Source: Eledone cirrhosa
Lineage: Eukaryota
DNA length: 64,000 bases
Direction: 5' to 3'
NCBI GenBank assembly: GCA_964016885.1
Contig: OZ024740.1
Span: forward strand, 264,616,001 to 264,680,000
A program made the translations under genes and the position numbers. Positions 1 to 64,000 of this stretch are shown in pieces (position 1 is the first letter of the stretch; the number at the start of each line of letters is the position of its first letter). Under the pieces are notes generated by a model. It worked only from the letters and a program-made list of their open reading frames with translations, did not search any database and was not told where the DNA came from.

Positions 1-104
1 GAGGTCGACCTAACACATCGAGCGTGAGGCCGGGGATTGAAAAATAATTTCTTTATACTGAAAAATCCGTTATAATGTTATTCGTTATAATGGAATTTTA
101 CCTA
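1..104. mobile_element. Possible end of a Tc1/pogo(Tigger)-like MITE
   Basis: Ends gttataatggaattttacc-TA, resembling the reverse complement of CAGTAAAACCTCGTTATAAC-type termini. The other end would lie outside the window. Confidence 0.3.
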
Positions 105-235
105 TATATATATGTATATATAATTAGTAAATTTGTATTTCAATGTTACTAAGTAGTTGCATTGGATGGAGTCAACCGACGTCAGAGATTGCTCAACGTA
201 TAATAAAGTGTGTTTTAAAATCCGAAGAAAATATG

Positions 236-1164
236 GAGAAGAAGTTTATGAAATGGAAATGCGGGTATAAAGAATTTATTAGGTAACAATTGTTTCTATA
301 GTGTATGGGTTACCTATACCTCGCTATTTGAATAATATAAAAATATTATCATAAACCGAAGGTACACTGTAAGCAAACACCCCATGTCGTCAGACTTTTG
401 TATTGGAATGATATGAAAATATTTCATACACTAGATAAAAGAGAAAGAAGGAGGTAGGAAGAGAAGGGGAAGAGGGAAGTGAGTAAGGTGGAGGGAGTCC
501 TAGGATTTAAGACTGTCAGACTAGTAGAGATTGTAAGGAGAGAATGTTTTGGCAGCAGTTAGCTTAATGAGGCGTGTTAGGGTTGGCGGGGGAGGTAAAT
601 TCTTCTAGTGGTGTTGTTCGGACAAAATTTAGTTAAAGGGGTCAAAGTGGTACATAGTTACAGACAAGTTATTGGGGCTATTATAGTAGCAGGTTATTTC
701 TAAAGGGGTCCAGAAAACAGTGTTTAGTACTATTATTATAGAAAGCCATATCTTGTGTATAAACATATAAAACAGAAATTTGCAAACGGTGGTGTAAAAA
801 GGTAACATTATATGCATTTAGAAAAAGAAAAAGTCCTTTTCAAACGATGGTTACAGTATAGTGAACGTTCAATTTCGCTGTTCAAAAGTTTGTTTACCGA
901 CGTTAAAATGCAGTATATCTCCAAATTGCATAATTTGCAGAATCGATGATTTTGCTTATATGCAGGCGCAGATGCAATAATTTGCCAATCAAGGGAGAAT
1001 GCTTGATTGTTCCTCCGGAGCTGCCAGGCTTTATCGGCGAGGGTTGTTACGGAGCACATTTTCTCGTGCCTGATCGAAGATCGATGTTGGTATAGGCGAG
1101 CTTTGAAAGAAGTTGCGGTACATCCGACGTAATACCATTTGTTGGTTCCGGAATTTATTGTACA
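236..1164 (-). mobile_element. Inverted copy of the 3' part (GIY-YIG C-terminal half plus 3' UTR) of Penelope-like element 1
   Basis: Near-perfect reverse complement of 2631-3570. ORF 808-1059(-) TTLADKAWQL...CKLCNLEIYCI...CNHR is the C-terminal part of a PLE endonuclease. Confidence 0.95.
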
Positions 1165-3570
1165 ACATTAATAACGCAGCATGTGATATTGTTAAGAAAC
1201 TGAAAATTGACGACAGAACGGTACCCCTATCTCCAGCTACACCGACTTTTAATCTGAAGGACCATAAGGATAACTTCGATACTAACCCTAAAATTAGATT
1301 AGTATGTCCTTCAAAGTCCGATATGGGTAGAATCAGTAAGTAAATATTAGATCGTATTATCCCCCAAGTTGAGGCTAAGGTAGATATTAAATTATGGGGT
1401 AATACTCAACAGGCAATAAGATGGTTCAATAACATTAGGGACAAAAACAAATCTTCTTTTATTCAATTCGATATAGATGAATACTATTCCTCTATTTCAC
1501 CCGAGACCCTGCATAAGGCCTTCTCTTTCGCTAAGACTAACTCGGACCTCACAAACGAGGAAATTAATATTATACTTGAAGCTAGACGCACAGTAGTGCA
1601 CTTTGAAAATAGTTATTGGGTCCGCAGAGATAGACACTCGGAATTCGACATTACGATGGGTGCTAATGATTCGGCGGAGGTCACGGATCTGGTTGGGATC
1701 TATATAGCCCACAGACTCCAGAGTGAATTTACGGACCTCCACGGCGGAATATACCGCGACGATACACTTCTATTAGTCAAGAATATGAACAAACAAAACC
1801 TAGAAAGGCGACTTAAAAACATTAGGAAACTTTTCTTAGAACTAGGGCTTAATATTACCTTCGAACAAAATCTTAAGGTGGTCAACTTCTTGGATGTCAC
1901 CTTCAACCTTAATAACGGTAATATAGAGCCATTTCACAAACTTAATGAACATCTTAAGTACGGTAATGTAAAATCAAACCATCCCCATTCCATTATTAAA
2001 TCTATCTCTAAAAATATATCCATCAGGATCTCCCGACTGTCGTCTAATTTGCAGACCTTCAACGAGCATGCTGAATATTATAATGACGCACTTAGAAAAG
2101 CTGGTTACTGCGAGAAAATAGAATATCTAGACGATAACCACATAAGTACTATGAATAAAACACATCTAAGTCGAACTAGTATTGCACCACACACACACAT
2201 CAATAGGCATACTAATAGGTGCAAACCAGCAAATAGAGTCAGACGTAGAGAGTACATATGGTATAACCCCGTGTACAATACTTCTATTAGCACTAAGATT
2301 ATCTCACAATTCTATACACTGATAAATAAACACTTTACAACTTCACATAAATACTATAAAATCTTTAACTCGCGCACCATTAGACTCTCATACTCCACTG
2401 CACCTAATATAGAACAAGTAATTAAAAAACTCAACTCAGCAATACTAAATAAGTACATCCCTAATGACTCAGCGCACCAGCATAGCAACATACAACGCAC
2501 TAACATGTAACTACAACCCCACCAAACTATCCAGGATTCTACTGCAAAACATAAAAATAATTGTAACTGCACCAAACTAGGTACGTGCCCACTGAATAAC
2601 CAGTGCCAAGCACGCAATATTGTCTACCGATGTACAATAAATTCCGGAACCAACAAATGGTATTACGTCGGATGTACCGCAACTTCTTTCAAAGCTCGCC
2701 TATACCAACATCGATCTTCGATCAGGCACGAGAAAATGCGCTCCGTAACAACCCTCGCCGATAAAGCCTGGCAGCTCCGGAGGAACAATCAAGCATTCTC
2801 CCTTGATTGGCAAATTATTGCATCTGCGCCTGCATATTAGCAAAATCATCGATTCTGCAAATTATGCAATTTAGAGATATACTGCATTTTAACGTCGGTA
2901 AACAAACTTTTGAACAGCAAAATTGAACGTTCACCATCGTTCACCATCACTGTAACCATCGTTTGAAAAGGACTTTTTCTTTTTTTAAATGCATATAATG
3001 TTACCTTTTTACACCACCGTTTGCAAATTTCTGTTTTATATGTTTATACACAAGATATGGCTTTCTATAATAATAGTACTAAACACTGCTTTCTGGACCC
3101 CTTTAGAAATAACCTGCTACTATAATAGCCCCAATAACTTGTCTGTAACTATGTACCTCTTTGACCCCTTTAACTAAATTTTGTCCGAACAACACCACTA
3201 GAAGAATTTACCTCCCCCGCCAACCCTAACACGCCTCATTAAGCTAACTGCTGCCAAAACATTCTCTCCTTACAATCTCTACTAGTCTGACAGTCTTAAA
3301 TCCTAGGACTCCCTCCACCTTACTCACTTCCCTCTTCCCCTTCTCTTCCTACCTCCTTCTTTCTCTTTTATCTAGTGTATGAAATATTTTCATATCATTC
3401 CAATACAAAAGTCTGACGACATGGGGTGTTTGCTTACAGTGTACCTTCGGTTTATGATAGTATTTTTATATTATTCAAATAGCGAGGTATAGGTAACCCA
3501 TACACTATAGAAACAATTGTTACCTAATAAATTCTTTATACCCGCATTTCCCTTTCATAAACTTCTTCTC
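1165..3570 (+). mobile_element. Penelope-like retroelement 1 (Naiad-type; RT plus GIY-YIG), 5'-truncated, few in-frame stops
   Basis: Motifs LKDHKDNF, RLVCPSKSDMG, FIQFDIDEYY, MGANDSAEVTDLVG, GIYRDD, VNFLDV, SNHP, YIWYNP, CNC..CPLNNQC, IVY..WYYVG. Stops at about 1341, 2508 and 2838. Confidence 0.93.
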
Positions 3571-3631
3571 TCTCTCTCTCTATATATATATATAGAATGT
3601 CAATATTTATTTATAAAACTGATCTATATTA

Positions 3632-3689
3632 TATTTTATCTGATGAAAGCATACCATAATTTAACTTGGTGTCCTTGAATAATAAAATA
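3632..3689 (+). ncRNA. Degenerate type I hammerhead ribozyme (stem III deleted)
   Basis: tattttat CTGATGA aagcatacca..tggtgtcctt GAA TA ataaaata. Stem I is the same as in the HHRs at 44386 and 48128. Confidence 0.7.
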
Positions 3690-3729
3690 GATATGGTGTT
3701 ATAAATATAGTTTCCATTTGTTAATATCG

Positions 3730-3785
<56 letters not shown>

Positions 3786-3852
3786 TAACAGATTAAAGTT
3801 TAAGCAAAGAATCGAGCCCTCTTTGGATTTTAGTCTTCAATTTTATTATTAT

Positions 3853-3926
<74 letters not shown>

Positions 3927-5257
3927 ATGCATGTGTGTGTGTGTGTGTGTGTATGTGTGTGTATGTCTGTGTGTGTGTGTATAATTTCTATGGTCTTAAT
4001 ATACATAAATCCACCTATTTGAAAGTGTTCATTTTAATTGCAGTGTTTCACAGGTACGAACAAAACAATTCTTTTCAAATGCTTGTTATGTATTCAAACA
4101 CATATCAACGCATCCCCCGCAGCAATTGTCAATTCCATTAGATATTAATTATGAGATTTAGAATATACACTTCCAATATTCTCCAATAACTATTTTAAAT
4201 TTTAGCATTTTGTCATTAACCGATTCACACACATACTAATTGAGAATAGTTATTATATTGTGTATAAATATATTAAAGGCATTTTCAAAAATATGTCCTT
4301 AAAGGAAGTTTCTATTTCGTAAAAGAAAAAGAAAATATCTAAGATTTCCTTCTCACATCCAAAATAATGACCTCTCATTTAGTGTTGATGGCAAACTCAC
4401 ATTTCATTTATTGAAAGTTTCATTTCCCATTTGACGCATCTGATATTCGTCTTTGTTTCTCCATCCTTTACAAAAGCAATATTATTCCCTGGAGCCGTCT
4501 CTTAACTTTAGTTATTTGTAATCTGGAAACTGATGAAATGTAATTTTTCTTTCGAGATTATGCATTTTCCTAACATTCATTGTTGTGTTCGCTTTCATTT
4601 AAATTATTTCATTGTTTCTTCTGCAACACCGCTTTTCTAATGAACCTTTTATTCTGGTTTACAATTCCGTCACTTTTTGTGTTTTATTATATTCTCAAAA
4701 CAGCTCATTTGCAAATCTTTCAGTATTGAATAGAATATTTTCTTTAATGCATCTATATTTTTATACTGCCAAATTATTATACTTTTTAATTTTCCAACCA
4801 ACAATGTGACAGACATGTTATACATAATCTAATTGAAAAATCCCTATTGTTCAAATTGATGACATATCCCCAATATTTCACTCCATTTCTATATAATTGT
4901 TCATGGGCTACGAGTTGTCTTATTTGACTTCTGGTAGGAAATAATCTTAGTTTCTCTATCAATTTAACATTAGCAAACATGTGAGGAAGATAAAAAGCGT
5001 GATATTTCCTCTGTTGTTATTTCCGTAATTTTCCATTGTGGTTTCAATATTAAAAAGGTTAAGTTACCTCTTCATATGCAGATTACGAAAAAGTCGTTGA
5101 AAACTTTTCAGATGAGTGATAATATATCCCTCACCTTCACACATATATTCAAGAATGGCTTCATTTAACAGGAAATTGTAGAATAATTGACACACATATT
5201 TACTCAAAACTTAACATCGAATATCTAATTTTCAGAAAAATATGATTGAATGCGATA

Positions 5258-5322
<65 letters not shown>

Positions 5323-7076
5323 CTCTCTATTTCTCTCTCCCTCTCTCCCTCTCACACACACACACTCTCTCTCATAAATAATCATTTAAATTCTTCACCG
5401 TCATATCAGCTTCCAAGTAGGAGTTTTCGAGGTGGGTTTCGTTTGGGGAAAACTGCAACCAATCCCTAATGAATTGTATTTACTATTTGTACATTGTGAG
5501 AGGTAAAACCACGTGTAATAAGTAAAAATTCTATGGCTCTAATAGCAGCTTCACTTGTTTCATGAGTTCTGCATTGGGTGTGTTGTTTAATGGCGGTGAT
5601 GGGGTGAGTTCATGCAGTCGAAGATAGTGGTGTTCAAAACCTTTTAGGATTTCTGTTGCCAAATTCATAAATACTATAAACGAGTTTTAGTGTTTGAGGA
5701 GACGGTGTAGCTGCACTATGAGTTACGGGTAGGGGTTCTGTTATGTTTTCTGCTGTTGGCCTTGTTTACACTGGGTGCCTTTTTGTTTCCTGAGATATTG
5801 GGGAAAGCTTGAACAGACAATGCAACAATAGGGAAAGTTTTTATTGTAGGTTTAGTGTTAACTTCGAGTGCTGTTGTAATAGTCTGTGTGTGTATATATA
5901 TATAGAGAGAGACGAGGGGGGGGGGGGTAATAAGTGGTTCATCACTAGAAGTGGTGAAAGCAGTAACAGTAGCAGTAGCAGTAACAGTAGAAGATGAAAG
6001 AAAAAATTATGGCTATGAAGATATTGTGGAATTCCGAGACAGTGAAGAAAGGCTGTTGAGTGTGTCAGTGAATAATCTATTTTGCTAATGTTGGTGCGAG
6101 GCTGAGGCTCTGGTTACTGTTGCAGATGTTGCTGTGACAGCTGATATTGTTGTTGTTACTGTCGTTGTTGTTTAGTTGCTGATGCTCCTCAGATTTGACT
6201 GTAGCAAGGAAACATATATGAAGGAGGTTTCCAAAATGTTAATGAAATTTCGTTGTGCTTAAGATGGTTCTACATTTAATTTTCTGATCGGTTATTGAAC
6301 AACTAGACAGTTTTTTCTTGTTTATATGATTCAGTTATATTGCTTTGCGGAATATAGTTAGGCCCTTTTACTTTCTGAGTTCAAATCCCGCCGAGGTTAG
6401 CTTTGCCTTTCGTCCTATAGAATAAAGCAGTTACTCTTTCTCCAGCCATCTCCCTTACCATCCTCCGGGGAAACACCTTCTCCAATCTGTCCAACGGGGC
6501 TGTGGGGCAGCCAGCACGTGCTCACAATACAGAGAGATGGGGAGGGCGAGAGAGATTGAGGCGATGAGAGTGAGAGTTCGGCTCTTCCCTGTTCGGACAT
6601 ATTGCATCTTTCATGTGGATCATGTGATATTTTACTGGTACGTTATTTTATCAAAGCCTGATCTTGACGGGATTTAAACTCGGAATACAACGAAATCATG
6701 TTTGACCAATTCCGCATTCTTATAGACCTTGTGCATTTAATGACAGACTCAGGCTTCATTGACAGACAAATCGAATATTGCATGCTGTCAGGGTATCATC
6801 ATTCGCTCTCTAGTAAATTTGTCAAAAACCCTAAGCGGTCGAGACCTACGGCGTTATTGGTCCCTGACAGCCTCCAATTGTTATTACTGGGGTGGTGTTC
6901 AATAACCACCTGAATAAGCCCCATGAGATGGAATAGCTATTTCAACGTGTCTCCCTCGCCTTCCAACGGGGCAGCTCTCTCTTCATTCTGTCCATTAGTA
7001 CCACGAAGTGGCAGAGGCGTCCAGGCCTGTATAATTTGGGCATTATGCGTGAGTACTCTTTATGCTCACACCTACA

Positions 7077-7197
<121 letters not shown>

Positions 7198-7476
7198 TGT
7201 TATACATCGGGAGGGTCATGTTGCCAATAAGAAACACACGCACCAGTTGCTTTCACTTCAATTTATTATAGTAAATTTATAAATTTAGGAATTTATAAAT
7301 TTCCGGTTGGTTGGTTCCACAACCAGATGGTTGTTTATATATTGTAAAAGTTATTTCGTCACACATTATGTGACCTCTTCAGTGACTGGGGATTCTTTTC
7401 TTTGTTTTTGTGCCTCTCCTTTGTTCTGTCCTACGCCATCTTGTTTCTGTGTGTGTTTTGTGTGCTCAGTCTGCGC

Positions 7477-7528
<52 letters not shown>

Positions 7529-7648
7529 AAGAAAATCAAGGATAACAAATTATTATTTATTCATACATCTATACGGATATTCAATATGGCTAGGATATCA
7601 TATCCATGTGCAGAGTAACTAGAGATCATTATTTAAAAATGATTATAG

Positions 7649-7841
7649 GGGCAGATTATTGGCAATCTCGGAAGAGAGGCGGATGCCATGCTTTGATGGA
7701 AAGAGTTTCGGTCCTTGCCATTCTGAGTTCAAATCCCGCCGGGGTTAACTTTGCCTTTCATCCTTAAGGGGTGGATAAAATAAAGTACCAGTAATGCACT
7801 GAGTAATAGCTGGCTTTGTCCCAAAAGTAGAAACTATTATT
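7649..7841 (+). mobile_element. tRNA-derived SINE family A (Meta-like domain)
   Basis: B-box-like gagttcaaatccc, then ctttgcctttcatcc..gataaaataaagtacca and a tagaaac-tattat tail. Confidence 0.85.
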
Positions 7842-9108
7842 TAAAAATTATCCCCAGTATGGCTGATTCATCCCAACCTAACTCTTCAGGAAATATTCAG
7901 AACAATAAAAAAATAATAATGAATACCATAAGACAATATCCAATAGGGAGAAGAGTTAAAAAAATGGAGCTTTTAGGCAGGTAGTAAGGTTCAAGTGCAT
8001 ATTATGCAGAGGTTTTCATAAGGAATTTCTTTTCCAAAATCCATGCAAGATTATAAGTGTACCTGTGTCTCTGTGTTTTTCTTTTTTTAAGGGGGGGGGG
8101 GGGAGGGGCGCAAAAATAGTTATTTAGCTAGTAATTTGTTAATGTAGCGGTTGTTAAAGTTTTTCTTTATATAGTTAGGTTAGTTTGTTTAGTTATTTAT
8201 AAGAGAAAGATTTGAAAAGCATTTACCACTTTTTTAAGTTAGTTAGCGTTGTAAGTATGTATAGAAAAATCGTATATATATAGAGATAAATATTCTCATA
8301 TATATACAATTTTAAATGTTCTGCTACAGGAACCGTTCTTTAAAACAAGATATCTTAATTATCTATTTTTTTACCCCAGAAGGACAGAGGGCAATAAAGT
8401 GCATGGAACTTATCTCATCTAAGTCGACATTCTAACAACTGTTACCAAATATCACACAATTTACACTCTATCATCGAACAAAAGGAAAGAAAGACTTTTG
8501 AATAATGTAGTCGTGAACAGAGAGGTTTTTTATTATATGTCTACTGGATGAAAACTGGTCTAAAGTGATAGAACAGTATAATATATTAATAGATGGACTG
8601 CTGTGCTTATATAAATGTATAAGTCACTGTTTATTGTTATTCTTCTTGTTGGTAATATATTCTTATGTTGGCCCAGTTCGTATTAGCAACAACGGTTTCC
8701 AAACATGGCCATGAGACATTTCTGATCTGCATCTCCAAAGTATTAAACTGTACTACGTAGAAAATGTTGGCGTATTTCTAGAAAATGAAAGTTCGTAAAT
8801 AAGACACATTTGTGTTGCGTCATTGTTTAAGAATGTGATAATTAAACACTAGAAAATTCATTTCTATAATGGGGAAATATTTTCATATCAAGGTATTACT
8901 TCTATAAATATATCTATATATATTCCAACTTATCACCCTGTTTCTCACCTTCCCTCTCCCTTTCTCTCTCTTTCCCTCTTAATGTATTTATATCTATACA
9001 TACATACATATATACATGCAAATGAGATTAATCACCTCATTTACACAGACGAAAATAACATATATGTTCGCCTGTTTTCAAAATCCAGCAGTTGCAAGAG
9101 TGGGAGAG

Positions 9109-9152
9109 ATCGTCCTGACGATAACCAGTTGAGTTCGAAATGCATCGACGAT
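9109..9152 (+). ncRNA. Minimal type I hammerhead ribozyme
   Basis: atcgtc CTGACGA t-aac cagttga gtt-c GAAA tgca TC gacgat: 6-bp stem I, palindromic stem III ATGCAT, AUC cleavage triplet. Confidence 0.8.
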
Positions 9153-9433
9153 TGTCCCCCTTGTTTCTGCCGAGCACCACTTGGCGGTATCAGCTGCCAG
9201 TGTTTTTCATAGCTATGGCTTTCTAAATGTTTATTTATAAACAGTGTATTTATTCAGAAATACGAAATTCAAACACATATTTGTATACAGCTATGTTCGA
9301 AGCTAAATTCTAATTGTATTATATATATATCGACAGTCAATCGACATTCGTCAAATAGGACCGAGGTAACAATGTTTCCATTGGTCTTTCCAATTGTTAA
9401 ATTCTATCTCTCAGTCGCAACTCCAGATGGAAT

Positions 9434-10401
9434 TACGATTTCACAGAACTTATGTTTACCGAATTCGCAGACCAGACCCATTCTTCCTCCCGTTAGACCT
9501 GTGCGAAATTCCTTCCTTGCTCACATTTCAACCAGGTTTGATGGTCTTTATTCTCTCGTTCACGATTTCACCGAACTTAAATTCATAGAAATCTGGGACT
9601 TGTCTCCTTCTTCCTCACTTTCTGTTGCCTCACCATTTTGTTTGTTTACCCTCGCGTCCCCTTTATTTACGTGTCCCAACGACTTTTTTTAGCCGTTGCT
9701 CGCACCAACCGGAGGTATATGGTCTTTAAAGCGATGAAATGCCTATGATAGTTGGAAGATCACTGATGAAGGACAAACTTTTTCCATATGTAACCCATTT
9801 GCAACTCCGCAGCGCCCTTATTATCATATTTACACATATTTTTTCCTCTGCTGCTACACCGTCTTTTTCGTTCTATGTATCTTTACCCTTTCTAGCAGTC
9901 TCTCTCTCTGTTAGCCTCTTCCTCACCCTTCACTCATTCTCTGTCACTACCTCTCCTCCTCCTCTTTCTTCCCGTTTGACCTGTGAGTAATTCTTTTCTC
10001 TCACATTCTCGGCCAAGCTGGTCGGAATTTTTTTTCTCTCTCGTCTACGATTTCACAGAACTTATGTTTACCGAATTCGCAGACACGACCCCTTCTTCCT
10101 CCCGTTAGACCTGTGCGAAATCCCTTCCTTGCTCACATTTCAACCAGGTTTGATGGTCTTTATTCTCTCGTTCACGATTTCACCGAACTTAAATTCATAG
10201 AAATCTGGGACTTGTCTCCTTCTTCCTCACTTTCTGTTGCCTCACCATTTTGTTTGTTTACCCTCGCGTCCCCTTTATTTACGTGTCCCAACGACTTTTT
10301 TTAGCCGTTTCTCGCACCAACCGGAGGTATATGGTCTTTAAAGCGATGAAATGCCTATGATAGTTGGAAGATAACTGATGAAGGACAAACTTTTCTCATA
10401 T
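9434..10401. repeat. Direct repeat of about 355 bp (9434-9789 and 10046-10401), 612-bp period
   Basis: Near-identical copies; identical translated peptides at 9372 and 10113. Both end in CTGATGAAGGACAAAC. Confidence 0.9.
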
Positions 10402-10507
10402 ATATATATATACGTAACTAAGTAAGTAGGACAATCAAATACATAAATATGAACGTTGATAACCTAGAACAAACGCTTAGTAATCGCTGGATATCCCTAT
10501 ATGTAAA

Positions 10508-10883
10508 TAAATTGTTTCTACTTTAGGCATAAGGCCAGCAATTACCCAGTGCATTACTGGTACTTTATTTTATCGACCCCGTAAGGATGTAAAGCAAAGT
10601 CAATCTCGGCGGGATTTGAACTCAGATCGTAAAGGGACGTAACTCTTTGCTGCAAAGCATGGTGTCCGACCCTCTACCGATACTGCCAATCCGCCGATAT
10701 GTAAATAATTGTTTCTACTTTAGGCACAAGGCCATCAGTTACCCAGTGCATTACTGGTACTTTATTTTATCGACCCCGTAAGGATGAAAGGCAAAGTCAA
10801 CCTCGGCGGGATTTGAACTCAGATCGTAAAGGGACGTAACTATGCTGGAACGCATGGTGTCCGACCCTCTACCGACACTGCCG
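10508..10883 (-). mobile_element. Two tandem SINE family A copies
   Basis: Copies at 10508-10696 and 10706-10883, with flanking duplications atatgtaaataa and gtaaataat. Confidence 0.9.
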
Positions 10884-11447
10884 TAAATAATACACTCTGA
10901 AAACAAAGCCAACAATAAACAAAACGTCTAGCTACTAAGACCAACGAATTCCAAACTCGTTACTAATACACTCAGTAAAACAAAGGTAGTTTTCAACTAA
11001 ATATCTATACTAGAAGCCTCCATAATCCCTACCTCAGACATTTACATGCATGTATATATATATGTGTGTGTATGTGTGTGGGGTGGGGGTGTATGCATGT
11101 GTGGTTGTGTGTGTACATGTGTGTCTTTCTGTGTATGAGTGTATGTGTGTGTATGTGTGTGTTTGTCTTTCTGTGTGTGTGTGTTAGATTTCCAAATGTA
11201 TATTTCTTTTTTAATGTCAACAGCAAAACTTATTGGAACATTAGATTTCTTTGTCTTTGCGTTAATGTATGCAACTAATGAATGGAATTTAACCAGTGTC
11301 AGCATATGTGACTTGTTGTGAAAATAAATAATGCATGCCTTCTTTATAAAATATTCTAAAGATACTGCCCTGCTTTACCCGAATGCGATTACAAGAGTTT
11401 CCGCTGTCTCTTCATTATATATATATATGTATATGTATATGTATATG

Positions 11448-11517
<70 letters not shown>

Positions 11518-11609
11518 CGTATGGGTTTATGTATGTGTGCGTGTTAAATGCATATGTACAAGCATATGTATATTTAAATACATATATATGCATGCGGTCC
11601 ATGAATAGA

Positions 11610-11614
11610 TATTT

Positions 11615-11652
<38 letters not shown>

Positions 11653-11682
11653 TAATATATATATATATTTATATATATATAT

Positions 11683-11714
<32 letters not shown>

Positions 11715-11796
11715 ATATATATATATATTTATATATATATATTTTATATATATATATTAATATATATATATATATATTAATATATATATATATATA

Positions 11797-11856
<60 letters not shown>

Positions 11857-11898
11857 TATATATATATATATATATTAATATATATATATATATATATT

Positions 11899-11988
<90 letters not shown>

Positions 11989-12030
11989 TATATATATATT
12001 AATATATATATATATATTTATATATAGACA

Positions 12031-12063
<33 letters not shown>

Positions 12064-12078
12064 ATATATATATATATG
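11610..12078. repeat. Interrupted (TA)n microsatellite
   Basis: Direct reading. Confidence 0.95.
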
Positions 12079-12581
12079 TGGGTGTGGGGAGGGGCACATT
12101 GTATGCGTGTGTGTTTTTATGCGCATGTGTGATAGTGTATATCTGTCTGTAACTGTGTGGTGTAGAGTGCGAGTGTGTTTTCTGAAATTATATCCGTCCC
12201 TTTGAGAAATGCCACCTGCTCATGTGTATAGCGGAAAAATCAATTAAAATTATGTCACCGGGCTAATCTCTACCCTTCTCCAACCACTCATCTTTTCTTT
12301 CTTTTTGTAGCTCTTTCTTATTTTCCTCTTTTATTAACTATGATTTTAACTTTGCCTCACAATCCATTACTCTCTCAGTTTTCCCAAACATCCTCTTTAT
12401 TATGTTCTATCTCCCTCCATTTGTCTTTCTTTCTCTCTATCTATCCCTCAAGAATTTTTCCTCCTCATTTTATTTCTATTGTTTTTTTGTTTTTTTCCCC
12501 ACTTATACTTAGATCCTCCCTCTCTCTATCGCCTTCTCTCTCTCTCTCTCTTCCTTTTTTCTCTCTCTCTCTCTTTCTCTG

Positions 12582-12651
<70 letters not shown>

Positions 12652-13787
12652 TTTGTGAGTACCTGTGTGTGCTTGACGATCAGTTCTCGCTCTCCCTCCT
12701 TTCTCTGTCTGGTGATGCCGTCAAGTTCAGCAAAGAATACGGAGAAATATAATTTCTGTGTAAGTAAGAGATAGAAAGAAACAGAACAAAAGTAAAATAA
12801 AAGCTTTTGAATGTACCTGCGGCACAACTGTTTTCATTTTCTCATAATTCTACCGTACAACACACTCTCAGAGAGATAGCGACACAGATTCAGAGGTAGT
12901 GAAATTAAAAGCGAGAAAAAGTAAGAGAGAAGGATGAGAGGTATAAGACACAGCAGAGAAGAAAACGAAAGACAAGAGAAAATAAAACCAACAAAGAAAG
13001 AAAAAAAATGAATAGAAAGAAAAGAAGAAAAAATAACAAGTAAGAAAGTGAAAGAAAATCATAGATGGAATTATTACCACAGGGTCTCTTCTGGCTACAT
13101 AATGTCTAAACTCTTATATTGGAAAATCTTACTTCCTATTAAGATATCAGTTAAGCCAGAGGCTTTAGCCTCCCTCTGGCATTGCAAAGCAATTTTGACT
13201 TCTGTAGCAGATAATGGATTGTATGCTAAATGACGTGGACGGGGGCAATCCCTTAAGCAGCTATTAGATGAAGAGAAGAGAAAAGAAAGAAGAAAAAATA
13301 AATAAGAAGGGGAAAGAAAGATAATAATGATGGTGATGATTCGGAAAATTTAAAGTAAAAGGAGAAAGAGAAGAATAAGGAGGAGATGACGAAAAAGAAA
13401 ATTATCTTCACGCACTATATATATATATATATATATACGAGTATAAGCATGGCAGATCATCTGCAGGATATATACCCAAAAGGGTGATTTTTAAGAATAG
13501 CTAATGTCATGTGAGAGACATTGAATGAGAACTAAAAAGGCTGTTAGCCATATTAGACACTTTTATCCAACTTGTATTTGTGTTTGAAGGAGAGAACTAA
13601 GTACTTATTAAACCTTTTTACGATCCCGGAAAATAAACTACATATGTGTAAGAAAAGAATATATTCTATTAATCAAATGTGTTAGTCGATAAATAATAAT
13701 TTCGTTCGTCTTTGTGCTTTGCATAGTCGCTATATGACCCTCTCTTGCATTCTTTATTTCTACATCTACGTCTACATCTACGTCTAC

Positions 13788-13870
<83 letters not shown>

Positions 13871-14298
13871 ATATGATGTGATGTAAGCACAAAGGAAAAC
13901 GAAATTGGCATTCGATTAGCTAACATGTATGATATTTTCCTCAATGTGGTTTTGATCGCTGCGGAAATAATATCTACTAGTTTGCTCAAATTTAACATCG
14001 TATTTAAAATCCACCTAAAGACTGAATTTCGTAGAATCCGCTAACTCTTCCTACATCAATGTCATTCAAGCAACTGTCGTCGTTGAATATTATAAATCTG
14101 CATTTCTATAGTTCCTATACGATAAACATAGTTAGATACCAAATTAAAAACATTACATCTCAAAACCTTTAGTAAAATATTTATCTAACATCATTACTAT
14201 TTGGTAATGACAATAGAATGATTTATTCCAAATAATGCTCGATAATATATTACTAAATGGTGATAGATGTTAAATTGGTTGGTAAGAAGTCAAACAAA

Positions 14299-14682
14299 AT
14301 AACTGTTTCTACATTTGGCACAAGGTCAGCAATTATCCCAGTGCATTTCTGGTGCTTTATTTTATCGATCCCGTAAGGATGAAAAGCAAATTTAACCTCG
14401 GCGGGATTTGAACTCAGACCGTAAAGGGCAGTAACTCTAAGCTGCAAAGTATTGCCGTCCGACCCTCTACCGATTCTGCCAATCCACCTATTCCAAACTA
14501 ATTGTTTCTACTTTTGGCATAAGGCCAGCAGTAACCCCAATTACAGGTGCCCTACTTTATTGACCCCGTAAGGGTGAAACTCAAAGTTAACCTCGGCGGG
14601 ATTTGATCTCAGAACGTAAAGAGCCATTACTCTATGCGGCAAAGCATAGTGTCTGACGTTCTACCGATACTGCCAATCCACC
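14299..14682 (-). mobile_element. Two tandem SINE family A copies
   Basis: 14299-14488 and 14499-14682 match the family consensus. Confidence 0.88.
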
Positions 14683-15612
14683 ACACCTCTACCAAAATAA
14701 CGTGTTCTATTTAGTTTCGTTCTTTTACGTTCTGATTATTGAGATCTACTTTGCCTTTTATCCCCTCGACCATGATGACATAAATACCGATGACTTAATA
14801 ACGTACTATTAACTAGAATTTATATGTCCTCTATAATTGTACTCGGGCGCCTATGTTTGTTATAATTTCTTATATTTGACGTTGAATTTATTTTCGATTT
14901 ACACACATAAAACCTGGAAATATTTCTATATTTCAGTTAGCGTTATATAAAGCAATACTACCTCACTCTATCGTGAGAGCCCCGAAATGTGCAATATTCG
15001 GTCTAAGTTAAGCAACATTGATGAAATATATGGAAAATCAGACAAAATGCATTCTGGTAATTAGTCACATCCTTTTATATGTGGAGTTCGAAGCCCACCA
15101 AGTTCGATTTTGACATTTTATAGGTGTCTCTAAATTAAGCAGAACCGAATACTGGAAGTTATTTCTTTTATCTAATGTTCACAGTATCATTAGTATAGGA
15201 GCATGTAAAGGTGTGTGGATTGAGAAAATCTATAGCAATTCATACAAAATGCCGTCCAGTAATAGATCTCATGTTTAGTCTCATATGGTTTTTGAATCAA
15301 ACGAAGGTCGAATTTCAGGTTTTATATGTCTCTCTAAAATTATGGCCTATATTGTTTCATATATCTCCTAAATGTTAAATATTTTGCCTAATGTACACTC
15401 TGTCATTAGTATATGAACAAGTATTGTATATATTTGCATGTGTTTATTTATATTATCAAATGTTGTAGAATTACATGGATCAGCTTTAAATAATCAAATT
15501 AGATTACAAGATTATTTTTAATACTGGTTATCATGTTTCGTATTAATATTTTCATTTACATGTGAGAAATATAGAAGAAAAATATATTTACATACACATA
15601 GACAGAGAACCA

Positions 15613-15880
15613 GTGGAGGCACGTGGCCTAGTGGTAAGGGTGTTGGACTTACGATCATACTATCGTGGATTCGATTCCTGGGTTGTGTGATGTGTTCTTG
15701 AGCAAAACACTTCATTTCACGCTGCTCCAGTATACTCAGCTGAAAATGGGTACCAGCAATAGCTGGGGGTTTAACCCTGCGATGGACTGGCGTACTGTCC
15801 AGGGTGGAGTCTTGTACTCTCAGTCGCTTCAAGACATGAAACCGAGATAAGCACCGGACAAATGAGCCTTCTGGCTTAAG
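15613..15880 (+). mobile_element. tRNA-derived SINE family B (V-domain-like segment)
   Basis: A box tggcctagtgg, B box gattcgattcc, tgttcttgagcaaaacact, cctgcgatggactggcg..tgtccaggg. Relatives at about 16860-17030(-), 28131-28470(+), 49410-49630(-) and 50460-50720(+). Confidence 0.8.
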
Positions 15881-17489
15881 ATAGATTTTCAACATGCATC
15901 TATATAGCAGAATACATATTTTATAACTTCTCATTTTACAGGTGATAATTCTGTTTAAATTTAGATGGTCTTGTCGTTTCCTTTCAGAGAGAGGGAGAGG
16001 GAGAGAGAGAGACTCTAGTACAGAAATTATACCTTATTTATCGACACAGAAATGACGAAAGACAAAACTAAACTCAGCGGGATTTGTACTCAGAGCTCAG
16101 ACAGCCGGAACAAATAGCAATGTTCAAAAGACTGCATACCGTTTTATTTTCGGATAGGGAAGACTAAGTGCTAAATACAAAGTACATTTGCCTAAATCAT
16201 ATCTGTGAAAACATTTCTTGAATTTTATTGAAATATTGCAACTGATGTCATAAGCAATTTTTCCGATCAATGGGGAAAAGGGAAGTCTGCGCGTCCATTC
16301 ACAGCGTTTAGGAGACTGATTGTGAAACAGTATAGATTGTAGACCGGTGGCATGGCCAGAATGCTAGCAGCAGAGTTTTTTCTTCTTTATTTTTAATTTT
16401 GCTCTTGCTCAATGAGATTAGGGCCATCCTAGGTCAGCTATTCCAGAGGCATCATCGTGTGTAGTGCCGACCAAATCCATCAATGCCCTCCATCGCTGGT
16501 GGTGAATTCACAAATTTACCCAAATGCAAGGAAACAATATTTATCCCGATGGCTGATTCAGTGTATTCCTCCTGAAGGGAAATAACCTTAAGACTTGTTT
16601 TCACGAAATGTCATTCGAATAAATTTATTCAATTCTTGTGATCCTCATTGCCTAACGACGGATATTTGAGAAATTTTCCCTGGAAATTATAGTTGGATTT
16701 AATGTTTATTCGTCTGGAAGCGAGTTATCTGGTCGTGCCTTTCCATTTGAAATTTGAGTCAATTGAGTTTGATTTACATTAGGTTTAAAAACTGATACTG
16801 ACAAAATGTCGTTAACGGTGAACAGATATAATGTTTTCTATTGTCTAAAGTCTGTCTCAAGTCCGGATTCTCATGCAGGTGCTTATCCCGGTTTTCGTGG
16901 CGTTAGCCAACAGAAAATACAAGATTCCCCTGAAGAGGATGCTAGTTTATTGCAGGATTATACCCGCAGTTAGTGTTGACACTATCCTTTCGGTGAGTAT
17001 ACTGGAGCATTCTGAAATGAAGTGTTTCTAGAATTTAATTATCAATAATATATAAGATATTATACAAAGTTCTCTGCATATTTCTTCCTGAGCCAGGTAC
17101 TACAGAAAACTTAATACATTAACTGTGTAATTTGTTGGCAATGTTGAAAAATAGTAAGAATGTAAATACTATTTATTGAAACATGAACATTTTTAGGGAA
17201 CCTAGAACCGACAAATATTGAAATTTTCATCATGCACACATGGCATGGTCTCCATCTTTTGTACCACAGTTAGTCATTAAGCAGTAAAAGGGCTGCAGCC
17301 AGGCATTTATTGTCTAGAAAAGATCTGCAAGATGAAGTTCTTATAAGTATGATAAGGCTGAAATGTCCACTAATATCTGTTTGATTCGACAGACACATCA
17401 TCAAGGACATTGCATCTTTAGAAGACTATCTTTTAATGATATGGAATTTATCTAAAACAATATTTTCCAATGTACCCATTTTCAAAAGG

Positions 17490-18340
17490 AGTACTTGGTC
17501 TCTCTTGTTCATTGTTTTCATGAACAGGATTGACAGGCGCAGTCTGGTTGGGAGTGGTATTACGAATGGCAGGTGTAAAATCAGTCGGCTGGACTTTGCA
17601 GACGACATGGTGTTACTTAATTCGACACAAGGTGAACTCCGACTTGCACTTGATAGGTTTGATTCCGAGCTGTGCATGGCTGGAAGGAAGCCGGCATAGA
17701 GCACTCTACATGTGAATAGACTTCTACTGAAGGAGATGGAGCAGTTCATGTACCTCAGGACCTTGTTCACGAGTGATGGAAGGCAGTAGGTTGAATTAAG
17801 TACAACACTTACAGGAGGTAGTGCAGTAATGCGCCAGTTTCAGTATTCAGTAATCAGAAGAAGGGAGCTAGGTGTAAAAGCCAAACTCACTATCTTCAAT
17901 TCGGTATTCGTGGCAATCCTTAATTATGGTCATGGATCTTGGGTAATGACCGAAAGAATATGATCGGGAATAAAAACGGCCGAAATGGGGTTACTCCAAA
18001 GGATCTTCGGAGTAATGTTACTCGATATAATGCGTAGCTCGGAGATCAGAGGGTCACTCCAGGTAGAGTCACTACTTCCCCGAATTGAGTGATCATAGCT
18101 CCGATACTATGGGCATGTGGTGAGAATGTCCCAGGAAAGGGTCGCGGGACAGAACAGATGCTACGGGCAAAACCAACTAGTAGGAAACCAACGGGTAGAC
18201 ACCGAGCAAGATGGTAGAATAACATCTATGGGCTTGGGGATCGAGTCAGATTAGTTGCTTCTGACAAGACCCTCTGGAAGGAGTGTTTGCTGACTCTGCC
18301 CCATGACCATCTCAGGATTAAGTGGGCGAAGAAGAAGAGA
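17490..18340 (+). mobile_element. RTE-clade LINE, decayed 3' fragment
   Basis: LLFIVFMNRI..RLDFADDMVLL (RT FADD motif), downstream AEMGLL and LRYYGHVVRM, (GAA)n tail. Confidence 0.88.
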
Positions 18341-20089
18341 AAATAAATATTTGGTTTATGCCAAGGAAATGTTGGTACTAAATACCAACGGATACATCTT
18401 GATGTGGTTGCTCAATCAGCTAAAGATTATAGTCCATTATCACCCAAATAATATCCATTAGAATACACACTGGATGATGTAACTATAGATACGTTATGTT
18501 TAGAAATATACAAGGATGGTCAATTATTGGAATGACGTTGATGATAAGTGTACACAATCAAAACAGAACGACATAACAGCAAGAATGGAGAATCTGATGC
18601 ATTTGAATTGTGTAAATCTTGATTTACCTGTAAAGATTAAGGCTGGTGTTCTATCTCACCACTCAAGGAAAGCATAATGTTTACAAGGTCCCATCCGTCG
18701 CATCACAAATAAGGACCACATACTGCAATAGCCCGGTTTTGCCCCAGATTAGCATCAGCCTGTCGACTAGAACACGTGATAGAGTAATAGAGTAAACATT
18801 TGAAGTATTCGTACAATCTTAAAAGTATTGAAGTGATAGTTTTTCGATGAGAAACGTATAATCCTACTAGCTCTATCAGTTGTGTTTACTATCAAATGGA
18901 TATCTCTGAGCCTGTATACAATGTTTAAAATATTAATCTGTTAGACAGTCATTAATATGTAGGAAATGTTTGGTATAGCACATTAATCAAAGAAAGGGCA
19001 TATATCTGTCTCATTCCTTGACATATCTAAGAGCAGTCGCTCACAATCATATTGCTACTGACTAGAGTGTTCTCAGTGGAAAATCTAGAAATATCAGATT
19101 TGATTTCTTATCTACATCAAATAAGTAATGAACGGTAAGATAAACTTTTACTATTCTAATTTACCAGGTTTAAAGGATACTGGCATTATTGTTTCTCCTT
19201 GTGTAAACGTTTATCTTGCAGGTTTTTAAGTGTAAGAACGATTACAAATAATATCTTTATTCTTTTTATGCCTACAATGTGTAAAGATGAAGGCTTTTGT
19301 TCTTTAAAATTTCAATAGTCTGAAGCAATGTAGTGCAAAACTCTTGTCACCTCTTTAAGACTTTGAACGTATAAACTATTTGGTGTTTCAAGGAACTTTT
19401 ACAACTGGTTATTTGATTTTGTATTTCCATTCAGATCTTCTTATCAGTTTGTCTGTTTTGTTTTAAGTAAAACTCACATATAACATATATTTGAATAAGG
19501 GAATTCAGCGAAGAACAAAAGCCTCGCCTTTGTTAAACACTATACCCCTGTGTTATATTATGAATTTCTTGAAAGTATATTTGCGATTAAAAGAGTTAGG
19601 GTAAAAATCTAAAGCAACTTCGACATCTTTCTTACCGTAGGATCAAACAGAAAAGAAAAAATAATAGCTGAACAACAAAACGAAAAGATAAGAATTTGAT
19701 GTATTTATAGCTTAAAGAAAAAACCCAATAAAGGCTGTTATGCTTTTAACTCACCTTTTAACTTTCAGTCAAACTCTAAGGTACGATGTTTCTTACAATA
19801 GGGGCATATCTGACAATAATAGGTAACACTAGAATATAATCGAATTTACATAGTTAATTATATTATAAATATTATATTTTTTCCTTTATCCAGTAGGAAA
19901 CATGAGACTTTTTTCTTTTTTTTTATTGTTATATATTTCCGTTTTATATTTATATTTTAGTTTGTAATGGTCTATTTGTTATTGATTTTTGTTTATTATT
20001 ATTTCGTTTTGAAATAGAACTGTTTGTTATCTTTGATCTTTACTTCAAGGGGATATCCCCACCTTCAGGAAGTGTGGCATACACATACA

Positions 20090-20154
<65 letters not shown>

Positions 20155-20944
20155 ATGTGGCGTACACATACATAATTATATATATATATATGTGTGTGTA
20201 TGAGTGTGGAGAGAAATATATAGATAAGTGAGTGTCTGTCTGTGTGCTTTATTGTTTGAAAAAGAGAGAAAGATAGATGGGTATGGGAGAGAAATAAAGG
20301 AGGGAATTATGTACTTTCTTTTGCATGTAAAGAAAGATGTAATCCGCTTTGGAATTGCTTTCTTCTAAAAGATGCCGACATTTTTCCTTTTCAAACACAA
20401 CGAAAAATAATATCACATTTCCACAACAAAGAGATAAACCTACAGTTGATGTGAATGTCAGAGAAAAGCGATATTAGCATTCCATTGATTATTTCTTCAA
20501 GGAATTTCAGAATAAATTCTATTATAAAATATCGACCACAAGAATATAATCTCAAGCTTTCAGGAACATTTGAAAAATGACGTGAACTCATTCTCAGTTA
20601 TCTTCTTCCACTCCCATTGCCTCAATCTTTCTTCGTCTATCTGTTGATCTATATTTATCTTTATCCTCACTATCCACCATTTTCTCTATATCTCTTTCCC
20701 CATCCATTTTTTCCCGTTGGATAAATGTTGTTAGATTTCTTAATGACCCTCGGTATATTCTCTCACATATTACCTGGACATTTCCTCCCACGTTTACTCA
20801 TTAACTATCAATCATTCGATCAGACCATTAAAATCTTTATCGCTATCTATCAAGCATCGATACAATCTTTCACACCCCAGCTAATTCATAGCCACTATAC
20901 TTCTCTGTATATATATCTCATTCTCTCTTTCTCACTGACTTTCT

Positions 20945-22047
<1,103 letters not shown>

Positions 22048-22376
22048 GCTTCGATCATCTATATTATCTATATATCTTTATATATAGATATATAGATAAT
22101 ATAGACATATATTGGGGAATGTCTGTGCATGTATATATGTATGTATATATGTGTGTAATCATGTTTGCTTGTATATAAGCTTGTGGTGCTGTATATATTT
22201 GTATTTTCATATTTGAGTGTCAGCGTGCGTGGGTCTTCCTTAATTAGATGATTATTCATTACAAAGAAAGACGCCTACTTCCTACACTGATGTAGTTCAT
22301 GTCTAACATAAAACCTTTTATTCCATTAAGAAACTTCACACAATGTTTTAAAAGTGCACATTATGTATATTATAAT

Positions 22377-22807
22377 GATTTCTACTATAGGCAGAAAGCT
22401 AGTAATTTGTGGGGAGGGGAAAGTCCATTAAGTCGACCCCCAGTGCGTGATTGGTTCTTTATATTATCAACCCGGAATGGATGAAAGGCAAAGCTAACCC
22501 AGCGTTATTTAAACACAGAACATAAAATCCCGTAACTCTATGTTGCAAAGCATGTCCGTCATTCTACCGGTACTGCCAATCCACCACCAGCTGGTATACA
22601 TTAAGTATATTATGATATATGTGAATTGGCAGTATCGGTAGAGGGTCGGACACCATGCTTTGGCGCATAGAGTTACGGCTCTTGCCATTCTGAGTCCAAA
22701 TCCCGCCGAGGTTAACTTTGCCTTTCATCCTTACGGGTTCGATAAAATAAAGTACCAGTAATGTACTGGGTATTTGCTGGCCTTGTGCCAATAGTAGAAA
22801 CAATTAT
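22377..22807. mobile_element. Head-to-head pair of SINE family A copies
   Basis: Copies at 22377-22586(-) and 22620-22807(+). Confidence 0.85.
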
Positions 22808-23005
22808 GATACATACTAGCTGGCTCCATGCTGTCAAAGGGTACAGCTACTTGTCTTTTGTATAGGTTACAAAACCAAGTTTTTTGTTTAATGATTATTT
22901 TATTCTTCTATTTTGTGTGTATGGGAAAATACAAGCTGCAATTAACATATGCACACCAAGGTAATATCTTGGTGTGCATATGTATATATTTGAGTATATA
23001 AATAT

Positions 23006-23224
23006 AGTTTCTTATATAGGCACAAGGCCAGCAATTTGGGGGGAGGAAAAAATCGATTAAATCGACCCCAGTCCGTGACTGTTACGTTGTTTTATGGGGC
23101 CCGTAAGGATGAAAGGCAAAGTTAACCTACCTAGGTAGGATTTGAATTCAGATCATAAAGGGCCGTAACTTTGTGCTGCAAAGCATGGCGTCCGACCCTC
23201 TACCGATACTGCCAACCCATCGTC
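23006..23224 (-). mobile_element. SINE family A with target-site duplication
   Basis: TSD tgagtatataaatata at 22991-23006 and 23227-23242. Confidence 0.88.
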
Positions 23225-23413
23225 CTTGAGTATATAAATATAAACACACCATCACACATAAACTCACACAAGTACAAATATATTCATACATTCACATATA
23301 TCCACATACAGTCACATGATAGTAACAGCTAAAGTGTGTAGCAAATTTGCTACATTTATACTACTCAAGTGTAGCGAATCTTCTATAGTTTGTCACTGCC
23401 CCCTTTCTTCCTC

Positions 23414-23452
<39 letters not shown>

Positions 23453-23520
23453 ACAGCATGTATATAGCAACAATGACCTCACTGATTTAATGGATACCAT
23501 TGTTATGAGATATTATGTTG

Positions 23521-23700
23521 AATAATAATTGTTTCTACTTTAGGCACAAGGCCAGCAATTACCCAGTGCATTACTGGTACTTTATTTTATCGACCCCATA
23601 GAATGAAAGGCAAAGTCAACCTCGGCGGGATTTGAACTCAGATCGTAAAGGGACGTAACTATGCTGGAAAGCATGGCGTCCGACAATCTACCGATACTGC
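23521..23700 (-). mobile_element. SINE family A
   Basis: Matches the family consensus. Confidence 0.88.
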
Positions 23701-25440
23701 AATAATGTATATTATTAGAAACAGCTCCACCCAGACAAGCACAGACTCAAACACATCACACCACAGCGCACCACATCACACAAGCTCACACAGTGAGAGC
23801 TAACTTAATCAGGCCGATGGGTCAACTTCTATTACTGTTTTCAGGGCCTACGCAATAGGTCAGTGTAGATTCCACTAAATGTTCTAAAGGCCCGGTCGTA
23901 TTGTGAAACCATGCTTCATACTAACACGCAAAATGTTAGTACAATTCTTCTTCTTCTTCTTCTTCTTCTTCTTAGTTCCCTCATGGATGAGTGGCAGGTG
24001 TGTCGCATTGACATACGGCGTTCCTAGGGCATTCTTGAAACCCTGGCGGAGCCCATCTCCTCTCCATATCAGCGAAGGATAGAGAGAGTGAGAGATGGAA
24101 GTGAGAAAAAAATGATAAGGGAAGAATCGACTCCGTGCTCAACTGGCACATTTGGTTATCAAGCTAGAATGGGTGAAAAGGAAAGTTGACCTCGACGGGA
24201 TTTGAACGCAGAGAGTAGAGAGCCAAAACGAATACTGCATAGCATTTTATCCGACGTTCAAAAGACTACCAATTCGCCACCTCTCGATACAATTACAGAA
24301 GCGCAAATCTTTTCGTAACCTACTTTTGTGGCTGACTTAATCCGTATACTAGTTTAATGAAACAGCTTGGTTCGTGTGTACCATTATTTATCTAGGGTTA
24401 TTTAATATCTGTAAACAGCAATGGAAATAATTAGCATAAAATCATATAATCTAAAATGTTGAAGAATAAGTCAATGGAGTTAAGAATGAAACTCGTCAAC
24501 TGTTGGAACGAACATGCTTCGACCTTTCAGCATTCACCAGCAGATCATATTTAAATCACTGAGTGATGAAAAATATGAAGTTTAGATAAAGTGAGTAACA
24601 GGAGGCGACGATGACAAAAATGATGGAATAAAATGATATGTAGCGATACAGAACCTGAGGCACAATTTGTTCCGAAATTATTTCAAAAATGCATTTAATC
24701 AATTGATTAACCAAGTATTTGACGGATTAATTACCTGATTAATTACGGTTTCTGATTTCAGCAGATGGCCAACAATGTTTGGAGGAGAAGCACGTCGATT
24801 AAACCGATCCCAGTTTGTTATCAGTGCTGTATTCTATCGATCTCGTAAGTATGAAAGGCAGAGCTGATCCCCTATCTGATTAATAATGACAATAGCAGTG
24901 AAACTTGGCCGATGTTGGTCGTTTGATTGGCAATGCAGACCACAGCAGAGATAACCCTGAAACCACGTAGATGAGAAGTGACCTCGATGAACATATATCT
25001 ATGCATATAACCTTATATGTAATATTGTGTGTTAAAAAACCTTGATTAATCGACATTTTCCGTACAATTAGCGGTATACGAAATAAATTAAACAAAACAT
25101 AAGTCATGAGAAACTACTATAAAATATCAGCTAAACAAATTTATGAGAAAATAAAAATAAGTGGATGATCAATGGACCTTGTTTAAGTCAACTTGAGAAA
25201 GCGCCTGACGTATCCTCGAACTTGTAAAATCTCATTTCCTGCCCCCTTCTTTACCGTTAAAATTAAAGAGACGCGACCACATAGTCACTCAAGATAAAGA
25301 AAATATAGGCCTGAACCACGCGACCTGGCAGCAACAGCGCTTCGATGTAGTAATGGCGACAAAAGTTCCGAATGATCGCTGTTATACAATAATTAGTACA
25401 TACGGATGTATATATACATACGGATATATATATATATACA

Positions 25441-25501
<61 letters not shown>

Positions 25502-25660
25502 TTGGTGCTCTGAAATAGCGATATATATATTAATGTATATATAGTGTATTTTGCAATACTCTGTATGCTTAATTAAAAGCATTTCGAAGACCTTACGCTA
25601 TTGTTTTAGAGTAGTGACAGTCTCACTTACTTTAAATTTTCAGCAAACAAGGGGAGATAA

Positions 25661-25705
25661 AGCTGACAGAGCTCTGTTTCGTACTGATTGGTACTTATCA
25701 AAGCC
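25661..25705 (-). ncRNA. Type I hammerhead ribozyme, U3-A8 core variant
   Basis: Reverse complement of the motif at 26113-26157. Confidence 0.82.
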
Positions 25706-26112
25706 AAGTACTCCACCTGTCCGCTGAAAATCATTACTGTTTGATTCTTATAGAATTCTAGTAATAATCAGGAACTGATTATACAGAGCGGTTGCCGGTC
25801 AATCAGAAATTGAAAATTAGAATTGGTGCTCTGAAATAGCGATATATATATATATATGAATGCAATACACTGTATGCTTAATTAAAAGCATTTCGAAGAC
25901 CTTACGCTTTTGTTTTAGAGTAGTGACAGTCTCACTTACTTTAAATTTTAAACTATATATACTTTCGTATATATATCGCTATTTCAGAGCACCAATTCTA
26001 ATTTTTAATTTCTGCTTGTCCGGCAACCGCTCTGTATAATCAGTTCCTGATTATTACTAGAATTCTATAAGAATCAAACATTCATAATTTTCAGCAAACA
26101 GGTTGAGTACTT

Positions 26113-26157
26113 GGCTTTGATAAGTACCAATCAGTACGAAACAGAGCTCTGTCAGCT
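26113..26157 (+). ncRNA. Type I hammerhead ribozyme, U3-A8 core variant
   Basis: ggct TTGATAA GTAC caatca GTAC GAAA cagagctctg TC agct; GUC triplet, predicted cut after 26153. Confidence 0.85.
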
Positions 26158-26283
26158 TTATCTCCCCTTGTTTGCTGAAAATGTAAAGTAAGTGAGACTG
26201 TCACTACTCTAAAATAATAGCGTAATTTCTTCAAAATGCTTTTAATTAGCATACAGTGTATTGCAAAATACACTATATATACA

Positions 26284-26373
<90 letters not shown>

Positions 26374-27585
26374 TATGAATGTATATAAGTATTTATGTAT
26401 GTATATATATATATATATATCCGTATGTAGTTGACGGCCGAGAGGAAAAAGTTCTTAATACCGAAGTAGTGTTTATATATTCATTTTCTTAAGACTAAAT
26501 AGAGATTCTTGTTACTCTGAAGTTTTCGCTTCTTCTCACAGATTCATCAAAAAGTTCTTGTCTGAATAACCTGCTTAGAAATGCCGATAAAATACCCTAA
26601 AATATATCCTTTTTCCATCCCTAAGTGTACCTTATCTGATTTCTAAGATTTTATTTATCGCAATCGACTGTTACATTTATTTTCTGTGATTCGGATTTCT
26701 TAATTTTCTACTATTTTAAGTATCCTTCTAAGCGTATTGTCACTTGCATTATTGCAGTTACAACAGCTCGTTTTTATAGACCATTACCTCTCCATTTACT
26801 CGCTCTTGTCTGTTAGAGAGTGTAACACAAGTTATTTTACATTAATTCAACCAATTTTTCATAACGACATAAGGTAGAAAATCAATGCTAATATTCTTAA
26901 CTTTTAATCTAATAAAGAAGCAAAACATGTACACATATTTCAAATATTTCACACAATTACAGACGAACAGATATATATAAATGTGAAGCGAATGTTGTAC
27001 CCTATGATCCCAAATACTGACTGCTACCTTATCATAGATTTATAATCTTTCTTCTGCTGCATTTTAACCATTTACCCCTAAAACATTTCTTCACCTATAA
27101 AAGATTATTGCTTATCTTTCTAACCTTATCAATCTCTTGTGCAACATTTGTAGCAATCCTTATTTCTTCTAGCCATTACTCAATCAATCAAATTAAGATA
27201 TTTATTCGCAAAATAAAGTTTGATTCTTTTAGTGCATGAAATGCTTTACGAAGTAAAACTGCATTAAATAAACAATTCTCTACTATTTCATGTTCCACAC
27301 TGTATTCTATTTGTATTTCATCAATGTAGTCCCAATTTGCCCCTGAGTTACGAAGCTTTTAGCTTGAAAAGCGGTGGTTAAATACAGAGAAAAATGTAGC
27401 CTGAAAAGCATAAGACCATTGTTATTTGCATATATTGATTATAGAGGCTGCGACTGATGTTAGTTACTCTATTATATTATTTCAGTATTTAGCTTGATTT
27501 TATAATGAGACATCGACCTCAGCAGCTAAAATTCTATCCTTATGTTTCTGCCGTGATTCATGAAATTATGACGCATTATATACTT

Positions 27586-27765
27586 TTGGCAGTATCGGTA
27601 GAGGGTCGGACGCTATGCTTTCTAGCATAGTTACGTCCCTTTACTGTCTGATTTCAAATCAAGTCGAGGTTAACTTTGACTTTCATCCTTACGGGGTCGA
27701 TAAAATAAAGTACCAGTAATACACTGGTATAATTGCTGGCCTTGTGCCAAAAGTAGAAACAATTA
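27586..27765 (+). mobile_element. SINE family A
   Basis: Matches the family consensus. Confidence 0.88.
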
Positions 27766-30730
27766 TATACTTTAATTTTGCCAAAATATTTCTCTTTCAT
27801 CTCTAATGAGGGCATTTCACGCCATTCACCTTTGTCTTCTTTACTTTGGAATTCTATTTTGATTTTTAGTGGTCTTCTGGATTTAACAAACAATATCTCT
27901 CGATATACCTATATATATATATTTGATTTTTATTCGGTATAACTTCGTGTATTTCTCATTTTAATACATACACGTCCTCATCATATACTAATGAATCTAC
28001 ATTTTATGACTTGAAAAACGTTTTCTAGACTCATTATGGAAATGCTCTTCTTTAACACCCAACGCTCATATACTCGTGATATGTGTATCCTGTCTTTATC
28101 CCTATTACAACGATTTGTTCAAATTGGTTGTGAAGGTGCATGGCTAGGTGGATATAACGTTGAACTCACATTCGTAAAACTTATGAGTTCAAATCCCGGA
28201 CCGGGTGGTATGCTGTGTTCTTGAGCAAAAAACTATATTTCAAGTTGCTCCAGTTTACTCAGCAGTTTAAAAATGTGTTGCGACCTCTCTGTTGCAAAGC
28301 TCTATCTGCCATTGTCTTTCCCTTGGATAACATCGATGGAATGGAGAGGGGAGACTGACATGCATGGGCGACGGTTGGTCTTCCACAAACACACCTTGCC
28401 CAGGCTTGTGTCTCGTAGGGGATCTATCTAGATACAAAACCATGGAAATTAGCGACCGGAGGCGCCTTAATGTTCGGAATACAATAACTAGGTTTTCTCA
28501 TAGCAATACTTCATCGCATATAACACCCTTTTATTACAGTAAAGCCGTTGTTTATAGCTGGGTTGCTGATAGATTATATACATGAAATGTTAATTTGGTT
28601 CGTAAAATCGTTTGTAGATATCCATCTAGTCTTTTTCAATAACATATTATACTTTTCATCTTTATTCATCTCTTTTCATCTTCATTCATCTCTTTTCATC
28701 TTCATTCATCTCTTCCTATGAAGCTTATAAGTAGTTATTTTCTTATATCGTTTACTTCTTTAATGCGATATTGTGCATTTTAATAACTTTGACACTACTT
28801 AGAAGAGTTTCCACATATCTCGCTTTATACTTATTTTATTATCACTGTTAAGTGAATATGCATGCATACATGGTCCGGTAACACCTGGTGGAGCTGTAGG
28901 GGCACCGTTTCAACGTATGGCTTTTCTAGGTTATTTTTAAACCCGATGGAGTCCAATCCTCTCCAGGTCCGAACACAGCATATTTTGTGAATGAGAGAAT
29001 GAGAGAATGAGAGAATAGAATTGAGAAAGAGATATAGAGGAAGAATCGATACCATTACTAGACTGGTACACTTTTATCGACCTCGAATGGAGGAAAGACA
29101 AAGTTGACCTCGACGGGTTTGGAACTCAGCGTATCGCAGCGAATACCGCAAAGCATTCTATGCGACGTTCTAACGACACTGTCAATTCAGCGCTTACTAA
29201 TACCATCTTTTAAACCATGTCCACCTTCGGGGCAATGTCTCTTGAAAATATTTGTAAGTCATACTGGAAACTATATCATTTGTTGATATCGTTTGTATCT
29301 ATGAGGTGTTTGATTCTATATATTTGCGAGAATACCTATGGAACATATATATATATATGCTACTGTTCATATATATATATATGCTACTGTTTATATATAT
29401 ATGCTACTGTTCATATATATATATATTCAACTGTTCATAAGAATGTTTCGTTTCAAATTTCATCTCTCCCTTTTCTTCTCATATTGATAATATATATTTT
29501 GATATTTAGAATGTGTTTATGTACACAAAGTGATAAATATTGGGTTTTGGGTTTATCTTGGGTGGGGGGGATTCTTGATTAAAACGTTCATATTCAGCTC
29601 GAAGAAGGAAATATGGAGAAATGGGAATACATAATTAATTTAAGATGACAATAACAGTACGGAAAACGTCTGTATCAGCCATTCAACCTCAGGCGAGATA
29701 CCTTCTTTCCTAGTGGGTTGTGGAAAACGAAATTCTGGGGACTGGGGACACAGGAGATCTCGATATCAAGAGATCAAAAGTACCATCAGTCTGTTTCTAA
29801 GATTCGCGAGCTATTGTAATTTTTATTGTTTAGTCCAATGGACCTGATGGAGCAAACTGATAATCAAAGTTATTCATACCTTATTCATCTCTTCCCACAA
29901 TCTTGAAAAATTTAAGAAATGTTTCTTTTTTTAGGACAATAGGTGGGGTTTGAATTTTCTAACAAAGGTACAAAAACATGTCATGAGTTATATATAATTA
30001 ATTAACTCAATCAAAGTAGTTAATTATTATTTATTTTATTGAATCTGGAAATCTAAAACGCAATGTAGACGTTGGAATGATTTGAACTGAGAACATAAAT
30101 ACCTCACTCTATATTATCCAATGTTTTACTGGTTTTGCTTTTCCTTCCAATAAGCATCTGCTAGGAATAGCAACCAGATGTTTTACAAGTTCAAATAAAC
30201 AGAAGATCTCATTAGGCAATAATACAACCATAAAAATTATACTCATAATTACTCTTCTATAATCATACACTAATAGGTTTCCTCTGTGAATATGTATAGT
30301 TTTAAAGATACCTTCATTATGAAGTAGTAAATATTTTAATATGTAAATTAATCATTGGTTTTAAGTGATTCTATTCCTCAGCTTTTTTTCACAAGTATGT
30401 CAATTCCTGAAATTGCATTAAATAATGATTAGTGTAGAATTAATTAATATATTTCTTTCTCGTTATATCGTCATTGACATTATTGTTACGATGGAAGGTA
30501 TGTTCGATGTGTCTTAACGTTTCTATTACATGCTTGATCATGTATCTTCCTTTTTCTATTGTGTTGTTTTATTTATTCATATATTTCCTTATTTATTACT
30601 TTTTCCCTTATTATTTTAATTCCAATTGAAATACACAAGTTTCTGGTCGTCTCAGCAGCATTCTTTGTTTTTGTCGTTTTTCTCATTGTATTAATCACCA
30701 GCATATTTAGCATTAGTATCATACCATTAT

Positions 30731-31108
30731 TGGTGAATTGGTAGAGGGTCGGACGCCATGCTTTGACGCATAGAGTTACGGCTCTTGCCATTCTGAGTTC
30801 AAATCCCGTCGAGGTTAACTTTGCCTTTCATCCTTACGGGGTCGATAAAATAAAGTACCAGTAATGCACTGGATAATTGCTGGCCTTGTGCCAATAGTAG
30901 AAACAATTATTATTATCATCGTTATTGGCAGTATCGGTAGAGGGTTGGACGCCATGCTTTCTAGCATAGTTACGTCTCTTTACGGTCTGAGTTCAAATCC
31001 CGCCGAGGTTAACTTTGCCTTTCATCCTTACGGGGGTCGATAAAATAAAGTACCAGTAATGTACTGGGTAATTGCTGGCCTTATGCCAAAAGTAGAAACA
31101 ATTATTAT
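30731..31108 (+). mobile_element. Two tandem SINE family A copies
   Basis: Copies at 30731-30912 and 30924-31108, with (ATT)n tails. Confidence 0.9.
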
Positions 31109-32029
31109 TATCGTTTACGTTGTTTTCACAGTCGTTACCACTTAACTAATCTTGTGTTTTTAATTATTTTTTCAGTTGAATATGCAAGGTAGGGAAGAAG
31201 ACTTTCAGTGGAATACCGCCACTCCAGAGACAAATATTTGAAATGTTTAAGCAATAATTAGGTAAAGACCGTGGGAGAGCCCGTTTTTCGATACAAAAGT
31301 ACCAATTCTTTAAATGATTATGTGCACTACACCATCAAACATAGTCAGTACGAGTGCGAGTAATTGGGCCATGAATAAATCTAGATCACACAAGATCTTA
31401 ATCGAATTACCTGTAGATATTTCAAACCTGACCATAACTGAAACATTTCACAAAATTACAATCATATACACATTTAATCATCATTCCAAACAGAATGGAG
31501 ATGTGAGTGAAAGGAAGTAATTTCAACTTTATCGATCATGCAATCGTACATACACCACGTCTGATTGTAAGAACCCCCCCCCCCCCTTTACATTTGTGAA
31601 CAAGCCTGGCGTTGTCTTTACGTACAGCTAATGGAAAGATGATACATTCTCTACTCTCTTTTTAATCATATGGGGTGCCTTTGGCTCCTTTACCTTAGTA
31701 AAATAAATTTGTTATATACTGTATGTATTTACTTGACCACCAATCATCCAGTTAATACCTGGAAAAGTGTATCAATGTGTCAATACATATAACTCAATAT
31801 TACTCGGCCTAGTCAATATATTGAGGAATTCTTCATAGAACACACATTTAACGGCGTATCGCAGCACACAAATGGAAGGTTTAATCTCTCCCCTCTTCCC
31901 TATAGTAAGTGTTCTGAGATAAAATTCGACCTTTATACATGGAAAGGTATAGTACATTTATACCACCAATGGGGTAATTTATTACTACAAATTCATAGCA
32001 ATAGGATCTTGTAGCTTCACCACCAGCGG

Positions 32030-32574
32030 ATATATGTTACTAGATATTAATTCTTTATAATTATCTCCAAATTATTTGTCGAGCAATATTGGCCATGACT
32101 GCTGCTATGGTAGCAGGCAGGCAGCTGTCTTATTAGCAAACCACTTTCCACTGATTGTCCTCGATGTCACGTGATCGATTCTTTTTGAATTTGCCACCGA
32201 CGCAGAGGCAGTGATTTTCTCAATGGCTAGGAATTCAGTCCACGCTTTGCTATTTTCTATCCACTGAATCATTTTTTAATAAGTTTCCAGAGTCCACGCT
32301 TTCCCTGGATACTTAGATGAGAATAGACTTCCCTGACGACGGAATGATTCTCTGTATCTTCTTCGGAAAATATATTTATTCCATTCCAGAAACTAATTAG
32401 TTGGAAGTGATATTTTAGTAAGTAAGTTAATTTTATAATTTTCTTATTTTACGTCTCTCATATTATTGTTCTGCAACCCCATGCATTGAACCACAAAGTT
32501 ACTAAGACAAAACCTATATATTTGCTAGCATCGATATGCATCTATATGTATATATATGTTACTAGATATTAATT

Positions 32575-32581
<7 letters not shown>
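32030..32581 (+). mobile_element. HHR-containing unit of 522 bp with 30-bp terminal redundancy
   Basis: atatatgttactagatattaattctttata at 32030-32059 and 32552-32581; runs into (TA)n. Confidence 0.7.
32327..32408 (+). ncRNA. Type I hammerhead ribozyme
   Basis: acttcc CTGACGA c-GGAATG..CATTCC-a GAAA ctaattag TT ggaagt: 6-bp stem I, palindromic stem III. Confidence 0.8.
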
Positions 32582-32656
<75 letters not shown>

Positions 32657-32663
32657 ATGTATA

Positions 32664-33002
32664 TATTAATAAGAGGAATTCCAACTTTATCTGATTTACT
32701 CGTTTTATTTACAATCCTTTAAAATTTATAATGGTATTATAATGAAATAGTATGATAGAATATTATATTCTAAGTGTTAATTGAACAAGTACTTTTATGC
32801 TTTCCCAATCTTCAGGTTCATAATATGTGGTGACAGTCAAATTTGCAATTTTCAACTGTCAATTGTCAATTTTCAACTTGTTCAATTAACACTTAGAATT
32901 TAATATTCTATCATACTATTTCATTATAATACCATTATAAATTTTAAAGGATTGTAAATAAAACGAGTAAATCAGACAAAGTTGGAATTCCTCTTATTAA
33001 TA
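32664..33002. repeat. Inverted repeat, about 127-bp arms, 85-bp spacer
   Basis: 32664-32790 is the near-perfect reverse complement of 32876-33002. Confidence 0.92.
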
Positions 33003-33621
33003 GAATCTTCTATACACATTCATACACACTCGTGTATATTTACCTATCTCTATATATATATATATATATGCACACACACATACACATATATATATATATG
33101 TGTGTGCGGGTGTGTGTGCGGGTGTGTGTGTGTGTGTATGTATATATGTATATACATAAAAAGAGAGAGAGATAGAGATAAAGAATTGATATTAAACCTA
33201 TCTATTGCCGGTTCTCTGTGAAAAGCGCCTAATCACGGAAAGTATCGATGTGTATAATGCTTTAACAAAAACCATGTTTTGGGCTTGAATTCACATTTTT
33301 TCTCAAACGCTTTAAAAAACTTATTGAATAATTTCCTTTTCCCTTGTTTAATTGTGATGAGGTAAAAAGTATATCTATAGAAACTGCTTAACAGTTGAAA
33401 TTTCGAAAAGCAGGTGTTCAGTTCTATTTAATTTCCTTATCACCATATACTCCAAGATCATTTACATATAAGATGATGCATATTATACATACCACCATAT
33501 AGGTGTACATGCTCATATAAATATATATGTATATATACATCTCTTTATCTATCTATCTATTTACATATATATTATATATAGTTATACATAGCTATGCACC
33601 CCTTATATACGTATATATATA

Positions 33622-33669
<48 letters not shown>

Positions 33670-33682
33670 TATGTATGCCTGT

Positions 33683-34896
<1,214 letters not shown>

Positions 34897-35261
34897 TACC
34901 TTTTTTTATTATTATTGTAGTTGTTGTTACCGTCCCTATTATTTTCCCCTGTTTCTTTTTACTGTAAACCAGCCTTCAGCCAGTTATATTGGAGGAGGAC
35001 CAGATGTTAAAACAATTCTGTTGCATATATTTTTCAACTTTGCTTGTAAATATACTTATAGAAAAGAAGAGGAGTAGCAGGCGCAGAAATAAGAACGATA
35101 AACAAAATATTCAATTCACACACATGAGCATGCGCATACAAAAAATGGTGGAATGAGAAAATAACTGAGAAACGTTAAATAAAAAATTGTATGTTTATAT
35201 ATACATTACTATATATACATACATATATATATTTATACATAGTATATATGTATGTATATAT

Positions 35262-35324
<63 letters not shown>

Positions 35325-35569
35325 GATACATACACCCCCCCCACACACACACATTTGTGTATATATATATATATATATATATTTATATGTATACAAACAT
35401 ATAAACACATACATGCATACATATATACATACACATATATAAACATATATGTATGTATGTTTGTGGAGGGTCTTATCTTTGTGAATTATATAACAAAAGG
35501 ATTTAAGTTTCTGTGCGTGTATGTTGTTTCTCTGTATGGGGTGTTATTTTTTTATCTATATACGTAGGT

Positions 35570-36240
35570 AGGTATATGTGTATGTATATATATATATATG
35601 TGTATTTGTATATATGTATGCATATATGTATATATGTAAGTACATATGCATGTGTATGTGCGTATGTATGTGTGTATGTATATATATATACATGTATGTA
35701 TATATATGTGTGTATATATATATATGTATGCATATATATATGTGCGTTTGTATATGTGTATACATGTATGTATATATGCATGTATATGTGCGTGTGTATG
35801 TATCTGTATATGTATACATCTATGTATATATGTTTGTATGTATATATGTATGCATAAATGTATATATGCATGTATATGTGCGTGTGTATGTGCGTATGCA
35901 TGTGTGTATGTATGTATATATGTATACATGTATATATATGTGTGTATGTATATATGTATATATGCAAGTATATGTACGTGTGTATGTGCGTATGCATGTG
36001 TGTATGTAAGTATATATGTATACTTGTATGTATATATGTGTGTATGTATATATGTATACATATATGTATATATGCATGTATATTTGCGTGTGTATGTGCG
36101 TATGCATGTGTGTATGTATGTATATATGTATGTAAGTATGTATGTAAGTATATATGAGTATGTATGTATGTTTATATGTATGTACTTATGTTTATATCTA
36201 TGTACGTATGTTTATATGTATGTACGCATGTATATGTGGA
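35570..36240. repeat. Cryptic TA/TG low-complexity array
   Basis: Direct reading. Confidence 0.9.
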
Positions 36241-36667
36241 GCTTATGTTCGAGCAAAACCATTGTCTTTTAGTATTTTGAGTATTTTCTCATCTATATAC
36301 GTATATATTGTAGATAGAATTATCAAGGGATTTTCATCTAAGTTTTTTGTGGGATAGGTTTTATTATACGAATTTTATCTCTAGATGTCTCTCTTTTTCT
36401 CTCATTCACTTTCTCTCTCCCTCTCTCTCTCCTCCTGTCTCTCTCTTTATCTCCTTCTAACTTAACTATATATATTTATCCCGCTAAACTATGACCCTAT
36501 TCTCTCTACCGCTTCCTTTCGCTCATCTGTTTATGTATAGTTTTTTCTGTATATCGATTGTAGTCTGAATATAGAGTGAGAAAGACAGAGGCACAGAGAT
36601 AGAGAGAGAGTGTGTGAGTGAGAGTGAGACAGCAATATATAGATGTGTAGGAATGTGTATATTGAAC

Positions 36668-37205
36668 ACAGCGAATTTTTTAAAATTTATTTTAAAACTT
36701 TTTCTCTATTTGCTAGACCTGGATTTTATATGTTTCTGGCTTGTTAATTCATTAACCCGCCATAGAACCACATTTGCATACGATTGGATAATACTTGTAT
36801 CCCTATATGTATTTTTTACACGTAGGAATTCATACTTTATTATTATTAATCTCCCCTAAGGTTGAGATAAAACTTGGCCATTTGGACTGCTGCTATTTCT
36901 AGTGGCAGGACATTGACCTGGCCACGCTGCCTTTTGTCTTTGCACGCGGCACCAGACAGAATTATTTCTTTCATCATTCACTCTCATCTGGCAATGGTTT
37001 TGTATGGCATCAGTTTGTGATTTGAACTCGGGAATTTTATATTCGCCGAGTGAGTAGAGCCTTCTGAAGATGGTTCCCTTCTCAATGGGTGTCCGCTTGG
37101 ATTATCCGTTTATTCTGGAACTTGAAACCGCGGTAAAGGCACATATAGTGAGTACAGCGAATATTTTTTTTTTTTTTAAACTTTTTCTCTATTTGCTAGA
37201 CCTGG

Positions 37206-37213
<8 letters not shown>
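36668..37213 (+). mobile_element. HHR-containing unit of about 483 bp with about 60-bp terminal redundancy
   Basis: acagcgaat..ctttttctctatttgctagacctggattttata at 36668-36730 and 37154-37213; ends in (TA)n. Confidence 0.75.
37059..37140 (+). ncRNA. Type I hammerhead ribozyme
   Basis: gcctt CTGAAGA tgGTTCC..GGAACtt GAAA ccgcgg TA aaggc: 5-bp stem I, palindromic stem III, GUA triplet. Confidence 0.83.
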
Positions 37214-37256
<43 letters not shown>

Positions 37257-38986
37257 GCATGTATGTGTATTTGCGTGTGTGTTAGTGTGTGTGTGTGTAC
37301 GTGTGTGTGTGTGTATGTGTGCGTGTGTATGTATGTATAATCAATCGTATTTCCAAACCGTTAAGCAAATTATGAATATTGAATATATATAGCTTAAAGT
37401 AAGCTGTTTCAATTCAGGTTTTGTGGTAATAAAATATAGTCAAAACATTGTGGTATATCAACACCTATTGACACATGTAAGACTCGAACTCTAACCTGCT
37501 TGAAAAAAGATCTTAATGATGCAAATCCATAGTTTCTTTATATGAGATTATTCGAGATTTGAGATTCATCCTTTCGGTTCATTAAAAATTGTTACTTATT
37601 TTCGGGTCCCAAATAATTAAGAGGAGGTGATAAGCGGGGATTTGGAAAATCGTTAACATCTATGTTGTCTACCTTGATTTTTTTAGTTCAAATATTGAGA
37701 AAACAAACCCATCCTATTTATTTTATAATGTATGAGATTTCTTAAGATGTTCTCTTTTATTTAATTTTTTTTTTTTTGTCATGTATAATGTCTTTTAATG
37801 ACTAAAGAAAATTAATTATCACAGAAATGCTACCACTTCAAATAAAATTTCGCCCGAGATATATTAGCAAAATTTAATAAGCGGGGGATAAATGTGAGGA
37901 GGTTCGAAAACATCTGAAAACATTATAAGTGGTTGGAAGGATGATTATTCGAGACACGTGAGTACTTGCCTCAAAATGTAGAATGCTCTGTTTAATAAAT
38001 CCCATAGATCGATATTCCACCCGAGAGTTGAAACTGTCAATCATAATATCCCAAATAAAAAAATAAAAAATATGCACACGCATACGCAGACCTGCTCACT
38101 CGTCTATTAGTTTTGACTGATCTACATGTTCCGAGAGCTAAGGTTTGGTAGGGCAGCATATTTGATGTCGATTCCTCCCATTTGGGCAATTCACGTTGAC
38201 ATAAAACCATCGCAAACACTCGCCGTTGAATCGTGATTTATTCTCATTGTTTGAATATTTAGCTTAGATGAGCTACACAGGTACCAGAGAGATTCGTTTA
38301 AAATCAATCCACTGTGTAGCCCCTTATATGTATTTAGTTTCCTCTACAACTAAATACATTTTTTTTCCTTTACCTATGTCATTATTCCTGCGTTTATGTG
38401 GCAATATGTTACAAAGAGCTTGACAGGAACATTCCGCCAGTACCCATTAACATTATGCGACCTAATCCCTCTAACTAAATGTTTATATTCACAACCACCC
38501 TTCCTACGAATCCCAGTGTATAACTATTTGACCACTACATCATGCCTGAACATTCCTCGTAGGATACCAGATATAAATCTTCCTAGAGTCGCTTCATTGT
38601 TTTACAACCAGGTGATATTTTCTTGGCCAAACTCCTATACTCCAAGTTCCTATACTGGGACTGTCAACTTGAGATATAACTGCGATACTTTAACTTATCG
38701 GTATCAGCCTTGGAGCTATACGATTACCGGGCAATCGTTTTAACCAGTCATATTAGTTTATTATATTCATGTATTAAATATGGGACATTACTCTTTTCTA
38801 GCCTATACAATGATGAACAAGGGACATCTTCAATGAAAACACTTCATCAAATTGTGTTTTCCAAAATTGCTCAAATCGCATTTCCATTTCACATTTCTTT
38901 TTCTTGTCATAGGAGTACAAAGCATTTTGTGGGAGTGTGATTTTGTAAATGTATTTATATATATATATATATGTGTGTGCGTGTGT

Positions 38987-39023
<37 letters not shown>

Positions 39024-39319
39024 TGTGTGTGCGTGCGTGTGTGTATGTGTTTGAGGATAGATAATGTTTTGTTTATGTACATCAAGAATGAATGCTTAAA
39101 CAAGATAACAACTACTTACCAGAGAATTTGATTCCATGATATCATTTCAATCATATAACACAAGTATTCAAGTGGGGGAGCATGGTATACTTGACCAGAA
39201 GTGATCACGGATTATATAATATAAGCAAATCCATAATTTCCATGGTGCTACACTTGGTTATATATATATATAGAGAATGTAGAAAAAGTAACACACGAGT
39301 TGATATATATAAAAACAAA

Positions 39320-41416
39320 TAGTAGAAAGCAAAAGATTCTTTCAGTACAAAATGTTGAAGAGGTTTTTTTTCCAGTGATATATCAAAACATTAATTTATT
39401 TACAATACCGGTTTCAGCATTAAATGCATTGTCAATTGCGGATATGCAGAATATTGTTAAGTTGCATATTTGTACGAATAGTGATTATTATATTAATGAA
39501 GAAAATGAAAATAAAAAGGGGGAGGAAAATCAATTTTCACATACATGTTCAATCAGAGAAGAGAGTTCATTTCTCTGTCCATCCTACTCTGCTTATAGCT
39601 TGGTTGTGACAGGTAGTAGGAGAGTGTGGCGGGGAAGAGGAAGGAGGAGTGTTGGCAGACTGCTGTGAGAAGCTCTTTGAGGATTGGATACAAGTTTCCA
39701 ACTGGTATTGGTTTGAAAAGCCGGGTGACCTTAGAGTTGACCGGGGGAGGGGAGGGTGATAGCTTCTAGAAATAGCTATCTTAGAAGAAATCATCAATAT
39801 TGACCTTGTTTCTTTTGCCACAAAGAATATTAATACTTATTGAGATACTAATTCCACCCCCAGCAAAAATGTCAGCGTTGCTGATCGTTTCTAAAAACAT
39901 CTATATTGGTATATTTTCTTAAAAGAAAACATTAGCATTCACCTTGTTTTTTGCCACAAACAAGATTCAGAGTTATGGAAATACTAATTCCATCTCTAGC
40001 AGAAATTTCAGATGTAGGGTAATGGAGAAAATGTTAGCACAAAAAGGGGTTCAGAGCCATTGGAATGCCCATTCTATCTTCAGCAGAAACTTCCAGATTC
40101 AGAGGAATGTAAAGCATTTAGTTTGACACCTGAATGCTTCCATTTATCCGATTATCTTCGTGGAAAGCCTCCAGGACTAGCTGATTTGGGTGTTTCTATG
40201 TGGTTGCTTGGTCTGCATTATATAGTTGTCAGAGTATGCTGGAATCTTGGAGAAGGATACATTGCTAAAGGGTTAATTTGTCTAGGGTGTTAATTTTAAA
40301 GTGCGCCAGCTTTAGTTTAGTCCGAAGTGGAAGCATTTAGGTGTTCGGATTTGGTGATAAATTGTGATTCCTTGCTACTGCGCTGGATATAGGAAGCGTT
40401 GTCTTTAAATTTGTAGAGGGAAAACATTCTGAAATTGGGTTGTTCATTAGATGCCAGGTCGCAGTGTGTTCACTCAGTGCTATCTTTCTGTATTACCCTA
40501 TATATTTGGGATCTATGGACGGTCATACAGTGTGGCAGGCTGTTTTTAGTCTGTCCTATGTAGTGCTCTCGACAACCTGAGCAGGTCAATACATAGATCA
40601 GGTTTTCTGATGCACATGTGAAATTGTGTTTAACTGTAAAGTGTTGTCCATGCTTGAAGAGGAACTGCGATCCCTCTATTAGATTGGTACATATACACAG
40701 TTGGGTCTTCCACATTTTTTTTATTGTATGGTTCATTGCGGGGGTCGGCAGGACTTTGGCCTGTGTAAGGATGATTTTTATTGATTTGGGTTGTATTTTG
40801 CTCTTTATGATATTGTCCGTTTGGAGGATTTGATTCATTCTTAGGTCTCTTATTAGTAACGGTACGTTCTGGAGGATGGTGTCGAATACCTCATTGTTAA
40901 GGGGGTTGTGTGCGTGTGAAGATGTATGGTAGAGTTTTATTGTTTTGATTTGTTCCTTGGTTTGGGGTGTCTAAGTTCCTGGATGTTGAGTTTTAGGGTA
41001 CGTTCGAATCCATTGTTGATTAGGGATGGTGGGTAATTCCTGCTAATAAGTGTGTTCTTTAATTCTTCTAGTCGTATGTAACATGTGTATTTATCACATA
41101 TTATTGTGCAGATCCTTTCGGCTAGGTTGTAAGAAATGCTCATGTTGGTGTGTCTAGGGTGGCATGAGTTGAATGGTAGATACTGTTTGGAGTCTGTGGG
41201 TTGATAGTATGTATCTGTTTCTATTTTATTGTTGGTTATCTCGATAAGGCTGTGGAGGAAAGGAAGTTGTTCATGGCTGTATTCTATTGTAAATTGAATG
41301 TTTGTGTTGAGACCATTTATTGTGTTGAGTCCGGTATTGTAAATAAATTAATATTTTGATATGTCACTGACAGAAATCTCTTCAACATTTTCCACTGAAA
41401 GAATCTTTTTCCTTTC

Positions 41417-41421
<5 letters not shown>
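39320..41421 (-). mobile_element. Neptune-type Penelope-like element, 5'-truncated (coding remnant about 40317-41330) with about 90-bp inverted ends
   Basis: YLPFNSCHPRHT, SYNLAERICTIICD, LISRNYP, FTCASENLIYVLTCSGCREHYIGQT (GIY-YIG). 39320-39411 is inverted at 41331-41421. Confidence 0.88.
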
Positions 41422-41464
<43 letters not shown>

Positions 41465-41534
41465 AAAAAAAGATGAAATCGAAAATGCAACTGGAGACTT
41501 ATTTTTTAAAAATATATATATATTTATTTGGTTC

Positions 41535-41570
41535 CTTTACCGGTTTCGCAGTTCTTCTGCTTTTCAAAAG
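41535..41570 (-). ncRNA. Minimal hammerhead, U3-A8 variant
   Basis: Reverse complement of 41612-41647. Confidence 0.6.
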
Positions 41571-41611
41571 TAGAGTTCAGAGGGAGGGTCTGTGGGTTTT
41601 TCTCAACTCTA

Positions 41612-41647
41612 CTTTTGAAAAGCAGAAGAACTGCGAAACCGGTAAAG
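41612..41647 (+). ncRNA. Minimal hammerhead, U3-A8 variant
   Basis: ctt TTGAAAA GCAG aagaa CTGC GAAA ccgg TA aag; stem I is only 3 bp. Confidence 0.62.
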
Positions 41648-41788
41648 GAACCAAATAAATATATATATATTTTTTTTTTAAATAAGACTCCAGTTGCATT
41701 TTCGATTTCATCTTTTTTTCTTTATACTTTCACTCGTGTAGGACACCTCGGTTATTTTTCATTTTGTTAAAAAAAACCTCACTTTCTA

Positions 41789-41820
<32 letters not shown>

Positions 41821-41929
41821 ATATATATGAATGCAGTTCAGTGGATGTTTAACGGTATATTGTCCATAGGTTAGGGCAACTGATAATTTTATTTGTATAC
41901 ATTCGTATGTAGGTGACTTAATTAGCAGC

Positions 41930-42505
41930 GGATGATGGTGCGCCGAGAGTATTATAGCTAGAATAAGGATTCGATGGAAGCAGTTTATAGAATTTCTCCC
42001 ACTGCTGACAACAGTAGATTTCTCCCGACGTACAAAACGAAGGCTGTATGACACCTGTGTGTGGTGTGCAATGCTGCATCGTAGTGAGATATGAGTTGTG
42101 ACCACATGATATGCGTAGACTGGAGTGAAATGAAGCAACCATGTTTCCTTGGATGTGCAATGTAAATGTGAGAGAGAAATGCATATTGGGACGAGCTGAG
42201 AGAGCAAATGGGCTTAAGGGGTATACGAGATGGTGTGCAGGAGACAAGACTGCATTGGTATCGACATGTTATGCGCATGGACAATGAACGATCGATGAAG
42301 AAATGCCAGGAAATCACAGTGGAAGGAAGCTACATTAGAGGACGACTAAGAAAGACCCGGTCAGAGGCTGTGAGAGCGAACTTCAATTAACTAAGATTGG
42401 CAGAGTAGTTGACGAAGAAACGCAACAAGTGGAGAATGTCGTGCTTAGTTGGACCCGTCCAACCGATTCAAGCATTGACTAACGCACGTAAACACGATGA
42501 TGATG
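41930..42505 (+). mobile_element. RTE-clade LINE 3' fragment
   Basis: ETRLHWYRHVMRMD..VEG..RGRLRKT, (GAT)n tail. Confidence 0.8.
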
Positions 42506-42618
42506 GAGCAGATCGAATCGAGCTCATATCCCCTATGGGTTACCCTGAGACAATCCTCTGCATGTGTGACAAGCCGATACACAATAAAAATCTAAATACG
42601 CGTAAACGAAGCTTCACC

Positions 42619-42652
<34 letters not shown>

Positions 42653-42661
42653 GGGTGGGTG

Positions 42662-43330
42662 TACTAGCCGAATTACCCGCACGTTGCTGCGTTTCATACG
42701 TCTTTTTTTTTGTAAGAAAATGATGATTTATTTTAAATCAGTGATATAATTTATGGAGAAAAACTCTATATTTCATTATTGCTTAATGTAAAATGTAATG
42801 CCTGAAAAATTGGAAAGCATTATTTTTTGTAAAATATCAAATCAAAATTACATCATTAAATCTTATTCTTATTGTGTTTCTTGTAAATATTTTTTTTAAT
42901 ACACCAATTCAAAACTTGTAGGCATCATATCTTGTCATTTATCTATGGTTTAAATTTCATATAAATCGAAGGTAGACATTTTTCAGCGGCGGTTTGTGCC
43001 CCCTTAGGAATCGTAATAGGGGTTTAACCTCCATTAGGGTATCTTAATATTATTGAAATTTCCTGACATGTTGTGAATAGGCATCATATCTTGTCATTTA
43101 CCTATACATCCAAGGGAATAATTTGTCAGCCGTTTGTGCCCCCGGGGACCCGTTTGATTAAAATAACATGTACTTATCCAACTACCCTGAGCAGTGTACT
43201 TTCAGAATATATATGGTTATGGTGGTCTATCTCCAAAATGATAGGAGTTCGTGAACAAACAAACAGACAGACAGGAACTATAACTTTTGATTTACATTTA
43301 TTGTTTTTAGCCATTTAGAACTACAACTTT
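42662..43330 (+). mobile_element. Non-autonomous Helitron/Helentron-like element
   Basis: 5' actagc..cccgcacgttgctgcg and 3' (CAAA/CAGA)n microsatellite, as in DINE/Lep1-like elements. Confidence 0.55.
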
Positions 43331-43348
43331 ATATATATTTATATATAT

Positions 43349-43670
43349 ATATCTATCTGTCTATCTAAGGCGGGTAAAATTCCCGAGATCCATGGACGAG
43401 TTCTCTCCAGCGGTCTCTGTCCCTCATTATCGCTGCCATGTCCTGCATCTCCAACAGACCAGTGTCTGTCCTTAGGGCATCAACATACGTTAACCTTGGT
43501 CTTCCTCTTCTAGTGTGTCCATGTAGGGGCTCCCAAAGGAGCACTGAGTGCAATGTCAACTCTGGATGTCGGTGAGCATGTCCAGCCAACCTCAGTCTCC
43601 TCTGTGTAACTTTTGAGCTGACTTTTGGGATGCTCCCATACAGCTCTGAGTTTTTCATCCTCAGTGTATA
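43349..43670 (-). mobile_element. LINE (RTE-like) 3' fragment
   Basis: RRLRLAGHAHRHPE..LLWEP.HG..RGRPRLTY..DRDRWR, followed by an (ATAG)n tail. Confidence 0.85.
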
Positions 43671-43701
43671 CTGATTAATGTTTTGAGCCATTTTGCTGAG
43701 G

Positions 43702-43737
<36 letters not shown>

Positions 43738-43739
<2 letters not shown>

Positions 43740-44160
43740 TAGAATTGGAGCTCTGAAATAGCCATATATATATATGAATGTATATATAGTGTATTTTGCA
43801 ATACACTTTATGCTTAATTAAAAGCATTTTGAAGATATATATATGGCTATTTCAAAGCTCCAATTCTAATTTTTTATTTCTGCCTGACCGGCAACCGCTC
43901 TGTATAATCAGTTCCTGATTATTTACTAGAATTCTATAAGAATATAACATCAGTGATCTCAGTAGACGGGAGGGAGTAGTTAGCCTTGATAAGCATAAAC
44001 AAATGCAGAAACAAGGCCTTGTCGGCTTTATCTCCCCCTGTTTGCTGAGATTAAAGTAGGTTAGTCTGTCACTACTCTAAAACAATAGCATACGGTCTTC
44101 AAAATGCTTTTAATTAAGCATAAAGTGTATTGCAACATACACTATATATACATTCATATA
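43738..44160. mobile_element. Second locus of the 321-bp retrozyme-like family (partial monomer plus inverted full monomer)
   Basis: Homologous to 25495-26290 with the same termini: 43738-43835 antisense, 43836-44160 sense. Confidence 0.85.
43982..44027 (+). ncRNA. Type I hammerhead ribozyme, U3-A8 core variant
   Basis: agcc TTGATAA GCAT aaacaa ATGC a GAAA caaggccttg TC ggct; all stems covary with the 26113 copy. Confidence 0.83.
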
Positions 44161-44214
44161 TAAATATATATTAATTCAAAATATTAACAAAATAGATATT
44201 CTTGTGATCAAGTA

Positions 44215-44281
44215 TATTTTATTATACATATTTCAGAGGTACTGAGTTAAGTTCAACAGTACGTCCTCATCAGATAAAATA
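44215..44281 (-). ncRNA. Type I hammerhead ribozyme
   Basis: Reverse complement of 44386-44452. Confidence 0.85.
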
Positions 44282-44385
44282 AGATGATGCATGACATACC
44301 CTGACATAGTAGATGGTTAAGATTCAGTCACTACCATGACTGAATCTTAACCATCTACTATGTCAGGGTATGTCATGCATCATCT

Positions 44386-44452
44386 TATTTTATCTGATGA
44401 GGACGTACTGTTGAACTTAACTCAGTACCTCTGAAATATGTATAATAAAATA
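44386..44452 (+). ncRNA. Type I hammerhead ribozyme
   Basis: tattttat CTGATGA ggacgtactg..cagtacctct GAAA tatgta TA ataaaata. Confidence 0.87.
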
Positions 44453-44499
44453 TACTTGATCACAGGAATATCTAATTTGTTAATATTTTGAATTAATAT

Positions 44500-46345
44500 T
44501 AATAACTCTGGAAAATCTTTTTAAAACATTCTACAAACACTTTTGTTCTTTCCGATAAAACTAAAAATCTCTTTGAAGTTAATAGTATTTTATATACCCA
44601 ACTTTTAACTGATAGTATCACCAACAAATATCAATTAACTAATAATAATAATACCTACAATACTATTAATAAAGAAGCTAAAGAACTAGCTAGTTCTTTA
44701 AAAATAGACAACCGGATTGAAAGCCTAGCTAAACGTAAAGGATATATTACCCTTAAAGACCAAAAAGTAGACCTTACTAATCGACCTAGTTGTAGACTGA
44801 TTAACCCGGCTAAATCAGAAGTTGGCCTTGCAAGTAAAAAAATCTTAAGAAAAATAATTCTCCAAATTAGAATTAATACTGACTTATCACAATGGTTAAA
44901 TACATCCTCTGTTATTTCTTGGTTTAATAATATACAAGGTAAAAATAAGTGTAGATTTACCCAATTTGATATTGTTGATTTTTACCCTCTACTACTGTTT
45001 CCTTATTAACTAATGCCTTAGACTTTGCAAGACCCTTCATTAATATTTCTAAATTAGAAGAACACATTATCTTTCATTCTAGAAAAACGTTACTCTTTAC
45101 TAATGAAAGTATTTGGGTTAAAAAGTCAAACCCTGAAAACTCTTTTGATGTTGCAATGGGTTCATATGACAGTGCGGATGTGTGTGACTTAGTAGGATTA
45201 TTCCTTTTCCACACCCTCAAAGAGAAATTTCCTTCCCATAATATCGGTTTATACCGTGACGACGGATTGGCAGTTTCTCATACCAGCAACGGCCATAACC
45301 TTGATAAATTCCGTAAAGATTTAATCAATACTTTTGCTAATCTTATCCTTAAAATTACTATAGATACGAACCTTACCAATGCTAACTTTCTTGATATTAA
45401 TCTTGATCTACTTACTGCTTCTTTTAAACCTTATCATAAACCTAACGAGAATCTTAGATATATACACAAAGAGTCTTGCCATCCCCCTATAGTTTTTAAA
45501 AATCTTATTCCCAACATTAGCTGTAGGATTTCTACCTTATCTTCGTCTCTAGACATTTTTAATAAAGCCGCCCCTTACTATAATAAAGCCCTTAATAACA
45601 GCGGATTTACTGAACAAATTAATTATTTATCTACCCCCCCCCCCTAAAACTAACCACAATAATAGGAAAAGGAAAATTATTTGGTTTACACCCCCTTCTC
45701 TCTGTCAAAACTAATGTAGGAAGGAAATTCCTTGACCTCTTAGATAAACATTTTCCTCCTAATCATAGATATTATAAGATATTTAATAGAAATGCAGTTA
45801 AAATTAGTTACTCTTGCTGCCCATCAATGAAGTGTAAAATCAGTAATTCCAATCGTACGCGAATAAATCCAGGATGCAGTTGCAGGAAGCCGGATGAATG
45901 CACATTACAGGGCAAATGTAACACCAAATCCGTTGTATACGAGGCCAAAGTAACACCTTTAATTAACAACCAGCCAGCCAGGAGTGGACGATATGTTGGC
46001 ATTTCCCAGGAGAGGTTTAAAACCAGGTGTTATGCACATGTCACTTCTTTTAAACACTCCGATAAAAGAACAGCAACGGCTCTCGCAAATAAGGTGTGGG
46101 AATTCAAGGATAAAAACATCCCGTACTCTATCGATTGGTCTATTTTAGACCATTCGAGGGAGTACCAAAGGGGCACAAAGAATTGTTCTTTGTGCAGCAC
46201 TGAAAAATTTAGGATTTTACAAAACTTGAAAGCCAGTTCAACTTGCCTGAACTCCAAGACCGCTTTCTTCAGATGTTGTCCTCACCTGAAATCACATCTG
46301 ATCTGTAACTGGATTGACATTCCTACGATAACTCAACCACCTTGA
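44500..46345 (+). mobile_element. Penelope-like retroelement 2 (Naiad-type), frameshifted; AT-rich 3' region may extend to about 48230
   Basis: SDKTKN, RLINPAKSEVG, QFDIVDFYPS, MGSYDSADVCDLVG, GLYRDDGL, SCHPP, RKRKIIWF, CSC..C.LQGKC, VVY..YVG, CSLCSTEK, CPH. Confidence 0.93.
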
Positions 46346-46570
46346 ACTTCTTCTCTGCTCTCTACGCTTTACATCCACTACGATTTTTACCTTCTGAATT
46401 CACTTTCTGTACTCTTATATTCTTTTTATCCCTTATCTCCCCTTATATTTAAACCTTTTCCTATGTCATTTTACCCCTTTTTCCCCCTACTTTCTACCAT
46501 ACCCTTCACACACCCACCTTTTTTATTTTTATATATTTATTTCTGTATGTGTGTGTTGCGCGTATAAGTA

Positions 46571-46641
<71 letters not shown>

Positions 46642-46937
46642 ATGTATGTGTGTTTATATCTGTATGTATCTGTATGTGTGTATATAATTGTATTTTATAT
46701 GCTTCTTTGTATTTGTGTGTGTGTGTATATATATATATATATGTATATAATGTGTGTGTGTGCGTGTATATATTTGTGTGTGTATTTTCATATAATTGTT
46801 TTTGTGTGTATACTAATAATAACCTCAGAAACGGCTTGAGCTCTGCCGTGGGGTCATACATTATCCTATATGTGTGTATTTTTATGTATATGTATGTATA
46901 TGTGTGTGTATTTGTATGGTTGTGTGTGTGTGTGTGC

Positions 46938-47013
<76 letters not shown>

Positions 47014-48127
47014 TTGTATGTGTGTATGTATATGCATTTTTACATACAGTGATTTAATGCTTATTTTCTTTGATCATTTTCTCCAGGAACTTGTTGAGTG
47101 CTCTAAATCAGCTAATATCTTACTACCTAATTAGTTTAAAATCTTCTTCTCTCAAATCTTTTATTTCTTTTACAAATATACCCATCTTTCTACCTTATTT
47201 CGGTATATTATACAATTTACTCATTCTATGTCGTTAGCGGTCCCTTAATTTTCTTATTTTTTATCCTTTTTTCTTTTTTAATTTCTAATCTTTAATCTGC
47301 AACTTTTACTTCTAAATTACTTCTTAATTCATAGCATAACTTACTATACCATTTTCCTTATATTCTTGGCCATACAAATTTTATTGTTAATATATACTAT
47401 TATTAGCATTAGTAAATTTTGTAAACATATATTTTTTTTGACGTTATATAGTTTTTCTTCCTTGAATTTTCTTCTTTCTTCTCCCCTTCCCTGCTCGTAT
47501 TAAACCTATTATTTACTTTTTTCTTATTACAATACATAGAAACAAACTTGGACCCTAACTAATTCCTCTAAGTTCATAATTCATTTAACCTTTTCCTCAT
47601 TCACCTGATCACCTTAATATTTTTTATTTTAATAATACATTTTAATAAATTCCTTTTCGCACATATTATTAAACCCTTCCATATATAAACCTTAAATAAA
47701 TACTATTCTTAATTCCTTTTCTTTAATCATAAACATCACCATTCATAACCCTCATTAACTTTTAATTTCAAAATGTTAAAAAAACATTTTTTTTATTTTT
47801 TTAAATTATGTATTATCTTACAACGGTTTTTTTTTTATTTCTCTCTGAGACAGTTTTTCTCAGTATTAAAGGTTATATATATCTCTCTCACTCATTTCTC
47901 CTCCTCTCTCATCCTTCCTTCTCATACTCCTCCTCCGTCATGCTTTCCTTATTATTATATATATATATTTTTATTATTATTTTCTTTCTTCCCCTTCCTT
48001 ACCTTTTCCTTCCCCCTTCCTTCTTTTTTTTTCTCAATCTCATATATCGATCTTATTTTATTTTTCATATGTTGATTTAACACTTCACTGCTCGCAAGTG
48101 TTTTTTAAGCTTCATATCATGTCTCCC

Positions 48128-48198
48128 TATTTTATCTGATGAGAACGCAAATATCATCCCATGATGATATTTGTTTTTGAAATGCGCATAATAAAATA
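48128..48198 (+). ncRNA. Type I hammerhead ribozyme
   Basis: tattttat CTGATGA gaacgcaaatatcatc ccat gatgatatttgttttt GAAA tgcgca TA ataaaata. Confidence 0.88.
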
Positions 48199-48805
48199 CA
48201 TGGAACTTTTTAACCATCTTTTGATTTTATATTATATATATATACATACATACATATGTGTGCGCGCGCACGCGAATGTTCGTGGAAGGAAAATATTTAA
48301 ATAGAGAATCAGAGATATATAGTCAAAACAAAGATATGAGAAAACCATAGAATATAGACGAAAGTAACTGAAAAATATTTATGAAAAATGCCGAACAGAA
48401 AAATGTAAGGAAAAACAAGTAGATTAGTATCATTTCTTGTAGTAGATGAGCTGCATTTCTTGTAAACAGGCAGTGAAAACTGACTTTGAAGATCTAAGCT
48501 AATTACTGACTGGCCAAAAGGCAAAAATATCTGAACCCAAAATAAGAAGAAACCAGAAAACAAATGTCGATAAATCAAAGGGAAAGAGTCCGTACAACGT
48601 CCATTCTGTGGCAATAAGTAATATAGTTGGAAAGCAACGAATCTAAATATTGACAATGTCATTCTTTTGAAGACAAAATCGTCAGTAGACTAAATTAGCA
48701 GTAAAACAATTCTGATGATCATAAAAAAAAAAAATATAAAACGTTTATATTATAGAGAGAGCATCTTAAATCTCTTAAGACATGATATCATGTATTCACC
48801 CGCAA

Positions 48806-48986
<181 letters not shown>

Positions 48987-50879
48987 ATGTGTATTTGAAT
49001 TAGGAGCCAAGTAAAGGTATTTTGGGAGCTTAGAAGATTATTAAAGGCCATGGTTTGACTATGTTATGATAAGAAAATTTGATTCAGCGCTTTTGTAGTA
49101 ACATTTGCATGAGGAGGAATGTTTTTATTTTTTTATTTTCGGGGCCATGTTGAGATTGCATTGGAGAAAATGATGGCTAACAGTTTTAGAAGAGGAAGTG
49201 ATAGAAGAGAGCTTCTATTGGTGGGTGATTTAAAATATTAAAAGTTTCAAGACTGTTAATATAATCATTTGATTGGTTTCTTAGCTGTAATTTAATCACT
49301 GCTAATAGTGTCACAAATGAAGGTTTCAAGGATTATTTAAATCATTATAATCTATTGTTGATTTTCATTGTTTCTGCAAAGAATGTTATAGTTAATACTT
49401 TTACTTGTCAGGCCTGGCATGCCAGTCTGCCCGCTCCACGCCACTGATGTTGTCCAAGGGAAAGGCAAAGGCCTATACTGCTTGGAGCCAGTGACGTCGC
49501 AACTCATTTCTAAAGTTGAGTGAACTTGAGCAACGTGAAATAAAGTGTTTCGTTTCACAGGGCTGGAATTTGAACTCACAACCTCATGATTGCAAGCCCG
49601 ACGCTCTAACTACTAAGACATCCGCCTTCACATGGGACTATCTATAGCTAGTATAATTAACACTTAACCTATGAAGAACGAAGTTGATCTTATTTTCAGC
49701 AGGCAATACAATATAATTTACCATGATAAAGAGTGAAGCGTTTTTTATAGTTATCTAGTGGTTCACTGACTCCCACGCTGCCAGATTAGAGGCTTCGGTG
49801 TGGTCGTTGTTATCTAAACCTGCACTAGTCCAGACTAAGCAAACTTTTAACCTAACGCATCTTAGTCGTGACTATTCCTGTATTTGCTGATATACTTGAG
49901 CAGATTGATGGTATGTGCACAATGAAGAGAGAGCGGGGATAGGCACAACAGGTGACATCTACAACTAGATTAGTGGATAAGCTGTAGTCATAAAATGTTA
50001 CGAAAAATAGCAGATTGAACAAATCTAACACGAATTATCTGAATAAAAAAATTCACAGAAAGTCTAAGTACATATTTTTCTCTATCTGTGTGTGTGTCTT
50101 TTGCAAACATATACAAAAGGATTTGCTGGACAAATAACATGTAATTACATATACGATATGAAAACGTACGTAACAAGTAAATGTGTACGACTCATAGTGG
50201 TCCTTAAGTGTGAAGTCGCTGTACAAGTAATATACTGACAGATAATTACCTCTCCGGTAGATTCGCGAACACAAATACATAACATATTGAGAAAATTTAA
50301 TTCCTGAAATATTGTAATACAGCGATCATATAATCTGACAGACACTTTGGTCTTTCTCTCTATATATATATATGTGTGGCGTTTGGGAGACGTTATAAAA
50401 CAAATGTTTAAGTCTATAATATCGCTTCTAAACAATTATAACACCTACGACTATAAATATCTCAGTAGTAAAACGTTGGACTTATGATCATATCGTGGGT
50501 TCGATTGCTGTCCTCAGATTTGTGTGGTATTCTTGCTCAAAATACTTTATTTCACGTTGTTCCAGTATATTCGGCTAAAAATGAGTGCCAGATGGCGGTT
50601 TAACACTGCAATGTATTGGCGTCCTGTCCAGGGGAATGTCTTGTACTCTCAGTCGCTTCACGGCACGAAACCGGGATAAGCACCGGCCTGATGAGCCACC
50701 TGGCTTGTGACAAACCTTAACATTTAATCGATATATCATGAATTATATTATTTCGAACTTCTCCAAAACTTCATTCGTGTGTTAGAGTTATTTCCATTAA
50801 CACTAATTTTATATATATGTTCAATATTATTAAGGCTAAAATACGAATCTTTGTAATTTGGAGTTTTGCTTGTTCATTA

Positions 50880-51460
50880 CAGGGTCGTCTGATTGAATAT
50901 AGGGATGTTGTCAAAGGCAACCTGAAGACACTTGGTATTAATGCTCAAGATTGGGAAGACGAAGGAGAGAGTATATTTAGTTGGAGAAGTCTGGTTAATG
51001 ATGGTTGTGATCGCTTGGAGGACAAAATGTTGGAACATTCGGTGTTTAAAAGAGCGCTCAGTAAAGGTGATGTAGACTCAATGCCGGAGAATATCTGGTC
51101 TAAGCATGTCTGTAACACCTGCGGAACAGTTGTTCTTTCTCGAGCCGAGCTTGCCAGTCATTTAAGAGCTCACAGCAGTCAGCAGTCTGGAGCCCATTAT
51201 GTTAGTGCCCTGCCTGAAAGACCTGCAGGGTATTTGTGTCAGTTTTGCAACAAAGCCTAGATATCTGCTCCTTTACTGAAATGGCACATTGGAGTGCATA
51301 GCGGGGAGGTTCGTTTAGGACGGTCCGAGATCCTCGTGTGTGCCACATCTATAAAAGGGTATGCAGGGGCGAGGCGGATTTTCGGAGTCATTTGCAGGCT
51401 CATGGCCGTTCAACGCAACGTTGAAGAGATGGTCTTCTTCTGTAAAGAAGTGGCCGATAT
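50880..51460 (+). mobile_element. RTE/BovB-like LINE 3' end with C2H2 zinc fingers
   Basis: YRDVVKGNLK.LGI...WE...WR then CNTC..SHLRAH, CQFC..HIGVH and, in another frame, CHIY..SHLQAH. Confidence 0.75.
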
Positions 51461-51462
51461 CA

Positions 51463-51515
<53 letters not shown>

Positions 51516-51566
51516 AAAGAGCCCGGATCCCACTCTACTACCCTAAGTACTGAGTACTCTGGTGCG

Positions 51567-51611
<45 letters not shown>

Positions 51612-52623
51612 GAATTATGCAAATAAATGTGGTCTACAATTCTCCGGAACCCATTTTCTATATATGTAAAAATCTTTTTTTCAGTTGATGAAAGCAGGCT
51701 TGAGTAGAGTATGATGTACAGATAAAGTCCAATAAATTCACAGTATCTCATCAGCTGTCAAATTTCCTGCAAACGCTGTTCAGTTTTCCCCCTAAGCACA
51801 CAAATATATTTTGTGAAATGTATTTGTTTAATTTCTTGTACAATTCTCCTTATTTATTTATTTTATTTTATTCCAGAGAAATTACTGCTAGAAAATATTT
51901 TCTCGCCTACTAAAAGGTACATTTCACATACTTGAAAATTCTGGGCTCCGTCATTCATGATATCACGTCTCAATTTATATATCTAAATTCATGCCATTCA
52001 CCTATTTGAATTATTATTTTTTTAGTTCAAATTTCCTATACCATAAAACAAGATGTGTAAAAAAATACTTAAAACGAAATTCGAAACTGGATTGCTCTCT
52101 TGAAATGTTTAGCGTAAATTAGTATTTTCTTTTGAGGGATTCTGAATTATGCATGTGTTCCTATTTATTATATATCTAATATTTATCTCTATCTTCTCTA
52201 AATGGCACGGTGTTCTTAGATGAGACAAGAACTAACAAATTATCGGTAAACTAACATTATTTTGAAGCTAAATAAATTATAGACCTTCAACGTAATTATA
52301 TGAATAATACATGCTTTACTTTTACAGTTCATCTCTTCGTTGAAAATATATCTTCAGTATTTCAAATGTTTCTTTTCTTTCGCTTCCACAACACATATAG
52401 ACTGATTGACACACAAAAACGCCACCCAAGTCATACCATCTATTAGGAATAACAGGAAATCCGCTTTAAATCACACCCTATCATGTTAAAACTTATGAAT
52501 CACAGAATACAAACACTCACAAACAAGCGTGAACTATATTACTTACCAAATAACCAAATACTTGTAACGAATCACTGACATTAAGATTATAATCACGTTC
52601 TGATATTAAAATTTATATTAAAG

Positions 52624-53493
52624 ACTAGCAGTGGTACTCGGCGTTGCACGGGATAAAGTATTTTGGAAGGCGGGCCGCCAACAGACCTAATCGTGGAAAA
52701 TCTGCATGCCGGGACAATATGTAAAGAAAATAAACCGAATACTCTGATGGCTGGATAATCTTTAAGATTTTCCTCGATGAAGCAGGAAAATTGCAGGTTT
52801 TCACCTAAATCGGTCCCTAGGTGATCAAGAAAATGAATTTTTTTTATGTGAATAATATGCCTTGAAATTTCGGGAAAATCGGCTAGACGTAAAGCCTCCA
52901 AAAATCCCTAAAAAGCTCTAGGCCATAAAAAAGTTGGATTTTCTTTGCTCACGGTATGAAGAAGAAATTGACTAATACATTGTTACAATTTCAAGGAAAT
53001 CGGGCTGACGTAACGCCTCAAAGAAACCATTAAAAGCTTAAAAACGCAGTTTTTCACCTAATGTGGGCCCTAGGAGATCAGAAAGTTGAACTTTTATGTG
53101 CATAACACTCGCTGAAACATAAGTAATACACATGTAAGTTTGAAAAATATCGGTTGCGTACTTCTCGATTTTAGGGATTCAAACTCACAGACATCCTCAG
53201 GGAAGTGACGTAATACAGACATCAAACATACAGACAGATATTATAAGGGCGCGACGTTATATGTATGTATCTATCTAAAAAGAGAAAGACTAAGAATTTT
53301 AAAGAGAGATCGCTAAATCGCCTAATGCGGTCCCTAGGGCATTGAACATTTGAATTTCATTTGCTCAGAACAATCCCTGAAACATAAGTATTACATGTGT
53401 AAAGTTTGAAAACAGTCGGTTGGGTGGTTCTCGAGTTTTAGGGATTCATAATCACACACACACAGACAGACATCCTCAGTTTTATATATATAG
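52624..53493 (+). mobile_element. Non-autonomous Helitron/Helentron-like element
   Basis: 5' actagc..ctcggcgttgcacggg, internal degenerate subrepeats, 3' acagacagacatcctcagttttatatatatag. Confidence 0.6.
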
Positions 53494-53613
53494 ACTAGCA
53501 GAAAACCACACACCGGGTGGTTTTCTGCTAGTATATATATATATTACACACACAGAAATGTATATATATTTCTGTGTGTATATATATATTACACACACAG
53601 AAATGTATATATA

Positions 53614-53646
<33 letters not shown>

Positions 53647-55082
53647 TACAAACACAGAAATGTATATATATTTCTGTGTGTATATATATATATTTCTGTG
53701 TGTGTGTATATATATATATATTTCTGTGTGTGTATATATATATATATATATTACACACACACACAGAAATGTATATATGTTTCTGTAGCACTCCTCAATT
53801 CTCCCCTCTCTCCCTCCCGCTATCCCCCTCTTGTAGTCTGTCTCTATCTTTCACTCTCACTCTCTATCTACGCGTGCGCAAAAAACATTCGCACGCGCGC
53901 ACGTGTTTTAGCGTGTATTCACTATCTCTCTCTCCCTCTCTCCCTCCCGCTATACCCCTCTCGTAGTCTGTCTCTTTCTTTCACTCTCACTCTCTCTCTA
54001 CGCGTGCGCAAAAAACATTCACACACGCGCATGTGTTTCCACTGTCAGACAGTCAGACAGAGAAATTGCTGGTTATATGTTATAAGGAGATTACATATAC
54101 ATATGTAACTATGTATATCATCATCATCATCCCCATTATATAAATAATATGGGCCGAAGCCGAAATAAATTTTGTTTGGCAGCTCTAATTGCGCCTTAAT
54201 TTTATTCAAAAAATTGTATACTAACATATTCGAATACCAGGCACTATTGGAATCAACAATAGCAGCGTCCTGAGGGTCATTACAAAACACAAATTCGCGA
54301 GAATTAGTGTTTAAGGCTTGGAAGGTGGTAAAAAAATCCACAAAATCTTCCATTCTTTCAAAAAAAAAATTGTTTTTAATAATATTTAAATAACTGGCGG
54401 TTAGAAAAAAATATTCGCATGAAATTTTAATCATACCATTAGGTGTGAATAAGGAAATATTTTTATATTGCAAAACAAATGTTCAAAAATTAAACTTCAA
54501 TTTTTTTAATTATTTCCAATTTTTTCATGAAATTGAACACTGGACATTGGCTGCTGGAAATGGAAATTAAATCGTATTTAAATTTCTAACCTTATTTTAT
54601 CATTTATATTTTTTCAATAAGAAATAAAAAAAAAAAATAAAAAAAATTGAAGAAAAAAATTGAACAAATCAAACGTAGGTTATGGAACTGCGCAATCTGA
54701 TTAATAAATTACCTCATCAGCAGCAACCTTCTTCAAATGGTCCTTATTATCAGCAGCAACAACCACAAATTCAATGGCAACCTTCTTCGCATGGTGTCAA
54801 GTCAGAACCGCCTCGAACTGGTTACTTCTGGCTTGTGCAAGGTGTCTCTATAGCAACCAGCGATTCCCTCGGCCTCAGTGACCAAAGTCAGTGGAAAGGG
54901 GAAGGTAATGTTTCTATAGCACGTGTTTTAACGTCTATTCACTCTCTCTCTCTCCCTCTCTCCCTCCCGCTATCCCCCTCTCGTAGTCTGTCTCTTTCTT
55001 TCACTCTCACCCTCTCTCTACGCACGTGTTTCCACTGTCGGACAGACGGACAGAGAAATTGCTGGTTATATATATAAGTAGA
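53494..55082 (+). mobile_element. Helitron-like non-autonomous element(s) with duplicated 3' module and inserted cargo
   Basis: 5' actagcagaaaaccac (also at about 63901). Module ctctccctcccgctat..ctctcta occurs three times; end gacagagaaattgctggttatat at about 54060 and 55050. Confidence 0.55.
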
Positions 55083-55132
55083 TAATATTGATATGTATAT
55101 TTCTTCAAATAAAAAAAAAACGAATTAAAATA

Positions 55133-55792
55133 CACACATTAATCCCCTATAATTTAGAGAGCTCAAGGAATATATATTCCGGGCTCTTTATAAATTAACA
55201 TAGAGAGAAATGCACATAGAAATATGTGTTCAATCATAGGGGATCAAAAACCACCAGATTGACGAACATATTACCTACGGAAGGAATGGTGAATACAAAT
55301 CAATAAAAAGAATATATTAAAGTATACTAACCATTCGATTATTGAACACCCGGAAATCCTCAAATAAGAGTATGTTTTGCATAGGTGAAGAATCCATATT
55401 GTAGATGTAGCTCATCGGCGGGTGCCTAGCAAAACTTCTATAAAAATATATCAGATAACTAAGAAAACACACATGGTATAGAGGAAAGACATGTCCTTTT
55501 TATAGCCAATGGTGGTGTGAATAGAACAAAAGACCGCTAAAAATAGCAACTCGGAACCATTCAACTTTAGAAACTCTACTTACATGTGATAACATTTCCA
55601 ATTAAAAATCGGGGTTAAAAACTCACATTAATCCCCTATAATTTAGAGAGCTCAAGGAATATATATATTCCAGGCTCTTTATAAATCAACATATAGAGAG
55701 AAATACACAGAAATATGTTTCAATCATAGAGGATCAAAAACCACCAGAGTGACGAACATATTATATACGGAAGGAATGGTGAATATAAATCA
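55133..55792. repeat. Direct repeat of about 170 bp, about 490-bp period, upstream of Penelope-like element 3
   Basis: cacattaatcccctataatttagagagctc..ggaatggtgaat at about 55135-55300 and 55624-55792. Confidence 0.85.
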
Positions 55793-56349
55793 TTTCTTTT
55801 TAATTTGTCTTCTTGGTATATTTTTCGTAATTAATTTTTCTTATTTTATTTAACGTGACATTCAACCCTACATATTCTGAATTTATTTTTTTATAACTAT
55901 CATCTCCTTTACTTTTCTTCACCTTCACGCTATGCTGGTTTTCGGTTCTAATGACACGGAGTTTAGTACCCCTAAATGAATATTTAAATTTTAATTCGGT
56001 ATTGAGTACTCATTTCTTTAGTGCGTCGGCACAAAAAGGCCCCAATGGTCACGCCTTCCAAACTCACAATGTCTAAAAATAAATGTTAAAACGACACCAA
56101 ACCAATGATATCAACAAGATTTAGCAATCGTAATCAAAAAAACTGGTACTGAACCATACCCAGCAGAAATACACTATACTTGATTAAAATAAACCGAATC
56201 ACGCTCCATTCAAAATTATCTAACACTCCCAACATAACAACGACCAAACCTACACTAATTACCGGAGAGAAGGGCGTCAGGTTTCATCCGTTGCGTAAAT
56301 CCCTTATGCCAAGCTCCCATTAGGTTGAGCAACTAATTTAACACACGGC

Positions 56350-58760
56350 ACTAACATGGAAAGACACCACATAGGCATGTCCTTAAAAACATACCTATAC
56401 CTACAAACAGGGAATACACACTCGTTATGATACAAAGAACTAATGACTTTATCCGTCGAATCCGATGGAAAGCATATCATTACGATAAAGGACATAATAA
56501 TAATGATAGGAATGATGGATTTACCAGTGAAAAATATGGGTTCAAATCCTGTAAAAATCCCCCGAACAACCCACAACTTGATGCCTTTGAACTTGACCTC
56601 ATGAACATGATAAACGAAACCAAATTCAAAAAACGAGCGCATCACAACAAACTGCAAAATAACATCAATGCACTACTAAAAAAATTGCGTAACACCAACG
56701 GTATTATAGTAAAGGCAGACAAAACATCAAACGTATACACCATGAGCCTTAATACATACAAAAACTCTATACGCCGGGAATTACACGAAAAATACAAGAA
56801 AACTACAGAGTCTACATTCAATAACATTAATAATGAAGGACTTAAAATAGAAAAAAAAACTGAAAATATCTGATAGAACCGAACCTCTGACCCCTTGAAA
56901 ACCCACTTTTAATCTGAAAGATCATAAATGCAACTTCAAAACTGACCCTACTATTAGATTAATATGCCCATCAAAATCTGATATAGACACAATTAGCAAG
57001 TATATACTAGATAGAATAATACCACAAATTAAAGAAAAACTAATAATTAAGCTTTGGGGTAACACTAATGAAGCAATAGATTGGTTTAGCAAATTAGACA
57101 ATAAGGAATCTTCCGACTTCATACAATTTGACATCAATGACTACTACTCTATTTGTCCAGTCACCCTAAATAAGGCACTAACCTTTGCACAAATAAATCT
57201 GGCCTATCACCAGATGAAATTAAAATAATACTAGCTGCTAGAAAAACAATCATTAGGTTCGATAATAGTTACTGGGAAAGAAAAAATAGACAAAATAACT
57301 TTGATATCACTATGGGATCGAACGATTCGGCTCAAGTAACGGACATTGTCGGAATATATATAGCACGTATCTTGCATAAGGAATTTGATAACCTACAGGG
57401 AGGAATTTATAGAGACGATACATTACTTTTAACTAAAAACCTAAATAATTAAAACTTGGAAAGATTCCGTAAAAAGATTAGAACATTCTTCAATAAATTA
57501 GGCCTAAACATCACTTTTGGATTCAACTCTAAAAAAGCTAACTTCTTAGATGTATCACTTAACCTAAACATAGGATTAATTGAACCGTACCATAAAAATA
57601 ACGAAAATCTAGCTTACATTAATTATAACTCAAATCACCCTCGCTCCATAATTAACTCCATAGCACATAGTATATCCCTTAGAATTTCACAATTATCTTC
57701 TAATCTAGAGATTTTAACAAACACGCTAACTACTACAAAATAGCTTTACTTACGGCAAGCCATAAAGAGAGACTCAAATACATACCAGATACAAACAATA
57801 ACAACACACTTAACAGCAATAACACTATCCACACCTATAGACACAAACAATCTAGGACTGAACATAGAAATTGGCAACAAGCACCAGAAATAATTGAACC
57901 GAATACTAATATAAGGACCACTAGAAACTATAGAAGATGCAGAGATAGAAAATACTTATAGTTCAATCCAATATTTAACTCCTCTATAAAAACCAAACTA
58001 GCTTCTACTTTCTTTAAATTAATTGACAAGCACTTCCCTAACCTTCACAAAATACCATAACATCTTTAATAGAAATACTATCAAACTATCTTACTCAACT
58101 GCCACCAATATAGAATCGCACATACATAAAATTAACTATAAAAGAATCTCTAATACAAATAACCTGCAAACAAGCACCATAACACCAAATATAAAACACA
58201 AACACATAACACCATCACAACCAAACACACGTCAGAACACATCACGACAATACATCAACAAACCCAATTCTCAACCCATACATAACAACATACAAGACCG
58301 TATCGCGGAACCGGCACATAGGAAAGCATCAAAATGTAACTGTCATTTACCTGATAAATGCCCACTACAAAATAGATGCCTGGAGTCAAATATAGTGTAC
58401 CTATGTACTATAAATCCAGATAAATTAGCATGGCACTACATATGTTCGACGGCGGGGGAGTTCAAGAAAAGATGGTATGTCCACAGACACTCTATAAATA
58501 ACTGTAAACTTATGAACACAACGACGCTCGCCAATAAAATCTGGCAATTCAAAGATACAAACCAGGAATACAGAATTAGCTGGGTGAAGTAGTCAACGGC
58601 AATGGCCTATTGTACTGGCATGTCCCATTGTAGACTTTGCAATATGGAATTATTCCATATTTTAAAACATAACAAAATGCGACTTAACAGCAAATTTGAA
58701 CGAACAATTTTCTGTAGACATAAAACCGCGAGCAAATTCGATAATTTCAGACCAAATTAA
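56350..58760 (+). mobile_element. Penelope-like retroelement 3 (Naiad-type), near full-length but with many frameshifts and stops
   Basis: SLKNIPIP..FIRRIRWKAY, KADKTSNVY, RLICPSKSD, MGSNDSAQVTDIVG, IYRDD, NFLDV, SNHP, CNC..CPLQNRC, IVY, TTLANKIW. Confidence 0.93.
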
Positions 58761-58834
58761 TTCATCCCATCTATTCCATAATTCAAATTGTACCACCTGA
58801 ATCTATTATAATAATCTATTATAATAACCTATTA

Positions 58835-59022
58835 GGGCGGTGAATTGGCAGTATCGGTAGAGGGTTGGATGCCATGCTTTCTAGCATAGTTACGTCCCTT
58901 TGCTGTCTGAGTTCAGATCCCGCCGAGGTTAACTTTGCCTTTCATCCTTACGGGGTCGATAAAATAAAGTAGTGTACTGGGTAATTGCTGGCCTTGTGCC
59001 TAAAGTAGAAACAATTATTATT
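58835..59022 (+). mobile_element. SINE family A inserted downstream of element 3
   Basis: Matches the family consensus. Confidence 0.88.
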
Positions 59023-59439
59023 GTCATCAACTCTCAATGAACCAACATCATAACCTCTTATATTTTCTCTGTCTCTCATTTTCTATCTTTCTAATTATTT
59101 CCCTAAATTTATTTCACCTCTTACATTATATCTTGTATTAATTTCACTTCTAATATAACTTACAAATAAATAATTGATTAATTATTTAATTAATATATCA
59201 ATGTAACTAATACATATATGAATATATTTAACATTTCTATGTTTATACCATCATATCTCTATATTTTAACCACCAACTACTCTCAATAATCATACTATGT
59301 TTACTTTTCTTCGCACACATATAATTATTTTTTATATATTTTTTTATCATATTTTGTATTAATTTAAATCATCCTCGTTATAACTTATTTATTAACATTT
59401 ATTAATTTATTCATTTATTATTATTATATATATGTAAAA

Positions 59440-60058
59440 ATTTAAATGATATACGTAAAAGTTTCTTTCATATATAGTTGAGAAACAGCTATTATCATAT
59501 TTATACATATAATTGTTTCTACTTTTGGCAGGAGGCCACCAATTACTCCAGTGCATTATTGGTGCTTTATTTTATCGACACCATAAGGATGAAAGGCAAA
59601 GTTAACATTGGCGGGATTTGAACTCAGACTTTAAAGGGCCGTAACTCTATGCTGCAAAGCATGGCGTCCGACTCTCTACCAATGCTGCCATCCACCGCGA
59701 CAAGTAAATATACGGGTTCATAGAAAGAATTAAGCCAAGATTGTCTAAAGTGTGGCTTGGTTCTTTCTATGAGCGAGTACATTTATTTATCATTATATAT
59801 ATTGCCAATATCGGTGGAGGGTCGGACACCATGCTTTCCAGCATAGAATTACGTCCCTTTACGGTATGAGTTCAAATCCCACCGCGGTTAACTTTGCCTT
59901 TCATCCTTATGGGGTCGATAAAATAAAGTACCAGTAATGCACTGGGATACGTGCTGGCCTTGTGCCAAAAGTAGAAGCAATTATATATATGTACATGATA
60001 CTAGTTTTTTCTCAACTAAACATATGAAAGAGGCTTTTTTGTATATCGTTTAAATTTG
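59440..60058. repeat. Diverged about 620-bp palindrome with a SINE A copy in each arm
   Basis: Outer unique arms, inner unique arms and the SINEs at 59510-59697(-) and 59800-59983(+) are all inverted about 59745. Confidence 0.8.
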
Positions 60059-60164
60059 TATTAATTATGCTCTGAGCTTAATGTCCATTGAGCTTTCTTT
60101 GTCGAGTAACTTAATCAGTATACATTTTATATATAGAGATTTAACCTAATTATATATATATATA

Positions 60165-60244
<80 letters not shown>

Positions 60245-60282
60245 TATATATATATATGTATATAGAAATAGTGCTACAACAT

Positions 60283-60351
60283 TTAGTTCACCATTACCGA
60301 GAACAATTGTTTCACCATATTCGGATCATCAGCTCGGTAATGGTGAACTAA
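60283..60351 (-). ncRNA. Type I hammerhead ribozyme with 19-bp perfect stem I
   Basis: Minus strand: ttagttcaccattaccgag CTGATGA tccgaatatggt GAAA caattg TT ctcggtaatggtgaactaa. Confidence 0.8.
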
Positions 60352-60433
60352 CACTTGTAGAACTACTTTCTCCCAAACTCGTCTCATGGACTGAGTGCTC
60401 TACTACTACGGTAATAACCCATCAGTGTTCTAC

Positions 60434-60484
<51 letters not shown>

Positions 60485-60918
60485 TGTGAGTGTGTGGGGG
60501 GTATGTATTTATATATGTATATATATATATTTTAAGGTAAATATTTTGACTAATCAGAGGTTGCGTCATGCATTTTCTTCCAAGGTTATATGATTGACCA
60601 ACCACGTAGCCACAATCGCCATTGAAATATGTATCACAGCTTTGTTACTAAAGGACCGGTGAAAGATATTTTGAACACCACAAATAAAATAAAATGAAAA
60701 ATAAGTATAGCAATCGTTTTTGAATGAATGAAGCATGTATTTACTCTTTTCTGTAATTCAGAAAACTGTATTTAAATTTTTACACTATAGCTTTCACTAA
60801 CCTTTGTCTCGATGGCAGTAGGATCTTGTTTGAGAGAAATTTGTTTTCTATTTCTTTTGGGTATACGAACAGTTATAGTGGCTCCCATGACATAGATGCA
60901 TACATACATACACACACA

Positions 60919-60997
<79 letters not shown>

Positions 60998-61379
60998 ATA
61001 ACACACTTGGCTGTGATTTGAAATGGATTTTGCTAATATTTCTAGCAGATCGAGGTGTCACATACAATCTTTCCTTTTTGCTTCATACATATATACATAC
61101 ATGTGACTGTAGGGTGGCATCTGAAGAAAGTTTGGCTGCCATTTCTAACAGATCTAGCTAGTTACCATAAAAAGTTCTCGATTATAATACTTTATATAGC
61201 TGAGGTACCCAGAAATGCCTGTATATTCTTCCACATTAAACCTATGCGGTAAAGTTGCGACTTCAGAATTATTTGCAAACTATATGTATAAGGAATTAGG
61301 ATCGATGTGTATTGCCATTGAATGGGGAATTACGATATTGTTCATTCCAAATCTTCTGGATAAACAACATTCTTATTTT

Positions 61380-63310
61380 GCCCTATGGTGCTATGAAGAG
61401 ACAATTAGGGTTTCCAACCCTTGTAGTGACAACATCAAGCTGACGTTGATTGCCCTTGAGATTTATTGATGGTCATGGTGCCTTCAGTGGTATTCTGGGA
61501 CAGAAACAATTGCCAGCAGCAAATTTTCCTGGCATGATTGCGATTTCTAGGACACCGTACATCATATTTTTCATGATGAGTTTTGTGGCTTTGCAAAGAT
61601 TTGGGGTATCCAGATTACGAAGTATTATAACCGATACTCCAAACTTCAGTATCAGGTTGTGTGGAAGAATGTCTGCTTGTTCAAGACTGTTCAAAACATT
61701 CAGTTGGATAGTTTACACCCGGGTCTTGGAAAGTGATTGTGTCAACTGATTTGTAGCATCGGTTCTCAGCCGGTTACGTGTCCAGCAGCCTTCTGTTGAT
61801 TTCTTTCACATCAATACTTTTTGTTTGCTAAAATTGCTCGTTCCCAGAGACATGTTGGATCTCATTGTCTGATATGTATGTTTGGGAACACTCTGGCAAT
61901 CACTTCTTGTTCTGCTTCAATGATATGACTAAATGACAACTAAATCTGGACGATGCAATTCTTTTCAAATAGCCCATTTCCCAATTTAAGTAGTTGGGTG
62001 GCAAACTCACTGACACCATCGTCATCAGTCAAGTGCACTCGCATATTAGCTGTAAGTCTCAGAGACATTGATCGGATTGGCTCGGGTCCCTCGGGGAATT
62101 ACAGGTAGAGTTTGTCCTAAATCACCAGCAAGAACCATTGTCACTCCTCCCCTTATGCAGATATTTTATCTCAGATTTCTTATTGTCCAGTTCAAAGCTT
62201 CAATAGCTCGTTTATGGCTCATGCTGGCTTCATCCCAAATTATCATCTTGCATATTTGCAGAATTTTGACCTTGGGTGAGTTCCTCTTGATGTTGCAAAA
62301 GATTGTTCATGCCGTGTGAGCTCTATGGGCAACTTAACTATAGTGTGTGCAGTTCTTTTTCCGTCCAGAAGTGTTGCTGCAATGTCACTTGAAGCCTCTG
62401 TAAGGGCAATATGTTGCTATTGACGAACTGTTCTAAGCAGGAGGTTTATGAGGAATGTCATCCCTGTGCCAGCAGGAACATCGATAAAGAAAAGCCCTCC
62501 CTTGTATTTTTTGAATGTATTACATGATATTGTAGTGTTTGTATTTCTGGTCATCCGCCAAACGATGTTCTTTTTCATCAATTCCACATGCTGCCACATG
62601 CTGTAAGTATAATACCAAGCAACTGCCTTATTTGACTGGTTACACAACCGACGACGGCTTCTTCTAGACTCTTCTTACACAGTCCATGTCATGCAGGAGT
62701 CCATGCTGTTTACATGCCCCTTGGTGTGTTGCGCACACTCTTCCTCCGAAGCACCCGAGATCCTCAAATGACGTCGGTCCCTGAAAAATATGCAGGAATA
62801 GCCGTAAACAAATACAATCTCTGATTTGGGGGTGGACATTGTAAACACACTCAATAGCAGCATGCCCCATGACCTCTTGAACTTCCACTAAATGACACTG
62901 CTTCCTTCGATTCCAGGTCTTGCAATTGATCGAGGTGTAGTATGTTGGGATGTGAGCATATAGGAGGGATCAAATTCCTTATTCTGATAGGTTTAAAAAG
63001 CAGTGTCAGCTTGTACTCGTGCCAACTGGTGAGCAGTGGTCTCAGTGATGTGCACTCTTTGTCTATTTTCTAGATGGACTGCATGGTTGACAACTGTTGG
63101 GGAACTTTAGGGGATATAAAATCCCAAATCCGCCAGATAGGTTTATTGCTGGAGATGTATCGACCTGTCTGACACTGTTTGATATTAACCAAACCACATT
63201 CATTGAGATCTTTGTCAGTAACGAATGTAGCCATGTCACTGCCCTTGTTGAAATATTCTTTGACATATAGTATTGCTTTGACAGAGCTGCAATACTCAAT
63301 ATTAATGAAA
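61380..63310 (-). pseudogene. Decayed Helitron Rep/PIF1-helicase coding region
   Basis: INIEYCSSVKAI..YFNKGSD, GRYISS..WRI, LRLFLHIFQGPTSFEDL, FFIDVPAGTGMTFLINLLL (degenerate Walker A), LPHNLILKFGVSVIILRNLD, PRIPL. Confidence 0.9.
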
Positions 63311-64000
63311 GCTTTTAGAAGTTTACACAACATTTTGATTTGTGAACCACCCATCGATAGGTCAATGGTCAACTCTAATTCATAAAACATTGGAAAAAAT
63401 AACGCCAAAATGTATCAGACAATATGAATATATAATCTTAATTTCCCAGGGTTTGTTTGTACTATCTAAACTATAATAAAGTAAGCAGCGCGTGACTGCG
63501 TACGGTTTATAATGTATTACCCTATTAGTAAAATAAGTTTGATTACTTTGAATAAATAATGAATGAATATTACATAATGTATCTAATAAATTTCGTGGCT
63601 TTTGATTAAATATATTTTGTTTATTTAAAGATTCACTTCTTTACAATTTCTGAAATGTCAACACTTCCGGTTGACCATCGCTTACTAATCTTCTGTCACT
63701 AATTTCCTCCTAATGCAATTTATATATAATATCGTATTTTTTAATGTATCATGGATTTCGTTACTGATTAAATAAGACAGTGTAACGCAGTCGTTGTTCA
63801 ATTTCTGTGTATTATATATTGTCAATTGCGATTTTATTTGATGTATCATATCTATATGTATATATACCTGCGTATAATATCAATACACACACTACACATG
63901 CTAGCAGAAAACCACCCGAGGGTATATATTGTTAACATTAGAGAGAAGAAAAGTCGAAGGTCTGCACACACACACACACACACACATACACACACACACA

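Follow-up and report, generated by a model that had tools for sequence, protein, structure and literature searches.

A ~320-nt hammerhead repeat of Eledone cirrhosa, probably a non-LTR retrozyme mobilised by PLEs, with compensatory changes in its ribozyme stems

Non-LTR retrozymes have been defined, and Penelope-like elements (PLEs) proposed as their partners, in a study whose accessible text describes most metazoan retrozyme circles as leaving the ribozyme free, with no block by self-pairing (PMC7229834). Excerpts of PMC8557442 describe PLE insertions with tandems, inversions and tails of 30-40 bp, while U3-A8 cores and hammerhead families full of compensatory changes are already described in parts of PMC4209133. 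Retrozymes have been linked to pLTRs in the abridged text of a preprint in which one of nine predicted Xenopus retrozyme dimers cleaved in vitro (bioRxiv 10.64898/2026.07.22.740005), and an intact motif is therefore no guarantee of activity. In the giant squid, 235 hammerhead 1 ribozymes were counted, according to an extract of PMC6962438.

Here we describe a hammerhead repeat family of Eledone cirrhosa, starting from a 64-kb window, that is, the stretch of 64,000 nucleotides at positions 264,616,001 to 264,680,000 of contig OZ024740.1 (assembly GCA_964016885.1, forward strand). Our data indicate that the stretch around one copy, copy B, is very probably a single insertion of a ~320-nt non-coding hammerhead repeat, and that this repeat is likely to be a non-LTR retrozyme which the reverse transcriptase and endonuclease of a PLE would mobilise in trans.

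The copy B insertion, its repeat family and its neighbours

A generic hammerhead scan of both strands of the window found the motif of this family at 43986 (+), 26117 (+) and 25701 (-). Copy B is one full ~320-nt unit on the plus strand (43845 to ~44165, GC 35%). Copy A (25976-26290, plus strand) has its core at 26117 and stem II GTAC/GTAC, and a third, inverted copy that is longer than one unit lies 5' of copy A (25495-25949, minus strand, core at 25701). The interval of the original prediction, 43738-44160, opens with an inverted partial copy on the minus strand (43738-43835), in which the end of one unit, the TA-rich linker and the beginning of the unit after it can be recognised; it is 97% identical to 44096-44167. 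To the left lies a (TA)17 microsatellite (43703-43736), likely the target tract of the copy B insertion, so that the layout runs from (TA)17 through the inverted junction fragment and one unit to TA.

Within copy B, all on the plus strand, a highly conserved 5' flank with small hairpins and a 21-nt motif (43895-43950) precedes the ribozyme domain, which is bounded by an enclosing stem whose 5' strand (43956-43967) pairs with 44040-44051. The 5' strand of stem I, AGCC (43982-43985), pairs with GGCT (44024-44027) and is followed by core positions 3-9, TTGATAA, a U3-A8 variant (43986-43992). Stem II (43993-44006) is formed by GCAT (43993-43996) and ATGC (44003-44006) around a 6-nt A-rich loop. 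One extra A at 44007, between C11.1 and G12, separates stem II from the core GAAA (G12, A13, A14 and A15.1; 44008-44011). Next comes the helix III segment CAAGGCCTTG, a 10-nt palindrome (44012-44021) whose 5' half can alternatively pair with 43983-43988, and the GUC triplet (44021-44023, with TC at 44022-44023). The hammerhead consensus places the predicted cleavage of copy B between 44023 and 44024. The TA-rich linker, which belongs to the unit and at which insertions usually end on their 3' side, occupies 44143-44165.

We found the core of a type I hammerhead, with (C/U)UGAN(G/A)A, GAAA, UH and three helices open at stem I, from which copy B departs by the one extra A before G12. At gathering thresholds, Rfam gave no matches in the 64-kb window. 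Below them, Hammerhead_HH9 (RF02275, clan CL00010) matched in two of five loci with E-values of 7e-4 and 0.0099, and no listed hammerhead match was found in the other three. These are matches to the whole model, the stem I loop containing UAC and loop II being of the C-CAA-AG type, but they score 27.5 and 23.9 bits, so that even the best lies under the gathering score of 52. By its motif the family is likely a hammerhead retrozyme with putative self-cleavage.

Anatomy, copy number and insertion ends of the family can be read directly from the assembly (3.0 Gb, 1,796 contigs), which is the basis of all genome-wide counts. Units of the element, ~320 nt long, join head to tail, carry a type I hammerhead motif and have a GC content of 35%; successive cores lie 315-325 nt apart at many loci, and the linker between them is conserved. 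A stem-agnostic exact pattern for U3-A8 cores has 2,762 genome matches (one for the reversed control), that for C3-G8 cores 1,453 (control 0), and that for cores with one additional letter before GAAA 289 (control 1); among the first 100 of these 289 matches listed, the letter is an A in 90, counted by eye. The sum of the three exact patterns puts the family at no fewer than ~4,500 copies. The 21-nt motif of the 5' flank has 2,661 exact genome matches. No ATG ORF of 40 aa is present inside three tandem units. Tandem units of 150-450 bp that each carry a type I hammerhead, that are non-coding and that have a GC content below 45-50% are among the features by which non-LTR retrozymes are recognised, and the family shows these; the others are RNA present as linear and circular forms of unit length and, where a target-site duplication occurs, one of more than 4 bp.

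The ends of the insertions merge with (TA)n tracts. Among 107 anchored copies, some of which have an insertion site in common, the 3' end is the linker in 70 and a tail of at most 45 nt in 31 (101 together); 79 have a 5' inverted copy and 72 continue into TA repeats. At the 5' side their start points vary widely, and 2 begin no more than 10 nt from the predicted cleavage site, a count to be read with the fact that anchored copies contain the core by design, so that core-less copies starting at the cleavage site are invisible. Partial tandems, 5' inversions, a tail of 30-40 bp and a microsatellite target, all found here, are features of mobilisation by PLEs according to excerpts of PMC8557442. 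At two loci, L110 (G000:C1:82390350-82396100) and L123, the 320-nt unit is repeated in long tandem arrays in which many cores have decayed; these may be source loci or may have been amplified locally at a later time. At another locus, L169, two tandem units are without the entire ribozyme domain while both flanks are retained. A string resembling a hammerhead, present antisense in some units, is probably due to chance: no stem I pairing was seen for it, and it is absent from copy B.

The same scan of the window revealed a different hammerhead motif at 44394 (+), 44273 (-) and 48136 (+). The first two belong to a separate PLE-like element that adjoins copy B (44168-46345), where they form the long-stem-II hammerheads of its palindromic repeat (44168-44499). 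The remainder (44506-46345) consists of RT-like and C-terminal GIY-YIG-like frames with two frameshifts. From its linker motif, the element presumably belongs to the Hydra clade. Pfam returned no families for three frames of this element and one other frame; Atlas leads for its frames show RVT_1 in 11% and GIY-YIG in 23% of cluster members. In our reading, copy B and this element were inserted together into one TA tract. We considered and rejected the possibility that copy B is this element's terminal repeat, since the element's ORF lies beside only 1 of the 30 loci of a search with copy B, namely the window's own, and since the element has a repeat of its own.

Several other features of the window were noted. 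The motif at 48136 (window 48120-48195) is a minimal-type hammerhead with a CTGATGA core, whose stem I is as at 44394 while its stem II is different; relatives are found at L154/L085, L071/L072, L037, L002 and others. Remnants of PLE-like RT/endonuclease frames at 236-3570 and 56866-58718 are ~30-45% identical to the one at 44506, and the former is framed by a 622-nt inverted repeat (99%). Directly left of the TA tract, a minus-strand frame (43365-43700) without a Pfam match resembles, we presume, the 3' end of an RTE-type LINE. An abundant ~190-nt repeat, tandem and inverted at 30740-31112 and 58800-60000, is presumably a cephalopod tRNA-derived SINE.

Compensatory change between copies and subfamilies

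The original prediction rested on a comparison of copy A with copy B, which is a single contrast with no independent replicates. Its quoted strings are all found where it had placed them, its position 26113 being the start of stem I in copy A and the core itself following at 26117. As it had claimed, the ribozyme stems differ by compensatory changes: of 25 pairs none is broken in its own register, 15 being unchanged, 6 double substitutions, 3 one-sided changes to or from G-U and 1 a compensated deletion. The last concerns the outermost pair of the enclosing stem, T-A in copy A and A-T in copy B, each pairing in its own register; runs of T3/A4 and T3/A3 in intermediate copies correspond to a compensated one-pair deletion. 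Alignment scores this pair as broken, an artefact of gap placement, while the sequences read directly show pairing. Divergence is indeed lower in the remainder of the monomer: the flanks are 89-90% identical (98/109 in the 5' flank and 77/87 in the 3' flank) and the ribozyme domain 75% (70/93). The 95-nt domain folds better than all of 200 shuffles, with z-scores of -6.3 for copy B and -4.8 for copy A.

Covariation in a larger alignment was assessed in a sample chosen by flank motif and not by ribozyme, namely the first 100 of the 2,661 matches of the 21-nt motif. Seven of these were dropped for large deletions or truncation, and one copy per site was kept, which left 76 copies (plus the 2 window copies); L090 and L187 were excluded from alignment A2 for long indels. 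Overall, 93.9% of 1,717 cells pair, 161 are double-changed and the covariation score is 0.304, and none of 500 shuffles, which ignore relatedness, reached any of these values. Slid controls gave 25-43% pairing, and for two further counts 33 and 72 of the 500 shuffles attained the observed value.

Since relatedness inflates covariation counts, we also contrasted changes at the level of subfamilies with changes private to single copies. Alternative pairs at subfamily level keep pairing in 12 of 14 cases, compared to 14 of 64 private changes (Fisher p 1.3e-5), the other 50 private changes breaking it; a looser cut gave 13/16 and 17/83 (p about 1e-5). The two subfamily-level exceptions are the gap artefact at the outermost pair and a central G-A in helix III. 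Differences between subfamilies thus keep pairing while private ones mostly break it, which places selection on the source RNAs and not on the inserted copies. Together with the covariation of the 76 copies, this contrast bears out the original prediction that RNA structure was under selection in the source elements. For catalysis the support is indirect and comes from switching of the 3:8 core pair, which is C-G in 19 of the 76 copies, U-A in 54-56 and unpaired in 3, a pattern that would fit selection on catalysis in the source elements.

Nine invariant core positions show no between-group changes at the stricter cut, though this is not significantly different from the well conserved flanks (p 0.6). 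Private changes amount to 0.78 per site in the core and 0.78 in the flanks, and this equality indicates that inserted copies decay neutrally. Between subfamilies, change amounts to 0.12 per site in the unit flanks (43895-43950 and 44052-44140) compared to 0.42 in the ribozyme stems. The flanks, which contain several small hairpins, are thus about three times less changed than the stems; protein binding or a promoter would be a guess at the cause.

The original prediction also spoke of at least two subfamilies. The phrase understates the diversity: subfamilies number far more than two and form a ladder with G-U intermediates. Stem II passes through the series TCGC/GCGT, ACAC/GTGT, ATAC/GTAT, GTAC/GTAC, GCAC/GTGC, GCAT/ATGC and GCTT/AAGC, helix III is 7, 8, 9 or 10 nt long and has G-U intermediates; among the amplified intermediates are CAGGGCTCTG, GCAT/GTGC and GGCT/GGCT. 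Core position 7, which is free, varies, and positions 4-6 and 12-16.1 retain one majority letter. Older subfamilies have U-U or A-U at 10.1-11.1, and one amplified A-type variant has a broken helix III pair (8 of 76 copies; U-C in 3 and C-C in 5). Given that the family trees are ladders, the independent compensatory events are few, roughly a dozen as tallied per subfamily and not per branch.

The extra A before G12 and an alternative helix

The extra A that had been predicted for copy B is present at 44007, but it is not peculiar to copy B: it is common to the amplified sub-lineage of the 289-match pattern. Exact matches to B-type stems II and III number 182 with the extra A and 358 without it, and those with stem I AGCC number 40 and 192, respectively. 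A private lesion or a sequencing error is ruled out by the 182 exact matches. In a tree of 55 rows that leaves this letter out (111 copies extracted, of which each locus id contributed one, with B-like rows over-represented), the extra A needs two changes, which are forced by the starred branches, and a single clade of the 27 extra-A rows is rejected (AU p 0.0002). Rooted on A-type copies, the tree reads as if the extra A had been gained once and later lost once, and as if it had persisted through the changes in stem I and the enclosing stem that define copy B. Local template switching with a canonical copy may be the source of this pattern. We consider a tolerated bulge more likely than the cutting of these RNAs in trans by partners. 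Lunse et al. reportedly describe PLE hammerhead variants that may bear on the extra A.

Stem III had been predicted to change from cagag/ctctg to caagg/ccttg. The change is compensated; however, both forms are palindromes with a loop of zero nucleotides and are fully paired only in a dimer, the inner pairs therefore being impossible within one molecule. The predicted energies are -1.8 and 0.0 kcal/mol for the helix III hairpin and -20.1 and -19.5 kcal/mol for the homodimer, and by this model the inner pairs of helix III are dimer pairs.

In the minimum free energy (MFE) folds of copies A and B, the 5' strand of stem I and core positions 3-5 pair with the first half of helix III, and the same alternative helix appears in one natural unit folded as a circle. 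It pairs in 91.5% of 508 cells. In 71 of the 76 copies a model that ignores tertiary stabilisation predicts it to be more stable than the active monomer under constraint, and it is part of the MFE fold in 59. Both of its variable pairs move through G-U: 3:15.4 is C-G in 19, U-G in 30 and U-A in 16 copies, and 2.1:15.5 is U-A in 53, U-G in 10, C-G in 11 and never C-A. Stem I changed to C-G at two places in the tree, each after helix III had gained the matching G. These observations comprise about three events only, and transitions opposite G or U keep pairing automatically. Two of five measures are no higher than in shuffles, and the helix has ~4 bp in the oldest copies and is broken by the mismatch variants.

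We regard as doubtful the idea that the retrozyme is a bistable switch with this pairing as an off helix, the extra-A lineage being either a new active core or a catalytically weak 'cheater'. If it were true, the off helix would explain, in the case of one family, what keeps the circles of metazoan retrozymes from self-cleavage, and 'cheater' RNAs would be cut in trans by canonical partners with a matching palindrome until reversion. In the openly readable literature (supplements and subscription papers being outside it), we found no published description of such a self-blocking helix or of an amplified core with an A before G12.

Proposed mobilisation and comparison with known systems

From sequence we infer how the family may be transcribed, cleaved, circularised and mobilised. 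A tandem copy would be transcribed as a multimer, in which two hammerheads would pair via the palindromic helix III and cut after GUC, giving unit-length RNA that a host ligase would close into a circle. The endonuclease of a PLE would nick a (TA)n tract, where the AU-rich linker of the RNA would anneal, and reverse transcription round the circle and through the cleavage site would leave copies of more than one unit, inversions and tails. Only templates that still fold and cleave would found the next subfamily, so that stems would drift via G-U, and copies once inserted would decay neutrally. RT-like and GIY-YIG-like frames of PLE type also lie in this 64-kb window.

Three other explanations were weighed. 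The units might be 5'-truncated ends (pseudo-LTRs) of an autonomous PLE with a rare ORF and not an independent retrozyme. The insertion anatomy is that of PLEs, and retrozymes are reported to derive from PLE pLTRs in the part of bioRxiv 10.64898/2026.07.22.740005 at hand. We found no autonomous element with the sequence of the unit, and no ORF continuous with it, in the 191 loci screened with one RT query (221 of thousands of loci having been fetched), a coverage that itself leaves room for a rare ORF. Apart from the window's own locus, 10 of the 191 have RT-like matches; three of these (L006, L140 and L153), examined by eye, are neighbours that are not continuous with the unit. Head-to-tail units with a fixed ~320-nt period, a conserved linker and multi-copy arrays also speak against truncated ends, as does the neighbouring PLE, which has a different hammerhead-bearing repeat of its own. 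We consider this explanation unlikely.

More improbable still is a mutational origin of the compensation, in which template switching or hairpin-templated repair would restore palindromes and the ribozyme need not work. Such a process could draw on the covarying pairs lying mostly in short hairpins or a palindrome, on the frequent inversions of these elements and on subfamilies that form one ladder with few independent events. Yet 3:8 is a single core pair outside any helix and nevertheless switches from C-G to U-A with 3 exceptions in 76 copies, G-U intermediates that a one-step templated repair would skip persist as amplified types, and variation is seen at the free position 7, against a single majority letter at each of 4-6 and 12-16.1. 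The structure is conserved over thousands of copies, as would be expected if the inserted genomic copies themselves were under host selection as functional ribozymes; private changes, however, break pairs in 50 of 64 cases and strike the core as often as the flanks, and we give this last explanation the least credence of all. A non-LTR retrozyme mobilised in trans by PLEs is the reading that we prefer.

In the openly readable literature (consulted mostly at record level, with supplements, subscription papers and repeat libraries outside), we found neither this family nor an insertion between 11.1 and 12 described, and the words 'octopus' and 'cephalopod' are both absent from the accessible text of PMC7229834. 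The family resembles the metazoan non-LTR retrozymes of coral, Mytilus and axolotl portrayed there in its type I hammerhead, short low-GC tandem units without an ORF, thousands of copies, palindromic helix III and the presence of PLEs in the same genome; the U-U mismatch at the base of helix II in older subfamilies is found in axolotl HHR_Amex2 as well. Unlike those retrozymes, as far as that text extends, most copies here lie dispersed in (TA)n and show inversions and tails of the PLE type, the helix III segment is self-complementary over 7-10 nt, a sub-lineage carries the extra A before G12, and the predicted fold hides the core.

Minimal hammerheads of PLE pseudo-LTRs, in the portion of PMC4209133 devoted to them, lack helix III, and their helix II is long; they carry an extra base between 9 and 10.1. 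In the family here, stem II has 4 bp, a real segment for helix III is present, the loop motifs resemble those of canonical type I ribozymes and the extra base is on the other strand. Natural core variants in Perreault et al. 2011 (PMC3088659) share U3-A8 covariation, U10.1-U11.1 and single-base insertions (A6a, U13a) with this family, and the available text on core variants names no insertion between 11.1 and 12.

The covariation itself is ordinary and expected of retrozyme and PLE hammerhead families. What the family offers is a closely spaced set of natural variants, in which cores range from C3-G8 to U3-A8 and helix III from 7 to 10 nt, with wobble intermediates, and which can be used to test the changes that a ribozyme tolerates in vivo; whether an A before G12 permits cleavage is one question from it that can be answered cheaply. 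PLE insertion signatures on a retrozyme support the partnership with PLEs that has been proposed and is unproven, and whether a built-in helix stops a circle from cutting itself is a question that PMC7229834, in its accessible text, leaves open and to which this family speaks.
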